Part shown: one piece after another, positions 1-64,000 of the stretch
Layout of the letters: every line of letters starts with the position of its first letter
Position numbering within the stretch: the stretch's first letter is position 1
Assembly: GCF_902713615.1 (NCBI RefSeq)
Contig: NC_052172.1
Location: 16,339,327-16,403,326 of the forward strand
From: Scyliorhinus canicula
Taxonomy: Eukaryota
Direction of reading: 5' to 3'
DNA length: 64,000 nucleotides
Notes under the pieces: generated by a model
What the model saw: only the letters and a program-made list of their open reading frames with translations
What the model was told of the DNA's origin: nothing
Databases searched by the model: none
Program-made: the position numbers and the translations under genes

Positions 1-370
1 TTTTTTGTGTTCCAAAATCTGTACGGCGTCTCTCTCATGGCTCCGGAGTTCAAACTTCTCCGCGGCTCTGCACCCCTTTGCCTCTGGGCTCAGACAGTGT
101 GTGCGTCGGCATGCTATTCCTGTACGGGGGGGCATCACAGTTCAAACCAATACCCAATGTGCCGCCACACGCACACTTTCCAGCCAAGGGCCATTGGAAA
201 GTCACTGGAATCATCACTAACTTCCACTCACCCACTCCCTATCCTCTGGGGAGCTGGAAAGGTTTTCTTATCTATCAGTTTCTTTTAGTAAAATCAATCC
301 CTCTCCCTCATTGGATTCAATGCTGGGTAAGTGTTAGTCTCTGTAATTAACACAGTAATAAACACTGTAA

Positions 371-563
371 TTATATTCCAGTCTGTAACTCACTCCCGGG
401 TATCTGTTATTCTATGTATAAACCACCCTGAACCCCTCGATTAAATTCCAGCCTGTAACTCACTCCCGGGTATCTGTTATTCTATATATAAACCACCCTG
501 AACCCCTCGATTAGATTCCAGTCTGTAACTCACTCCCGGGTATCTGTTATTCTATATATAAAC
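371..563. repeat. 70-bp tandem repeat, about 2.7 copies
   Basis: Unit ttccagtctgtaactcactcccgggtatctgttattctatatataaaccaccctgaacccctcgattaga recurs at 376, 446 and 516. Confidence 0.9.
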
Positions 564-568
564 AGAAT

Positions 569-2047
569 ATACTGATACACTCCCCGGGGAGTGTATCAGT
601 ATTTACAGGGGGTCCCCGGGGAGTGTGTCAGTATTTACAGGGGGTTCCCGGGGAATGTGTCAGTATTTACAGGGGGTCCTCGGGGGAGTGTGTCAGTATT
701 TACAGGGGGTCCCCGGGGAGTGTGTCAGTATTTACAGGGGGTCCCGGGGAGTGTGTCAGTATTTACAGGGAGTCCCCAGGGAGTGTGTCAGTATTTACAG
801 GGGGTCCCTGGGGGAGTGTGTCAGTATTTACAGGGGGTTCCCGGGGAATGTGTCAGTATTTACAGGGGGTCCTCGGGGGAGTGTGTCAGTATTTACAGGG
901 GGTCCCCGGGGAGTGTGTCAGTATTTACAGGGGGTCCCGGGGAGTGTGTCAATATTTACAGGGGGTCCCCGGGGGAGTGTGTCAGGATTTACAGGGGGTC
1001 CCCGGGGGAGTGTGTCAGTATTTACAGGGGGTCCCCGGGGAGTGTGTCAGTATTTACAGGGGGTCCCCGGGGAGTGTGTCAGTATTTACAGGGGATTCCC
1101 GGGGAGTGTGTCAGTATTTACAGGGGGTCCCCGGGGAGTGTGTCTGTATTTACAGGGGGTCCCTGGGGAGTGTTTTGGTATTTATAGGGGGGTCCCTGGG
1201 GAGTGTGTCAGTATTTACAGGGGGTCCCTGGGGGAGTGTGTCAGTATTTACAGGGGGTCCCTGGGGAGTGTTTTGGTATTTATAGGGGGGTCCCTGGGGA
1301 GTGTGTCAGTATTTACAGAGGGTCCCCGGTGAGTGTGTCAGTATTTACAGGGGGTCCCCGGGGAGTGTGTCAGTATTTACAGATGGTCCCCGGGGAGTGT
1401 GTCAGTATTTACAGGGGGTCCCTGGGGAGTGTGTCAGTATTTACAGATGGTCCCCGGGGAGTGTGTCAGTATTTACAGGGGGTCCCTGGGGAGTGTTTTG
1501 GTATTTATAGGGGGTCCCTGGGGAGTGTTTTGGTATTTATAGGGGGGTCCCTGGGGGGGTGTGTCAGTATTTACGGGGGTCCCCGGGGAGTGTGTCAGTA
1601 TTTACAGGGGGTCCCCGGGGAGTGTGTCAGTATTTACAGGGGATCCCCGGGGAGTGTGTCAGTATTTACAGGGGATCCCCGGGGAGTGTGTCAGTATGTG
1701 TGGAGTCTGCACGTCCTCCCCGTGTGTGCGTGGGTTTCCTCCGGGTGCTCCGGTTTTCTCCCACAGTCCAAAGATGTGCGGGTTAGGTGGATTGGCCATG
1801 CTAAATTGCCCATAGTGTAAGGTTAATGGGGGGATTGTTGGGTTACGGGTATACGGGTTACGTGGGTTTAAGTAGGGTGATCATTGCTCGGCACAACATC
1901 GAGGGCCGAAGGGCCTGTTCTGTGCTGTACTGTTCTATGTTCTATGTTCTATTTACAGGGGGTCCCCGGGCAGTGTGTCAGTATTTACAGGGGGTCCCTG
2001 AGGCGTGTTTTGGTATTTCTAGGGGGTAAGTCTCTGGGGAGTGTGTG
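569..2047. repeat. About 31-33 bp GC-rich minisatellite (ggggagtgtgtcagtatttacagggggtccc), left block
   Basis: More than 30 tandem copies; interrupted by a SINE at 1697-1950; source of the repetitive ORFs at 591-1820. Confidence 0.95.
1697..1950 (+). mobile_element. 5'-truncated HE1-like SINE with (tgttcta)n tail
   Basis: Core tgtggagtctgcacgtcctccccgtgtgtgcgtgggtttcctccgggtgctccgg and CR1-type tail gggccgaagggcctgttctgtgctgtactgttctatgttcta. Confidence 0.9.
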
Positions 2048-2499
2048 AGAGGCGGTTGGGAACGTGGCCAGAAGGGTGAGGCCGGCCTGTAGGATAGCTT
2101 ACTCAGTGAGTGACCCATCGCCACTCGCCCATCTCCATAACCGACCCCGCCCCGGCCCCCACCACCTCAAAGAATATTTGTGTCTCTGAGACAGACTGGC
2201 CAGCACACATGCAGGGAACGTCCGGGCGGACAGTGGAAAGCGATCCTGAAGGTAGGAGTCAGACTTTCTCAAACGATGAGGAGCACCAGAGCTCATCTCA
2301 GAGCGAGTCGCCATCATCCTCCATCCCGTGGACAAGATACTGCCAACCCAGGTGATGGTGGTAGGACCCTCGGTGGGGGGCGATGGGATGGAGTGAAGGG
2401 AGGAGAGACGGGGAAGGCGAGAGCGGCTATGGGGAGGGGGCACCACTTGGAAGGGGGTGTGGGGGCTCGGGGGAGTATGGAAAGGTGAGGCAGGGCAAC

Positions 2500-3481
2500 G
2501 GAACTGCCTCTTCTATGGCAAATCTGGAGGTGATGAGGTTGTCCTGTGTGTAGTGGCCCTGGAGCACACGTTGGGCAGCCTGCCCTGCCAACCCAGGCTC
2601 CATGCCCAGTTTTCCCTGGCCATCCTCCTCACCCTCCACGTCAAATGAGGCCTGACATTCTTCCTCCTCCTCCAGCATGTACCCCCTCTGCTGCGCGATG
2701 TTGGGCAGGATGCAGCAGGCCAGCACGATGTGAGAGACCCTCCTGGGGCTATATTGGAGCTCCTCACCGGAGCGTTCCAGGCATCGGAAGTGAACCTTGA
2801 GCATGGCGATGCACCGCTCAGTGATGTTCCCGCTTACCGCATGGGCGCCGCTATAACCCGTCGGTCTGGGGTCAGGCGCCATTAGCCATGACCTCAGTGG
2901 GTAACACTCATCACCCAAGAGCCAACCCCTCACCCGAGGGAGCGCCTTGAAGGTGCCGGGAACCGATGCGCCAGGATGCATGTATCGTGCTCGCTACCTG
3001 CATGTCGGGCGCAGACCTGCAGCTGGTGGTCACACACACCAATGCACATTCGGGGAGTAGGAAGACTGTCTGACTGATCAGCCGGTGCTCGTAGGGGGAC
3101 TGTGTGCCATCAATCACTCCCAGGACCTGGGGCATGCTTGCGATGGTGACAAATCCTGCTGCCCGTGTTCCTGTCCAGACTGAAGATTATACAATCTGAC
3201 GCCTGGGCGCATAGGGCATCCGTCACAGCGCAGATGCCTGTGTGTGCCAATGTCTGAAAGGTCCCAGACTGCCCTGCCTGCTTGGACCCTGGAAAGACCC
3301 AGAGGCATAACTGCTCAGGGTGACCGTCGCCTTGCCGGTCACCGGGGGCTGGTGCCCTCCTCCAGACCCCCACTGTGCCAGGTGCGCCAGGGTGTCCCTG
3401 GTCAGTCAAAGTCTTTGGTGGCCCAGGCGGTCTGGCATCTCCTTGAAGGATAGGCCCCCTGCGGTATGCACCTGCGATCAT
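2500..3481 (-). pseudogene. Frameshifted Harbinger (HARBI1/DDE_Tnp_4-like) transposase
   Basis: Motifs PQVLGVIDGT, WLLGDECYPLRSWLMAP and ITERCIAMLKVHFRCLERSGEELQYSPRRVSHIVLACCILPNIA, split across frames. Confidence 0.85.
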
Positions 3482-3696
3482 GCGCTGCCTCCTTCACACC
3501 TCCTCCTCGGCCTGTTGGACGGTCGGCACTGGAGCCTCACCGGCTGGTCCCTGTCCTGCTGGGGCAGGCTCCTCTTGTGAAGGATCCTCCCGGAACACAG
3601 GCCCTATGCCTCCAGCTTCCGTTCGTCCACAACGGCAGCTGCGGCCAGGTAGACAGTGAGTACGGCTGGGTGTACTCCGAAATCTATTCTCTGCAG

Positions 3697-3727
<31 letters not shown>

Positions 3728-3815
3728 GAAGACACGTCAGCAAGGTGAGTATTCCCGAGTCCATCCAGATCCAACAGGCCACATGGTCGCCCTGAGTTAC
3801 ACTCCAGCTCCACAT

Positions 3816-4113
3816 TGTGGTGAATGTAATATAGATGTATATATGTTAATTCACACTGTTATTGTAAGCGCAGTAGCGCTATCCTACCACTAGGGGGAGT
3901 AGCGCTGGGAGCACTCAGGTACTTGTACTGGGCTCCACCCTTGGCTCCGCCCACGACTCCTCCCCCTAGTGCAGCTGTATAAATACCCTTGTCCAGAGTC
4001 AGCCTGAGTTCACTAGGAGTTCATCGACAGGTAACAGGCTGGCTCTGAAGTAAGTCGATTAAAGCCTAGATTCACATCGGAAACACGTGTCTGGTGAATT
4101 GATGGTTCAATCA
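3816..4113 (+). mobile_element. Solo LTR (298 bp) nested in the Harbinger element
   Basis: TG...CA ends; 5-bp TSD CACAT (3811-3815 and 4114-4118); TATAAA at 3978; ATTAAA near 4058. Confidence 0.85.
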
Positions 4114-5471
4114 CACATGTCCCCCCCAAACCCACCTGCACCCCTCAGCCTCTCCCCCCAATATGTTACCTTCCACACTACACCCGTCCCAGTGAGTGGC
4201 ACCGGGCCTGTGATGTGGGGAGTATCGGTGGCTGCTGTAACCTGTGTTAGCGATAGGCTCTGCGACCCCTGTCCTGTTTCTCCCCAGTGCCGTCTACTGT
4301 GGGTGTCCTCAATGGGAGGGCCGTGTGTTATCTCGCCAGCAGGGTGGCACCTGGTTGTGGGGTGGAGAGGGTCACCGTGTGCCACCAATCGCCTCTAGGC
4401 TTGGAGGCTTGTGTGTGGGCAGGTCCTACAGAGAGGGTGGGTGGGGGGGGGGGTGAGGAAGGGACGTGTGCGTCTGCTGGGAGCGTAGCTGCCGTGTGAT
4501 GTGGGGCTCTGGGTGTGACACACACGTTTTGACAACCTGGCTGGGGCAGGGGCACAGTGGACAGGGCTTGGGGACTGCTGGTGGTCCTGAGGGAGGGGGG
4601 GGGGGGGGGCTAGCTGGTAGTGTCACAGGTGAGGCCTCTGCCCTGAGATGGGGCAGTGTGCCAAGGAGGGTGCCAGCGGCCAGGGTGCGTGTGTCCTTTG
4701 TTTGGGGTGAGCTCAGCTATTCCCCTGCTTCCTCTGCAGTGGGGCTGTGCCGCTGACGAGTGCGGTGAGGAGTGGCTGCACCTGGTCGACACTGATTGAA
4801 CTTGGCCACAACCACCCCGGTGATGGGTCAGCTGGGGTCTGAGGGTTTCCACAGGGGCGGCCTGGGTGGGCTCCCAAATGATCAGAGGCTCTGTGAACAT
4901 TTACAGGAGACACAGTGAGCAGACAGCCAGAGAGCTGTAACTGGCACCAATGGGTGCGGTTAAAACAAATCCTGCAGCAACGGCAGCCGAAGCCCTGCCA
5001 CCCCAATGGCAGGGACAGACTCCGAACCCTCGGAGCTGTCACTACGTCGCTCTTCGGCTATTCTTCCTCCGCCCCCACCCCCCAGCCCCGGCAGCCACCC
5101 CCAGCATGCAGTGCAATTTTAAAACATTTTTTTGAACTTTGCTCACCTTCTCTATCCCCCTCTGCAGCCACGGACCCCGGTCCCCGTTTGTAAATGCCCG
5201 TAGGTAACCGCGCTTCGTGACAGGGACGGGGCAACGCGAAGGCCCGGAGCAAACGGGGACAAAAGCGCCAATCACATTTCAATGCGTGCAAATGCCGCTT
5301 TTGCATGCTGCCCCCGGCACGGGGCGCAAATCCCGTTATCAATGCCAGAGAGGGACCGGAGCACAGCGCCCAAATCGGCGCCTGGTGCGGATCTCGATTT
5401 TGGCCGGACGTCCGATTCTAGGCCCAAGAGGGATTTGTGTTTGCAGCGTCGTGAGGGGGATAGTTTCGCCC

Positions 5472-6035
5472 AGTATTTACAGAGGGTCCCCGGGGTGTGC
5501 CTCAGTATTGACAGGGAGTCCCCGGGGAGTGTGTCAGTATTTACAGAGGGTCCCCGGGGTGTGCCTCAGTATTGACAGGGAGTCCCCGGGGAGCGTGTCA
5601 GTATTTACAGGGGTCTCCAGGGAGTGTGGCTCTATCTTCAGGGGGTCCCTGGGGAGTGTGTCGGCAATTACAGGGGTCTCCAGGGAGTGTGGCTCTATCT
5701 TCAGGGGGTCCCTGGGGAGTGTGTAAGTATTTACAGGGGGTGTCGGGGAGTGTATCAGTATTACAGAGGGGTCCCCAGTGAACGTGTCAGTATTTACAGG
5801 GGGTTCCAGGAGTGTGTAAGTATTTACAGGGGGTCTCCGGGGAGTGTGGCAGCATTTACAGGATGAGTCTTGGAGTTTGTCACTGTTTACAGGCGATCCC
5901 AGGAGTGCGTCAGTATTTACAGAGGGTCCCTGGGAGTGTGTGAATATTTACATGGTGTCTCGAGGAGTGTGTCAATATTTATAGGGGATCCCCAGGAGAC
6001 CACCAGTATTTAGAGGGTGATTTACCAAGTCCCTG
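5472..6035. repeat. Right, more degenerate block of the same ~32-bp minisatellite
   Basis: cagtatttacagggggtccccggggagtgtg variants resume directly after the Harbinger end. Confidence 0.9.
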
Positions 6036-6649
6036 GGGCGTACTGAGATATCCAAGGATTGTTCAGTACTTCAGGGCGTGCGTCGGCACATGCAGGGACT
6101 CCCAGAAGTGTCGCTATTTGCACAGGAGTCTCTCAGATCCCCGTGCAGCACTTCGAAGGGAAGCAGGGTTTCGAGTACCCAATTCTTTTTTTTTCCAATG
6201 AAGGGACAATTTAGCATGGCCAATCCACCTACCCTGCACATCTTTTTGGGTTTCTGGGGGTGAGATCCACGCAGACACGGGGATAATGTGCAAAGTCCAC
6301 ACGGACAGTGACCCGTGGTCGGGATCGAACCCGGGTCCTCAGCGCCATGAGGTGCCACATCAGACAATCGTCTCGGCGAAGCAGCAACTAGCAGAGGCTC
6401 AGGACAATCTGGGGCCTGATCACAGTCTGTGCTAAGTCTGCTGGCAGTAGTTAGCAAGGCTACCAGGATACACCCCTCTGTTGCTGACTTAGCAGTCTGT
6501 TTTGTCACAGTTTCAATTTCCTCCTGAATTAGAATTTAATCTAATTTAATGAAATGAATCATTCCCACAGCTCATTTTGAAAGAAAGCAGAGTTTGTAAA
6601 TGTGTCTCTCCCTCTCCTGCTGCCCAGGTGCAACAGGTGAGGTGTTTAC

Positions 6650-6820
6650 CTGTCCCTCCAGCTCAGCTCCTCCCCATGAAGGGCCTTTAACCCCCACTTC
6701 CGGGCCACGTTCAAAACAAGACAAAACGTCATGACGTTCAGCAGTGGGCGGGGCGCGACCCGCGGTGCCCTCTGGGAGTCGTAGTTTATCTCCCATTGGC
6801 TTCTGGGAATTGTAGTTCAG
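6650..6820 (-). promoter_or_regulatory. Housekeeping-type promoter and probable non-coding first exon of a leftward gene
   Basis: Two ZNF143/ACTACA motifs on the - strand (6770-6787, 6801-6818), CCAAT, GC box, CRE-like acgtcatgacgt, ETS ccggaagt on -, and - strand donor GACAG|GTAAAC at 6650. Confidence 0.6.
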
Positions 6821-6847
6821 CCACGACCATTGAGATTGTCATAGATT

Positions 6848-7435
6848 ATCATAGAATTTACAGTGCAGAAGGAGGCCATTCGGCCCATAGAGTCTGCACC
6901 GGCTCTTGGAAAGAGCACCCTACTCAAGGTCAACACCTCCACCCTAGGCAGCACAGTGGCCTAGTGGTTAGCACAACCGCCTCACGGCGCTGAGGTCCCA
7001 GGTTCGATCCCGGCTCTGGGTTACTGTCCGTGGGGAGTTTGCACATTCTCCCCGTGTCTGCGTGGGTTTCGCCCCCACAACCCAAAAATGTGCAGAGTAG
7101 GTGGATTGGCCACGCTAAATTGCCCCTTAATTGGAAAAAATAATTGGGTAATCTAAATTTATAAAAAAAACACCTCCACCCTATCCCCATAACCCAGTAA
7201 CCCCCACCCAACACTAAGGGCAACTTTGGACACTAAGGGACAATTTATCACGGCCAATCCACCTAACCTGCACATCTTTGGACTGTGGGAGGAAACCGGA
7301 GCACCCGGAGGAAACCCACACAGACACGGGAGGATGTGCAGACTCCGCACAGCCAGTGACCCAAGCCGGAATCGAACCTGGGGCCTTGGAGCTGTGAAGC
7401 AATTGTGCTATCCACAATGCTACCGCGCTGCCCCT
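6848..7435 (-). mobile_element. HE1-like SINE containing a nested A-tailed SINE (6947-7170, +)
   Basis: The nested copy is flanked by a 15-bp TSD aacacctccacccta (6932-6946 and 7169-7183). Confidence 0.85.
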
Positions 7436-7464
7436 AATTAATTTTATTTTCTCTCCTGATTTTA

Positions 7465-8035
7465 AACTTAGAATGCCCAATCATTTTTTTTCACATTAAG
7501 GGCAATTTAGCGTGGCCAATCCACCTAGCCTGCACATCTTTGGGTTGTGGGGACGAAACCCATGCAAACACTGGGAGAATGTGCAAACTCCACACGGACA
7601 GTGACCCAGAGCCGGGATCGAACATGGGACCTAGGCACCATGAGGCAGCAGTGTTAACCACTACGCCACCATGCCCGCCCCATTGAGACATTAAAGAGCA
7701 GGCCTAATCCTTGTTGACCCATCGAAGAGTAATTTCAACGGTACCATAGAATCCTGACAGTGTAGAAGGAGGACATTTGGCCCAACGGGTCTGCGCGACC
7801 CTCTGAGACAGCACCCTACCTCGGCCCCCCTCCCCCACCCTATCCTCATAACCCCACATCCCTGGACTCTCAGGGACAATCCACCTAACCTGCACATCTT
7901 TGGAATGTGGGAGGCAACCGGAGCACCCTGAGAATGTGCAAACTCCTCACAAACGGTCACCCAAGGCCAGGATTGAACCCGGGTCCTTAGCACCGTGAGG
8001 CAGCAGTGATAACCGCTGTGCCACCGTGCTGCCCA
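7465..8035 (-). mobile_element. Two HE1-like SINE copies
   Basis: Reverse-complement SINE core (gccaatccacctaacctgcacatctttgg...gtgacccagagccgggatcgaac). Confidence 0.8.
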
Positions 8036-8544
8036 TTTATGGGTGTCAAGCTCCAAAATCAATGCTGTGCAATCTGCTGTGGGTGGCATTTAACTGACCT
8101 CTGTATACCTTAATACCTTGAATTTATATCCGGCCTTTCGTCTTCTTAGGAAGTCTTACCAAAAGATGACTTGAGACGGTAGAGATGTTTTGACTTGTGG
8201 GGCGTCCGACAGTAGTTATCATAAATAAAAGGTCGTCATTAATAAATCCCATGTAGAACGAAGGAGAAACTGCGAGCGGCACTCTCTGCCACATTCATGC
8301 AGACATCCATCCCTCCCAGAGGACCATGGACTGCGCCTGGGGTGTATGTTAAATCTGGACTCAACATCACCTGTGGCCGTAGAGGCCAATTTGCGAATGG
8401 CAGGCCCCTCCTTGAGGCTGGCACGGATGGAATAGCATCGGCCTGAGATCGACTGATGTTTTTCCCTTCCGCCGCACTCTCTTTTCCACCATCTGGTAGG
8501 TCCTTCTTCTCTCTACCTCTTACACTCCCTCCCTGGCTGGTCTC

Positions 8545-8975
8545 CAGACCAAAGAGAGGCTGGTTAGGCTGGGGTTGTTTTCCTTGGAGCAGAGAAGGCT
8601 CAGGCGGAACCTGATCGAGAGGCAGAAAATTGGGAAGGACTTACTTAACGTAGACAGGAAGGAACTATTCCCCTTAGTAGAGATATCAATAACCAGGGGG
8701 TGGGGTGGGGGAATAGATTTCAGGTATTGGGCAAGGGATTTAGCGGGGATTTGAGGAAAAACCTTTTCACCCAGAGGGTGGTGGGAATCTGGAAGTCCCT
8801 GCCTGAAAGGGTGGTGGAGGCGGGAACCCTCACATCATTGAAGAAGCACTTGAATCTCCACAACACACAAGGCTGCGGACCAAGTGCTGGGTAATGAGAT
8901 TAGAATAGATAGGTGCTTGATGGCCGGAGCAGACATGGTGGGCCGAAGGGCCTCTTTCGGTGCTGTAAAACTGTA
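8545..8975 (+). mobile_element. CR1 LINE 3' fragment
   Basis: LGLFSLEQRRLR- and FTQRVVGIWKSLPERVVEAGTL-type CR1 ORF2 C-terminus plus 3' tail. Confidence 0.85.
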
Positions 8976-8979
8976 TGAG

Positions 8980-9245
8980 ACTAAGACACCCCAGTCAGCA
9001 GGAAAAACCTCCCACATATCGAATGCGGTCCCGGTTAGCCTGGGTTCCCGCTTGTATTGGGCATCCTTGTATTGCAGACGTGGGCAACCCGTTGGCCTCG
9101 CGCCCATAGCAAGCTTACCATGGGCCACATCTTTCGGATTAATGCAGCCATCGTCCATTTGACTTGTATAACCCAGCCACTGGGGTCGAGACTGACTCAA
9201 GTATGCCAGCGCGCTGTCATATAGAGTGGTGATTACTACCAATGC
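8980..9245 (-). mobile_element. RTE/BovB-clade LINE fragment
   Basis: QSRPQWLGYTSQMDDGCINPKDVAHGKLAMGARPTGCPRLQYKD resembles the RTE C-terminal RLRWLGH..MDDGRIPK..YGEL..G.RP.GRPRLRFKD motif. Confidence 0.75.
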
Positions 9246-9479
9246 ATTGAAGAAGAAACTGGATGGTTATGGTGATAGGGTTAGATAGGGTAAGGTGCAG
9301 GAAGCTTGGAGCTCCAACATTTGTTGGGGCAATGTTTTTGCCATGTGCGGTGATTGTCCCTTTAAGGACAGCACAGGTCATGTGACTTAATCTGTTGTGT
9401 TGCCCTTAAAGAGACAATCACGACATCTGTCCCTTCAAGGACAACACACCGTGCTTTCAAATTTGATGCGACTCTATGT

Positions 9480-10455
9480 TTTTCCATTCATTCATGGGAT
9501 GTGGGCGTCGCTGGGATGGGCCAGCATTTATTGCCCATCACTAATTGCCCTTGAACTGAGTGGCTCGCTTGGGGCTATATCAGAGGAGCATTTAAGAGTC
9601 AACCCCATTGCTGAGGACCATTGTAGGCCAGACCGGGTAAGGACGGCAGATTTCCTTCCCTAAAGGGGACATTAGTGAACCAGATGAGCTTTTACGACAA
9701 TCGACAATGGTTTCATTCATAGAATCATAGAATGTACAGTGCTGAAGGAGGCCATTCGGCCCATCGAGTCTACACCGGTACCTGAAAGAGCACCCTACCT
9801 GAGGCCCACACCTCTACCCTATCCCCGTAACCCCAGCCAATTGTTTTTGGACACCAAGGGCAATTTATCATGGCCAATCCTCCTATTCTGCACATCTTTG
9901 GGCTGTGGGAGGAAACCGGAGCACCCGGAGGAAACCCACGCAGACACGGGGAGAAAGTGCAGACTCCGCACAGACAGTGCGGAGCTGAACCTGGGACCCT
10001 GGGGCGGTGAAGCAACTGTGCTAACCACTGTGCCACCGTGTTGCCCTGGGCTTCCACCGTGAGATTTTTCATTCCAGATTTTATTATTGAATTCATATTT
10101 TACCAATCTGCGGTGGTGGGACTGTGGCATTCAAGGGCCTCACGGTAGCATGGTGGTTAGCATCAATGCTTCACAGCTCCAGGGTCCCAGGTTCGATTCC
10201 CGGCTGGGTCACTGTCTGTGTGGAGTCTGCACGTCCTCCCCGTGTGTGCGTGGGTTTCCTCCGGGTGCTCCGGTTTCCTCCCACAGTCCAAAGATGTGCG
10301 GGTTAGGTGGATTGGCCACGCTAAATTGCCCGTAGTGTAAGGTTAATGGGGGGATTGTCGGGTATACGGGTTACGTGGGTTTAAGTAGGGTGATCATTGC
10401 TCGGCACAACATCGAGGGCCGAAGGGCCTGTTCTGTGCTGCACTGTTCTATAACT
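9480..10455. mobile_element. LINE 3' fragment with two HE1-like SINEs (9720-10048 -, 10135-10452 +)
   Basis: SINE cores plus the recurrent LINE tail gcatttattgcccatccctaattgcccttg. Confidence 0.75.
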
Positions 10456-11873
10456 GTGGGGCTGGGCATTCATTATTTTATCTCCGCTGCGGTTCCTGCT
10501 CAGCAGAGAGAAGTGATCCACTTGCACGTGAAGAATACCATCCCTGGGAGCTCAGGAAACTGGCAACAGATCTTTCCGACTGGAGGGGCGGCCTGGGGCC
10601 TTGAGGCAGGCCATCCTAGTACATGTAGGAATAGGGGAGGATGGATGTGTTCCTCGCTAGTACAAATGTAACCGCCCGAAGGCAGCACGGGTGGAGCTGG
10701 CATAAAAATCTAACTTCATTTTTGTGCAGCCCGCATGACTTTAAAGTCACAGTGTGTCCCTTTGCCTAGATCCTTCTTTGGGAAAAAGGTTTTGGATCGC
10801 AGCCGGGGTAGCTAATGGTGACGTCTTCTGTTCCAAGTGGCCCATGAGACATTGTGTTCATTTATCGGAGATAGTGAGAAAATGTGGACACTGCAAAGCT
10901 TGAGTCGTACAGAAACTGCTGGGGCACACACAGCAAGGCTGCCTGAGCCTGAAAGACATAACTTTTTATTTTGCATTACACTGTCGCCTTGCTCAATGGA
11001 CAACACTCGCACATTCTTTTATTCTTTCCCGGCGTCGCTGGCTATTGACCAGCATTTTGTTGCCCATCCCCGATTGCCCCTTGAGGTGGTGGGCGAGCTG
11101 CCGCCGTGAGCCGCTGCAGTCCATGTGGTGTAGGTACTCCCATAGTGCTGTTAGGGAGGGAGTTCCAGGATTTTGACCCAGCGACAGTGAAGGAACGGCC
11201 GATATATTTCCAAGTCAGGATGGTGCGTGACTTGACGGGGAAACTTTCAGGTGATGGTGTTCCCTGCGTCCGCTGCCCTTGCCCTTTTAGATGGTAGCGG
11301 CCGTGGGCTTGGGAGGCGCTGTTGAAGGAGTCTTGGCAATTTGGCGTGGCCAGGAGTGTCACATTTTGTGTCCACGCTCCTGTGAAGAACCTTGGGGCAT
11401 TTTATGATCATATCAGATCAGCCATGATCTCATTGAATGGCTGATGGGCCGAATGGCCTATTTCTGCTCCTCCATCTTCTGGTCTTATGTGATATCAAAG
11501 GTGCCACGTAAGTACAAGTTGCTGTTGATGGTGAATTGTGGCTATGTAATTCAGCCCAGAGCATATATTTCTCATCATCACATCTTCATTCTAAATTCCT
11601 ATGCCTCCTCGCTTGTAGAGTAATGGGAAGTCCTATGTAAACTTCCCATACTGCAGCTCTAGCCTCCTGCCATGGGTGGCGTTGCAGCACCTCCACAGGG
11701 GAAATGTTTCATTGCAGTGTGACTGCCTTTCATGACCTCAGGAATTGCCAAAGTGCTTATTGCAACCAGCAAAGTGCTTTTTGAAAATGTGGCCGCCTAT
11801 TACAATGTAAAATGACGTCGCCATTTTGTTGTACCTTGGTGGGATAGGAGGGGCTATAACTCTAAGTCAGAAA

Positions 11874-12412
11874 GGGCAGCACAGTGGTTAGCACTGCTGC
11901 CTCACAGCTCCAGGGACCCGGATTCACTTCCATCCTCGGAGTGACTGTGTGGAGTCTGCACGTTCTCCCCGTGTCTGCGTGGGTTTCCTCTGGGTGCTCC
12001 GGTTTCCTCCCACAGTCCAAAGATGTGCAGATTAGGTGGATTGGCCGTGCTAAATTGTCCCTTAGTGGCCAAAATGTTAGTTGGGGTTACGGGGGCAGGG
12101 TAGTGGGCCCAGGTAGGGGACTCTTTCAGAGGGTCGGTGCAGATTCAAAGGGCCGAATGGCCTCCTTCTGCACCGTAGGGATGCTATGATTGAATAAAAT
12201 AGGCTGGTACGGGAATTGAACCCGCACTGCTGGCCTGCCTTCAAAGCCAGCCATTTAGCCCTGTGCTAAACAGCCTCGCTATGAAGTTACTGTGAAAAGC
12301 CCCCTAGTCGCCACATTGCGGCGCCTGTTCGGGGAGGCTGGTACGGGAATTGAACCCGCGCTGCTGGCATGGTTTAAACGCCTGCCATTTAGCCCACTGT
12401 GCTAAATCAGCC
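11874..12412. mobile_element. HE1-like SINE (+) followed by two partial short tRNA-SINEs (-)
   Basis: SINE core at 11874-12190; aggctggtacgggaattgaacccgc repeated at about 12200 and 12335. Confidence 0.8.
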
Positions 12413-13067
12413 CCTTCAACCTCTGTCGTCACCCCCCCCCCCCCCCCACCCCGCTCTCCAAAACCGTGCCCTGCTCAGATTGTTGGAGAATTGAAATATT
12501 GCTGGTGCAAAGTTAGAGGAAAGTTTTGTTTGAAACTGAAGTGTATGCAAAGCAACAATGTATAGAATACTTCTCCAGGGACGAAGCAGTGCGGAGCCGT
12601 GAAGTCTGCAGGCTTACAGTAACCTTGCTCCCGGAATAGGGCCTGTGCTCTTGGTCTCCAGCACTGAATACAATTTAACCTTTACATGAACTGATCCAGA
12701 TCTACCAGACATACGAACCCCCAGTTTAATCTGAAAGGGCTCCCTCAACACCACCGCCACCTCTGCTTGATCAGATTATATTGTTCCTGGATAAAGTCGC
12801 CCTCGTCCCAGATGACCATAGGCTGCTTTGAGGGGGGGGGGGGGGGGGGGGAGAGCTGACTGGTGGTGATTTAACCTGAGGGTCGCCCACATCTCAGGCC
12901 ATGAGCGAGGTTGTGAAGGCGGGGCCTTCACGGATAACCTCAGCCGGTGCGGGGGATTGAACCCGCGCTGCTGGCCTCGCTACGCATCACGAACCAGCCG
13001 TCCAGCCCACTGAGCTAAACCGGTCCTGGAACAATGGCACAGACTTGCATCTTGGTTGGGAGCACCC

Positions 13068-14263
13068 TGTTGCTCTGTTTATCTGGTTCTAAATATGGCG
13101 GTCAATATGGTCGCCTTCCTTAGGGGCTGGTTTAGCTCACAAGGCTAAATCGCTGGCTTTTAAAGCAGATCAAGCAGGCCAGCAACACGGTTCGATTCCC
13201 GTACCAGCCTCCCCGGACAGGCGCCGGAATGTGGCGACTAGGGGCTTTCACAGTAACTTCATTGAAGCCTACTCGTGACAATAAGCGATTTTCATTTCAT
13301 TTAATCCTGATTATGTTTGCTCTAGAGTCGCCAGGTATCTTTTGATACCGCCACAAGGTTCAAACCCGAATACTGAGCAAAGAACCCGATAAGGGAATTT
13401 AAGTGGTCACTGGATAGGCATATGGATGGAAATGGAATAGTGTAGGTCAGATAGGCTTCAGATGGTTTCACGGGTCGGCGCAACATCGAGGGCCGAAGGG
13501 CCCGTACTGCGCTGTAATGTTCTATGTTCTATGTTCTAACCAATGCACCAGTTAGTTAGATCAAAGTCAGTACTATTTATTTACACACACAGTAACATCT
13601 ACCTCATGCACAAAATACCATAAACTAAACTATCTCTAACGCTAACGCCTATACCTCAGCTTCGGGTGCCCACTCAGTCAGAGGAACAATGGCCGTTCGG
13701 ATCTGAGGATGTTGGGTGTGAAGGTGTAATAGGAGAACAGCTAAGGTCGTCCGTCTGATGGCGAGCGTTGACCTTGGACTTTACTGCTTCTGATTCAGCT
13801 GGTGGACGGGTCTCTCCGCTTCTAGAGCCGAGGCCAAGAGAGCGATTCTCTCTCGGGGGCTTCTTCTTATAACTGAAGGGGCTTCGCGCACTTTAGGGCG
13901 GGCCTTGAACTTGGCCCCAATTAATTGGACCGCATCTTGATCACTGGTATTGATCTCGACCAATAAAGGGGTGGGTGCCCTGATGGCTGGGTGTGTCTTT
14001 GGTGGCCATTGGCCTTGCTTTGTTTGTGTCTTTCTGGCGCCGGGGTGTCTGGAGCTAGATCAGTTACTTAAATGTTATTCCTTTGTTCCCGGAGATGGGC
14101 CATCAATATGCTAATTGACCTACAGTTTCAGTCTCGTCTGGGAGTTGCCTTCTCAATATGCATCCAGGCTCTCTGCCTGCTTTCCTAACATTGTCCATGT
14201 TTCCCTATAGTCTTTGCAAACATCCATTTTGTATTCTGGAAGTGGCCATCCCAGATGGCTACA
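13068..14263 (-). mobile_element. Solo ERV-like LTR with nested short SINE (13123-13300) and CR1 tail (13390-13538)
   Basis: TG...CA ends; 4-bp TSD ACCC (13064-13067 and 14264-14267); TATA and AATAAA on the - strand. Confidence 0.75.
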
Positions 14264-14419
14264 ACCCTCACCTCTGACTTTGAAAACTGTGATTCACACC
14301 CCTCCCAGTACAGTACCGAATGAGTGATGTCTTTCAGATAAGATGTTGTGCGGCTCTTTTTCAGTCCTATTTTGTACTGTTTTGAAATATGGAGGGAGTC
14401 CCCACTAATGCCTTTTTGT

Positions 14420-14768
14420 GGGCAGCACGGGAGCATGGTGGTTAGCATAAATGCTTCACAGCTCCAGGGTCCCAGGTTCGATTCCCGGCTGGGTCACTGT
14501 CTGTGTGGAGTCTGCACGTCCTCCCCGTGTGTGCGTGGGTTTCCTCCGGGTGCTCCGGTTTCCTCCCACAGTCCAAAGATGTGTGGGTTAGGTGGATTGG
14601 CCATGCTAAATTCCCCGTAGTGTCCTAAAAAGTAAGGTTAAGGGGGGGGGTTGTTGGGTTATGGGTATAGGGTGGATACGTGGGTTTGAGTAGGGTGATC
14701 ATGGCTCGGCACAACATCGAGGGCCGAAGGGCCTGTTCTGTGCTGTACTGTTCTATGTTCTATGTTCT
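14420..14768 (+). mobile_element. Full-length HE1-like SINE with (tgttcta)n tail
   Basis: tRNA-like head with B box ggttcgattcc, core and CR1-type tail. Confidence 0.9.
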
Positions 14769-16242
14769 AATGCCCTGATCAATATTTATCCCTCGATCAA
14801 CCTCACAATTTGATATGGTTACCTCACAGATCTCCTCTGGGCCCTTGTGCATATATTCCCAGCAATGACTGCTCCCCCAAACATGGCAGCCAGCTGCCCT
14901 CACGGGCCCAAAGCTCTGGAATTTTCCGCACTTGCCACTCTTTAAGGCGCTGCTTAAAATCTAACTATCTGATCTCCAGGTAGCTCGATGTGTCAAACTT
15001 TATTTCATGGCGCCCCTGTGAAGTGCCAACAGGGATGTTTCATGGTACGATAAAGGCCCTATGTGACTATAAGTTGTTATCGCATGACTGTTTGTGGGAA
15101 CATGCCAAGCCGCAGTGCTTCCCTCCGACAAGAGTGAACACCCTTCACAAAATGGTTGCTGGCTGCAACGGCATTTACAAAATGGCTGCTCCCTCGGCGA
15201 TGCACATTTAAAATGGCTGCCACAGTCCCCACAACAACGGTATACTGTACTGGATGCAAGATGCCTTGGGATGTCGTGGAAGGCGCTCTTTCAATGTCAG
15301 ACATTCTCTTTGAAAATGGCACATCCTCTGACAATGAGTAGCGGAGATTAGCTAAATCTGGCGTGGATCCATTCGCCTCATCTTCAAAGGTTGCAGTTTG
15401 GTTGAACCTTGAAAGGGGAAAAACAAACAAACGTCGTGTGCCGGCTTTTTGTGACTCTCATAAGAGAAGTCCGGTATTGATGAGCAGCCGTCAGCTGCGC
15501 ACCCAAACCCAAACTCAGGAGTTGGCCTCAGGATGTATGGATGAGCTCTGCAGCAGCCTTAAAGGGACAGGCCAGGTTAAACACGTGCTTCATCTCGGCG
15601 CATGGCAGGGCATCGATTACCACTGGAGGTGTTTTCTCCCCCCCCCCCCCCCCCCCCCCCGCCACCATCACCCCTCGGGCAGCCCCCGCCCCCCCCCCCC
15701 CCCACCACCATCACCCCTCGGGCAGCCCCCGCCATTCCCTTTGGACGTCCAGAACACGGGACCCCCCCCCCTCCACTCTCCACCGCATGCGGTAGTCTGG
15801 AACACAAAATTCTTCAGAGGGGACCACGATCAGCTGGGTAAATGTCAGATGAAAATCGAGGTGGAGGAGTGTGAGTCGTGAAGAACAAGCGAGAATTGTA
15901 CGGCGGTGCGTGAAGAGGCACCGTTTTAACAAGGAGCGGAGATGGCAGTATGGGCCTAAGCCTAAGGCTTTATGAGTAGCTGATATGGTCAAGTGAAATA
16001 TTCAAACCAAGCTTTTATACATAAAGGCCTAAGCAGCGACAATACTTAACCTGCACAAATCACTGGTTAAACCATTGTTAGAATCTTAGGTGTATTTTAC
16101 AGAGTATTTACAGCACATTCCCGCAGATCATTTGGCCCAACTGGTCCATGCTGGTTTTTATTTTCCATATAAACCTTCTTCCATCCCCCTTCACACAATT
16201 CTATCCACATAACCTACTATTCCTTTCTCTCTCATGTATCCT

Positions 16243-16495
16243 TGATATGCCATCAATTGCACGAGAGACAAGTTGCTTTACAAAAGTTAGGCTTTAATAA
16301 ACTAGAACTTAGCCCTGCGGTTGTCTACAATAAAATAGACGACCGCCGGGCGTTTGACTATTTATACCTCGGCAAGGAGGCGTGGTTAACTCAGCCTCTC
16401 GACCAATCGGTCGAGAGGCACATGACCGACCAGGGCCAATGGTAAGCCGGTGTTCTGCCCCAATGGCAGACAGGTATGCAAATCATATCACCACA
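16243..16495 (-). mobile_element. Solo LTR (253 bp) in a CR1 relic
   Basis: TG...CA ends; TSD ATCCT (16238-16242 and 16496-16500); - strand starts tgtggtga like the 3816 LTR. Confidence 0.85.
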
Positions 16496-17039
16496 ATCCT
16501 TAAATACATCTATACTATTCACCTTAATTTCTTCCTGTAGTAGTGAGTCTCACCACTCTAGTTTCTCCTAAATTCCCTGCTGGATTTATCAGCGACCTTC
16601 CGACATTGATGGCCCCCTTAGTTTTGATCTCCTGGTGATGTCCAATTGTCGGCGGCTCTCCCTCGATTCGAGGGTGATAGCTCGGGCCTCAAGTTTCTGC
16701 ATGGCTCGTCATGCAACTGAATCCCGACCCGCAGATCTTTGGGCGGGTGGGGCAGGGGCTCCCAAGAGGCAGTGGATCCTGGAGAGCAGGATATGCTTCT
16801 TTAGGAATCAAGGAGGAGCCGGGAAGGTTTATGACCAAAAGTCAAGTATTTACAAGTCCCAGTCCCAGCCGGGACTATTCTGCCGCTCAGCTCCTACCTA
16901 GGCCGGCTTTTAAGGAACTGAGTTAACTAGGGCCACTGAGGGGGCAAAGGCCCCTCGAGGGGGGAGCTTCTACTCCACTAGGTTCACGGGAGATTAATCA
17001 GGTCACCCCCGCCCCCCCTCCCCCAGTGGGTCTCATGGG

Positions 17040-17250
17040 GGTTATAATGGCTTCCATTTTCTTGGCCTTCCCGCCTCCTCTCCACCTCATTCTGGAGACG
17101 TTGTGAGTGACTTAAAATCAGCTTGATGGACAACGACGTTGTCACCATTTTGAACGACTGTCGCAACCTCCTCCCAGTCATTGATGTCAATGCTTCGAGG
17201 CGCGCTTCAGAGTGTCTTTGAAGCGTTTTCTTCATCTTCCCCTGGAACTT
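17040..17250 (-). mobile_element. RTE-clade LINE 3' fragment
   Basis: The - strand reads KRFKDTLKR...DINDWEEVA-like RTE C-terminus, with frameshifts. Confidence 0.55.
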
Positions 17251-17659
17251 TTCTTTTAAATTTAGAGTACCTCATTCCTTTCTTGTCCAACTAAAGGGCA
17301 ATTTAGCGCGGCCAATCCACCGACCCTGCACATCTTTTGGGTTGTCAGGGTGAGACCCACGCAGACACGGGGGGGGGGGGGGGGGGGGGGGGGGATGTGC
17401 AAACTCCACATGGACAGTGACCTGGGGCCTGGATCGAATCCGGGTCCTCGGCGCCATGAGGCAGCAGTGCTAACCACTGCGTCGCCGTGCCGCCCGAATC
17501 CTCCACTGGAACATCGGCCGTTTGAGATATTAAGAAAACAGGAGCTCGCGATAGCAAGGCATGGAAGTCACTGACTAGGTGTTGCTACAGTCGGTGACTG
17601 TCACACGCACCAAGTTTGTGCTGTACTGTTCTATGTTCTATAATGACAGGGAGTGGGAT

Positions 17660-18165
17660 GGCGCAGTGGGTTAGCCCTGCTGCCTCACGGCACACCGACA
17701 TCCCAGGTTCGATCCCGGCTCTGGGTCACTGTCCGTGTGGAGTTTGCACATTCTCCCCGTGTCTGTGTGGGTTTCGCCACTGATGCGACCATCAATTCAC
17801 TCGAGACATGAGTAGAAGTAAACCGTGGCTTTAATCAACTTAGAACAGTGCCTGCCTGCGACTGAACCAATGCTGAGAACTGCCTGCAGGTCGACTGCTC
17901 TTTATACCTCCCTTCAAGGGGAGGAGCCATGGGCGGAGCCCATACATGCCCCAACATGTTCCCCTATGGATAATGCCATACAATGGCCCATAGGAGAAGC
18001 CCACAATGGCAACAGCATAGCACAGATACAAATACACTGGTGGATTATTAGTATAATACATTCACCACAGCCACCACAACCCAAAGATGTGCAGAGTAGG
18101 TGGATTGGCCACGCTAAATTGCCCTTTAATTGGAAAAATGAATTGGGTACTCTAAATTTTTAAAA
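17660..18165 (+). mobile_element. A-tailed HE1-like SINE split by a solo LTR
   Basis: 18-bp TSD aatgacagggagtgggat (17642-17659 and 18166-18183). Confidence 0.8.
17781..18069 (-). mobile_element. Solo LTR (289 bp) nested in a SINE
   Basis: TG...CA ends; TSD GCCAC (17776-17780 and 18070-18074); removing it restores the SINE core. Confidence 0.9.
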
Positions 18166-19454
18166 AATGACAGGGAGTGGGATAGCTTGATCTTGGTTTC
18201 GGACAATGCTCAGCACAACATCGAGGGCCGAAGGGCCTGTTCTGTGCTGTACTGTTCTATGTTCAATTGAAAAGACCGACACACACATGCAGGTAAAGGG
18301 ATTCACTTTACTGGTGAATATTTACTTAACCATCGACAAAGGAAATAACACCTCTCAACAATCAAAAAACACACACACTCTGCTGTTCACGGTACCATTT
18401 TGCCAACAATGAAAATGAAAATGAAAATCGCTTATTGTCACGAGTCGGCTTCAAATGAAGTTACTGTGAAAAGCCCCTAGTCGCCACATTCTGGCGCCTG
18501 TTCGGGGAGGCTGGTACGGGAATTGAACCCGCACTGCTGGCCTACCATGGTCTGCTTTAAAAGCCAGCTCTTTAGCCCTGTGCTAAACCAAACATGCTGA
18601 GTGACTCGATCTTTGGCTGAAGAGTTCAGAACAGGAGGTTTGAGTCCCAGGATTGTCGGCCATTTTGGACAGAAATGAGGAGAGATTTCTTCACGCACAG
18701 GCCTGTAAATCTTTGGAATTCTCTACCCAGGGAGCTGGAGATACCCATTGAGTATATTCAAGAATGAGATGGATAGATTTATGACCTTTAAGGTAATCAG
18801 CGGATACGTGCGGAGCAGCTGATATTGAGGCCGAACATCAACCATGACCTTATCGAACAAGCTCGAGGGATCAAATGGCTCCCATTTCTTAAGTCCTCAT
18901 GCTCTCAAAATGTTTAAAGTTCACATCCACGTTCCGTGAGATGAAGGTGAATGTTGGCCACATCAGGGCGTATGGCGTTGATCGTTTTTCAATGTCTTAA
19001 TCGGGAATAGAACCAGCTACTGGACCAGCTTGCCACATGCGCCTCGAGTGGCAACCGTGATGTACAATGCTGCATTGGGAAGAATGGCCAGGCCAGCCCC
19101 GGGGGAGAGGGTGTTTACCAAGGAGGGGAGTTCAGTTATGAGGAACTGAAACTGCAGTGGGTCCGTAGCTCCGAGGTGTAATGGCCCTCACGGGAACTCA
19201 CGGGGACGGCCTGATTGATCTCCACGTGGGGCTCGTGGAATGCGAGATCTTCCGCTAATAGGCGATGGCCCACCAGCCGGGGCTCGGGGTAATCGCCTCA
19301 TAAAAGCCGGCCCAGATTGGGACCGGCATGATCGGTAGTCCCGGTTGAGGCCTTTGTGCTGGACGTCGCCCTGCGGCCTTCTCTCCTGGCTTAAAATAAA
19401 TTGCCGTTTGTATCCACCTCCTCGGGCCTGCTGGGAGCCCTTATGCAAGGGAAT

Positions 19455-19770
19455 GGAGTCCCGCTCAGGAGACTCGAGCACAGCACCCCGGGAGTTGAGG
19501 GAGTGCTGCGCCCACGGATCTGCTGCCTTTTGGAACGATGAGGCTTTAACCGTTGTCCGGCCACCCTCAGGAAAAGATCCCGTGGCGAGTTGAGGGGGGT
19601 GGGGGGTGGGGGGGGGGGGAAGGGGAAGTAGTCCTCCACCCAGTGTCGTTGGCCCATCCCTCAACCAATGCGGCCGGGAAATAAAAAGAAATTCTCCGGC
19701 CGCGATCGCGTTGTTGTTTTGTGGGATCTTGCTGTGCGCAAATTGGCGGCGGCCACGCTTGGAAAGCACT
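19455..19770 (+). mobile_element. Old DeuSINE/SacSINE1-like relic
   Basis: gagggagtgctgc...aaaagatcccgtggc...tgtgggatcttgctgtgcgcaaattggc matches the remembered Deu-domain SINE body. Confidence 0.55.
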
Positions 19771-20509
19771 TGAAATGAAATGAAAATTGCTTATTGTCAC
19801 AAGTAGGCTTCAATGAAGTTACTGTGAAAAGCCCCTAGTCGCCACATTCCGGCGCCTGTCCGGGGAGGCTGGTACTTCCATTGGCTTTGGCCGTGGGCTG
19901 ACGGAATGGGCACCGCCCTGTCCGCGGTTCAGTGCGTGGCAGGGTTACTCTTGGGTCTGGGTGAAACAGTCAGACGAGGTGGCTCTGTGCAAGCGAGCCC
20001 CGTGGATATTTAAGGCAATACATTGTTTACTGCTTTTCCCTTCCTGCAGCCCCCGCGCCCCACCTCCCTCTCCCAACACACACACACACACAAAACTGCA
20101 CAGTGCAACTTCAGCAGACGTGCAGTCTGCTCTGCAGATTTATGTGCGAATGCAACTCATTGCACATGAATCTCGCTGTCTTGTTTTTGATTCTGCATTC
20201 ATTCCGTGAAAAAATGCAAGAAAACAAGGCACTTCTATTCAATTTAATAACGTATTAGTTTGGCACTTATGTCAGGGGCTTGGGGAGGTGTGTAGAGAGA
20301 GAGGGTGCAGAATTATCTGTCTGTCAACCTGTCATCTGTCTAGTATCCAGGGACTAGATGATACAACAAACTGGGTTTTAAAATTAAAATACTCTTGTGC
20401 ACACACACACACCCCCTTGTTATTTCAGTGCCAGAACCCCTCCCTTCTCCACCTTTAATGACTTGTGGTGGAGAACTGTTTAAAAAGTGCTTGCAGCTGG
20501 AGGGCAGCC

Positions 20510-20983
20510 ATGGAGAGAGTCACTCACAAACGCCCTCCTGCAGACCAGGAGTTCGATCTATGGAAGGACTACTTGCAGCTGTCGATGAGGGTCGAGGAGA
20601 TCTGGCGGCCTGGCAGCGGCGGGCAGGAGCACGGCCGGGTCAGCCCGCCCGGCGAAGGTGCCTTCCGGCCGCTGGTGGTGGAGGAGAGGGACCCCTCCTC
20701 GGACGGGAGCAGCGCGGGGCTGGAGCAGCTGGCCAGGAAGGCGAGCGGCATCTGCACCTTCTGCAAGCACAACGGGGAGTCGCGCAAGGTGTACTCCTCG
20801 CACACGCTGAAGGCGGAGGGCGGGAGGGTGCTGTGCCCCATCCTGCGCAACTACGTCTGCCCGCTCTGCCGGGCCACGGGCGATGGCGCCCACACCCTGA
20901 AATACTGCGGCTTCAACCCGGAGAAGCAGTCTCTGTACCGTAGCAACGGGCGCAACTCAGTGGGCAAGAAGCCAAGGCGCTAA
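20510..20983 (+). CDS. nanos2: Nanos homolog 2 (157 aa, single coding exon)
   Basis: Kozak gcagccATGG; NOT1-interacting motif FDLWKDYLQLS; two CCHC fingers (CTFCKHNGE..SHTLK..CPILRNYVCPLCRATGDGAHTLKYC); NANOS2-type C-terminus QSLYRSNGRNSVGKKPRR. Confidence 0.93.
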   Translation: MERVTHKRPPADQEFDLWKDYLQLSMRVEEIWRPGSGGQEHGRVSPPGEGAFRPLVVEERDPSSDGSSAGLEQLARKASGICTFCKHNGESRKVYSSHTLKAEGGRVLCPILRNYVCPLCRATGDGAHTLKYCGFNPEKQSLYRSNGRNSVGKKPRR

Positions 20984-21290
20984 GTGCGGAGTGAGACGTA
21001 AGGAGGACAAGAAGAAAGACTTTTGGCTAAATGTACAGATGTAAAATAATATCTGTAGATAGTAATGGCGACGATAATAATGTTTATAATAGGGACAGGT
21101 TTCTGAGGGACTTCTCCCAGGGAACAGGGGGAAAGTTTTAAGTTTATTTATATTGAAGTCGATTGTCGGTCAGTTTTTATTTTGGACAGTGGAAGGAGGC
21201 TGGACACAAAGCTGTCAAAAAAATGACTTGTCTTAAAAAATACCCCAGAAACATGGTTGTAGAATAAAGCTTGCTTTTCTTTGTTAAGTT
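20984..21290 (+). promoter_or_regulatory. nanos2 3'UTR with Pumilio-like elements, a CPE and a polyA signal
   Basis: TGTAGATA at 21054-21061; TTTTTAT at 21174-21180; AATAAA at 21263-21268 followed by a U-rich tract. Confidence 0.6.
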
Positions 21291-22092
21291 TGGCTACTTT
21301 TCCTTGGATTTCTGTGCACTGTGAACAGGAGAGGTGAGTGTGGGGGTTTAAAAATAAACCATTCAAAGGATGTGGGCGTCGCTGGCTAGACCAGCATTTA
21401 TTGCCCATACCTAATTGCCCCTTGCGAAGACGGTGTTGAGCCGTGGCCTTGAGCCGCTGCAGTCCCTGTGGGGTAGGTGCACCCACAGTGCTGTTAGGGA
21501 GGGAGTTTCAGGATTTTGGCCCAGCGACAGTGAAGGAACGGCCAATGGGGTCACTGGCTGTGCGGAGTCTGCACGTTCTCCCCATGTCTGCGTGGGTTTC
21601 CTCCGGTTTCCTCCCACAAGTCCCGAAAGACGTGCTTGTTAGGTGAATTGGACATTCTGAATTCTCCCTCTGTGTACCCGAACAGGCGCCGGAATGTGGC
21701 GACGAGGGGATTTTCACAGTAACTTCATTGCAGTGTAAATGTCAGCCTACTTGTGACAATAAAGATTATTATTATTAAGTCAGGATGGTGAGTGACTTGG
21801 AGGGGAGCTTGCAGGCGGTGGGGTTCCCAGGTATCTGCTGCCCTTGTCCTTCTGGGTGGTAGAGATCGGGGCTTTGGGGGGGGGGGGGGGGCGTTGTTGA
21901 AGGAACCTTGGCGAGTTGCTGCGGTGCATCTTGTCGATGGTACACACGGCTGCCAGTGTGCGTTGGTGGTGGAGGGAGTGAATATTGAAGGTGGTGCTGG
22001 GAGTTCGGGGATGGGGTGCTAATCAAGTGGGGCTGCTTTGTCCTTGATGGTGCTGAGTTTCTTGAGTGTTGTTGGAGCTGCACTCATCCAGG

Positions 22093-22292
22093 CATGATAT
22101 GGAGATGCCGGCATTGGACTGGGGTGAGCACAGTAAAAAGACTTCCAACATCAGATTAAGGTCCGACAAGTTTGCTTGGAATCACTAGCTTTCGGAGAGC
22201 AGCTCCTTCATCAGGTGAGCCGCGCTCTGAAAGCTAGTGATTTCAAACAAACCTGTTGGACTTTAACCTGGTGTTGTAAGACTTCTTACTGT
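22093..22292. mobile_element. Penelope-like element terminus with inverted arrangement
   Basis: ggagatgccggcattggactggggtgagcacagtaa... followed by its own reverse complement; same family as 24500 and 43564. Confidence 0.75.
22182..22218 (-). ncRNA. Minimal type I hammerhead ribozyme motif (Penelope-associated)
   Basis: - strand: tcac CTGATGA a ggag-ctgct-ctcc GAAA gc TA gtga; stem I tcac/gtga, stem II ggag/ctcc, palindromic AGCU stem III. Confidence 0.7.
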
Positions 22293-22567
22293 ATACAGTG
22301 ACAAGGAGAGAAAGACAGAGAGACACACACACACACACACAGTGTGCTCATCCAGTCAAGCGGAGTATATAACCATCACACTCCAGGCTTGTGCCTTGTA
22401 GATGGTGGACAGGCTTTGGGGGGGGGGGGGGTCAAGAGGTGAGTTACTCTCCGCAGGATTCCCAGCCTCTGACCTGCTCTGGTAGCCACAGTATTTCTGT
22501 GACTACTCCAGTCAGGTGTCTGGGTTTTCTGGTAATACAGGTAGTGTCTTGAAATCTGGCACTCTTT

Positions 22568-23471
22568 AGAACATAGAACATAGAACAGTACAGCACAGAA
22601 CAGGCCCTTCGGCCCTCAATGTTGTGCCGAGCCATGATCACCCCACTCAACCCACGTATCCACCCTATACCCGTAACCCAACAACCTCCCCCTTAACCCT
22701 ACTTTTATCAGGACACTACGGGCAATTTAGCATGGCCAATCCACCTAACCCGCACATCTTTGGACTGTGGGAGGAAACCGGAGCACCCGGAGGAAACCCA
22801 CGCACACAGGTAGAGGACGTGCAGACTCCGCACAGACAGTGACCCAGCCGGGAATCGAACCTGGGACCCTGGAGCTGTGAAGCATTTATGCTAACCACCA
22901 TGCTACCCTGCTGCCCCTTTAATGCCCAGTTCTCCCTGTGTCTGCGTGGGTTTCCTCCGGGTGCTCTGGTTTCCTCCCACAGTCCAAAGATGTGGGGTTA
23001 CAGTGATAAGGTGGGGGGGGGGGGAGGAGTCGGCCTAGGTGGGGGTGCTCTTTTGGAGGGTCTGTGCAGACCCGATGGGCCGAATGGCCTCCTTCTGCAC
23101 CGTAGGATTTCTAGGCGAAGGGGCAGCAGGGTAGCATGGTGGTTAGCATAAATGCTTCACAGCTCCAGGGTCCCAGGTTCGATTCCCGGCTGGGTCACTG
23201 TCTGTGTGGAGTCTGCACGTCCTCCCCCTGTGTGCGTGGGTTTCCTCCGGGTGCTCCGGTTTCCTCCCACAGTCCAAAGATGTGCGGGTTAGGTGGATTG
23301 GCCATGCTAAATTGCCCGTAGTGTCCTAATAAAAGTAAGGTTAAGGGGGGGGTTGTTGGGTTACGGGTATAGGGTGGATACGTGGGTTTGAGTAGGGTGA
23401 TCATGGCTCGGCACAACATTGAGGGCCGAAGAGCCTGTTCTGTGCTGTACTGTTCTATGTTCTATGTTCTA
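22568..23471. mobile_element. Cluster of three HE1-like SINEs (22568-22917 -, partial +, 23120-23471 +)
   Basis: Near-identical cores and (tgttcta)n tails; the outer two are inverted relative to each other. Confidence 0.9.
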
Positions 23472-23599
23472 TACACAGCATTGGAGCTGCTGCCAACACG
23501 GCCACATGCGTGAAAGCTGCCAGAACACGGTGGTTGAATATTTAACTTCCAACAGGTAACCTCCCCGGGCGTCACTGACAACCAATAATGTCGGGACAC

Positions 23600-24030
23600 A
23601 AAATAAAAGCAAATTACTGCCGATGCTGGAATCGGAAACAAAAACAGGAAAACGCTGGACAATCTCCGCAGGTCTGACAGCCTCCGTGGAGAGGGAACGT
23701 TTTGAGTCTGGATGACTCTTTGTCAATGTTGGGGATAGGATGAGAGTTATACTGTTATGGAGGGTGGGGAGGTGTGGAGCGGTGGGGCTGGATACCGGGC
23801 CAGCGATAGGTGGAGATTGACAAAGATATTTGTGGATATAAAGACAAAAGGAATGTAAATGTGGGTGATTAAGGCTAAGAAGATGCTAAAGGGGCCCATT
23901 CAGAAATCAGAATGTGTTAATAGCAGAACAAAGGTGACCAGTGTGTCAAAAGACAAGTAGGAACAAGAAACACGGCCCAAGTGGGATGGGGTGGGGGGGA
24001 AGAGAGACAGTCTGAAGTTGTTGAACTCGA
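23600..24030 (-). mobile_element. Second Penelope-like family fragment with degenerate hammerhead
   Basis: gctggacaatctccgcaggtctgacagc...; - strand ttgacaaagagtc-atcca-gactcaaaacgtt; related copy at 34670-34766. Confidence 0.55.
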
Positions 24031-24499
24031 TGTTTTAAAAAAAATTTAGAGTACTCAATTTTTTTTCCAATTAAGGGGCAATTTAGCCTGGCCAATCCAT
24101 CTACCCTGCACATCTTTGGGTTGTGGGGGCGAAACCCACGCAGACACGGGGAGAATGTGCAAACTCCAAACGGACATTGACCCAGAGCCGGGATCGAACC
24201 TGGGACCTCAGCACCTGGAGTATTGTGTTCAGTTTTGGTCTCCTTACTTGAGAAAGGACGTACTGGCACTGGAGGGTGTGCAGAGGAGATTCACTAGGTT
24301 AATCCCAGAGTTGAAGGGGTTGGATTATGAGGAGAGGTTGAGTAGACTGGGACTGTACTCGTTGGAATTTAGAAGGATGAGGGGGGGACCTTATAGAAAC
24401 ATTTAAAATTATGAAGGGAATAGATAGGATAGATGCAGGCAGGTTGTTTCCACTGGCGGGTGAAAGCAGAACTAGGGGACATAGCCTCAAAATAAGGTA

Positions 24500-24788
24500 G
24501 CCATGATGTGGAGATCCTGGTGTTGGACTTGGGTGAGCACAGTAAGAAGTCTTACAACACCAGGTTAAAGTCCAACAGGTTTGTTTCAAACACGAGCTTT
24601 CGGAGCACAGCTCCTTCCTCAGGTGAATGGAGAGGTATGTTCCAGAAACATTTATACAGTATAGACAAAGTCAGAGATGCTGGACAATGCTTGGAATGCG
24701 ACTATTTGCAGGTAATCAAATTATTACAGATCCAGGGAGAGGGATAATCCTGGATCTGTAATGATTTGATTACCTGCAAATGGTCGCA
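24500..24788. mobile_element. Penelope-like terminus ending in a ~40-bp inverted repeat
   Basis: Family sequence at 24500-24630; hairpin arms at about 24697-24736 and 24749-24788. Confidence 0.75.
24591..24625 (-). ncRNA. Minimal hammerhead ribozyme motif
   Basis: - strand: cac CTGAGGA a ggagc-tgt-gctcc GAAA gc TC gtg. Confidence 0.65.
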
Positions 24789-24789
24789 A

Positions 24790-27435
24790 AACAACCTCCA
24801 AAAGTTCTCCAACTTTGGGCAGGGGGTCAGAACATATGGCTGGACCCACCCCACACCGCTCCCAAATGTCCTCCACCCCCTCAAACCACCGGCTCGTCCT
24901 CGACCTCGTCAGGTTGGGCCTGTGCATCACCTTTAACTGTATTAACCCCAGCCTCTCTCAAGAGATTGAGGCATTCACCCTCCACAACACCTCACACCAC
25001 AACCCCTCCTCCAGCGCCACCCTCAGCTCCTCCTCCCACTTGGCCTTAATCCCCTCCAGCCACGCCATATCCTCTTCCAAAATCCTTCCATAAAACGCCC
25101 AGTCTCCAACCACCTACCTCCCCCAGGCACTGAAGTGAGTGGTCACCACAGGAAACAGCAATCCCCCCCAAGCCGGCCCCCGCCCCCGGAAAAGAAACAA
25201 CAAAACACTCGCTCCAAATTCAGTTTATATCCCAAAAATGCTCCAAACCTCTTGAGCTGCCCCATTAAACCCCCCACCGACACACCCGGGTTAGAAATAT
25301 ACAACTAAAGGTCATTGGTGTACAGGGACACCTTATGCACACCCCCCCCTCTCTATCCCCCTCCACTTACCTGAACACCACAGCGCAATGGCCAAGGGCT
25401 CTACGGCCAGTGCAAACAAGAGAGGGGACATGGGACATCTCTACACTGTTCCCCCATGCAGCTGAAATGATCCCAAGTTCACCTCATTTGTATGAACACT
25501 CGCCTTCGGTTCCTTATATAACATAGAACATAGAACATAGAACAGTACAGCACAGAACAGGCCCTTCGGCCCTCGATGTTGTGCCGAGCAATGATCACCC
25601 TACTTAAACCCACGTAACCCGTATACCCGTAACCCAACAATCCCCCCATTAACCTTACACTACGGGCAATTTAGCATGGCCAATCCACCTAACCCGCACA
25701 TCTTTGGACTGTGGGAGGAAACCGGAGCACCCGGAGGAAACCCACGCAGACACGGGGAGGACGTGCAGACTCCACACAGACAGTGACCCAGCCGGGAATC
25801 GAACCTGGGACCCTGGAGCTGTGAAGCATTGATGCTAACCACCATGCTACCGTGAGGCCCCAAATAACAAATAACAATTAGACCCACGCCACAAACTTAG
25901 GTCCAATCCCAAACCGCTCCAACACCGCAAACCAATAACTCCACTGTACTCGATCAAACGCCTCCTCCGCATCCAGCGCCACTGCCACCTCTGACTCCCC
26001 TCCTTCTGATGGGGAGAGCCCCACGTTTAACAAGCGCCGCACATTCAGGAGAACGGCCTACCCTTTACAAACCCTGTCTGACTCTCCCCAATCACCTGCG
26101 CAGGGCACTCTTCCAACCTAAGTGCCAACACCATGGCAAGAATCTCGACATCCTTATTTTGCTGGGATATTGGTCGATATGACCCACACTCCACAGCGGA
26201 ATAGATGCCTGTCTCATCGTCTCTGGGAGCGTCCCCTTAGCCACCCCCATCCTCAAACAGCGGCACCAGCAGTGACACCAACGTATCTAAAAACATCTGA
26301 TAGAATCTCACCGGGAACCCATCCAGCCCCGGTGTCTTACCCGTTTCCATCTTCCCTACCAAACCTCCTCAATCCTCACTGGCCCCATCAACCCTGCCCT
26401 ATCACGGTAGCATTGTGGATAGCACAATTGCTTCACAGCTCCAGGGTCCCAGGTTCGATTCCCGGCTTGGGTCACTGTCTGTGCGGAGTCTGCACGTCCT
26501 TCCCGTGTGTGTGCGTGGGTTTCCTCCGGGTGCTCCGGGTTCCTCCCACAGTCCAAAGATGTGCAGGTTAGGTGGATTGACCATGCTAAATTGCCCTTAG
26601 TGTCCAAAATTGCCCTTAATGTTGGGTGGGGTTACTGGGTTATGGAGATAGGGTGGAGGTGTTGACCTTGGGTAGGGTGCTCTTTCCAAGAGCCGGTGCA
26701 GACTCGATGGGCCGAATGGCCTCCTTCTGCACTGTAAATTCTATGACTATCCTCCTGTACTACTTTAAGACACTCCCCCCCCCTTTCCAAGAAATCCCTC
26801 ATATCCGACTCATCCTCCAAGGGCTCCGTCCTATACAATCTTTTGTAAAACTCCTCAAATCCTCAGGAGCCACCACTAACCCCCTCGCCCCATCCCGGGC
26901 CTGAACAAACTCTCGCGAGGCCACCTGCTGGCAGAGCTGCACCGCCAACAAGCGACGGGCCTTGTCCCCGCATTCGCACACAAGCCCTTCGCCCGCCTCA
27001 ACTGACATACCGCGTTCCCCGGAGGCAGACGGTCAAACCGCGCCTGCAGTTCCTTTCTACTCTGGAGTGGAACCTTACGCAAATTTCCCATCAGCCTCCG
27101 AGAGTTCATCCACCAGCCCCTCCCCTCTTGCCTCCCTGTCAACCTGCGACTTATACGAGATGAACTCGCCCCTCACCACTGCCTTCAGCGCCTCCCAAAA
27201 CCACTGATGGTGAGACCTCCCCTTTTCTTATTGAACCCACATAATCATCAATCACCGTCCCCATCCTCACACTAAAACTCGGATCTGAAACCAGCCCCAC
27301 ATCCAACCTCCACACCGGCCTCTGTGCTGGCCCCTTCTCCAGGACCCACATCCACCAAATGATCCAAAAAGACAATCGCCGAGTATTCCGCTTTCCTCAC
27401 TCCCGACAGCAACAAACTCCCCGTAATAAAGAACT
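24790..27435 (-). mobile_element. Decayed L1-clade LINE ORF2 interrupted by two SINEs (25521-25860 -, 26400-26746 +)
   Basis: The - strand reads ALDAEEAFDRVQWSY..VLERFGIGPKF (L1 RT) near 25900-25980 and a degenerate (W)EALKAVVRGEFISY segment near 27150-27200. Confidence 0.8.
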
Positions 27436-27637
27436 CCTCAGAATTTTGTACACCTCAGCCCCCCCCCCCCCCCCCCCCAACCTTCTCCGCTCCAAAGAAA
27501 ACAACCCCGGCCTAACCAGCCTCTCTTCATAGCTAAAATGCTCCACCCCAGGCAACATCCTGGAGAATCGCCTCTGCCTCCCCTCTCCCGTACGATTACC
27601 TCCGTCCTGTAGTGCAGTGACCAATACTGAACACAAT

Positions 27638-28545
27638 GGGCGGGATTGAATGGCCACGTTCCACCGAGAGAGTAGCTAGCTGCGGCACAGAATGGCCGAT
27701 AAAAGCCGGGAGACCCCACTCCCGGAATCTACCAGGCTCGCAACGCCTCGCGAGATCTAACGCAACCTTGGGAGATGTTGCGATGTAAACCCCGCCCATT
27801 GTGGGCAGGGTCACTGCCTATTAGAGTGAGACAGCGAGTCTCCCTGTCATGTGCAGATTCCCGAGGAGTTGGGATTGATCCCCATCGCCTCGGGGACCTG
27901 GGGCGAGCGCCGATCGGCACTCGTGGGGGGTCCCCCAGCGGATCGGAGGCCCCTCGGGTACATGCCCTTTGGGCCGGGTGGCACCCTGGCACTGCTGGTA
28001 CCACCTGGGCACCTTGGCAGGGCCAAACTGCACCCCCACCTGTGGGTGCCAGTCTGGCACTGCCAGGATGGCAAGGCCAAGCTGGTGATTGGGCCAGTGT
28101 TGGGGGGTAACTCTCCCACAGTGTGTTGGGGGTCGCACTGGGCTAAATCGCTGGATTTTAAAGCAGACCAAGCAGGCCAGCAGCACGGTTCGATTCCCAT
28201 ACCAGCCTCCCCGGACAGGCGGCGGAATGTGGCGACTAGGGGCTTTTCACAGTAACTTCATTGAAGCCTACTCGTGACAATAAGCGATTTTCTTTTTCAG
28301 GATTGGGACGCCATTTTTAAATGGCGCTATACCCTCGCTATAACGCAGATTTCTAGCGAGCGGAGCTCCTCGATGTAGAAAACGGGGCTATGTGCAGTCT
28401 CGGCTGTGTGTTCCCTGCTGAGGCCCCTTATTTAATGCGAGTGCCGTTTTATACCCATGTGTTACTTGGTGCTGTGAGTGCCAGGAAACACGTGGCTAAA
28501 CCTGCTCGCTATGAGACTTTGTTCCCATTTAGTCAAGTCGTGCCC
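27638..28545. mobile_element. Non-autonomous Harbinger-type element (MITE-like) inserted in CR1
   Basis: Imperfect TIR gggcgggatt / aagtcgtgccc; 3-bp flanks aat/agt; the flanks rejoin a CR1 sequence; carries a nested short SINE at 28135-28298. Confidence 0.65.
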
Positions 28546-28769
28546 AGTATTCTAGCTGTGGCTTAACAAAAGTTATAATTCTGATGTCTGAATGTGCCAC
28601 CATCTTCACCACCATTTACACCTCCCTTTGTCCTTTTAGTCCATGACGCCTTGGTCAATCTCCACTCATGGCTGGCCCTCTATCCAGCCCCACTGCTCCA
28701 CGAGGCCCTCACCACCCCCACAACAGTGTAAATCTCATCCTATTTGCAGTTCATCCTAGTTTTGACAGA

Positions 28770-29836
28770 GTCATAGCACCTGGTCATAGCATCTTTGAGG
28801 TCTATAGCGCAGAAAAGGCCCTTCGGCCCATCGCATCTGCTACAGTCAAAAACAACCACCTAACCATTCTAATCCCATTTTCCGACACATGGCCCATAGC
28901 CTTGTCTGCCCTGGGCTCACAAGAGTGCATCTAAATCCTTCTTAAATGTTATGAGGGTCTCTGCCTTCATCACCCTTTCAGGCAGCGATGTTCCAGACTC
29001 CCACCACCCTCTGGGTAAAAACGTTCCCTCTCACATCCCCATCGAACCTCCTGCCCCAACCTTAAATTTTTAAAATAGAATTTACAGTGCAGAAGGAGGC
29101 CATTTGGCCCATCGAGTCTGCACCGGCTCTTGGAAAGAGCACCCTACCCAACCCCGCACCTCCACCCTATCCCCATAAACCAGTAACCCCACCCAACACT
29201 GAGGGAATTTTGGATACTAAGGGCAATTTATCATGGCCAGTCCACCTAACCCACCCATCTTTGGACTGTAGGAGGAAACCGGAGCACCCAGAGGAAACGC
29301 ACGCACACACGGGGAGAACGTGCAGACTCCGCACAGTGACCCAAGCCGGGAATCGAACCTGGGACCCTGGAGCCGTGAAGTAATTGTGCTAACCACTATG
29401 CTACCGTGCTGCCCGTGCTGGTCATTGATCCCTCCACCAAGGGAAAATATTTCTTCCATTCTACTCTATCCCTCATAATTTTATACATGTCAATCATTCT
29501 CGACAGGGCAACACGGTGGGACAGTGGTTAGCACTGCTGGCTCAGAGCGCCAAGTTCCCAGGTTCGATTCCCCGCTTGGGTCACTGTTGGTGTGGAGTCT
29601 CCACCTTCTCCCCGTGTCTGCGTGGGTTTCCTCCGGGTGCTCCGGTTTCCTCCCACAGTCCAAGGATATACAGGTCAGGTGGATTGGCCACGCTAAATTG
29701 CCCCTTAGTGTCCAACAGTCAGGTGGGGTTACGGAGATAAGGCAGGAGAGTGGGCCTGAATGGGTTGCTCGTTCGGAGGGCTGGTGGAGACTCGGTGGGC
29801 AAAGTGGCCTCATTCTGCACTGTAGGTATTCTATGA
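28770..29836. mobile_element. CR1 3' fragments (-) with two HE1-like SINEs
   Basis: SINE cores at 29076-29414 (-) and 29506-29836 (+). Confidence 0.75.
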
Positions 29837-30028
29837 TGCCTGCCGTCCACCTCCTCCGTCATTAATCCCTCCTCCAAGATAAAATGTTTCTTCCTGTCTA
29901 TCTATGCCCCTCATAATGTTATTCACCTTAGCCCTGTCCCCCCCCCCCCCCCCCCCCCAACCAACTCTGCTCGAAGGAAAACATGGAGTTTAGAAGGTTG
30001 GGGTGGGATCTTATTAAAGCTTACTGAA

Positions 30029-30449
30029 TGTCGTGTTATTCACCCTGGGGTAACACGGACTGTAACTGGATGCAGTTGTACTGGAAAGCCGACACCAAAC
30101 TTAGACGTTGGTTCAATACGATTTATTGAACTTCTGTAACAATGCACACAGCTTGCTGTAGGTTGACACTCTACTACTCGAAGTGTGCTAACTCTAACTC
30201 ACTAGACCAGACTAGCTCTGAGCCACGTGTAGAAGGTGCTAAATGATATATACACCCTGACTGTCACTACAGTTGTCAAGGTGGAAAGAGGCAGAGTGCT
30301 GATGCCTCGTGTGTTTTATAGTAGGAGACCACCCTCTGATGTTCTGTCTGGTGATTGGTTGTGTTCTGTCCTGTGTGTTGATTGGCTAGCCTGGGTGTCT
30401 GTCACTGCCTGTCTTTACCTCATTATGTGCATGAGTGCATATTATGACA
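30029..30449 (-). mobile_element. Solo LTR (421 bp) in CR1
   Basis: tgtc...gaca ends; TSD ctgaa/cagaa with one mismatch; the flanks rejoin CR1 ORF2. Confidence 0.8.
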
Positions 30450-30821
30450 CAGAATACTCAGAGGCCTGGATAGACTGGACGTGGAGAGGTTGTTTCCACT
30501 AGTCGGAAAAACTAGAACCCGAGGGCACAAACTCAGACTGAAGGGACGATCCTTTAACACTGAGATGAGAAGGAATTTCTTCAGCCAGAGGGTGATGAAT
30601 CTGTGGAACTCTTTGCCGCAGAAGGCTATGGAGGCAAAGTCGCTTTAAGACAGAGATAGACAGGTTCTTGATTAATATGGGCATCAGGGGTTATAGGGAG
30701 AAGGCAGGTGAATGGGGGTGAGAAGCATATCAGCCATGATTGGATGGTGAAGCAGACTCGATGGGCTGAATGACATAATTCTGCTCCTCTGTCTTATGGT
30801 CTTATAACCCATTTTCTTAAT

Positions 30822-31058
30822 GGGTGCCACGGTGGCGGCGTGGTCAGCACTGCTGCCTCACCAGGGTCCCGGGTTCAATTCTAGCCTTGGCTCACGTCTG
30901 TGTGGAGTCTGCAAGTTCTCCCCGTGTCTGCGCGGGTTTCCTCCTGGCGCTCTGGTTTCTTCCCATAGTACAAAAAATAGGTGTGCGGGCTAGGTGGATT
31001 TGTCACGCTAAATTGCCCGTTGTGTCCAAAAGGTTAGACTGGAGTTACAGGGATAGGG

Positions 31059-31090
<32 letters not shown>

Positions 31091-32940
31091 GTGGGCCTTG
31101 TTAGGGTGCTCTTTCAGAATGTCGGACAAGAACGCCGCGTATAATGAAAATGAAAATGAAAATCGCTTATTGTCACGAGTAGGCTTCAATTAAGTTACTG
31201 TGAAAAGCCCCTAGTCGCCACATTCCGGCACCTGTCCGGGGAGGCTGGTACGGGAATCGAACCGTGCTGCTGGCCTGCTTTAAAAGCCAGCGATTTAGCC
31301 TGGTGAGCTACTCCACTGACTTTGGGTGAGAATCCTGGCCTGGATTGGCCATGCTAAATTTTTTTTAATTTAAAAAAAAAATAAATTTAGAGTACCCAAT
31401 TAATTTTTTCCAATTAAGGGGCAATTTAGCGTGGCCAATCCACCTACTCTGCACATCTTTTGGGTTGTGGGGGTGAAACCCACGCAAACACGGGGAGAAT
31501 GTGCAAACTCCACACAGACAGTGACCCAGAGCCGGGATCGAACCTAGGACCTCGGCGCTGTGAGGCAACAGGGCTAACCCACTGCACCACAGTGCTGCCC
31601 TGGCCATGCTAAATTGCCCATAGTGTCCAAAAAGGTTAAGTGGCATTACTGGGTTACGGGAATAGGATGGAGGTATGGGCTTGAGTAGGGTGCTCTTTCC
31701 AAGGGCCAGTGCACTCGATGGGCCCCTTCTGCACTGAAGGGATTCTATGATTATGAACCCCAGTCTATCCAATCCTCCCTCGTAACTGAAACTCGCAGGT
31801 CAGGCAACACCCTGCCCCCTTCGCAAGGCAGCACAGTGGTAACCACTGCTGCCAGGATTTGATTCCCGGCTTGGGTCACTGCGCGGAGTCTGCACGTTCT
31901 CCCCGTGTCTGCGTGGGTTTCCTCCGGGTGCTCCGGTTTCCTCCTACAACTCCGGGAAGATGTGCTTGTTAGGTGAATTGGCCATTCTGAATTCTCCCTC
32001 CATGTATCCGAACAGGCGGCGGAATGTGTCGACTAGGGGCTTTTTACAGTAACTTAATTGCAGTGCTAATAAAGATTAATATGGGACAGCATGGTGGCAC
32101 AGTGGTTAGCACTGCTGCCTCACGGCACCGAGGTCCCAGGTTCGATCCCGGTTCTGGGTCACTGTCAGTGTGGAGTTTGCACATTCTCCCCGTGTCTGTG
32201 TGGGTTTCGCCCCCACAACCCAAAGATGTGCAGGCTAGGTGGATTGGCCACACTAAATTGCCCCTTAATTGGAAAACATGAATTGGGTCCTCTAAATTTA
32301 TTTTTAAAAAAATTTAGCGTGGCCAATCCACCTAACTCGCACACCTTTGAGTTGTGGGTGTGAGACCCACGCAGTCATGGGGAGAATATGCAAATTCCAC
32401 ATGGACAGTGACCCGGGGCCGGGATTGAACCCGAGTCCTCAGCGCTGTGGGCAGCAGTGCTAACCACTGCATCACCGTGCCGCCCCTTGGCCAATGGTTT
32501 ATGTATATCTCAAATGCGAGGCAGCACGGTGGCACAGTGGGTTAGCCCTGCTGCCTCATGGCGCCGAGGTCCCAGGTTCGATCCCGGCTCTGGGGTCACT
32601 GTCCGTGTGGAGTTTGCACATTCTCCCCGTGTCTGCGTGGGTTTCGCCCCCACAACCCAAAGATGTTCCCAAACCCAAAGGGGCTGGTTTAGCTCACTGG
32701 GCTAAATCGCTGGCTTTCAAAGCAGGCCTGCAGCACGGTTCGATTCCTGTACTAGCCTCCCCGAACAGGCACCGGAATGTGGCGACCAGGGGCTTTTCAC
32801 AGTCACTTCATTGAAGCCTACTCGTGACAATAAGCGATTTTCATTTCATTTCATGTGTAGGCTAGGTGGATTGGCCACGCTAAATTGCCTCTTAATTGGA
32901 AAAAATGAATTGGGTACTCTAAATTTAAAAAAAAAAATTT
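30822..32940. mobile_element. Dense nested SINE cluster (seven or more copies)
   Basis: Repeated HE1 cores and short (tttca)n-tailed SINEs on both strands. Confidence 0.85.
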
Positions 32941-33029
32941 ATATGATTAAGGGCTATCACATCCCTCCCAGAGTGTGGATTCCAGGGCTGGAAAGGTCAG
33001 CTCCAATGTTGGGGGAGCCAGTGTTTTGA

Positions 33030-33216
33030 GCAGAGAAACTACAACTCCCGGCGTGCAGCGGGCCGCGGCGGTGCGCACCGCGCATGTGCGGCCAGCCACC
33101 GGAAGTGCTTGGAGCGTTGGCCCGGGAGGGAGGCCTGGCTGAGCAGCTGTCACTCAGACTGTAGCAATTCACTCTGCAGCGGGAGAGCAGCAGAAAGCGG
33201 CGGAGGGCAGGTGAGT
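33030..33216 (+). promoter_or_regulatory. CpG promoter and non-coding exon 1 of the ZBTB1-like gene
   Basis: ZNF143-type aactacaactcccggcgtgc (33037-33056), NRF1-like gcgcatgtgcg, ETS ccggaagt (33099-33106), consensus donor CAG|GTGAGT at 33210/33211. Confidence 0.75.
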
Positions 33217-33479
33217 TCCCACCGGGGGGGGGGGGGGGGGGGGGTGAATCGGGGGTCGATGCAGGGTCCTCACGGGCGCCGGAGCCATCCGGTTTGAATG
33301 GAGCAGGTCGTGCAAAAAAAACCACACACACACACACACACAAAAACATCCCCACGTTTCCACACAAAAGCCTCGGCAGGAGGTCAGCGCGGACCCGAAC
33401 ATGCCGCGGCCCCGCCGTGCCATTGCACCCTTCTGGATGGGCCGATCGGTTGCTCTGCCCCACAAAAAGGGTATGGTGC

Positions 33480-33755
33480 AAGTGGGCAAAGGGGTGTGTG
33501 ACTGGGTACAACTGGGCAAAGGGGGGGGGTACGATTGGGCAAAGAGGGAGGGGGCAGGGTACGATTGGGTAAAGGAGGGGAGGAGCGGGGTACAAATGGG
33601 CAAAGGGGGCGGGAATGGGGTATAATTGGGCAAAGGGGAGGGAATGGGGTACAATTGGGCAAAGGGGGAGGGGGCAGGGTACGATTGGGCAAAGGGGGAG
33701 GGAATGGGGTACAATTGGGCAAAGAAGATGGGGAGCGGGGCTCAATTGGGCAAAT
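33480..33755. repeat. About 29-30 bp G-rich minisatellite in intron 1
   Basis: gggtac(a/g)attgggcaaagggggaggg repeated about 9 times. Confidence 0.85.
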
Positions 33756-35426
33756 AATCATAGAATCCCTATTGTACATTCGGTCCATCGGGTCTGAACC
33801 GGCTCTCTGAAAGAGCACCTTACCGCGACCCACTACCCTGCCCTATCCCTGTAATTCCACCTAACCACATCTTTGGACTGGATAATACTTGGTTGATTCC
33901 TATCGGTTAGTCAAGGAAGAGTGTTTTTTAAAAAAAAATTTAGATTAGCCAATTATTTTTTCCAATTAGGGGGCAATTTAGCGTGGCCAATCCACCTACT
34001 CTGCACATTTTTGGGTTGTGGGGGCGAAACCCACGCAGACACGGGGAGAATGTGCAAACTCCACACGGACAGTGACCCAGAGCCGGGATCGAACCTGGGA
34101 CCTCAGCGCCGTGAGGCGGTTGTGCTAACCACTAGGCCACCGTGCTGCCCTAAGGAAGAGTGTTTGACTGATATTGGTGGAGGGGGTTTGAAAGCAGGAA
34201 TATTTACTGGTCAAATCCCACGGTAGTTGGTGGAATCAGTTGATAAATCAGGAATATGAAGCGAGTCTCAGTAAGGGTGACCCTAAACCTGTCATTGAAT
34301 GTCGTAAAAACCCTTTGAGGGAAAGCAAGGAAATCTGCCGTCCTTACCCGGTCTGGCCTTCACGTGACTCAAGACCCACAGCGATGGGGTTGACTCTTAA
34401 CTGTCCCTCTGGAATGGCCGAGCGAGACACTCAGTTCAGGGGGATGGGGCGCACGCTGGGACAGCGATTAGCACTACTGCCTCACAGCGCCAGAGTCCTG
34501 GGCTCGATTCCCAGCTTGGGGTCACTGTGGAGTCTGCACGTTCTCCCTGTGTCTGCAGGGGTTGCCTCCGGGTGCTCCGGTTTCCTCCCACAGACCAAAC
34601 CCGTGCAGGTTAGGTGGGGTTGGCCGTTGTAAAATTGCCCCTTAGTGTTCCAAGGATGTGTAGGTTAGCAAAGAGAAAATGCTGGAAAATCTCAGCAGGT
34701 CTGACAGCATCTGTGGGGAGAGAAAAGAGCTGCCGTTGCGGGTCCAGATGAGCCTTTGTCAAAGCTGTGTAAGTCTGGTGGGGTTATGGGGATGGGAAGG
34801 GGGGTGCCCTTTCGGAGGGTGGGTGCACTCGATGGGCCGAATGGCCCCCTTCTGCAGTGTAGGGATTCTATGATTGTTGGCCGTGGTAGTGACATAAATA
34901 TTCCATGAAAGAAAACACTTTAAAAAAGCCTCCAAACCTGGCTTCTTGAACATCCCCCCCACAGTGTTCTTCGCTGAACTATAGGTGGGAAGGTCGTACA
35001 GGGATTTCTTAACCCTCTCCTGCTTCATAAAATACTCCATAAATCCTCTTCTTTTTAAATAAATTTAGAGTACCAAACCCACCTACCCTGCACATCTTTG
35101 GGTTGTGGGGGCGAAACCCACGCAGACACGGGGAGAATGTGCAAACTCCACACGGACAGTGACCAAGAGCCGGGATCGAACCTGGGACCTCAGCGCCGTG
35201 AGGCCGCAGTGCTAACCACTGCACCATCGTGCTGCCCTTACTCCATAAATCCTACTGGCTTCACCAAGCTTTTGGCCACCTGTCCTTGTACCTATTGTGT
35301 GGCTGATGTTAGATTTTTCCTCCGTGTTTTATATGTTTATAGAGTTCTTGCTCTCAGCTGGAAGTGTTTGTGTCGGACGTTGTTATTAACGGTGGGGTTT
35401 CTGGTCTGTTTTAGGTGACGGGCAGA

Positions 35427-37538
35427 ATGCAGACGTGCAGCCACAGCGAGCATGTGCTGCAGCAACTCTGCTCCCAACTGGAGTACGGCTTCCTGTGCGA
35501 CTGCTCCATTGCCGTGGGCGACGTCCACTTTCGGGCCCACCGGGTGGTGCTGGCGGCCTGCAGCTCGTACTTCCACAGACTCTTTGTCAACCAGCCGGAG
35601 GAGGCCTCACAGGTGGTGCTGAGCTCGCAGGCCGTCAGCCCTGACCACTTCGACCTAATCCTGCAGCTGATGTACACCGGCCGCCTGGACTCTTCGCCTT
35701 CCGACCCGGAGCGGTTCAGGGCCTCGCTCAGCTTCCTGAAACTTTACAATGCGGCTTTGTTTCCCGCCCCGGCGGCCGAGGCAGCGCCGAGGGAGAGGCA
35801 GAGCGAGGAGGGGGCTCCCCTCGCCTCCAGCGATAGCGACCCGCTCGTCCTTGGTGCCGGGCTGGACAAGGACCAATGTACGCCCGCCGCACCGCCGGTC
35901 AAGCAAAATGACCAGGCCCCGATATCCATCAAAGCCGAGACCCCGGAGGTTACGCAGGAATTACAAAAGCTACTGTGCCGCCACTGCGACTTGGCATTCG
36001 AGGAGCAGCAGGGCCTGAGTGAGCACCTTCAGAGCCACGCGGAGAAGCCGTGTCACTGCCCGCACTGTGGCCTGGCCTTTGACTGCACCCAACGGCTGCT
36101 GGAGCACGTCACCAGCTGCCTGCCCCCCAGGGAAGTGGAGGAAGACCCGAAGGCGGTGGAGGGTTGGAGCGTCGCCCCCGAGGTGAAGCGGGAAGCAGAG
36201 CTGGCCGAGAGGCCGGGGGGAGACAGCTGCTCCGAGAGCCAGGAGGCAGCAGGCAAGGACGCGGGGCCTCCTGGCCTGAAGTGGCCGAAGGTGGAAGACC
36301 CCGAGGAGGAGGAGCAGGCGCCCCTGGTTCTGGAACTCAGCGGCGTCACCGTGGTGAGAGTTGGCGGGGAGGAAGCGGGGGCCGCCTTGCCGCCCCCTCT
36401 CTTTGAGCAGGCCGAGGATTACGAGCTGGAGGAGGGCGAAGTGAGGTTCCCGGGCGATGACGACCTGGTGCTGGAGAACGCCCGGGAAGGCGGCTTCTTC
36501 AGCAGCTCCGACAGCAGCCTGGACGGCGACAGTGAGCTTTCGGAGCAGACCGAGCTGAGCGAAGACGAGGACACGCCGGGCAGCGAGGGGCCCAGGGCAC
36601 CACCAATGGCGTCCGCCGCCAGAGGCTTTCCTGACCACCACACCTGCAGTATCGTTGGCACGGAGGAGCGCAAGGTGTTGCGGCGGCGGGGGAAAGGGTG
36701 GCGCTGCCAGGCATGTGATGGCTGCCACCCCTCGGAGGATCAACCGATGAGCCAGCTGGGGGCGAGAAAGGCCGGTGGGAAGAAAAATGGCATAGCCACC
36801 CGCTCCTCTTCACGGCGCTGTGTACCAGAGTATCGTGGGTGCCATGGCAGCGGTCAGCAGCACAAGCGCCAGGACCCAGGTTTAGAAAGGATACAGTCTG
36901 TGGAGTGCCGGCTGGCCAAAGGGTCCAAGGCGCCAGCCAGCAGCAAGAAGGGGTCAGAAGGGGCGCCGGGCAAACCCGTCCGGGCGTCTCACTGCAAAAA
37001 GGGCGGCAAGGCTTCAGAGGGGAAGCAGCAACGCCATCTCGGCAAAACAGCGGCCGGCTCGAGGAAACAAAAACGATTGCGCAAACACTCCTGCGAGGTT
37101 TGTGGGAAAGGCTTCCTCAAGCGAGGCCACTTGACTCAACACTTGGCCGCCCACGGCAAGGAGAGGCGGTTCTTCTGCCAGGTGTGTGGGCAGGGGTACC
37201 CGCGGGAGCGCGAGCTGCGGCTCCACGTGGCCACGCACACCGGCACCGCCCGCTACGAGTGCCAGCTCTGCGGCCTGGGGAACGAGCGGAAACACAGGCA
37301 CCTCCGCCACATGACCTGCCACCTGACCCAGGGCCAGGCTCTGTGCCAGGTCTGCTTCGAGATTGTCCTCAGTGCGGCCGACCTGGAGCAACACCTCGAA
37401 AGCCACTTCTACCCCTGTGGGACGTGCGGTGAGAAGTTCAAGCTGAAGAAGGACATGGTGACGCATGGTACCAGCTGCTGGGTAAAGAGGTTGTTGGATT
37501 CTGAACTGGACACGTCTTCGGGTCATCCAAACAAATAA
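35427..37538 (+). CDS. ZBTB1-like: Zinc finger and BTB domain protein, ZBTB1-like (703 aa, single coding exon)
   Basis: Acceptor ttttag|G at 35414/35415 and ATG at 35427; BTB HVLQQL..EYGFLCDCSIAVGDVHFRAHRVVLAACSSYF..FDLILQLMY..LKLYN; C-terminal fingers (RERELRLH..ARYEC..GNERKHRHLRHM..CQVCF..LEQHLESHFYPCGTCGEKFKLKKDM) parallel ZBTB1. Confidence 0.92.
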   Translation: MQTCSHSEHVLQQLCSQLEYGFLCDCSIAVGDVHFRAHRVVLAACSSYFHRLFVNQPEEASQVVLSSQAVSPDHFDLILQLMYTGRLDSSPSDPERFRASLSFLKLYNAALFPAPAAEAAPRERQSEEGAPLASSDSDPLVLGAGLDKDQCTPAAPPVKQNDQAPISIKAETPEVTQELQKLLCRHCDLAFEEQQGLSEHLQSHAEKPCHCPHCGLAFDCTQRLLEHVTSCLPPREVEEDPKAVEGWSVAPEVKREAELAERPGGDSCSESQEAAGKDAGPPGLKWPKVEDPEEEEQAPLVLELSGVTVVRVGGEEAGAALPPPLFEQAEDYELEEGEVRFPGDDDLVLENAREGGFFSSSDSSLDGDSELSEQTELSEDEDTPGSEGPRAPPMASAARGFPDHHTCSIVGTEERKVLRRRGKGWRCQACDGCHPSEDQPMSQLGARKAGGKKNGIATRSSSRRCVPEYRGCHGSGQQHKRQDPGLERIQSVECRLAKGSKAPASSKKGSEGAPGKPVRASHCKKGGKASEGKQQRHLGKTAAGSRKQKRLRKHSCEVCGKGFLKRGHLTQHLAAHGKERRFFCQVCGQGYPRERELRLHVATHTGTARYECQLCGLGNERKHRHLRHMTCHLTQGQALCQVCFEIVLSAADLEQHLESHFYPCGTCGEKFKLKKDMVTHGTSCWVKRLLDSELDTSSGHPNK

Positions 37539-38511
37539 GCCATCGTTGTAATACAGAATCTCCCACTGCATTGTTGGCTTATTGAGTGAGCTGTACGAAA
37601 CAGGAAGATTTTAGGTTTGACTTCTTGCCCTGTTGGTGAGTTAGCCTCTCTTGAACAGGTAGAGGGATGGGGTAGGATTGGCTATGACTGATTACAGTAT
37701 CCCTGCTTCCATGGGTTGGGGGGGGGGGGAGGGGGGTTGAGATCATCCCGGGATTTGCATTTTCCATCCCTGTGAACCTCTTCAGGGACAAGGAAGCGGA
37801 TTGCACCTGGATCGCAGAGCGATGAGACACTCTTATGTGGAAGCGAAGGGCTTTCGGACAGAGGGCATACCCACGTGGAGCTGGAGTGTGGGCAGTTGGC
37901 TGGGGAACTGCCCCATGCCGTGTCTGCGTGCCCTTCCCCGCCACCTGCTGCTACACTCGTACTGTGGCTCTCCTCTCCTTGCCGCATATCATCGTGCTGG
38001 TCCTCCCATCCAACTCCTTGGCTCCCGTTTGTGTTTTTAAATCCCGGTTGATTACAAGTGCATCTTCGGGGCGCAAGTCACCACAGGGGGCACGAGGTGG
38101 GTGATTGGTAAATTTAAAGAGACGGGGCTGAACTAGGGCAGGATTGAATTCGGATGACTGTCCTTCCCCAGAAAGAAATCTTCCAACCCCTTACCCGTTC
38201 ATACAAACTGCCCTACTGTTGACACTATAGGGAAGTGGGGGAAATCAGCCAGGGACCCGTGCGGAGCCTGTATGCCAATGAGGAGCCAGTGGCATCTGTG
38301 GAGGAGGTGGGGGCATAGGGAGACACACACTGGCACAGTTGGTGATCTTTGCCCGATGTCGGTATCTGCTCAGTTGTACGACACGTGGGTCTAATTCACG
38401 GGCAGAGATGTGAAAACACAACTTGAGTTTTTGTTTTTTAAACAGAACATTCATTTGTAGATTTGAGTTTTTTTTAAACATTACTTGTTGATTTAAGGGC
38501 CTTATGTTTGA

Positions 38512-38570
38512 ATTAAAAGAAAAAACTATTCATGATGATGTCTTTTCTTTTGGGTTTTTATGTTTTGAGC
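38512..38570 (+). terminator. Probable polyadenylation signal of the ZBTB1-like gene
   Basis: ATTAAA at 38512-38517 followed by a GU/U-rich tract. Confidence 0.4.
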
Positions 38571-39489
38571 GGAAATATTTTAAAAATAAATTTAGAGTAC
38601 CCAATTCATTTTTCCAATTAAGGGGCAATTTAACGTGGCCAATCCACCTACTCTGCACATCTTTGGGTTGTGGGTGGGGGCGAAACCCACGCAAACACGG
38701 GGAGAATGTGCAAACTCCACACGGACGGTGACCCAGAGCCGGGATCGAACCCGGGACCTCAGCGCCTCGAGACTGCAGTGCTAACCCACTGCACCACCGT
38801 GCTGCCTCGAGCGGAAATGTTGAAGCCTTCAGCTGCGATCTGGCCTGCAGACTTGCTCAAGCTTGACCTTTCCAACCACAGTAACGCCCAGTTGCTTAGC
38901 CCTCCCTGTCGGTTCAGTAATACAACCTCAATCGGTCTCCCCCACATGGGGCTCATTACCCCTTGCACTGTCACGACGGCACCTGCTCAGTTAGAACCCA
39001 CCATTACCAGCTATAGCTTGACTGACAATGCAGCTTCCTCCTACTGTTGCACGTCTTGTCCCAGCCCTGTTAGTGAATATATCTCAACCGATGTTATTCC
39101 ATCTCCCTCATACTTAGTAGGGTGGCACAGTGGTTAGCACTGCCGCCTCACAGCTCCAGGGACCCAGGTTCGATTCCAGCCTCGGTTTACTGTCTGTGTG
39201 AAGTTTGCACTTTCTCCCCGTGTCTGCGTGGGTTTCCTCCGGGTGCTCCGGTTTCTTCCCACGGTCCAAAGATGTGCGGGTTAGGTGGATTGGCCGTGAT
39301 AAATTGCCTTAGTGTCCAAAAGATTAGACTGGGTTATGGGGATGGCTAAAGTAGGGGGTGCTCTTTCCAAGGGCCAGTGCAGACTCAATGGGCCGAATAG
39401 CCACATTCTGCGCTGTGGGGATTTTATGATAACCTCTCCCCCTAACGTCCTGTTTTACAGATTTGTATCCGTACCATCATTAATCCAGC

Positions 39490-41600
39490 TTCCAGGGTAA
39501 GAGGGGAGATGAGAGTTACTGCCCTCGACATCAAGGCAGCATTTGACCGAGTGTGGCATCAAGGAGCCCTAAACAAAACTAGAATCGCTGGGAAGATGAT
39601 TGGGGTTGTTGAAGGTCAATCATCTCAGCTCCAATCCACCTAACCTGCACATCTTTGGATTGTGGGGGTGAGACCCACGCAGAACGTTCAAACTTCACAT
39701 TGACAGTGACCCGGGGCCGGGATCGAACCTGGGACCTCGGCGCCGTGAGGCAGCAGGGCTAACCCCACTGTCTGCACCCCCTGGGGATGTTTGCTGATGA
39801 CTGCACAATGTTCAGCACCATTAGGGGCCGCACGGTAGCATGGTGGTTAGCATAAATGCTTCACAGCTCCAGGGTCCCAGGTTCGATTCCCGGCTGGGTC
39901 ACTGTCTGTGCGGAGTCTGCACGTCCTCCCCGTGTGTGCGTGGGTTTCCTCCGGGTGCTCCGGTTTCCTCCCACAGTCCAAAGATGTGCGGGTTAGGTGG
40001 ATTGGCCATGCTAAATTGTCCGTAGTGTCCTAAAAAGTAAGGTGGGGGGGTTTTGTTGGGTTACGGGTATAGGGTGGATACATGGGTTTGAGTAGGGTGA
40101 TCATTGCTCGGCACAACATCGAGGGCCGAAGGGCCTGTTCTGTGCTGTTCTATGTTCTATTCACAACTCTTCAGGTACTGAAGCAGTCCATGTCCAAATG
40201 CAGCAAAGCCCGGGACAATATCCAGGCTTAGGCTGTCAAGTGGCAAAATAACATTTGTGCCGCACAAGTGTCAGGCGATGACCATCTCCAATAAGAGACC
40301 ATCTAAACATGGCCCCTTGACATTCAATGGCATTACCATCACTGAATCCCCCACTATCAACATCCTGGGGGTTACCATTAAATTGGTAATGTTTATTGTC
40401 ACAAGTAGGCTTACATTAACACTGCAATGAAATTACTGTGAAAAGCCCCTAGTTGCCATATTCCGTCGCCTGTTCGGGTACACTGAGGGGGAATTCAGAA
40501 TGTCCAATTCACCTAACAAGCACGTGTTTCAGGACTTGTGGGAGGAAACCGGAGGGAACCCACGCAGACAGGGGGAGAACGTGCAGGCTCCGCACAGACT
40601 GTGACCCAAAATGGGAATTGAACCCGAAACCCTGGAGCTGTCAAGCAACAGTGCTAACTACTGTGCTACCGTGCCGTCCAATTGACCAGAAATGGAACTG
40701 GACCAGCCATATAAATACTGTGGCTACAGGAGCAGGTCAGAGGCTGGGAATCCTGCGGCGAGCAATTTGCCACCTGACTCCCCAAAGCCTGTCCATCTAC
40801 AAGTCAGAATACAGTCCACTTGCGATGGCTGAGTGAATCTCCAACACTTGACACCATCCAGGACAAAGCAACCCCGCTTGATTGGCACCTCGTCAACCAC
40901 CTTAACCATTCACTCCCTCCACCACTGATGCACAGTAGCAGCCGTGTGTCCTGTTGGAACTCCCAAGGCCCCTTTCAAACCCTCAACCGTGACCACCTAG
41001 ACGACAAGGGCAGCAGACACAGGGGGAAAACACCATCATTTGGAGGTTCCCCATGGTCAACACAGTAGCACAGTGGTTAGCACAGTTGCTTAACAGCTCC
41101 AGGGTCTCTGGTTCGATTCCCGGCTTGAGTTACTGTCTCTGCGGAGTCTGCACGTTCTCCCTGTGTCTGCGTGGGTTTCCTCCGGGTGCTCCGGTTTCCT
41201 CCCACAGTCCAAAGATGTGCAGGTTAGGTGGATTGGCCATGCTAAGTTGCCCTTAGTGTTCAAAAGATTAGGTGGGGTTACGGGGATAGGGTGGAGGTGT
41301 GGCCTCAGGTAGGGTGCTCTTTCCAAGGGCTGGTGCAGACTCGATGGGCCGAATGGCCTCCACCTGCACTGTAAATTCTGTGATTCTAAGTCACTCACCA
41401 TCCTGACTTGGAAATATATCGGCTGTTCCTTCACTGTCCCTGGGACAAAATCCTGGTACTCTCTCCCTAACAGCACTGTGGGTGTACCTACACAACAGGG
41501 ACTGCAGCGGCTCAAGAAAGCGGCTCACCACCACCTTCTCAAGGGGCAATGCGGGATGAGCGCTAAATGCTGGCCTAGCCAGCGTTGTCCACATTGCATT
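39490..41600 (+). mobile_element. CR1/L2-clade LINE RT relic interrupted by four or more SINEs
   Basis: VTALDIKAAFDRVWHQGAL at about 39515 and GMFADDCTMF at about 39785. Confidence 0.85.
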
Positions 41601-42273
41601 AACGAACAAAGATAAACTCTAGTCTCAACACCAATTCCCACAGCCCGTGAACAAGGTTTTAAAATAGGAAAGCACACAGGAGGCCATTCAGCCCCTCGAA
41701 CCTGCTTCACCGTTCAATAAGATCATGGCTGATCCAAGTGTGGCTTCAACACCACTTCCTGCCGGTCCATATAACCCCCGACTCCCCTGTCAATCACGAA
41801 TCTATCTAACTCGGCCTTGAATATATTCAGGTGACCCAGCCCCCCTCCCCCCCCCCACTGCTCTCAGAGAGAATTCTAAAGATTAACGACCTTCCGAGAG
41901 GAAATTCCTCCTCGGCTCCGTCTGAAATGGGAAATCCTTTATTTTTAAACGGTGCCATCCTCGCAGGACAGCACCCCGTCGAGCCCCCGCCTCGCAATCC
42001 TATAGGTTTCAATGAGGTCACTCTCAATTCTTCTGAACGGCAATGAGAGGCGGCTCAACTTCTCCTCCCGAGACAAACCCCTTCACCCCAGGCGTCAGCC
42101 TTCTCGGAATGTTACAGTTAGATCTCGACTGATCCGCATGTTGACTCTTATTATCCCAACTTGGTCTCACGATATTTGGCTTGAGGGAATGGAGGCAAGC
42201 TACTGAACGTAATCGAAGGTGTCTTGTCAGGATTAACAGCACAGCAATTCCAATTCACACTCCCACTGCGAGT

Positions 42274-42279
42274 TTTATT
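42274..42279 (-). terminator. Probable polr1g polyA signal
   Basis: AATAAA on the - strand about 360 nt after the stop codon. Confidence 0.45.
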
Positions 42280-42634
42280 CTTCTGCAAAGAAAACATTAT
42301 AAATTTGATGGGGGTGGGGGCTTCAGTGTACAAAAGGATTACATCTGGGCAGATTCAGCAGTCTGTGAGGAGGAACATAGATATTTGGGGAACAAAGACA
42401 GCGAGGTGGAGAAGCTGCACTGTGATTGCGGAGTTTGTCTGGGTGTGACGTCACACAAGTATTGCAAATGAGAAAATATACATTCAGACCAAAAGCCCCA
42501 AAGTGTTGGATGAGGGTAAGAAACAGCCTGTCAAAGTATACAGCGAAAATGCTGCCCATACTGCCCCATGTACCTCAGGTCACATGGTTTAATATTTTTC
42601 AACGGGTAAAGTCCTTGTGTGTTACAGTCAACCA

Positions 42635-43223
42635 TTAATGTTTATCTTTTTTCTTCTTTTTCTTCTTGTGACCCACCTCCCAGGGCACAGTCTGTGGGAT
42701 CTCGGCCTCTTTGTGTTTTCTCCTTTTCTTCTCCCGCTTTCTGTGTCCGAGCTCCACCGATCCGGTGTCTGAGTGTTCGAAGGCAGCTTCTTCCTGCTCT
42801 GGCTCGTGCCCGCTGACCGCCACCGTATTCGCCCCCTTCCTCCTCTTGGCCAGGGGCTCCCCCTGGTCACCGAGCTCCGGCGCCACGGCCGAGTCGCCGC
42901 GGCGTTTCCGTGGCAGCCGCCAGGGCACGGCCGCGCCGAAAGGCTGGAACCTCAGCTTCAAGCCCGGCGGGATGCTGGGCGCCGGGCTGACGGGGATGGA
43001 GCGCAGCCCCTCGCTCCCGGACGGATCCTCCCAGCTCTCTCCGATGGTGATGCACCCGGCAAACGGTGGACAGCTCTCGCCGTGGCCTTCCTTCTCCAGG
43101 GGGAGGACCAGACTGACCCCTTCTGCTCCGCCGGACGTGCCAAACACGTTGTACAGTTTGTCCCTGTATGTCTTTGACTTGAGTGTCTGAAAACCGACCA
43201 ACGGGATCTTCCTTCCGGAGAAA
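42635..43223 (-). CDS. polr1g: RNA polymerase I subunit G (PAF49/CD3EAP/RPA34), coding exon 3
   Basis: Acceptor ttttctatttcag|T; FSGRKIPLVGFQTLK...PPFAGCITIGE...PPGLKLRFQPFG RPA34 domain; Lys-rich tail ending in TAA; frame agrees with exon 2. Confidence 0.9.
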
Positions 43224-43563
43224 CTGAAATAGAAAATTAGTAAAAACGTATCGAGCTGTTAGGTCCAAGTGCAAATAAAAGTCTCTCTGTTTGCATACCA
43301 TCAGGTAACAATATTGTACCTAGAAACCACCTCAAGTGGATCAGCACATTCCAAAATGTATATGTCAACAACGTACTTTTTCAAGCAGTCACTGTTGATA
43401 TGTAGGAAGTGTGGCAGGCGATTTGCACACAGCAAGATCCCACAAATAACTTGATAAAGACCAGATCATTTTAAAAAAAATAACTGTGTTTGCAGGATAA
43501 ATATCAACCAGGACAGTGGGGAGAATGCACTGCTCTTTGAGCTTGTCACACGCTCTTTCACCT

Positions 43564-43780
43564 TAAGAAGTCTTACAACACCAGGTTAAAGTCCAACAGG
43601 TTTGTTTCAAACACGAGCTTTCGGAGCACGGCTCCTTCTTCAGGAGCTCCTTCCTCCTTCTGAAGAAGGAGCCGTGCTCCGAAAGCTCGTGTTTGAAACA
43701 AACCTGTTGGACTTTAACCTGGTGTTGTAAGACTTCTTACTGTGCTCACCCCAGTCCAACGCCGGCATCTCCACATCATG
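43564..43780. mobile_element. Young Penelope insertion forming a perfect 80-bp inverted repeat in polr1g intron 2
   Basis: Arms at 43564-43643 and 43660-43739; 13-bp TSD gctctttcacctt (43552-43564 and 43781-43793); hammerhead cores on both strands. Confidence 0.85.
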
Positions 43781-44354
43781 GCTCTTTCACCTTGACCTTG
43801 GTTTAACAATTTGAAATGTTCATTCACAGGATGTGACCGTCGCTGGCTCGACCAGCATTTTCCCCCATCCCTAACTGTCCCTCAAGAAGGTGGTGCGGAA
43901 ACTACCACTGCAGGCCGTGTGGCGTACACACACCCACAGTGCTGTTAGGCAGGGCGTTACAGGATTTTGACCCAGCGACAGTGAAAGAACGGTCGATATA
44001 TTTCCAAGTCAGGATGGTGAGTGACTTGGAGGAGAACCTCCAGATGGTGGTGGCCCCAGTTACCTGCTGCTCTCCTTCCAGATGGCAGCGGTCATGGATT
44101 TGTCTCACGAGCACTGGTGAGTTCCCTGTATCCGAAAGTCAATGTTGGGAGCACTGCCTCCATATTTCACCGGACCCATTCCCTTCCCGAGTTAGGGATG
44201 GGGGGGGGGGGGGGGGGTGCAGTGCAACCCGCTGACCAACACTCACAGCTGAGTTGTTTCCCCAAGAGCTTTGCATTGTATTTAACAATGAAACTTACAC
44301 GTTTACAGATGATATCAGTTTCCGCGCATTTCCTCAATCGCCCAGGACACTCAC

Positions 44355-44502
44355 CCGTGGGGATCGAAGTCCGCGGGGGCCTTGATGAGCCAGAGCTCGG
44401 TGGAAGGATCGTTCACCTTCTCTGGCGTGAGAGAGCACAATGGCGCACGTGGGCACGGGAGAAATTCCGAAGGGCATTCGAATTTGGTCATCTTACCGGA
44501 TC
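44355..44502 (-). CDS. polr1g: polr1g coding exon 2
   Basis: Acceptor ttttcag|G and donor GG|GTGAGT; KFECPSEF...DPSTELWLIKAPADFDP, the conserved RPA34 N-terminal motif. Confidence 0.9.
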
Positions 44503-45099
44503 CTGAAAATTGAAAAAAAAAAGACAGACTCAGTAGATTGACAAGAACCACCCCTCCAGAAAATACAGGCAATACCAGGAGAAGCCTTGGAATTGAGGGG
44601 GGGCAAGGGACACAAAAGAGGACATTTCTCATCCTATCAATCAATCAATCCCCCCTCCACTGAGGATTTCAGTCCAGCTCTGACCATCTCAGAGGTGAAG
44701 GTTTTGGGCTGCCCCCTTGCCAATCCCACGGGGGAGGGGTGAGTGTTTTGGTCCATGCCCTCCAACTGCTCCAAGAGGAGTGAAGTTGTTGGTCCATCCC
44801 CTTTAACCGTCCCTCACGGGGGAGGCTGGGGGTGTGCGGGTTGGTCTGTTCCCTGTAACGGTCTCCAAACAAGAGGGCAAGGGGTTTGGTCCGTCCTCGA
44901 TAACCACCCCCATGTTTTGGAGGGGGGGGGGGCGGCTTTGGACCATCCCCATTAACTATTACCAAGGGAGTGAGTGGGGGAGGGGGGATTGGTCTGTCCC
45001 CATTCCCCAAGAGAGTTGTGGCAGGAGGGTATGGCCCATCCCGTTTAACTATCCCCACAAGGGAATGGAGGGGACTGGGTCCGGTCCTTTTAACCATCA

Positions 45100-45716
45100 C
45101 CCAAAAGAGGGGCGTATTGGTCCGTCCCTTTTAACAGCCCCCCAGGTGAGGGGGGGTATTGGTCCGTCCCCTTTAACCGTCCCCACGTGAGGGGGTTATT
45201 GGTCCGTCCCCATTAACCATCCCCAAGTGAGGGGGGTATTGGTCCGTCCCCATTAACCATCCCCAAGTGAGGGGGGTATTGGTCCGTCCCCATTAACCAT
45301 CCCCAAGTGAGGGGGGTATTGGTGCGTCCCCATTAACCGTCCCCAAGTGAGGGGGTTATTGGTCCGTCCCCTTTAACCGTCCCCAAGTGAGGGGGGTATT
45401 GGTCCGTCCCCAAGTGAGGGGGGTATTGGTCCGTCCCCTTTAACCGTCCCCAAGTGAGGGGGTATTGGTCCGTCCCCATTAACCATCCCCAAGTGAGGGG
45501 GGTATTGGTCCGTCTCCTTTAACTGCCCCAAGTGAGGGGGGTATTGGTCCGTCTCCTTTAACTGCCCCAAGTGAGGGGGGTATTGGTCCGTCCCCATTAA
45601 CCATCCCCAAGTGAGGGGGGTATTGGTCCGTCCCCATTAACCATCCCCAAGTGAGGGGGGTATTGGTCCGTCCCCTTTAACCGTCCCCAAGTGAGGGGGG
45701 TATTGGTCCGTCCCCC
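45100..45716. repeat. 40-bp minisatellite in polr1g intron 1
   Basis: ccccaagtgaggggggtattggtccgtcccc(a/t)ttaacc(a/g)t about 15 times, degenerating towards 44700. Confidence 0.9.
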
Positions 45717-45743
45717 CACCCCCCGGGCGCTCGGATTCCTCAC

Positions 45744-45759
45744 CCGCCGCCGCCGCCAT
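45744..45759 (-). CDS. polr1g: polr1g coding exon 1 (MAAAA, phase 1)
   Basis: gcggccATGGCG Kozak context and donor G|GTGAGG; 16+148+589 = 753 nt gives an intact 250-aa ORF. Confidence 0.75.
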
Positions 45760-48700
45760 GGCCGCGGCCCGTCTCCCTCGGGGGGGGGGGGGGCACGTGG
45801 GGCCTGGACCGCACCATGGCTGTACCGGGGGTGGGGGAGGCGGGAATCCCCCCGCGCTCTACCCTCCGAATGGGACAGTCCGGACCGCACCATGGCTGTC
45901 CCCGGGGCGGGGGTATACGGAAATCCCCCCCGCGCTCTCCGCTCCGAATGGGACCGTCCGCCTCCCTCGCACCATTAGCTCCCCCCTTAATAATCGGAAT
46001 GGGACGTCCTGCGGCCCGCTCTTCAAGCCGAGTGCTGGGTCAGTCCACTCGGACCGGAGGGGGGAGGCTGTCAATATCCACATTGCTATCTTTTCAGGGA
46101 CAATATTCGCTAAGGATGAGGTGGCGGAGGGTTATATTTTTAATATAATCGATTAAAAGTCACCTGGGTTTCTTTTCGCGCTTAAATTCTATCTTTGAAT
46201 GCACTTCGCGGCCAGTACGGGTCCTTAAAGGGATGGTGCACCCTCCCCATGTCTGCCGACGGAAATTCCAGCCCAGGCTGTTTGCGACAGGGGGCGCTGT
46301 GCGCCAGGACTGGAAGCAAAGTTCAAAACTCTCAAACTTTCCTTCAAACTTTTTCTTTCCTTTGACCCAGAGGCAGTTTGTGGCTGGGCTGATGGAATGG
46401 GGCGGCGTGTTGGCACTGCCGCCTCACGGCACCAGGGATCCGGGTTCCATTCCGCCCTCGGGCAACTTGTCTGTGTGGAGTTTGCACGCCCTCCCCCCCT
46501 GTCTACGCCGACTTCCCCCAAAGGCGCGCGGGTCGGGTGGATGAGCCGCGGGTGCTGAGTTGCCCCCTTGCGTCCAAAAGAAGTTAGGCGGGTGGGGTGC
46601 TCTTTCAGAGGGTCAGTGCAGACTCGACGGGCCGAGTGGCCTCCTTCTGCACCCTAGTGGTTCCATGCAAAGGATTCCGCGCGCCGCGTTAATCTTCCTC
46701 ACCATTGTCCCCCCCACCCTACCTAAAAATTGGAATGGGAAGTCCCGTGGCCCGTTCAAGCCGAGTGGTGGGTCAGTCCACTCAGAATGGAGGGGGAAGA
46801 GTGTCAATATCGACATTGCTCTCTTTTCATTGTACAGGGATGTGCAGGTTAGGTGTGGTTGTGGGGATAGGGCGGGGGAGTGGGGCTTGGTAGAGCTCTC
46901 AGAGTGTCGATGCAGACTCGTTGGGCTGAATGGCCTGCTTCTGCACTGTCAGGATTCTATGGCAGAAAGGGAGAGAAAGACAGATTTAGGGCGGGAATTC
47001 AGGAGTTCAGGAGGCTGAAGGCACCGTGGTAGAGAAATGGGGTTGCCCTAGCGGCCAGAGTTGCAAGAGCACAGATACCTCAGAGGAAGGTTATGGGGGG
47101 GGGGGGGGGGGCGGGGGGGGGGGGGGGGGGGGGCGGGGGGGGGGGCGGAATTTGAAAACAAGGATGAAAATATTAAATTTGTGGTGCATTTCCCCATTAC
47201 CATTCATAGAAATTACAGTGCTGAAGAAGGCCATTCGGCCCATCAAGTCTAGACCGGCTCTTGAAAGAGCACCCTACTCCACCCTCCACCCTATCCCCAT
47301 AACCCAGTAACCCTACCGAACGGTTGGACACTAAAGGCCTAATTAAGGACAGAGGTGCTGGACATGTGGGATTGGGGAGGAGGACTTGAGGCAGTGGGTT
47401 CGCGAACCCACTGAACCCTCGTGAGCTCTGGGTTCAAATCCCATCCCAGGACTTGATGGTCAAGGAAGGCGAGTTCGTAAAGCTGCCAAAAGCTGATTAT
47501 CAACCTGCAAAATCCTTCCAACTCACGCCAATGGCTGGCAGTCAGAGCGGGAGCGGTTCCTGGCCAGCCATGTAGCGGAAAGAATGCTGGAGCCTCCACT
47601 GTCACTCTCCACAGCCCCGAACTCCCAGGCTACAATGAACAGGTAAATTTGCAACTCCCTGGGGGAGGCTGGACGGCAAGGGGTGGGTAAGATTGGTGCC
47701 GACAGCACGTTGTTCAATCGCTGTTCTGGCTGGGATGGGTATGGGACCTGCTTCCTTGTCCCACTTCTGGCGGTTGTCGTGGTGATGTGGGTCCGACCTA
47801 CCTTTTGGACAGAGAACTGCGGAAGAATATGGTCCAGCGGGAACGGGCCTGGAGGCAAGGGATGGAGCTAAGTGGAAGAAACCGAATTATTGGAACTCTT
47901 TGCCGCAGAAGGCTGTGGAGGCCAAATCACTGAGTGTCTTTAAGGCCGAGATAGGTAGGTTCTTGATTAATAATGGGATCAGGGGTTATGGGGAGAAGGC
48001 AGGAGAATGAGGATGAGAAAATATCAGCCATGATCGAATGGTGGAACAGACTTGATGGGCTGAATGGCCTAATTCTGCTCCTGCGTCTTATGGCCTTATG
48101 GGAAGGGGGCTGGTGCACCAAAACTGCAATAATGCGACCCTTTTCATTCAATGCAGGAATGCTGTCCTCTTATCAATGCCAGTCCAGGCAAAAAAAGCCA
48201 CAGTCTCGTAGCTCGATCAAACAGGCGCTGTCTGGCACATCCCCACACAGGGTGAAGTGGAGATTAATTTTCACACCATCTACAATACATGTGTCACCGT
48301 GGAACCCGTCATTGAACACCAAGCAGGCCGCTCCCATTCACAGTAAGAGAGAGCCGAACAAGAAGATTCCGACAGCACCAAGCGCCACTCAAAGTCCAAT
48401 AGACTTTGCATCAGGAGATATGGGCGTTGCTGGGTAGGGCCCAGCATTTGTTGTCCATCCCTAATTGCCCCTTGAACCGAGTGTCTCGCTCGGCCATTCC
48501 AGAGGGGGCAGTTTAAGAGCCAACCCCATCGCCGTGGGGTCTGGAGTCACGTGTAGGCCAGGCCGGGTAAGGACGGCAGGTTTCCTTCCCTAAAGGGGGG
48601 ACATTAGTGAACCAGATGGGTTTTTAACAACAATCGAGGGTAGATTCATGTGCACCATTCATTTCAAGTCCAGATTTTATTAATTCATTGAATTTAAATT

Positions 48701-49249
48701 CCACCAGCTGCCGAGGTGGAATTTGAACCCATGTCTCTCTCTCTCCCCCCTCGCCCTCCCAAGACTGTTAGCCTGGAGCCCTCTGGGTTACTAGTCCAGC
48801 GATGTTATCACTACACCACCTGGTTTGCAATTTCACTGGAGTATCCAGATGTTCCCCAGCACTGGGAATGTCAGGGGCCTGCGTGAAGGGATCAAACTGA
48901 CAACAGGCCCATCAGCAAAGAAAACAGCTCCATCCAGACGCGCAGCAGTGGAGGCCGGGGCATTGAATACATTCTCGGCCCGGTTAGACAGGAAAGCGGA
49001 TGAATCGAAATTTGGAATTGTGTGTAAGGAGGGCGGTGGAGATCTTCAAAAGGACGGAGACAAGTTGTTGGAGGGCAGACAGTCTGGATAAATGTGAGGC
49101 GATGCACTTGGGCAGGACAAACAGGGTAAGGGGATTACCTGAGAAACAGCAGGATCCCGGGAAGCACCGAGGATCAGAGGGATCTTGGTGTGCATGTACA
49201 CCGGCCTCTTTAACTGAGCAGGTGGAAACAGAGGTTAAGAAGGCATATG

Positions 49250-50008
49250 GTGTGGGGGGAGGGGGGGGGGGGGAGGGGGGAGGGAGAGGGGGGGAGGGGG
49301 GGGAGGCAGGGAGACGTTAACAAACTTGGCATCCACAGGAACAGAGAGAAAGGAGAAGACAAGCGGAAGACAGGAGGGGGGCGGCTGAAGCGGAAGTGAG
49401 CACGAGACGACAACGGCAGCAAAATCCGTCCGGGAGAAGCAAGGGGCACCAGACCCACTCGGAGAAGCAAGGGGCACCAGACCCACTCGGAGAAGCAAGG
49501 GGCACCAGACCCACTCGGAGAAGCAAGGGGCACCAGACCCACTCGGAGAAGCAAGGGGCACCAGACCCACTCGGAGAAGCAAGGGGCACCAGACCCACTC
49601 GGAGAAGCAAGGGGCACCAGACCCACTCGGAGAAGCAAGGGGCACCAGACCCACTCGAGGATTGCTCACCGGAATTGTCTATCCGGCACCCAATTGTATA
49701 TATGCCCCCTCCCCCCCCCCCCCCCTCTCCCCCCACAAACAGATGCCTACTGATGCGTGTAAATAATTTTGCGAAGTGTACAGAGTTTCTGCGGCTGGGC
49801 GGGTGCATCATACCCCACCAGTTACATTATTTGATTTTGTACTTCTCTCGTGTTGTTACTGTTTTATTTTATTTTCTCCTCTCCCTTTGTGATTTGTGTG
49901 TGTGCCGTTCTCTTCTATATATATATATATATATATCATATCCTGTGTACATAACAGCAAATATACTTTCTTCAAAAATGCAATAAAAAACATTTATTAA
50001 AAAAAAAA
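49250..50008 (+). mobile_element. L1-like 3' end (polyA-tailed) inserted in CR1
   Basis: Ends aataaaaaacatttattaaaaaaaaaa; aagaaggc repeated at 49237 and 50007; TT/AAGA insertion site. Confidence 0.6.
49432..49657. repeat. Perfect 28-bp tandem repeat, about 8 copies
   Basis: Unit ggagaagcaaggggcaccagacccactc. Confidence 0.95.
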
Positions 50009-50100
50009 GAAGGCCCTCACTTGGCCTTTATTCGCAGAGTTATAGAGTTTGAGAGCAGGGAGGTTAAGCTGGAACTGTATAAAACATTGGTTAGGCCACT

Positions 50101-50671
50101 GCTGGTTTAGCACACTGGGCTAAATCGCTGGCTTTGAAAGCAGGCAGGCCAGCAGCACGGTTCGATTCCCGTACCAGCCTCCCCGAACAGGCGCCGGAAT
50201 GTGGCGACTAGGGGCTTTTCACAGTAACTTCATTGAAGCCTACTCGTGACAATAAGCGATTTTCATTTCATTTTCATTTTTCATCTGGGAAATCAGTCGT
50301 GTTGTTTGGCCGGCCATTGAGAAATTTGAAAGTGTGATAAAGTTCAGAAGACATTTGGATTATTTGCTTTTCTGCTGCAGGCCCATTTCTGCCCTTCTCA
50401 CCCTCATTTCCATAATAATACAAATGACAGATTATTATTTTAATGTCTACTTTTCTTTTACTGACAGGAGTCTTGTCTGAGCCCATCACGCACCAGCTGA
50501 GCCTTTCAGTGCTCCATTCTACCATTCAAACATGTACCAAATGTTTCAAACATGTTTCAAACATGTATCAAATGTTTCAAACATGTTTCAAACATGTACC
50601 AAATGTTTCTCAGATGTACCAAACACGTTTCAAACATGTACCAAATGTTTCTAAGATGCATCAAACATGTT
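50101..50671 (+). repeat. Local duplicate of 59480-60109 (short SINE plus unique flank)
   Basis: Near-identical sequence; near-identical spurious ORFs at 50274-50525 and 59650-59901. Confidence 0.9.
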
Positions 50672-53600
50672 GAGGGATGTGACAGCACTGGGAAAGGGTG
50701 CAGAGGAGATTCACCAGGATGTTGCCTGGGCTGCAGAGTTTCGGCTATGAAGAGAGATTGGATAGACTGGGATTGTTTTCCTTGGAGCAGAGGAGACTGG
50801 GGCTGGGGTGGGGGGGGGGGGGGGGGGGGGCATGATTTTTTAAAAATTCACTCATGGGATGTGGCTGGGCCGACATTTATTGCCCATCCCTGAGGACAGT
50901 TAAGAGTCGACCACATCGCTGTGGGGTCTGGGGGTCACATGTAGGCCAGGCCGGCTAAGGACGGCAGATTTCCTTCCCTAAAGGGGGACATTAGTGAACC
51001 AGATGGGTTTTTACGACAATGCTTTCATGGTCACCGTTAGACTTTTAATTCCAGACTTTAAAAAAAAAATTGAATTAAAATTTCACCATCTGCCACATGG
51101 GATTTGAACCAGCGTCCCCAGACTCAAGGTCCCTGGTTTACTAGTTAAGCGTCAATACCACTACACCACTGCTTCCCCTCATGATTGAGATGTATAAAAT
51201 GATGAGGGGCATCAGGAAGAAACGTTTCCCTTTGCCAGAGGGATCAATGACCAGGGGGCAGAGATTCAAGGTAAGGGGCAGGAGGTTGAGAGGGGAGGTG
51301 TGAAGGGTTCAATAAAGGATCCACCACATTGGGCTTTATTAATCGGGGCATTGAGTACAAGAGTGAGGAGGTTACGTCGAACCTGTCACAGACACTCCCA
51401 GCTGGAGTATCACATCCAGTCCTGGAAGAACGTGAGGGCTTTGGAGAGAGTGCGGAAAAGATTCACGCAAACGTTCCTTGGAATGGATGAGGAGCTTCAG
51501 TGAGGTGGATAGATTGGAGAAGTTGGGACTGTCTCCTTGGAGAAGAGAAGGTTGAGAGGAGACTGACTGGGTGTACAGAATTATTGGGCAGCACGGTAGC
51601 ATTGTGGATAGCACAATTGCTTCACGGGTCCCAGGTTCGATTCCGGCTTGGGTCACTGTCTGTGCGGAGTCTGCACGTTCTCCCCGTGTGTGCGTGGGTT
51701 TCCTCCGGGTGCTCCGGTTTCCTCCCACAGTCCAAAGATGTGCAGGTTAGGTGGATTAGCCAGGGTAAATTGCCCCTTAGTGTCCAAAATTGCCCTTAGT
51801 GTTGGACGGGGTTACTGGGTTATGGGGATAGGGTGGAGGTGTTGACCTTGGGTAGGGTGCTCTTTCCAGGAGCCGGTGCAGACTCGATGGGCCGAATGGC
51901 CTCCTTCTGCACTGTAAATTCTATGATGAATTATGAGGGGGGAAGAGAGACAGTGGACAGGATAAAAAAGTTCCCTTGGCAGAGAATTCTAGAAGCTAAG
52001 TGGCAGAGGGGACGTGAGGAAGAAACTTTTTTTACGCAGAGGGCAGTGGGAGTCTGGGATTCGCTGCCCGAGGTGGTGGTGGAGGCAGAGACCCTAAACC
52101 CTTTTAAAAAGTACCTGGATCTGCGCCGTAAGTGCGGTAAGCCACAGGGCTGTGGGCCGGGTGCAGGGAAGTGCGATTAGAAAGGGCACCCGCGTGTCCG
52201 CGGGCTGGTGTGGACAAGATGGGCCGAAAGGCCTCCTTCTGCGCCGTAACGAATCTGCGATTAAGGCCACAATCAGATCGCGGCCAAGATCTTACTGAGT
52301 AGGGTTGTAGGCTCGAGGGGCCGAACGGCCCAACCCCAGCGTCCTTAAACTGTTGAATATGGATCTCGATTGTGCGACTCTCCTTCGGGGGAGGCCCTGA
52401 AGGTTTTCGAAAGCCTCTTCAGGATGGGTTGCTGTTGAGATGATTCCCCTTTAAGGAGGCCCTCATAACAGTGTGTTTGTTTTATTCTCCAGACTTTACC
52501 CGTTCGAGGAGTGAACTATAATCTTGGCTTTGCCGTTGGAATGTTCTGTGGTATTGGCGCCGGTGAGAATGCCCGATTGGGATTTTTCTTGCTCGTCCAG
52601 CTGTGGGGATGAGGCCCCGTCCTCTCCGTGAGCTGAGGCCCCCCCCCCCCCCCCCAGTGTCACAGGCCACAAACATTGAGCCAAATTAAGGATGAACCAA
52701 TTGATCTGAAATCTTGGCCCAGCGGAGCGGAATCTCTCTCAGTCCTTCGAGGGGAATCGCATCGACCGCAATTCCAGTTCACAGGACGCACGGAATTCTT
52801 ACAGAACACGAGGAGGCCGTTCCTGTCTCCTCCGGCCCCCCAAATGAGCAGCTCGCCTCACCTCGTTTCCCCCCCCCCCCGCCTTCTCTCCACAAGCCCG
52901 CACATTTTCTGATAATATCCTCGCTCCCTCGCGAAGGCCTCGCTCGAACTTGCCGCCACCACGTTCTCAGGCAGCGCATTCCCGATCCTAACCACTCGCG
53001 AATCGCGTACCACTTCCCGTAGCAGCCTCCCCGAACAGGTGCCGGAATGTGGCGACTAGGGGCTTTTCACAGTCACTTCATTTGAAGCCGACTTGTGACA
53101 ATAAGCGATTCCCATTTCATTTCATTTTGGCTACGCGAAAAAAACCTCTCCTCATATCTCCATTGCTTCGTCGGATTCCGACAGGGCAGAAGGGGGCCAT
53201 TCGGCCCATCGAGTCTGCACCGGCCCTCTGAAAGAGCATTCCGCTCCACCGCCCTATTCCAATTCAGCTCACCGGCACGTCTTTGGACTGTGGGAGGAAA
53301 CCCACGCAGACACGGGGAGGATGTGCAGACTCCGCACAGACAGTGACCCAAGGCCGGAATCGAACCTGGGACCCTGGTGCTGTGAGGCTGTAGTGCTAAC
53401 CGCTGTGCCACCCCATGCTGCCCTTTCTTTTGCCATTGACCTTAAACCTGTGCCCCTCGCATTAACGGTCCTGCCACCAAACGGGGGACCGTTTCTCCCT
53501 ATTGACTCTGCCCAGACCCCCCCTCGTGACTTTGAACACCCCCACTGAATCTCCTCTCCCCCAAGAAAAACAGTCCCAACCCCTCCGATCTGCCCCTGCA

Positions 53601-54500
53601 GGGGTAAGGGGGTCACAGGTTATGGGGAGAAGGCAGGGGAATGGGGATGAGAAAGTATCAGCCATGATTGAATGACGGAGCAGACTCGATGGGCCGAGTG
53701 GCCTAATTCTGCTCGTCTTCTTGAATCGATATCAAAAAATAACCTCTCGGGCGGCACGGTGGCCTAGTGGTTAGCCCTGCTGCCTCACGGCGCCGAGGAC
53801 CCGGGTTCGATCCCGGCTCTGGGTCACTGTCCGTGTGGCGTTTGGCACATTCTCCCTGTGTCTGCGTGGGTTTCGCCCCCACAACCCAAAGATGTGCAGG
53901 GTAGGTGGGTTGGCCAGGCTAAATTGCCCCTTAATTGGGAAAAAATGAATTGGGTCGTCTAAATTTTGAAAAAAGAAAAAAAAACTCTCATTGACCTTTC
54001 GCTGCCTCAAAACTGACCTTCCTCGTTCAACATAAAGGGGGCAGTTAAGCTGGGAAGGGGCTGGGAGTGGTGGGATCACTGGGCTGGCATACATCTCACA
54101 GTGTGACATGGAGCAACTCTCAATGGCCTCACACTAGCGATGAAAGTGTGTTCCTCTAACCAGCGCCGAATTCGCCCTCAGGTCCTGTCCCCTGATGGAT
54201 TTGCCCTCTTCTCCATTTTCCTGCTCTGCCTAATGTGCTGTGCTCCGACCCCGCTGCCCGCCCTGGCACTCCTCTTGAGCCTCACCGGTCACTCAACTGC
54301 CGGGGGCGTCACAAGTCGCTGCCCAGGTCCTGTTGTCCCAGCCAGGACCGCACAGGTCAGAAAGATCCGAAGGTTCGATTCCTGGCCGACGTTATCCGAT
54401 ATGGGAAGGACATGGGTCCCACGTCCGGGGAGAGGGGGGAACGGGTGTGGACAGAGTCGATAGGGATAAACCGTTCCCATTGGTGGAAGGGTGAAGAACC

Positions 54501-55204
54501 TGTCACGACCCCCTGGGCCGGTGCGCAGGTCAATTCCAGCCCCGGAACTGACCCGGAGTCACAACGCAATTAGATTAACAAATCATTCTTAGAATAAAAT
54601 CCCAAAGTCTTTGGCTCTTGGCTGCTCAATAATTACAACCACCAGGTTTGGAAGTTTAAACACAATTACTGTTTATTTGTAACAAGAACAAACTGAAATG
54701 TACAGCAAATACAACTGGTTAACCATTGCCTAATTCCTAATCCCCCACTTGCTCCCATCCGCTACATAAACACACAAGACAGACAATCGCAGAGGGGGGA
54801 GATAGGGGTGAAAAATAATCAGGATGAAAGTCAAAAGATGTTTCCGATGACTGTTTCTAGCACCTTTGATTCAATTCAGTTTGAGGTTCTCACTGTAGAT
54901 TCATGCAGGTTCTGTGTTCCACTCCGCAGCTTTTCCTCCCTTCAATCTAAGCTGTTCTCAGCCTGGAATGGTTTCCCTGTACGTACATCCATTCAACTGC
55001 TCCATAAGGTTCAGAAATACATCAATTCACAGCCACTCTGGGAGACAGACAGGGAGCAGGTCCTTGTCCCTGTGCCTCCAGGAGCTCCCTGCGTCTCTGA
55101 AAATCGTTCCACTCGTGTCGGACCCAATCGCCACCGGTTAGCGGGCGGAATACAGCCTTTTGGCCAATTCGAGTCCGGGGAAATCAGCAGGAGCGACCTT
55201 TACA
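54501..55204 (-). mobile_element. Solo ERV-like LTR (704 bp) in CR1
   Basis: TG...CA ends; 4-bp TSD AACC (54497-54500 and 55205-55208); AATAAA on the - strand near 54673. Confidence 0.7.
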
Positions 55205-55891
55205 AACCAGAGAATTGAGCGCGCAATCCAGACTGACGCCCCAGCGAGATTTCGGCACTTGTCGGTGGAGGGGGGGGGGGGGGGGGGGGGGGAACGAGCC
55301 ATGGGGAAAGAGCGGGTGAATGGGACGATTGGGGCGGCTCCTTCAAAAGAGGTAGCACAGACGCGGTGGACTGAATGGTCGCCGTCTGTGTTAATGATCC
55401 CACGACGCGCTGGCTGTAAAGTGACTTTGGATGTCCTCGGGCCGTTGTATGAGAGGAGACGTGTGAATGTGTTGTTGCTGGGGTTCGAAACCCCAACCTG
55501 CTGCTCCACCCAGCAACAGAGGGGCCCTCTCTCCTGTGGCACGTACTGTGCCTTTAAGGCTTGGCTTTGTCCGCCCGCCTCCCCCGAGGATTACAGCATT
55601 TGGTTCAAAGAGGACGTCAATGTTTTTTGTCCAATTATTGTGTGTCCAGGGAGCGTGTGAACTGACCTCGTCCGTGCCCTCGGGGGTCCTGACACACAAA
55701 CACACTCGCATGTTCACCTCCCAGAAGATGTGATCGGCCCCAGATGCTGACTTTCCTTTTCGCTCCGACTGCAGAGTTCCCCGTGAGCACAGACAGTCCG
55801 GTCTTCGTGGCATTGCAGCTGCAGAGTGACCCAGTGCACAGATTCCGTCTCAGTGAACCTCTGGGCGATAGCAGCAGCGAAGCTGTGAGAG

Positions 55892-55958
55892 TGTGGGAGT
55901 GGGAGTGGGAGTGGGAGTGGGAGTGGGAGTGGGAGTGGGAGTGGGAGTGGGAGTGGGA
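55892..55958. repeat. (GGGAGT)n microsatellite
   Basis: About 11 perfect hexamer copies. Confidence 0.95.
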
Positions 55959-56070
55959 GGAAACGGTTTGAAATCAGTCAGCAAGCAGCAGCTACTGATT
56001 CTCACTTCCACAAATAGAGCCAAAAAGAATCCATCGTTTATTCCCCGCAAAATGGAAATAATAACAGCAA

Positions 56071-59000
56071 CTCCCAGGACAGGTACAGCACGGTGTTAGA
56101 TACAGAGTAAAGCTCCCTCTACACTGTCCCCATCAAACACTCCCAGGACAGGTACAGCACGGGGTTAGATACAGAGTAAAGCTCCCTCTACACTGTCCCC
56201 ATCAAACACTCCCAGGACAGGTACAGCACGGGGTTAGATACAGAGTAAAGCTCCCTCTACACTGTCCCCATCAAACACTCCCAGGACAGGTACAGCACGG
56301 GTTAGATACAGAGTAAAGCTCCCTCTACACTGTCCCCATCAAACACTCCCAGGACAGGTACAGCACAGGGTTAGATACAGAGTAAAGCTCCCTCTACACT
56401 GTCCCCATCAAACACTCCCAGGACAGGTACAGCACGGGTTAGATACAGAGTAAAGCTCCCTCTACACTGTCCCCATCAAACACTCCCAGGACAGGTACAG
56501 CATGGGGTTAGATACAGAGTAAAGCTCCCTCTACACTGTCCCCATCAAACACTCCCAGGACAGGTACAGCACAGGGTTAGATACAGAGTAAAGCTCCCTC
56601 TACACTGTCCCCATCAAACACTCCCAGGACAGGTACAGCACGGGGTTAGATACAGAGTAAAGCTCCCTCTACACTGTCCCCATCAAACACTCCCAGGACA
56701 GGTACAGCACGGGGTTAGATACAGAGTAAAGCTCCCTCTACACTGTCCCCATCAAACACTCCCAGGACAGGTACAGCACGGGGTTAGATACAGAGTAAAG
56801 CTCCCTCTACACTGTCCCCATCAAACACTCCCAGGACAGGTACAGCACAGGGTTAGATACAGAGTAAAGCTCCCTCTACACTGTCCCCATCAAACACTCC
56901 CAGGGCAGGTACAGCACGGGGTTAGATACAGAGTAAAGCTCCCTCTACACTGTCCCCCCATCAAACACTCCCAGGACAGGTACAGCACAGGGTTAGATAC
57001 AGAGTAAAGCTCCCTCTACACTGTCCCCATCAAACACTCCCAGGGCAGGTACAGCACGGGGTTAGATACAGAGTAAAGCTCCCTCTACACTGTCCCCATC
57101 AAACCCTCCCAGGACAGGTACAGCACAGGGTTAGATATAGAGTAAAGCTCCCTCGTCACTGTCTCCATCAATCTCTCCCAGGACAGGTACAGCACGGGGT
57201 TAGATACAGAGTAAAGCTCCCTCTACACTGTCCCCATCAAACACTCCCAGGACAGGTACAGCACGGGGTTAGATACAGAGTAAAGCTCCCTCTACACTGT
57301 CCCCCATCAAACACTCCCAGGACAGGTACAGCACAGGGTTAGATACAGAGTAAAGCTCCCTCTACACTGTCCCCATCAAACACTCCCAGGACAGGTACAG
57401 CACGGGTTAGATACAGAGTAAAGCTCCCTCTACACTGTCCCCATCAAACACTCCCAGGACAGGTACAGCACAGGGTTAGATACAGAGTAAAGCTCCCTCT
57501 ACACTGTCCCCATCAAACACTCCCAGGGCAGGTACAGCACGGGGTTAGATACAGAGTAAAGCTCCCTCTACACTGTCCCCATCAAACACTCCCAGGACAG
57601 GTACAGCACAGGGTTAGATACAGAGTAAAGCTCCCTCGTCACTGTCTCCGTCAAACACTCCCAGGACAGGTACAGCACGGGGTTAGATACAGAGTAAAGC
57701 TCCCTCTACACTGTCCCCATCAAACACTCCCAGGACAGGTACAGCACGGGGTTAGATACAGAGTAAAGCTCCCTCTACACTGTCCCCATCAAACACTCCC
57801 AGGACAGGTACAGCACAGGGTTAGATACAGAGTAAAGCTCCCTCTACACTGTCCCCATCAAACACTCCCAGGGCAGGTACAGCACGGGGTTAGATACAGA
57901 GTAAAGCTCCCTCTACACTGTCCCCCATCAAACACTCCCAGGACAGGTACAGCACAGGGTTAGATACAGAGTAAAGCTCCCTCTACACTGTCCCCATCAA
58001 ACACTCCCAGGACAGGTACAGCACGGGTTAGATACAGAGTAAAGCTCCCTCTACACTGTCCCCATCAAACACTCCCAGGACACGTACAGCACAGGGTTAG
58101 ATACAGAGTAAAGCTCCCTCTACACTGTCCCCATCAAACACTCCCAGGGCAGGTACAGCACGGGGTTAGATACAGAGTAAAGCTCCCTCTACACTGTCCC
58201 CATCAAACACTCCCAGGACAGGTACAGCACAGGGTTAGATACAGAGTAAAGCTCCCTCGTCACTGTCTCCGTCAAACACTCCCAGGACAGGTACAGCACG
58301 GGGTTAGATACAGAGTAAAGCTCCCTCTACACTGTCCCCATCAAACACTCCCAGGACAGGTACAGCATGGGGTTAGATACAGAGTAAAGCTCCTTCTACA
58401 CTGTCCCCCATCAAACACTCCCAGGACAGGTACAGCACAGGGTTAGATACAGAGTAAAGCTCCCTCTACACTGTCCCCATCAAACACTCCTGGGGCAGGT
58501 ACAGCACGGGGTTAGATACAGAGTAAAGCTCCCTCGTCACTGTCTCCGTCAAACACTCCCAGGACAGGTACAGCACAGGGTTAGATACAGAGTAAAGCTC
58601 CCTCTACACTGTCCCCATCAAACACTCCCAGGATAGGTACAGCACAGGGTTAGATACAGAGTAAAGCTCCCTCTACACTGTCCCCATCAAACACTCCCAA
58701 GTCAGGTACAGCACAGGGTTAGATACAGAGTAAAGCTCCCGCTACACTGTCCCCATCAAACACTCCCAGGACAGGTACAGCACGGGGTTAGATACAGAGT
58801 AAAGCTTCCTTTACACTGTCCCCATCAAACACTCCCAGGACAGGTACAGCACGGGGTTAGATACAGAGTAAAGCTCCCTCTACACTGTCCCCATCAAACA
58901 CTCCCAGGACAGGTACAGCACGGCGTTAGATACAGAGTAAAGCTCCCGTGACACTGTCCCCATCAAACACTCCCAGGACAGGTACAGCACGGGGTTAGAT

Positions 59001-59075
59001 ACAGAGTAAAGCTCCCTTTACACTGTCCCTATCAAACACTCCCAGGACAGGTATAGCTCAGGGTTAGATACAGAG
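56071..59075 (+). repeat. 69-bp satellite array, about 43 copies
   Basis: Unit ctcccaggacaggtacagcacggggttagatacagagtaaagctccctctacactgtccccatcaaaca. Confidence 0.97.
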
Positions 59076-59902
59076 GAATGCTCCATCATTCCCTCAGTAT
59101 CGCATTGGAGAGTCAGCCTTGATTATTGTGATCAAGCCCTAGAGCAGGATTTGAAGCAGGAATTTTGTGACTCACAGGCAAGTATGCTACCAACTGGGGC
59201 ACAGCTGACACACTACTGATTAATTGGTAGATAATTGTTCCAATTCTTCAATTGCTCAAACTACCTGATGTCTCCCTCCTAAGTCCAGCTGTTAAAATTT
59301 CACAGACATCAAAATCAGCTTCTGATTAAGTTAATGGATGATGTCAAAACGGTGGTATGTCTGATTGGCAGGGAGTCAGCAATATTAGCTTTGATAGACA
59401 CCTACCTTTACAAAGATTGTTAACAATTACAGCAATACAATTCCAGCACATTATTTGGTCAAATTTCTTATCTGGTTGGGGCTGGTTTAGCTCACTGAGC
59501 TAAATCGCTGGCTTTTAGAGCAGGCCAGCAGCACGGTTCGATTCCCGTACCAGCCTCCCCGGACAGGCGCCGGAATGTGGCGACTAGGGGCTTTTCACAG
59601 TAACTTCATTGAAGCCTACTCGTGACAATAAGTGATTTTCATTTCATTTTCATTTTTCATCTGAGAAATCAGTCGTGTTGTTTGGCCGGCCATTGAGAAA
59701 TTTGAAAGTGTGATAAAGTTCAGAAGACATTTGGATTATTTGCTTTTCTGCTGCAGGCCCATTTCTGCCCTTCTCACCTTCATTTCCATAATAATACAAA
59801 TTACAGATTATTATTTTAATGTCTACTTTTCTTTTACTGACAGGAGTCTTGTCTGAGCCCATCACGCACCAGTTGAGCCTTTCAGTGCTCCATTCTACCA
59901 TT

Positions 59903-60135
59903 CAAACATGTACCAAATGTTTCAAACATGTTTCAAACATGTATCAAATGTTTCAAACATGTTTCAAACATGTACCAAATGTTTCTCAGATGTACCAAAC
60001 ATGTTTTAAACATGTACCAAATGTTTCAAACATGTTTCAAACATGTATCAAATGTTTCAAACATGTTTCAAACATGTACCAAATGTTTCTAAGATGCATC
60101 AAACATGTTCAAACATGTGCCAAATGTTTCAAACT
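59903..60135. repeat. AT-rich short-period repeat (aaacatgtttc / caaatgtttc)
   Basis: Direct reading; a shorter copy lies at 50525-50671. Confidence 0.85.
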
Positions 60136-60814
60136 ACGACCTCCACATTTTGAACATGCTGAGTGCACAAAATTAATGAAAACAGCATTCTATTGGTAAA
60201 TAACTGTAAAAAAACAAAACAAAACAAATCATGGCAGGATAAGCTGAACAACTAACTAGAAGTTTATTTGATTTGGTTCAGCTGACTGCCAAATTCTTTA
60301 TCTGACCATTATTGGTCAGCCTTATAGTCACCGCCTATTAAACAAAATGTTTGCTGTACAGAAAAAAAAAATAAAAAATTGCCCCTTAGTGTCCGAAGAT
60401 TAGGTGGGTTATAGGTTTACGGGGATGGGACAGGGGGGTGGGCCTAGATGGGTGCTTTTTCAGAGGGTTAGTGCGGACGCGATGGGCTGAGTGGCCTCCT
60501 TCTATGACACAGCCTCAGGATGTGGGCCAGACCATTTAGGACTGAGATGAAATGAAATGAAAACCGCTTATTGTCACGAGTAGGCTTCGAATGAAGTTAC
60601 TGTGAAAAGCCCCCTAGTCGCCACATTCCGGCGCCTGTTCGGGGAGGCTGGTACGGGAATCGAACCGTGCTGCTGGCCTGCTTTGGTCTGCTTTCAAAGC
60701 CAGCGATTTAGCCCAGTGAGCTAAACCAGCCCCTGAGGAGAAAGCTCTTCACTCAGAGTGTGCTGAACCTCTGCACCACAGAAGGCCGTGGAGGACAAGT
60801 CACTGAATGCATTC

Positions 60815-61590
60815 AAAAGAACAAAGAGCAGTACAGCACAGGAACAGGCCCTTCGGCCCTCCAAGCCTGCGCCGATCATGATGTGTGTCCAAACCAAAAC
60901 CTTCTGCAGTTCCGGGGTCCATATCCCTCTATTCCCGCCCGATTCAGGTATTTGTTAAGCTGCTTGTTAAAGGTCACTATTGTATCTGCTTTCACCACCT
61001 CCTCCGGCAGCGAGTTCCAGGCACCCACTGTGTAAGAAACTTGCCTCGTACATCTCCTCTAAACTTCCCCCCTTGCACCTTAAACCTATGCCCCCTAGTA
61101 ATTGACTTATCCACCCTGGGAAAAAGCTTCTGACTATCCACTCTGTCCATGCCAATCATTGTTTTGTAAACATCTATCAGGTCGCCCCTCAACCTGCGTC
61201 GTTCCAGTGAAAACAATCCTAGTTTAGCCAGCCTCTCCTCATACCAAATCCCTCCAGACCAGGCAACATCTGGTAAACCTCTTCCCTACCCTCTCCACCT
61301 CCTTCTGGTAGTGTGGTGTCCAGAAATGTATGCAGTATTCCAAAGTGGCCGCGCTAAGGTTCTGTCGCATGACCTGCCAATATTTATACTCAATGCCCCG
61401 GCCAATGAAGGCAAGCATGCCGTCTGCCTTCTTCACTACCTTCTCCACCTGCGTTGCCCCTTTCAGTGACCTGTGGACCTGTACACCTAGATCTCTCTGA
61501 CCGTCAATACACTTGAGGGTTCTGACATTTACTGCATAATTCACATCTGTATTAGACCTTCCAAAATGCATTGTTTCACATTGTCCGGAT
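60815..61590 (-). mobile_element. CR1 LINE 3' portion
   Basis: ORFs MHFGRSN...QRDLGVQVHRSLK and FSLERRRLRGDLIDVYK...ITRGHRFK. Confidence 0.9.
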
Positions 61591-61904
61591 AATAATAATA
61601 ATAATTAAAAAAAATTAAAAATTTAGAGTACCCAATTATTTTTTCCAATTAAGGGGCAATTTAGCGTGGCCAATCCACCTACCCTGCACATCTTTGGGTT
61701 GTGGGGGTGAAACCCACGCAGACACGGGGAGAATGTGCAAACTCCACACGGACAGTGACCCAGGGCCGGGATCGAACCTGGGACCTCAGCGCCGTGAGGC
61801 GGTTGTGCTAACCACTAGGCCACCGTGCTGCCCAATAATAATAATAATAACAGCTTATTGTCACAAGTAGGCTTCAGTGAAGTTACTGTGAAAAGCCCTC
61901 AGTC

Positions 61905-62450
61905 GCCCGCGGTGAAACACGCGAGAATCGCTCTGGATTTATCTGGAGAAAGTCCAGGGTGATTCTCCGGTTTGCAGAGGGCCAGCAGAGTGCTCCTCGC
62001 AGCTCCCGGCTGCCGATAGGGGGTCCCTGCACTTCCGGTCCGGGGTGGGGGTGGGGGGTGCGTCGGCCTCCCCGCTCGACATGGCTGACCCGCACCCCGG
62101 AACAGCACCGCAAACATAGCCCCCCCCCCCACCCTCCAGATCACACGCACCCCCCGGATTGGTGGCCCCTAATTGGTAGCCTGGCCATCCTGGAGGCCCC
62201 CCCCCCCCACCCCGGCCACCGATGAACGATCCCCCTGCCCCCCACCAGGACCGTGTCCGCGGACCGTGCCCGCGGCCGCCGCGCTGAGTTGCCGCCGGGT
62301 GGAACCGCGAGAGAACCACGCCAGCGGGAACTCGGCCAGCTGCACTCGGTGAATCGCTGCGGGGGCCACTTTCAATGACCCCTCATCGGCGCCGCGTCGA
62401 CCGCGTCAAACCCGTCGCTCTCGGGTTTGACGCCCATTCTCTGCCCCCGG
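61905..62450. mobile_element. GC-rich Harbinger-MITE-like fragment
   Basis: Composition and gattctcc/gagaatc motifs resemble the other Harbinger-derived pieces; termini unresolved. Confidence 0.35.
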
Positions 62451-63234
62451 GCTGTGTGATCTCGGAGCCGAGGCCCGGCCCGCCCCGGGTTGACGGCTGG
62501 GGACTGGGGTTGGGGGGGGGGTTGGGGGAGGGGGGGGATGTGAGAGTGAGATGTGAGGAGGAGGAGGAGGTGGAAGGTGAGGGGAAGATTAGAGAGATGG
62601 ATGAGAGGGAGGAAGAGAGAGGGAGAGGGAGGGATAGTGCATGAGGAGAGAGGAAGTGAGAAGAGGAGGGGGAAGGGAAGGGGGAGAGGAATGATTTGAG
62701 AGATGGAAAAGGGGATAGAGAGAGAGACAGGCGAAGAAAGTGAAGAGAGGGGGACTGGGAAAACGAGAAAGAGAGAGAGAATGGCAAAAGCGGTGGGGTA
62801 GAGAGAGGAGAGTGAAAGTGGGCGTGTGTGAGAGCATGATGCAGAGGAACGAGGAGACAGACAGAGACAGTGAGATCAACGCAAAGGTCAGTTTAATAAT
62901 TTGTTCCTATTGGATCTCAATGTAAATATTTAAAATGGATGAAACTAAAACTGGCCTGAAAGACCATTCCAAACGAAGGAAGGTTTGACCCAGAGCTGTA
63001 AACATTCTCTGATAATTGCCCTGACCACAAAGTTATACAAACTATCGTGGGTGACTTAAAGTTCAGAATTGTTTGGTGGTAACTTAAACACCACTGTGCA
63101 AAAGGGATAAATGTTGGTGAATCCCTCTTGTGTTGATTCACACAAAGGCGGTCTCTGTTCTAAATGTTGCTCAGATCAGGAGGGGACGAGTGGAACTGCT
63201 GCAGAAAATCAAAACTGCTACACTAGTTAAACAT

Positions 63235-64000
63235 TGGGGCAATGAGGAGGGAGCTTTACTCTGTATCTAACCCCATGCTGTACCTGTCCTGGGAGTGTTT
63301 GATGGGGACAGTGTAGAGGGAGCTTTACTCTGTATCTAACCCCGTGCTGTACCTGTCCTGGGAGAGTTTGATGGGGGCAATGAGGAGGAGCTTTACTCTG
63401 TATCTAACCCCGTGCTGTCCCTGTCCTGGGAGTGTTTGATGGGGACAGTGTAGATGGAGCTTTACTCTGTATCTAACCCCGTGCTGTACCTGTCCTGGGA
63501 GTGTTTGATGGGGGCAATGAGGAGGAGCTTTACTCTGTATCTAACCCCGTGCTGTACCTGTCTTGGGAGTGTTTGATGGGGACAGTGTAGAGGGAGCTTT
63601 ACTCTGTATCTAACCCTGTGCTGTACCTGTCCTGGGAGTGTTTGATGGGGACAGTGTAGAGGGAGCTTTACTCTATATCTAACCCCGTGCTGTACCTGTC
63701 CTGGGAGTGTTTGATGGGGACAGTGTAGAGGGAGCTTTACTCTGTATCTAACCCCGTGCTTTACCTGTCCTGGGAGTGTTGGATGGGGACAGTGTAGAGG
63801 GAGCTTTACTCTGTATCTAACCCCGTGCTCTACCTGTCTTGGGAGTGTTTGATGGGGACAGTGTAGAGGGAGCTTTACTCTATATCTAACCCCGTGCTGT
63901 ACCTGTCCTGGGAGTGTTTGATTGGGACAGTGTAGAGGGAGCTTTACTCTGTATCTAACCCCGTGCTGTACCTGTCCTGGGAGTGTTTGATGGGGACAGT
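63235..64000 (-). repeat. 69-bp satellite array in inverted orientation, running off the window
   Basis: Reverse complement of the 56071-59075 unit. Confidence 0.97.

Follow-up and report, generated by a model that had tools for sequence, protein, structure and literature searches.

Human ZBTB1, the closest described relative of the gene analyzed here, maps to 14q23.3 in the order ZBTB1-HSPA2 and has a single main coding exon. Its product is a SUMO-regulated transcriptional repressor with eight zinc fingers and sequence-specific DNA binding (PMC3260866). A second human region, 19q13.32, is needed to read the locus: QPCTL, FBXO46, BHMG1, and SIX5 are adjacent there (PMC10449981), and the SIX genes spread over SIX4 at 14q23.1, SIX5 at 19q13.32, and SIX2 on 2p (PMC2211742). 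Paralogy between 14q and 19q13 is used here at the level of local neighbors, on the basis of published gene positions (PMC2211742) and general knowledge of the human map.

The DNA under study is a 64-kb stretch of the catshark Scyliorhinus canicula (hereafter ‘the window’). It carries an intact frame of 703 codons and a stop at 35427-37538 (+), in a single coding exon, referred to here as Z1L, our shorthand for the ZBTB1-like sister gene. No open reading frame in the window exceeds the one in which it lies (35415..37538, +), the runner-up encoding 262 aa. The features of the locus, in window coordinates, are as follows.

20510..20983 (+): upstream neighbor, a nanos gene, probably nanos2 (Pfam zf-nanos, E = 1.4e-25)
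32751..33750 (no strand): CpG-rich block, candidate promoter or non-coding first exon (GC 0.60-0.64; CpG observed/expected 0.58-0.70)
35400..35414 (+): probable 3' splice site (ctggtctgttttag), 13 nt before the ATG, read from the sequence
35427..37538 (+): Z1L coding exon, 703 codons and stop (ORF, Pfam, orthologues)
35475..35747 (+): BTB/POZ domain, residues 17-107 (Pfam E = 6.5e-23; pLDDT 75-93; 77% identity to ray orthologues)
35970..36119 (+): central finger pair, residues 182-231, the second finger C2HC (regular-expression scan; pLDDT 81-90)
36282..36362 (+): SUMO-acceptor-like ‘PKVEDPEE’ followed by the hydrophobic strand ‘VTVVRV’, residues 286-312, a module common to ZBTB1
36411..36479 (+): acidic linear motif AEDYELEEGEVRFPGDDDLVLEN, residues 329-351 (conserved from shark to ray)
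37086..37478 (+): five terminal zinc fingers, residues 554-684, the last C2HC (Pfam, regular-expression scan; pLDDT 72-94)
42635..43201 (-): downstream neighbor, last coding exon of polr1g (RPA34, an RNA polymerase I subunit; Pfam RNA_polI_A34, E = 6e-17)

The first ATG is at 35427, and the protein start (MQ..SHS.HVLQQL) is kept in orthologues. The span given in the original prediction starts at 33030, a position inside the CpG-rich block (~32750-33750). Because this block stands upstream of a good 3' splice site that precedes the ATG, a non-coding first exon of Z1L near 33 kb is a plausible candidate from the sequence.

The protein has the two hallmarks of the BTB-zinc-finger (ZBTB/POK) class, namely a BTB/POZ domain at the N terminus (PF00651) and C-terminal Krueppel-type C2H2 fingers, the latter matched by the Pfam zf-C2H2 families. 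A regular-expression scan locates seven fingers, with first residues at 184, 211, 556, 584, 612, 640, and 664, so that the ORF list, Pfam, and the scan together confirm the 703-aa product with a BTB domain and C-terminal fingers that had been predicted. AlphaFold2 folds the BTB domain and all fingers confidently, the fingers as beta-beta-alpha units (pLDDT 72-94). Z1L also has the marks of the ZBTB1 subfamily, all of them collinear: a central C2HC finger, which corresponds to the ZBTB1 finger ‘CDCCGFVFSCEKLLNEHALTC’; five terminal fingers; and a psi-KxEPED...VVxV module, whose ‘PKVEDPEE’/‘VTVVRV’ in Z1L lines up with ‘VKSEPED...ITVVQV’ in shark ZBTB1 and ‘IKMEPED...YNIIKV’ in chicken ZBTB1. 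A SUMO role for this module in Z1L may be surmised from the resemblance. The predicted base-contact residues read QGHE/RREL/RHxR/../LKDT in Z1L and QCHE/RRLL/RHDR/../LKDS in ZBTB1; we considered a DNA specificity distinct from that of ZBTB1 and dropped the idea, since the contacts are alike.

Constraint on Z1L, gauged by modular conservation of the protein sequence, is distributed very unevenly. Between sharks and rays, identity is 77-93% in the BTB domain, 84-96% in the acidic motif AEDYELEEGEVRFPGDDDLVLEN, and 41-91% in the terminal fingers, versus only 13-25% in the linkers, including those that flank the acidic motif. This motif, which AlphaFold2 predicts to be disordered, has by sequence comparison no counterpart in ZBTB1 and a partial one in the coelacanth.

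Orthologues of Z1L occur in at least 15 elasmobranch species, among them Scyliorhinus torazame, whose protein (P0002) is 88% identical to that of the catshark. Beyond the sharks, the gene occurs in rays and skates, in coelacanth and lungfish, in bichirs, sturgeon, paddlefish, and gar, and in a single teleost (Aldrovandia), with a fragment in a chimaera. The original description of a gene retained in sharks thus holds for sharks and is too narrow for the clade as a whole. Both ZBTB1 and Z1L are present in at least seven elasmobranchs (Chiloscyllium, Rhincodon, Pristis, Mobula, Rhinoraja, Leucoraja, and Pristiophorus) and also in Latimeria, Protopterus, Polypterus, Acipenser, and Aldrovandia; in Mobula and the whale shark, the two genes lie on separate chromosome-scale contigs. 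Database searches returned no Z1L copy from tetrapods, which agrees with the predicted loss in mammals, and likewise none from most teleosts.

In a maximum-likelihood tree rooted on ZBTB17, true ZBTB1 (100/99) and Z1L (98/92) form two clades, each with a cartilaginous and a bony subclade, joined as sisters at a node of 84/75, with ZBTB2/25 outside. The catshark gene falls outside the ZBTB1 orthologue clade, which already holds cartilaginous-fish ZBTB1, so the phylogeny upholds the reading of Z1L as a sister of ZBTB1 and not its orthologue. Several Z1L branches are long; when the long-branched bony members are left out, the ZBTB1 sequences as a whole remain the sister group of shark Z1L (SH-aLRT 96), and a tree of the BTB domain alone recovers the ZBTB1 and Z1L clades (93 and 91). 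The duplication node is older than the split of cartilaginous and bony fishes, as both lineages occur in both clades and as the approximately unbiased (AU) tests given below indicate. The searches turned up no ZBTB1-type sequence from cyclostomes, amphioxus, or tunicates, and the duplication can therefore be placed no more closely than before the jawed-vertebrate crown. We consider it likely that Z1L is a functional single-coding-exon BTB-zinc-finger factor and an ancient sister of ZBTB1, most probably derived from the early vertebrate whole-genome duplications. The choice of whole-genome duplication as the mechanism is drawn from the moderately supported sister relationship (84/75) and from the location of the two genes in putatively paralogous blocks.

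In the catshark window, Z1L is convergent with polr1g, and the same convergence recurs in S. torazame, Carcharodon, and Mobula; the predicted position beside polr1g is correct and is kept in sharks and a ray. On the other side, the predicted nanos2 is borne out as a nanos gene, and its identity is only marginal, the best Atlas cluster being ‘Nanos homolog 2’ at 0.97 versus 0.96 for nanos3 and nanos1-like. In gar and Aldrovandia, the order is an HMG-box gene (about 640-654 aa), Z1L, and a Peptidase_M28 gene, the last scoring modestly higher to QPCTL than to QPCT, and in Polypterus, Z1L adjoins CCDC61. Taken together, the fish neighbors (polr1g, nanos, CCDC61, QPCTL-like, and HMG-box) correspond to human 19q13.32. 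True ZBTB1 has an HSP70 gene downstream in Mobula and Chiloscyllium, corresponding to ZBTB1-HSPA2 of human 14q23.3, and in Pristis, a ZBTB25-like gene (P0184) is on the same contig as ZBTB1. The lungfish Z1L locus shows no neighbor genes. Shark and bony-fish Z1L have no neighbor directly in common. Gar Z1L also has a SIX1/2-class neighbor; we rejected its assignment as SIX5, given ~83% identity to human SIX1.

The best surviving alternative, which we regard as improbable, is an ancient small-scale copy, segmental or dispersed, made in the vertebrate stem, whose 19q13.32-like position would be a coincidence or the result of a later move. The sister node of only 84/75 leaves room for it, and the sterlet, in which Z1L has PAQR and CEP85 genes as neighbors, is evidence that the gene is able to relocate. 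We asked whether this context marks the sturgeon protein as a different paralogue and rejected the idea, as full-length BLAST and the tree place it in the ray-finned Z1L group; its odd position is probably a later move. A small-scale copy would also suit the lack of a ZBTB25-like partner, whereas ZBTB1 is paired with ZBTB25: tblastn with the BTB domains of ZBTB25, ZBTB2, ZBTB17, and ZBTB1 finds no second BTB gene in the whole 64 kb, with matches only from 35427 onward, which extends the prediction that no such partner lies upstream. After whole-genome duplication, however, one of two copies is commonly lost, and the neighbors of Z1L in three independent lineages map to one small block, 19q13.32, with known 14q paralogues (PMC2211742).

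Less probable still is that the shark and bony-fish genes are non-orthologous, i.e., second-round duplicates on 19q13-like and 2p-like segments that were reciprocally kept. The gar SIX1/2-class neighbor, a cyclase only modestly nearer QPCTL, the location of both SIX2 and QPCT on human 2p, and the want of a directly shared neighbor would all fit such a history. It accords poorly with the branching within the Z1L clade, which tracks the species tree, with CCDC61 in Polypterus and the HMG-box gene in gar and Aldrovandia, both of the 19q13.32 type, and with the part of the shark acidic motif present in the coelacanth.

A fast-evolving ZBTB1 duplicate or retrocopy confined to cartilaginous fishes, drawn to a basal position by long-branch attraction, seems very unlikely, even though the coding sequence lacks introns and the linkers evolve fast enough to leave the two Scyliorhinus species at 88% identity. 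The AU test, which carries the model's own long-branch bias, rejects a cartilaginous-fish-specific duplication (delta lnL 69, p = 3.8e-8) as well as a bony-fish-specific one (delta lnL 77, p = 5.6e-5), and a shark retrocopy is strongly disfavored as a result. The BTB domain alone agrees on the placement, the same clade includes bony-fish genes, and the locus is kept from sharks to rays; a single main coding exon is a feature of ZBTB1 as well, and an intron in the 5'-UTR likely precedes the Z1L ATG. Finally, a decaying or non-functional ORF, for which one might cite the rays and skates, which have lost two fingers and the psi-KxE module, can be practically dismissed in the face of a frame intact in all species sampled across the shark-ray split, strongly modular conservation, and well-folded predicted domains.

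Under the preferred reading of an ancient sister born of whole-genome duplication, the ZBTB1/Z1L duplication would have taken place before the cartilaginous-bony split, most probably within the early vertebrate whole-genome duplications; ZBTB1 would have stayed on the 14q23-equivalent segment and Z1L on the 19q13.32-equivalent segment, and Z1L would later have been lost in tetrapods and most teleosts. By analogy with ZBTB1, Z1L is most likely a dimeric, SUMO-regulated transcriptional repressor. In such a protein, the BTB domain would mediate dimerization, the five terminal fingers would bind DNA sequences related to those of ZBTB1, and the psi-K-x-E site with its adjacent hydrophobic strand may tie repression to SUMO, as reported for ZBTB1. 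The Z1L-specific acidic motif in the disordered linker may recruit a partner. The origin by whole-genome duplication, the activity as a repressor, the tie to SUMO, and what the acidic motif does are proposals; direct observations are that the gene is intact, how its domains are arranged, that its conservation is modular, where it falls in the tree, and which genes lie beside it.

A bolder version, which we offer tentatively and think rather doubtful as a whole, makes Z1L a true whole-genome-duplication sister of ZBTB1 that defines an unnamed jawed-vertebrate family, lost independently in tetrapods and most teleosts, in which the cartilaginous-fish acidic motif recruits a partner not used by ZBTB1 and sharks split the roles of ZBTB1 over two genes. 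Were this true, shark ZBTB1 and Z1L would divide roles such as lymphoid development and replication-damage tolerance, done in mammals by ZBTB1 alone.

Of the living lineages whose immunity is based on antibodies and T-cell receptors, the cartilaginous fishes are the oldest. A conserved sister gene absent from mammals means that one-to-one genes cannot be taken for granted when lymphoid regulators of sharks and mammals are compared. The Z1L/ZBTB1 pair offers a natural test of the way a duplicated regulator's functions come to be shared out and later disappear, and the near-invariant acidic motif gives a concrete handle for a partner-protein search. Genes kept by sharks and early-branching fishes and lost in mammals are not rare, and the finding is therefore useful and not startling. 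Database labels for Z1L are inconsistent (‘ZBTB1-like’, assigned automatically, ‘ZBTB18-like’, ‘HIC1-like’, and ‘uncharacterized’), and the orthology set defined here would allow consistent naming. The literature searched contained no paper describing Z1L or using the name ‘ZBTB1-like’, in line with the earlier expectation that the gene is probably uncharacterized, and nothing relevant on ZBTB1 as an ohnolog or on six9/six7 synteny; two papers on SUMO make no mention of ZBTB1 itself.

Among described proteins, ZBTB17 (Miz-1) shares the BTB fold with Z1L (~40% identity) and is the best solved-structure match; within the family it is distantly related and has 13 fingers. Its place as top PDB match is owed only to the seeming lack of a solved ZBTB1 structure and played no part in classifying the Z1L BTB domain. 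ZBTB2 and ZBTB25 have the next closest BTB domains after ZBTB1 (~46% identity) and form the outgroup to ZBTB1 and Z1L, from which they are separated by a very long branch (100/100) and by different, shorter finger arrays. ZBTB1 resembles Z1L throughout: its N-terminal BTB domain is about 50-55% identical, its central C2HC and five terminal fingers match one-for-one with similar predicted base contacts, and it has the same mid-protein psi-KxEPED...VVxV module, single coding exon, and length of ~700 aa. The two differ in that Z1L has seven fingers against eight, lacking the three fingers in the middle of ZBTB1 (around residues 440-531) and having one additional classical finger ahead of the central C2HC, and in the acidic motif, found in Z1L only. 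They also differ in position, Z1L lying beside nanos and polr1g and ZBTB1 beside HSP70.

The longest open reading frame (ORF) in the 64-kb window spans 35415–37538 on the plus strand, with a runner-up of only 262 aa, and its first ATG, at 35427, opens a protein of 703 residues that we call Z1L, for ‘ZBTB1-like’. The features that frame the analysis are as follows.

Z1L and its neighbors in the window
20465–20983, plus strand: ORF with a nanos zinc-finger domain (Pfam E = 1.4e-25)
35427–37538, plus strand: Z1L, with a BTB/POZ domain at residues 17–107 (Pfam E = 6.5e-23)
42635–43201, minus strand: exon ORF of RNA polymerase I RPA34 (POLR1G) (Pfam E = 6e-17)

The original prediction of an intact 703-aa ORF with a BTB domain and a C-terminal finger array is borne out by the ORF scan, Pfam, which places C2H2 fingers close to the C-terminus, and a motif scan. 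The latter identified seven fingers: a pair from residues 184 and 211, and five with starts at 556–664, the finger at 211 and the final one being of the C2HC type. In an AlphaFold2 model built from an alignment of 22 clade members, the BTB domain, the central finger pair, and the five terminal fingers fold confidently (pLDDT 72–94), and the stretches separating them are predicted to be disordered. The predicted location between nanos2 and polr1g, with no ZBTB25-like partner, also holds: a nanos zinc finger lies upstream and an RPA34 exon downstream, the nanos protein being nearest to the ‘Nanos homolog 2’ cluster by a marginal lead only. No second BTB gene was found by tblastn over the whole 64 kb, as the BTB queries ZBTB25, ZBTB2, ZBTB17, and ZBTB1 match the Z1L ORF alone.

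A strong 3′ splice site is predicted 13 nt 5′ of the Z1L ATG, and a CpG-rich block occupies ~32.75–33.75 kb, which together make a candidate non-coding first exon near 33030, where the original prediction began the gene, plausible. Within this CpG-rich block, three minus-strand ORFs (32957–33833) overlap one another and have repetitive, proline-rich translations; they look like a simple or tandem repeat, not a gene. A SINE-like repeat (translation ‘...GGETHADTGRMCKLHTDSDPEPGSNLGPQR...’) has many copies in the window, including 24116–24406, 33921–34226, 35085–35240, and 38670–38800, one copy falling in the putative Z1L 5′ intron. The ZBTB1 locus of Chiloscyllium is rich in the same family (1398 tblastx hits).

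The proteins nearest to catshark Z1L in a protein search are all from elasmobranchs: Scyliorhinus torazame at 88% identity; Carcharodon, Heterodontus, and Mustelus at 61–64%; Heptranchias, Stegostoma, and Chiloscyllium at 47–51%; and sawfish, skates, and rays at 36–52% (over the aligned part only). Database names are inconsistent; NCBI calls most of the elasmobranch proteins ‘ZBTB1-like’. True ZBTB1 proteins, i.e., members of the ordinary orthologue clade, rank after this set with about one-third of the score. With ZBTB1 of the sawshark Pristiophorus as the query, ordinary ZBTB1 was found in sharks, rays, skates, and the chimaera Callorhinchus. At least seven elasmobranchs carry both genes (Chiloscyllium, Rhincodon, Pristis, Mobula, Rhinoraja, Leucoraja, and Pristiophorus), which in Mobula and Rhincodon reside on separate chromosome-scale contigs. 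An exhaustive HMMER search using just the BTB domain, with sources named by cluster look-ups, recovered BTB domains nearer to that of the window than ZBTB1's in coelacanth, lungfish, bichir, reedfish, sturgeons, paddlefish, gar, and the halosaur Aldrovandia, a teleost, as well as a 90-residue Z1L-type fragment in Callorhinchus. A normal ZBTB1 is also present in most of these species. No Z1L was detected in tetrapods, cyclostomes, or further teleosts by the HMMER BTB search and a profile search, both of limited reach. The models of Latimeria (protein P0313) and Protopterus (P0173) stop short of the terminal five-finger array; either they are truncated or the DNA-binding array was lost in these lineages. 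The lungfish gene has a range of ~146 kb.

We built a maximum-likelihood tree of 52 proteins and 634 columns under a site-heterogeneous model, rooted on ZBTB17, ZBTB24, and ZBTB18.2. One clade (branch support 100/99) unites ZBTB1 from cartilaginous fishes, chimaera included, and bony vertebrates. The Z1L clade (98/92) comprises an elasmobranch group (100/99) and a bony-fish group (95/83), the latter split into coelacanth plus lungfish (100/98) and ray-finned fishes (100/99). Branching within both clades broadly follows the species tree. ZBTB1 and Z1L are sisters with moderate support (84/75), with ZBTB2/ZBTB25 outside (100/100). Because several branches are long, alternative topologies were tested directly. 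Constraining cartilaginous-fish ZBTB1 to group with elasmobranch Z1L lowers the log-likelihood by 69 units (AU p = 3.8e-8), and uniting bony-fish ZBTB1 with bony-fish Z1L lowers it by 77 (AU p = 5.6e-5). When the bony-fish Z1L rows were removed, shark Z1L remained sister to all ZBTB1 (SH-aLRT 96), and a BTB-only tree again returned the ZBTB1 and Z1L clades (93 and 91, respectively), with the chimaera fragment on a long branch within Z1L. Recovery of both clades and rejection of the alternatives place the duplication before the most recent ancestor shared by all living jawed vertebrates. The original prediction had named two ways in which it could fail, and neither was found: a translocated ZBTB1 orthologue is excluded by the position of catshark Z1L outside the ZBTB1 clade, and a recent retrocopy of ZBTB1 by the clade structure and the AU tests.

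Gene order was compared around both paralogues. An HSP70 gene of 640 residues follows true ZBTB1 in Mobula and Chiloscyllium, in agreement with the order ZBTB1–HSPA2 in human 14q23.3, and in Pristis the ZBTB1 contig also bears a ZBTB25-like model. Human 14q and 19q13 share the paralogue pairs FOS/FOSB, HIF1A/HIF3A, RTN1/RTN2, and PPM1A/PPM1N. SIX4 (14q23.1) and SIX5 (19q13.32) are another recognized pair (PMC2211742). Downstream of Z1L, a convergent RNA_polI_A34 gene is present in the window, S. torazame, Carcharodon, and the ray Mobula, and the arrangement is therefore older than the shark/ray split. Gar and Aldrovandia share the order HMG-box gene (640–654 aa, minus strand), Z1L, Peptidase_M28 gene. 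Two exons of the gar peptidase gene match human QPCTL with higher scores than QPCT (112 versus 99–104 bits, and 44.9 versus 41.5 bits). In Polypterus, Z1L adjoins CCDC61 and an HMG-box gene; one P. senegalus model (P0349) links a coiled-coil segment from CCDC61 with the zinc fingers of Z1L, almost certainly an annotation merger of two adjacent genes. Human POLR1G, NANOS2, and CCDC61 lie in band 19q13.32. In that band, QPCTL, FBXO46, BHMG1, and SIX5 are adjacent (PMC10449981; PMC4863877).

Two observations qualify this synteny. First, the SIX neighbor of gar Z1L belongs to the SIX1/2 class rather than being SIX5. This 282-aa homeobox gene (18236–21638, minus strand, of the gar Z1L locus, L002), with a SIX domain ~83% identical to that of human SIX1, directly adjoins Z1L and the QPCTL-like gene; the human counterpart block has SIX5 only, and the gar gene may be a further duplicate missing from mammals. 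Second, unlike in gar, Aldrovandia, and bichir, sterlet Z1L (L003:1–21984) is flanked by a PAQR-type (HlyIII) gene and CEP85, probably a later lineage-specific relocation, since the protein nests in the ray-finned Z1L group.

Phylogeny and local synteny thus support the core of the original prediction, an ancient sister of ZBTB1 that was lost in mammals and is uncharacterized, but not its restriction to sharks. Z1L is a jawed-vertebrate gene of cartilaginous fishes, coelacanth, lungfish, non-teleost ray-finned fishes, and at least one early-branching teleost. An origin by whole-genome duplication is a fairly probable reading, for which part of the evidence is the human gene map and a moderately supported node. 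Our literature search found no paper mentioning a ‘ZBTB1-like’ gene. Z1L is relevant chiefly to comparative immunology and to research into how genes are lost once a genome has been duplicated.

In elasmobranchs, Z1L has an acidic motif of 23 residues, AEDYELEEGEVRFPGDDDLVLEN, 84–96% identical from sharks to rays within a linker of 13–25% identity. Its location in predicted disorder is that of a short linear motif for a putative partner; more speculatively, the core, DDDLVLE, looks similar to a SUMO-interacting motif of the acidic type. The motif has no equivalent in ZBTB1, and coelacanth Z1L has part of it. The first two terminal fingers and the ψ-KxE/VVxV module described below have been lost from skate and ray Z1L (P0011–P0014), which nevertheless retains the BTB domain, the final three fingers, and the acidic motif. 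This modular conservation, together with reading frames intact in all species sampled, argues for purifying selection.

Homology between ZBTB1 and Z1L spans the whole protein, the central C2HC and five terminal fingers matching one to one. The three middle fingers of ZBTB1 are absent in shark Z1L, two being kept in ray-finned fishes, and in shark Z1L one additional classical finger precedes the central C2HC finger. Both proteins share a collinear mid-protein module, ψ-K-x-E-P-E-D followed by a hydrophobic VVxV strand.

Mid-protein module in Z1L and ZBTB1
Catshark Z1L: PKVEDPEE...VTVVRV
Coelacanth Z1L: LKLEPED...IKVVHV
Shark ZBTB1: VKSEPED...ITVVQV
Chicken ZBTB1: IKMEPED...YNIIKV

Judged by sequence, the first part would fit a SUMO-acceptor consensus and the second resembles a SUMO-interacting strand. 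ZBTB1 is reportedly a potent repressor, whose repression and co-localization with SMRT need SUMOylation (PMC3260866). Finally, the predicted base-contact residues of the terminal fingers are QGHE, RREL, RHxR, a variable finger, and LKDT in Z1L, and QCHE, RRLL or RRQL, RHDR, a variable finger, and LKDS in ZBTB1, a similarity that makes related DNA targets likely for the two proteins.
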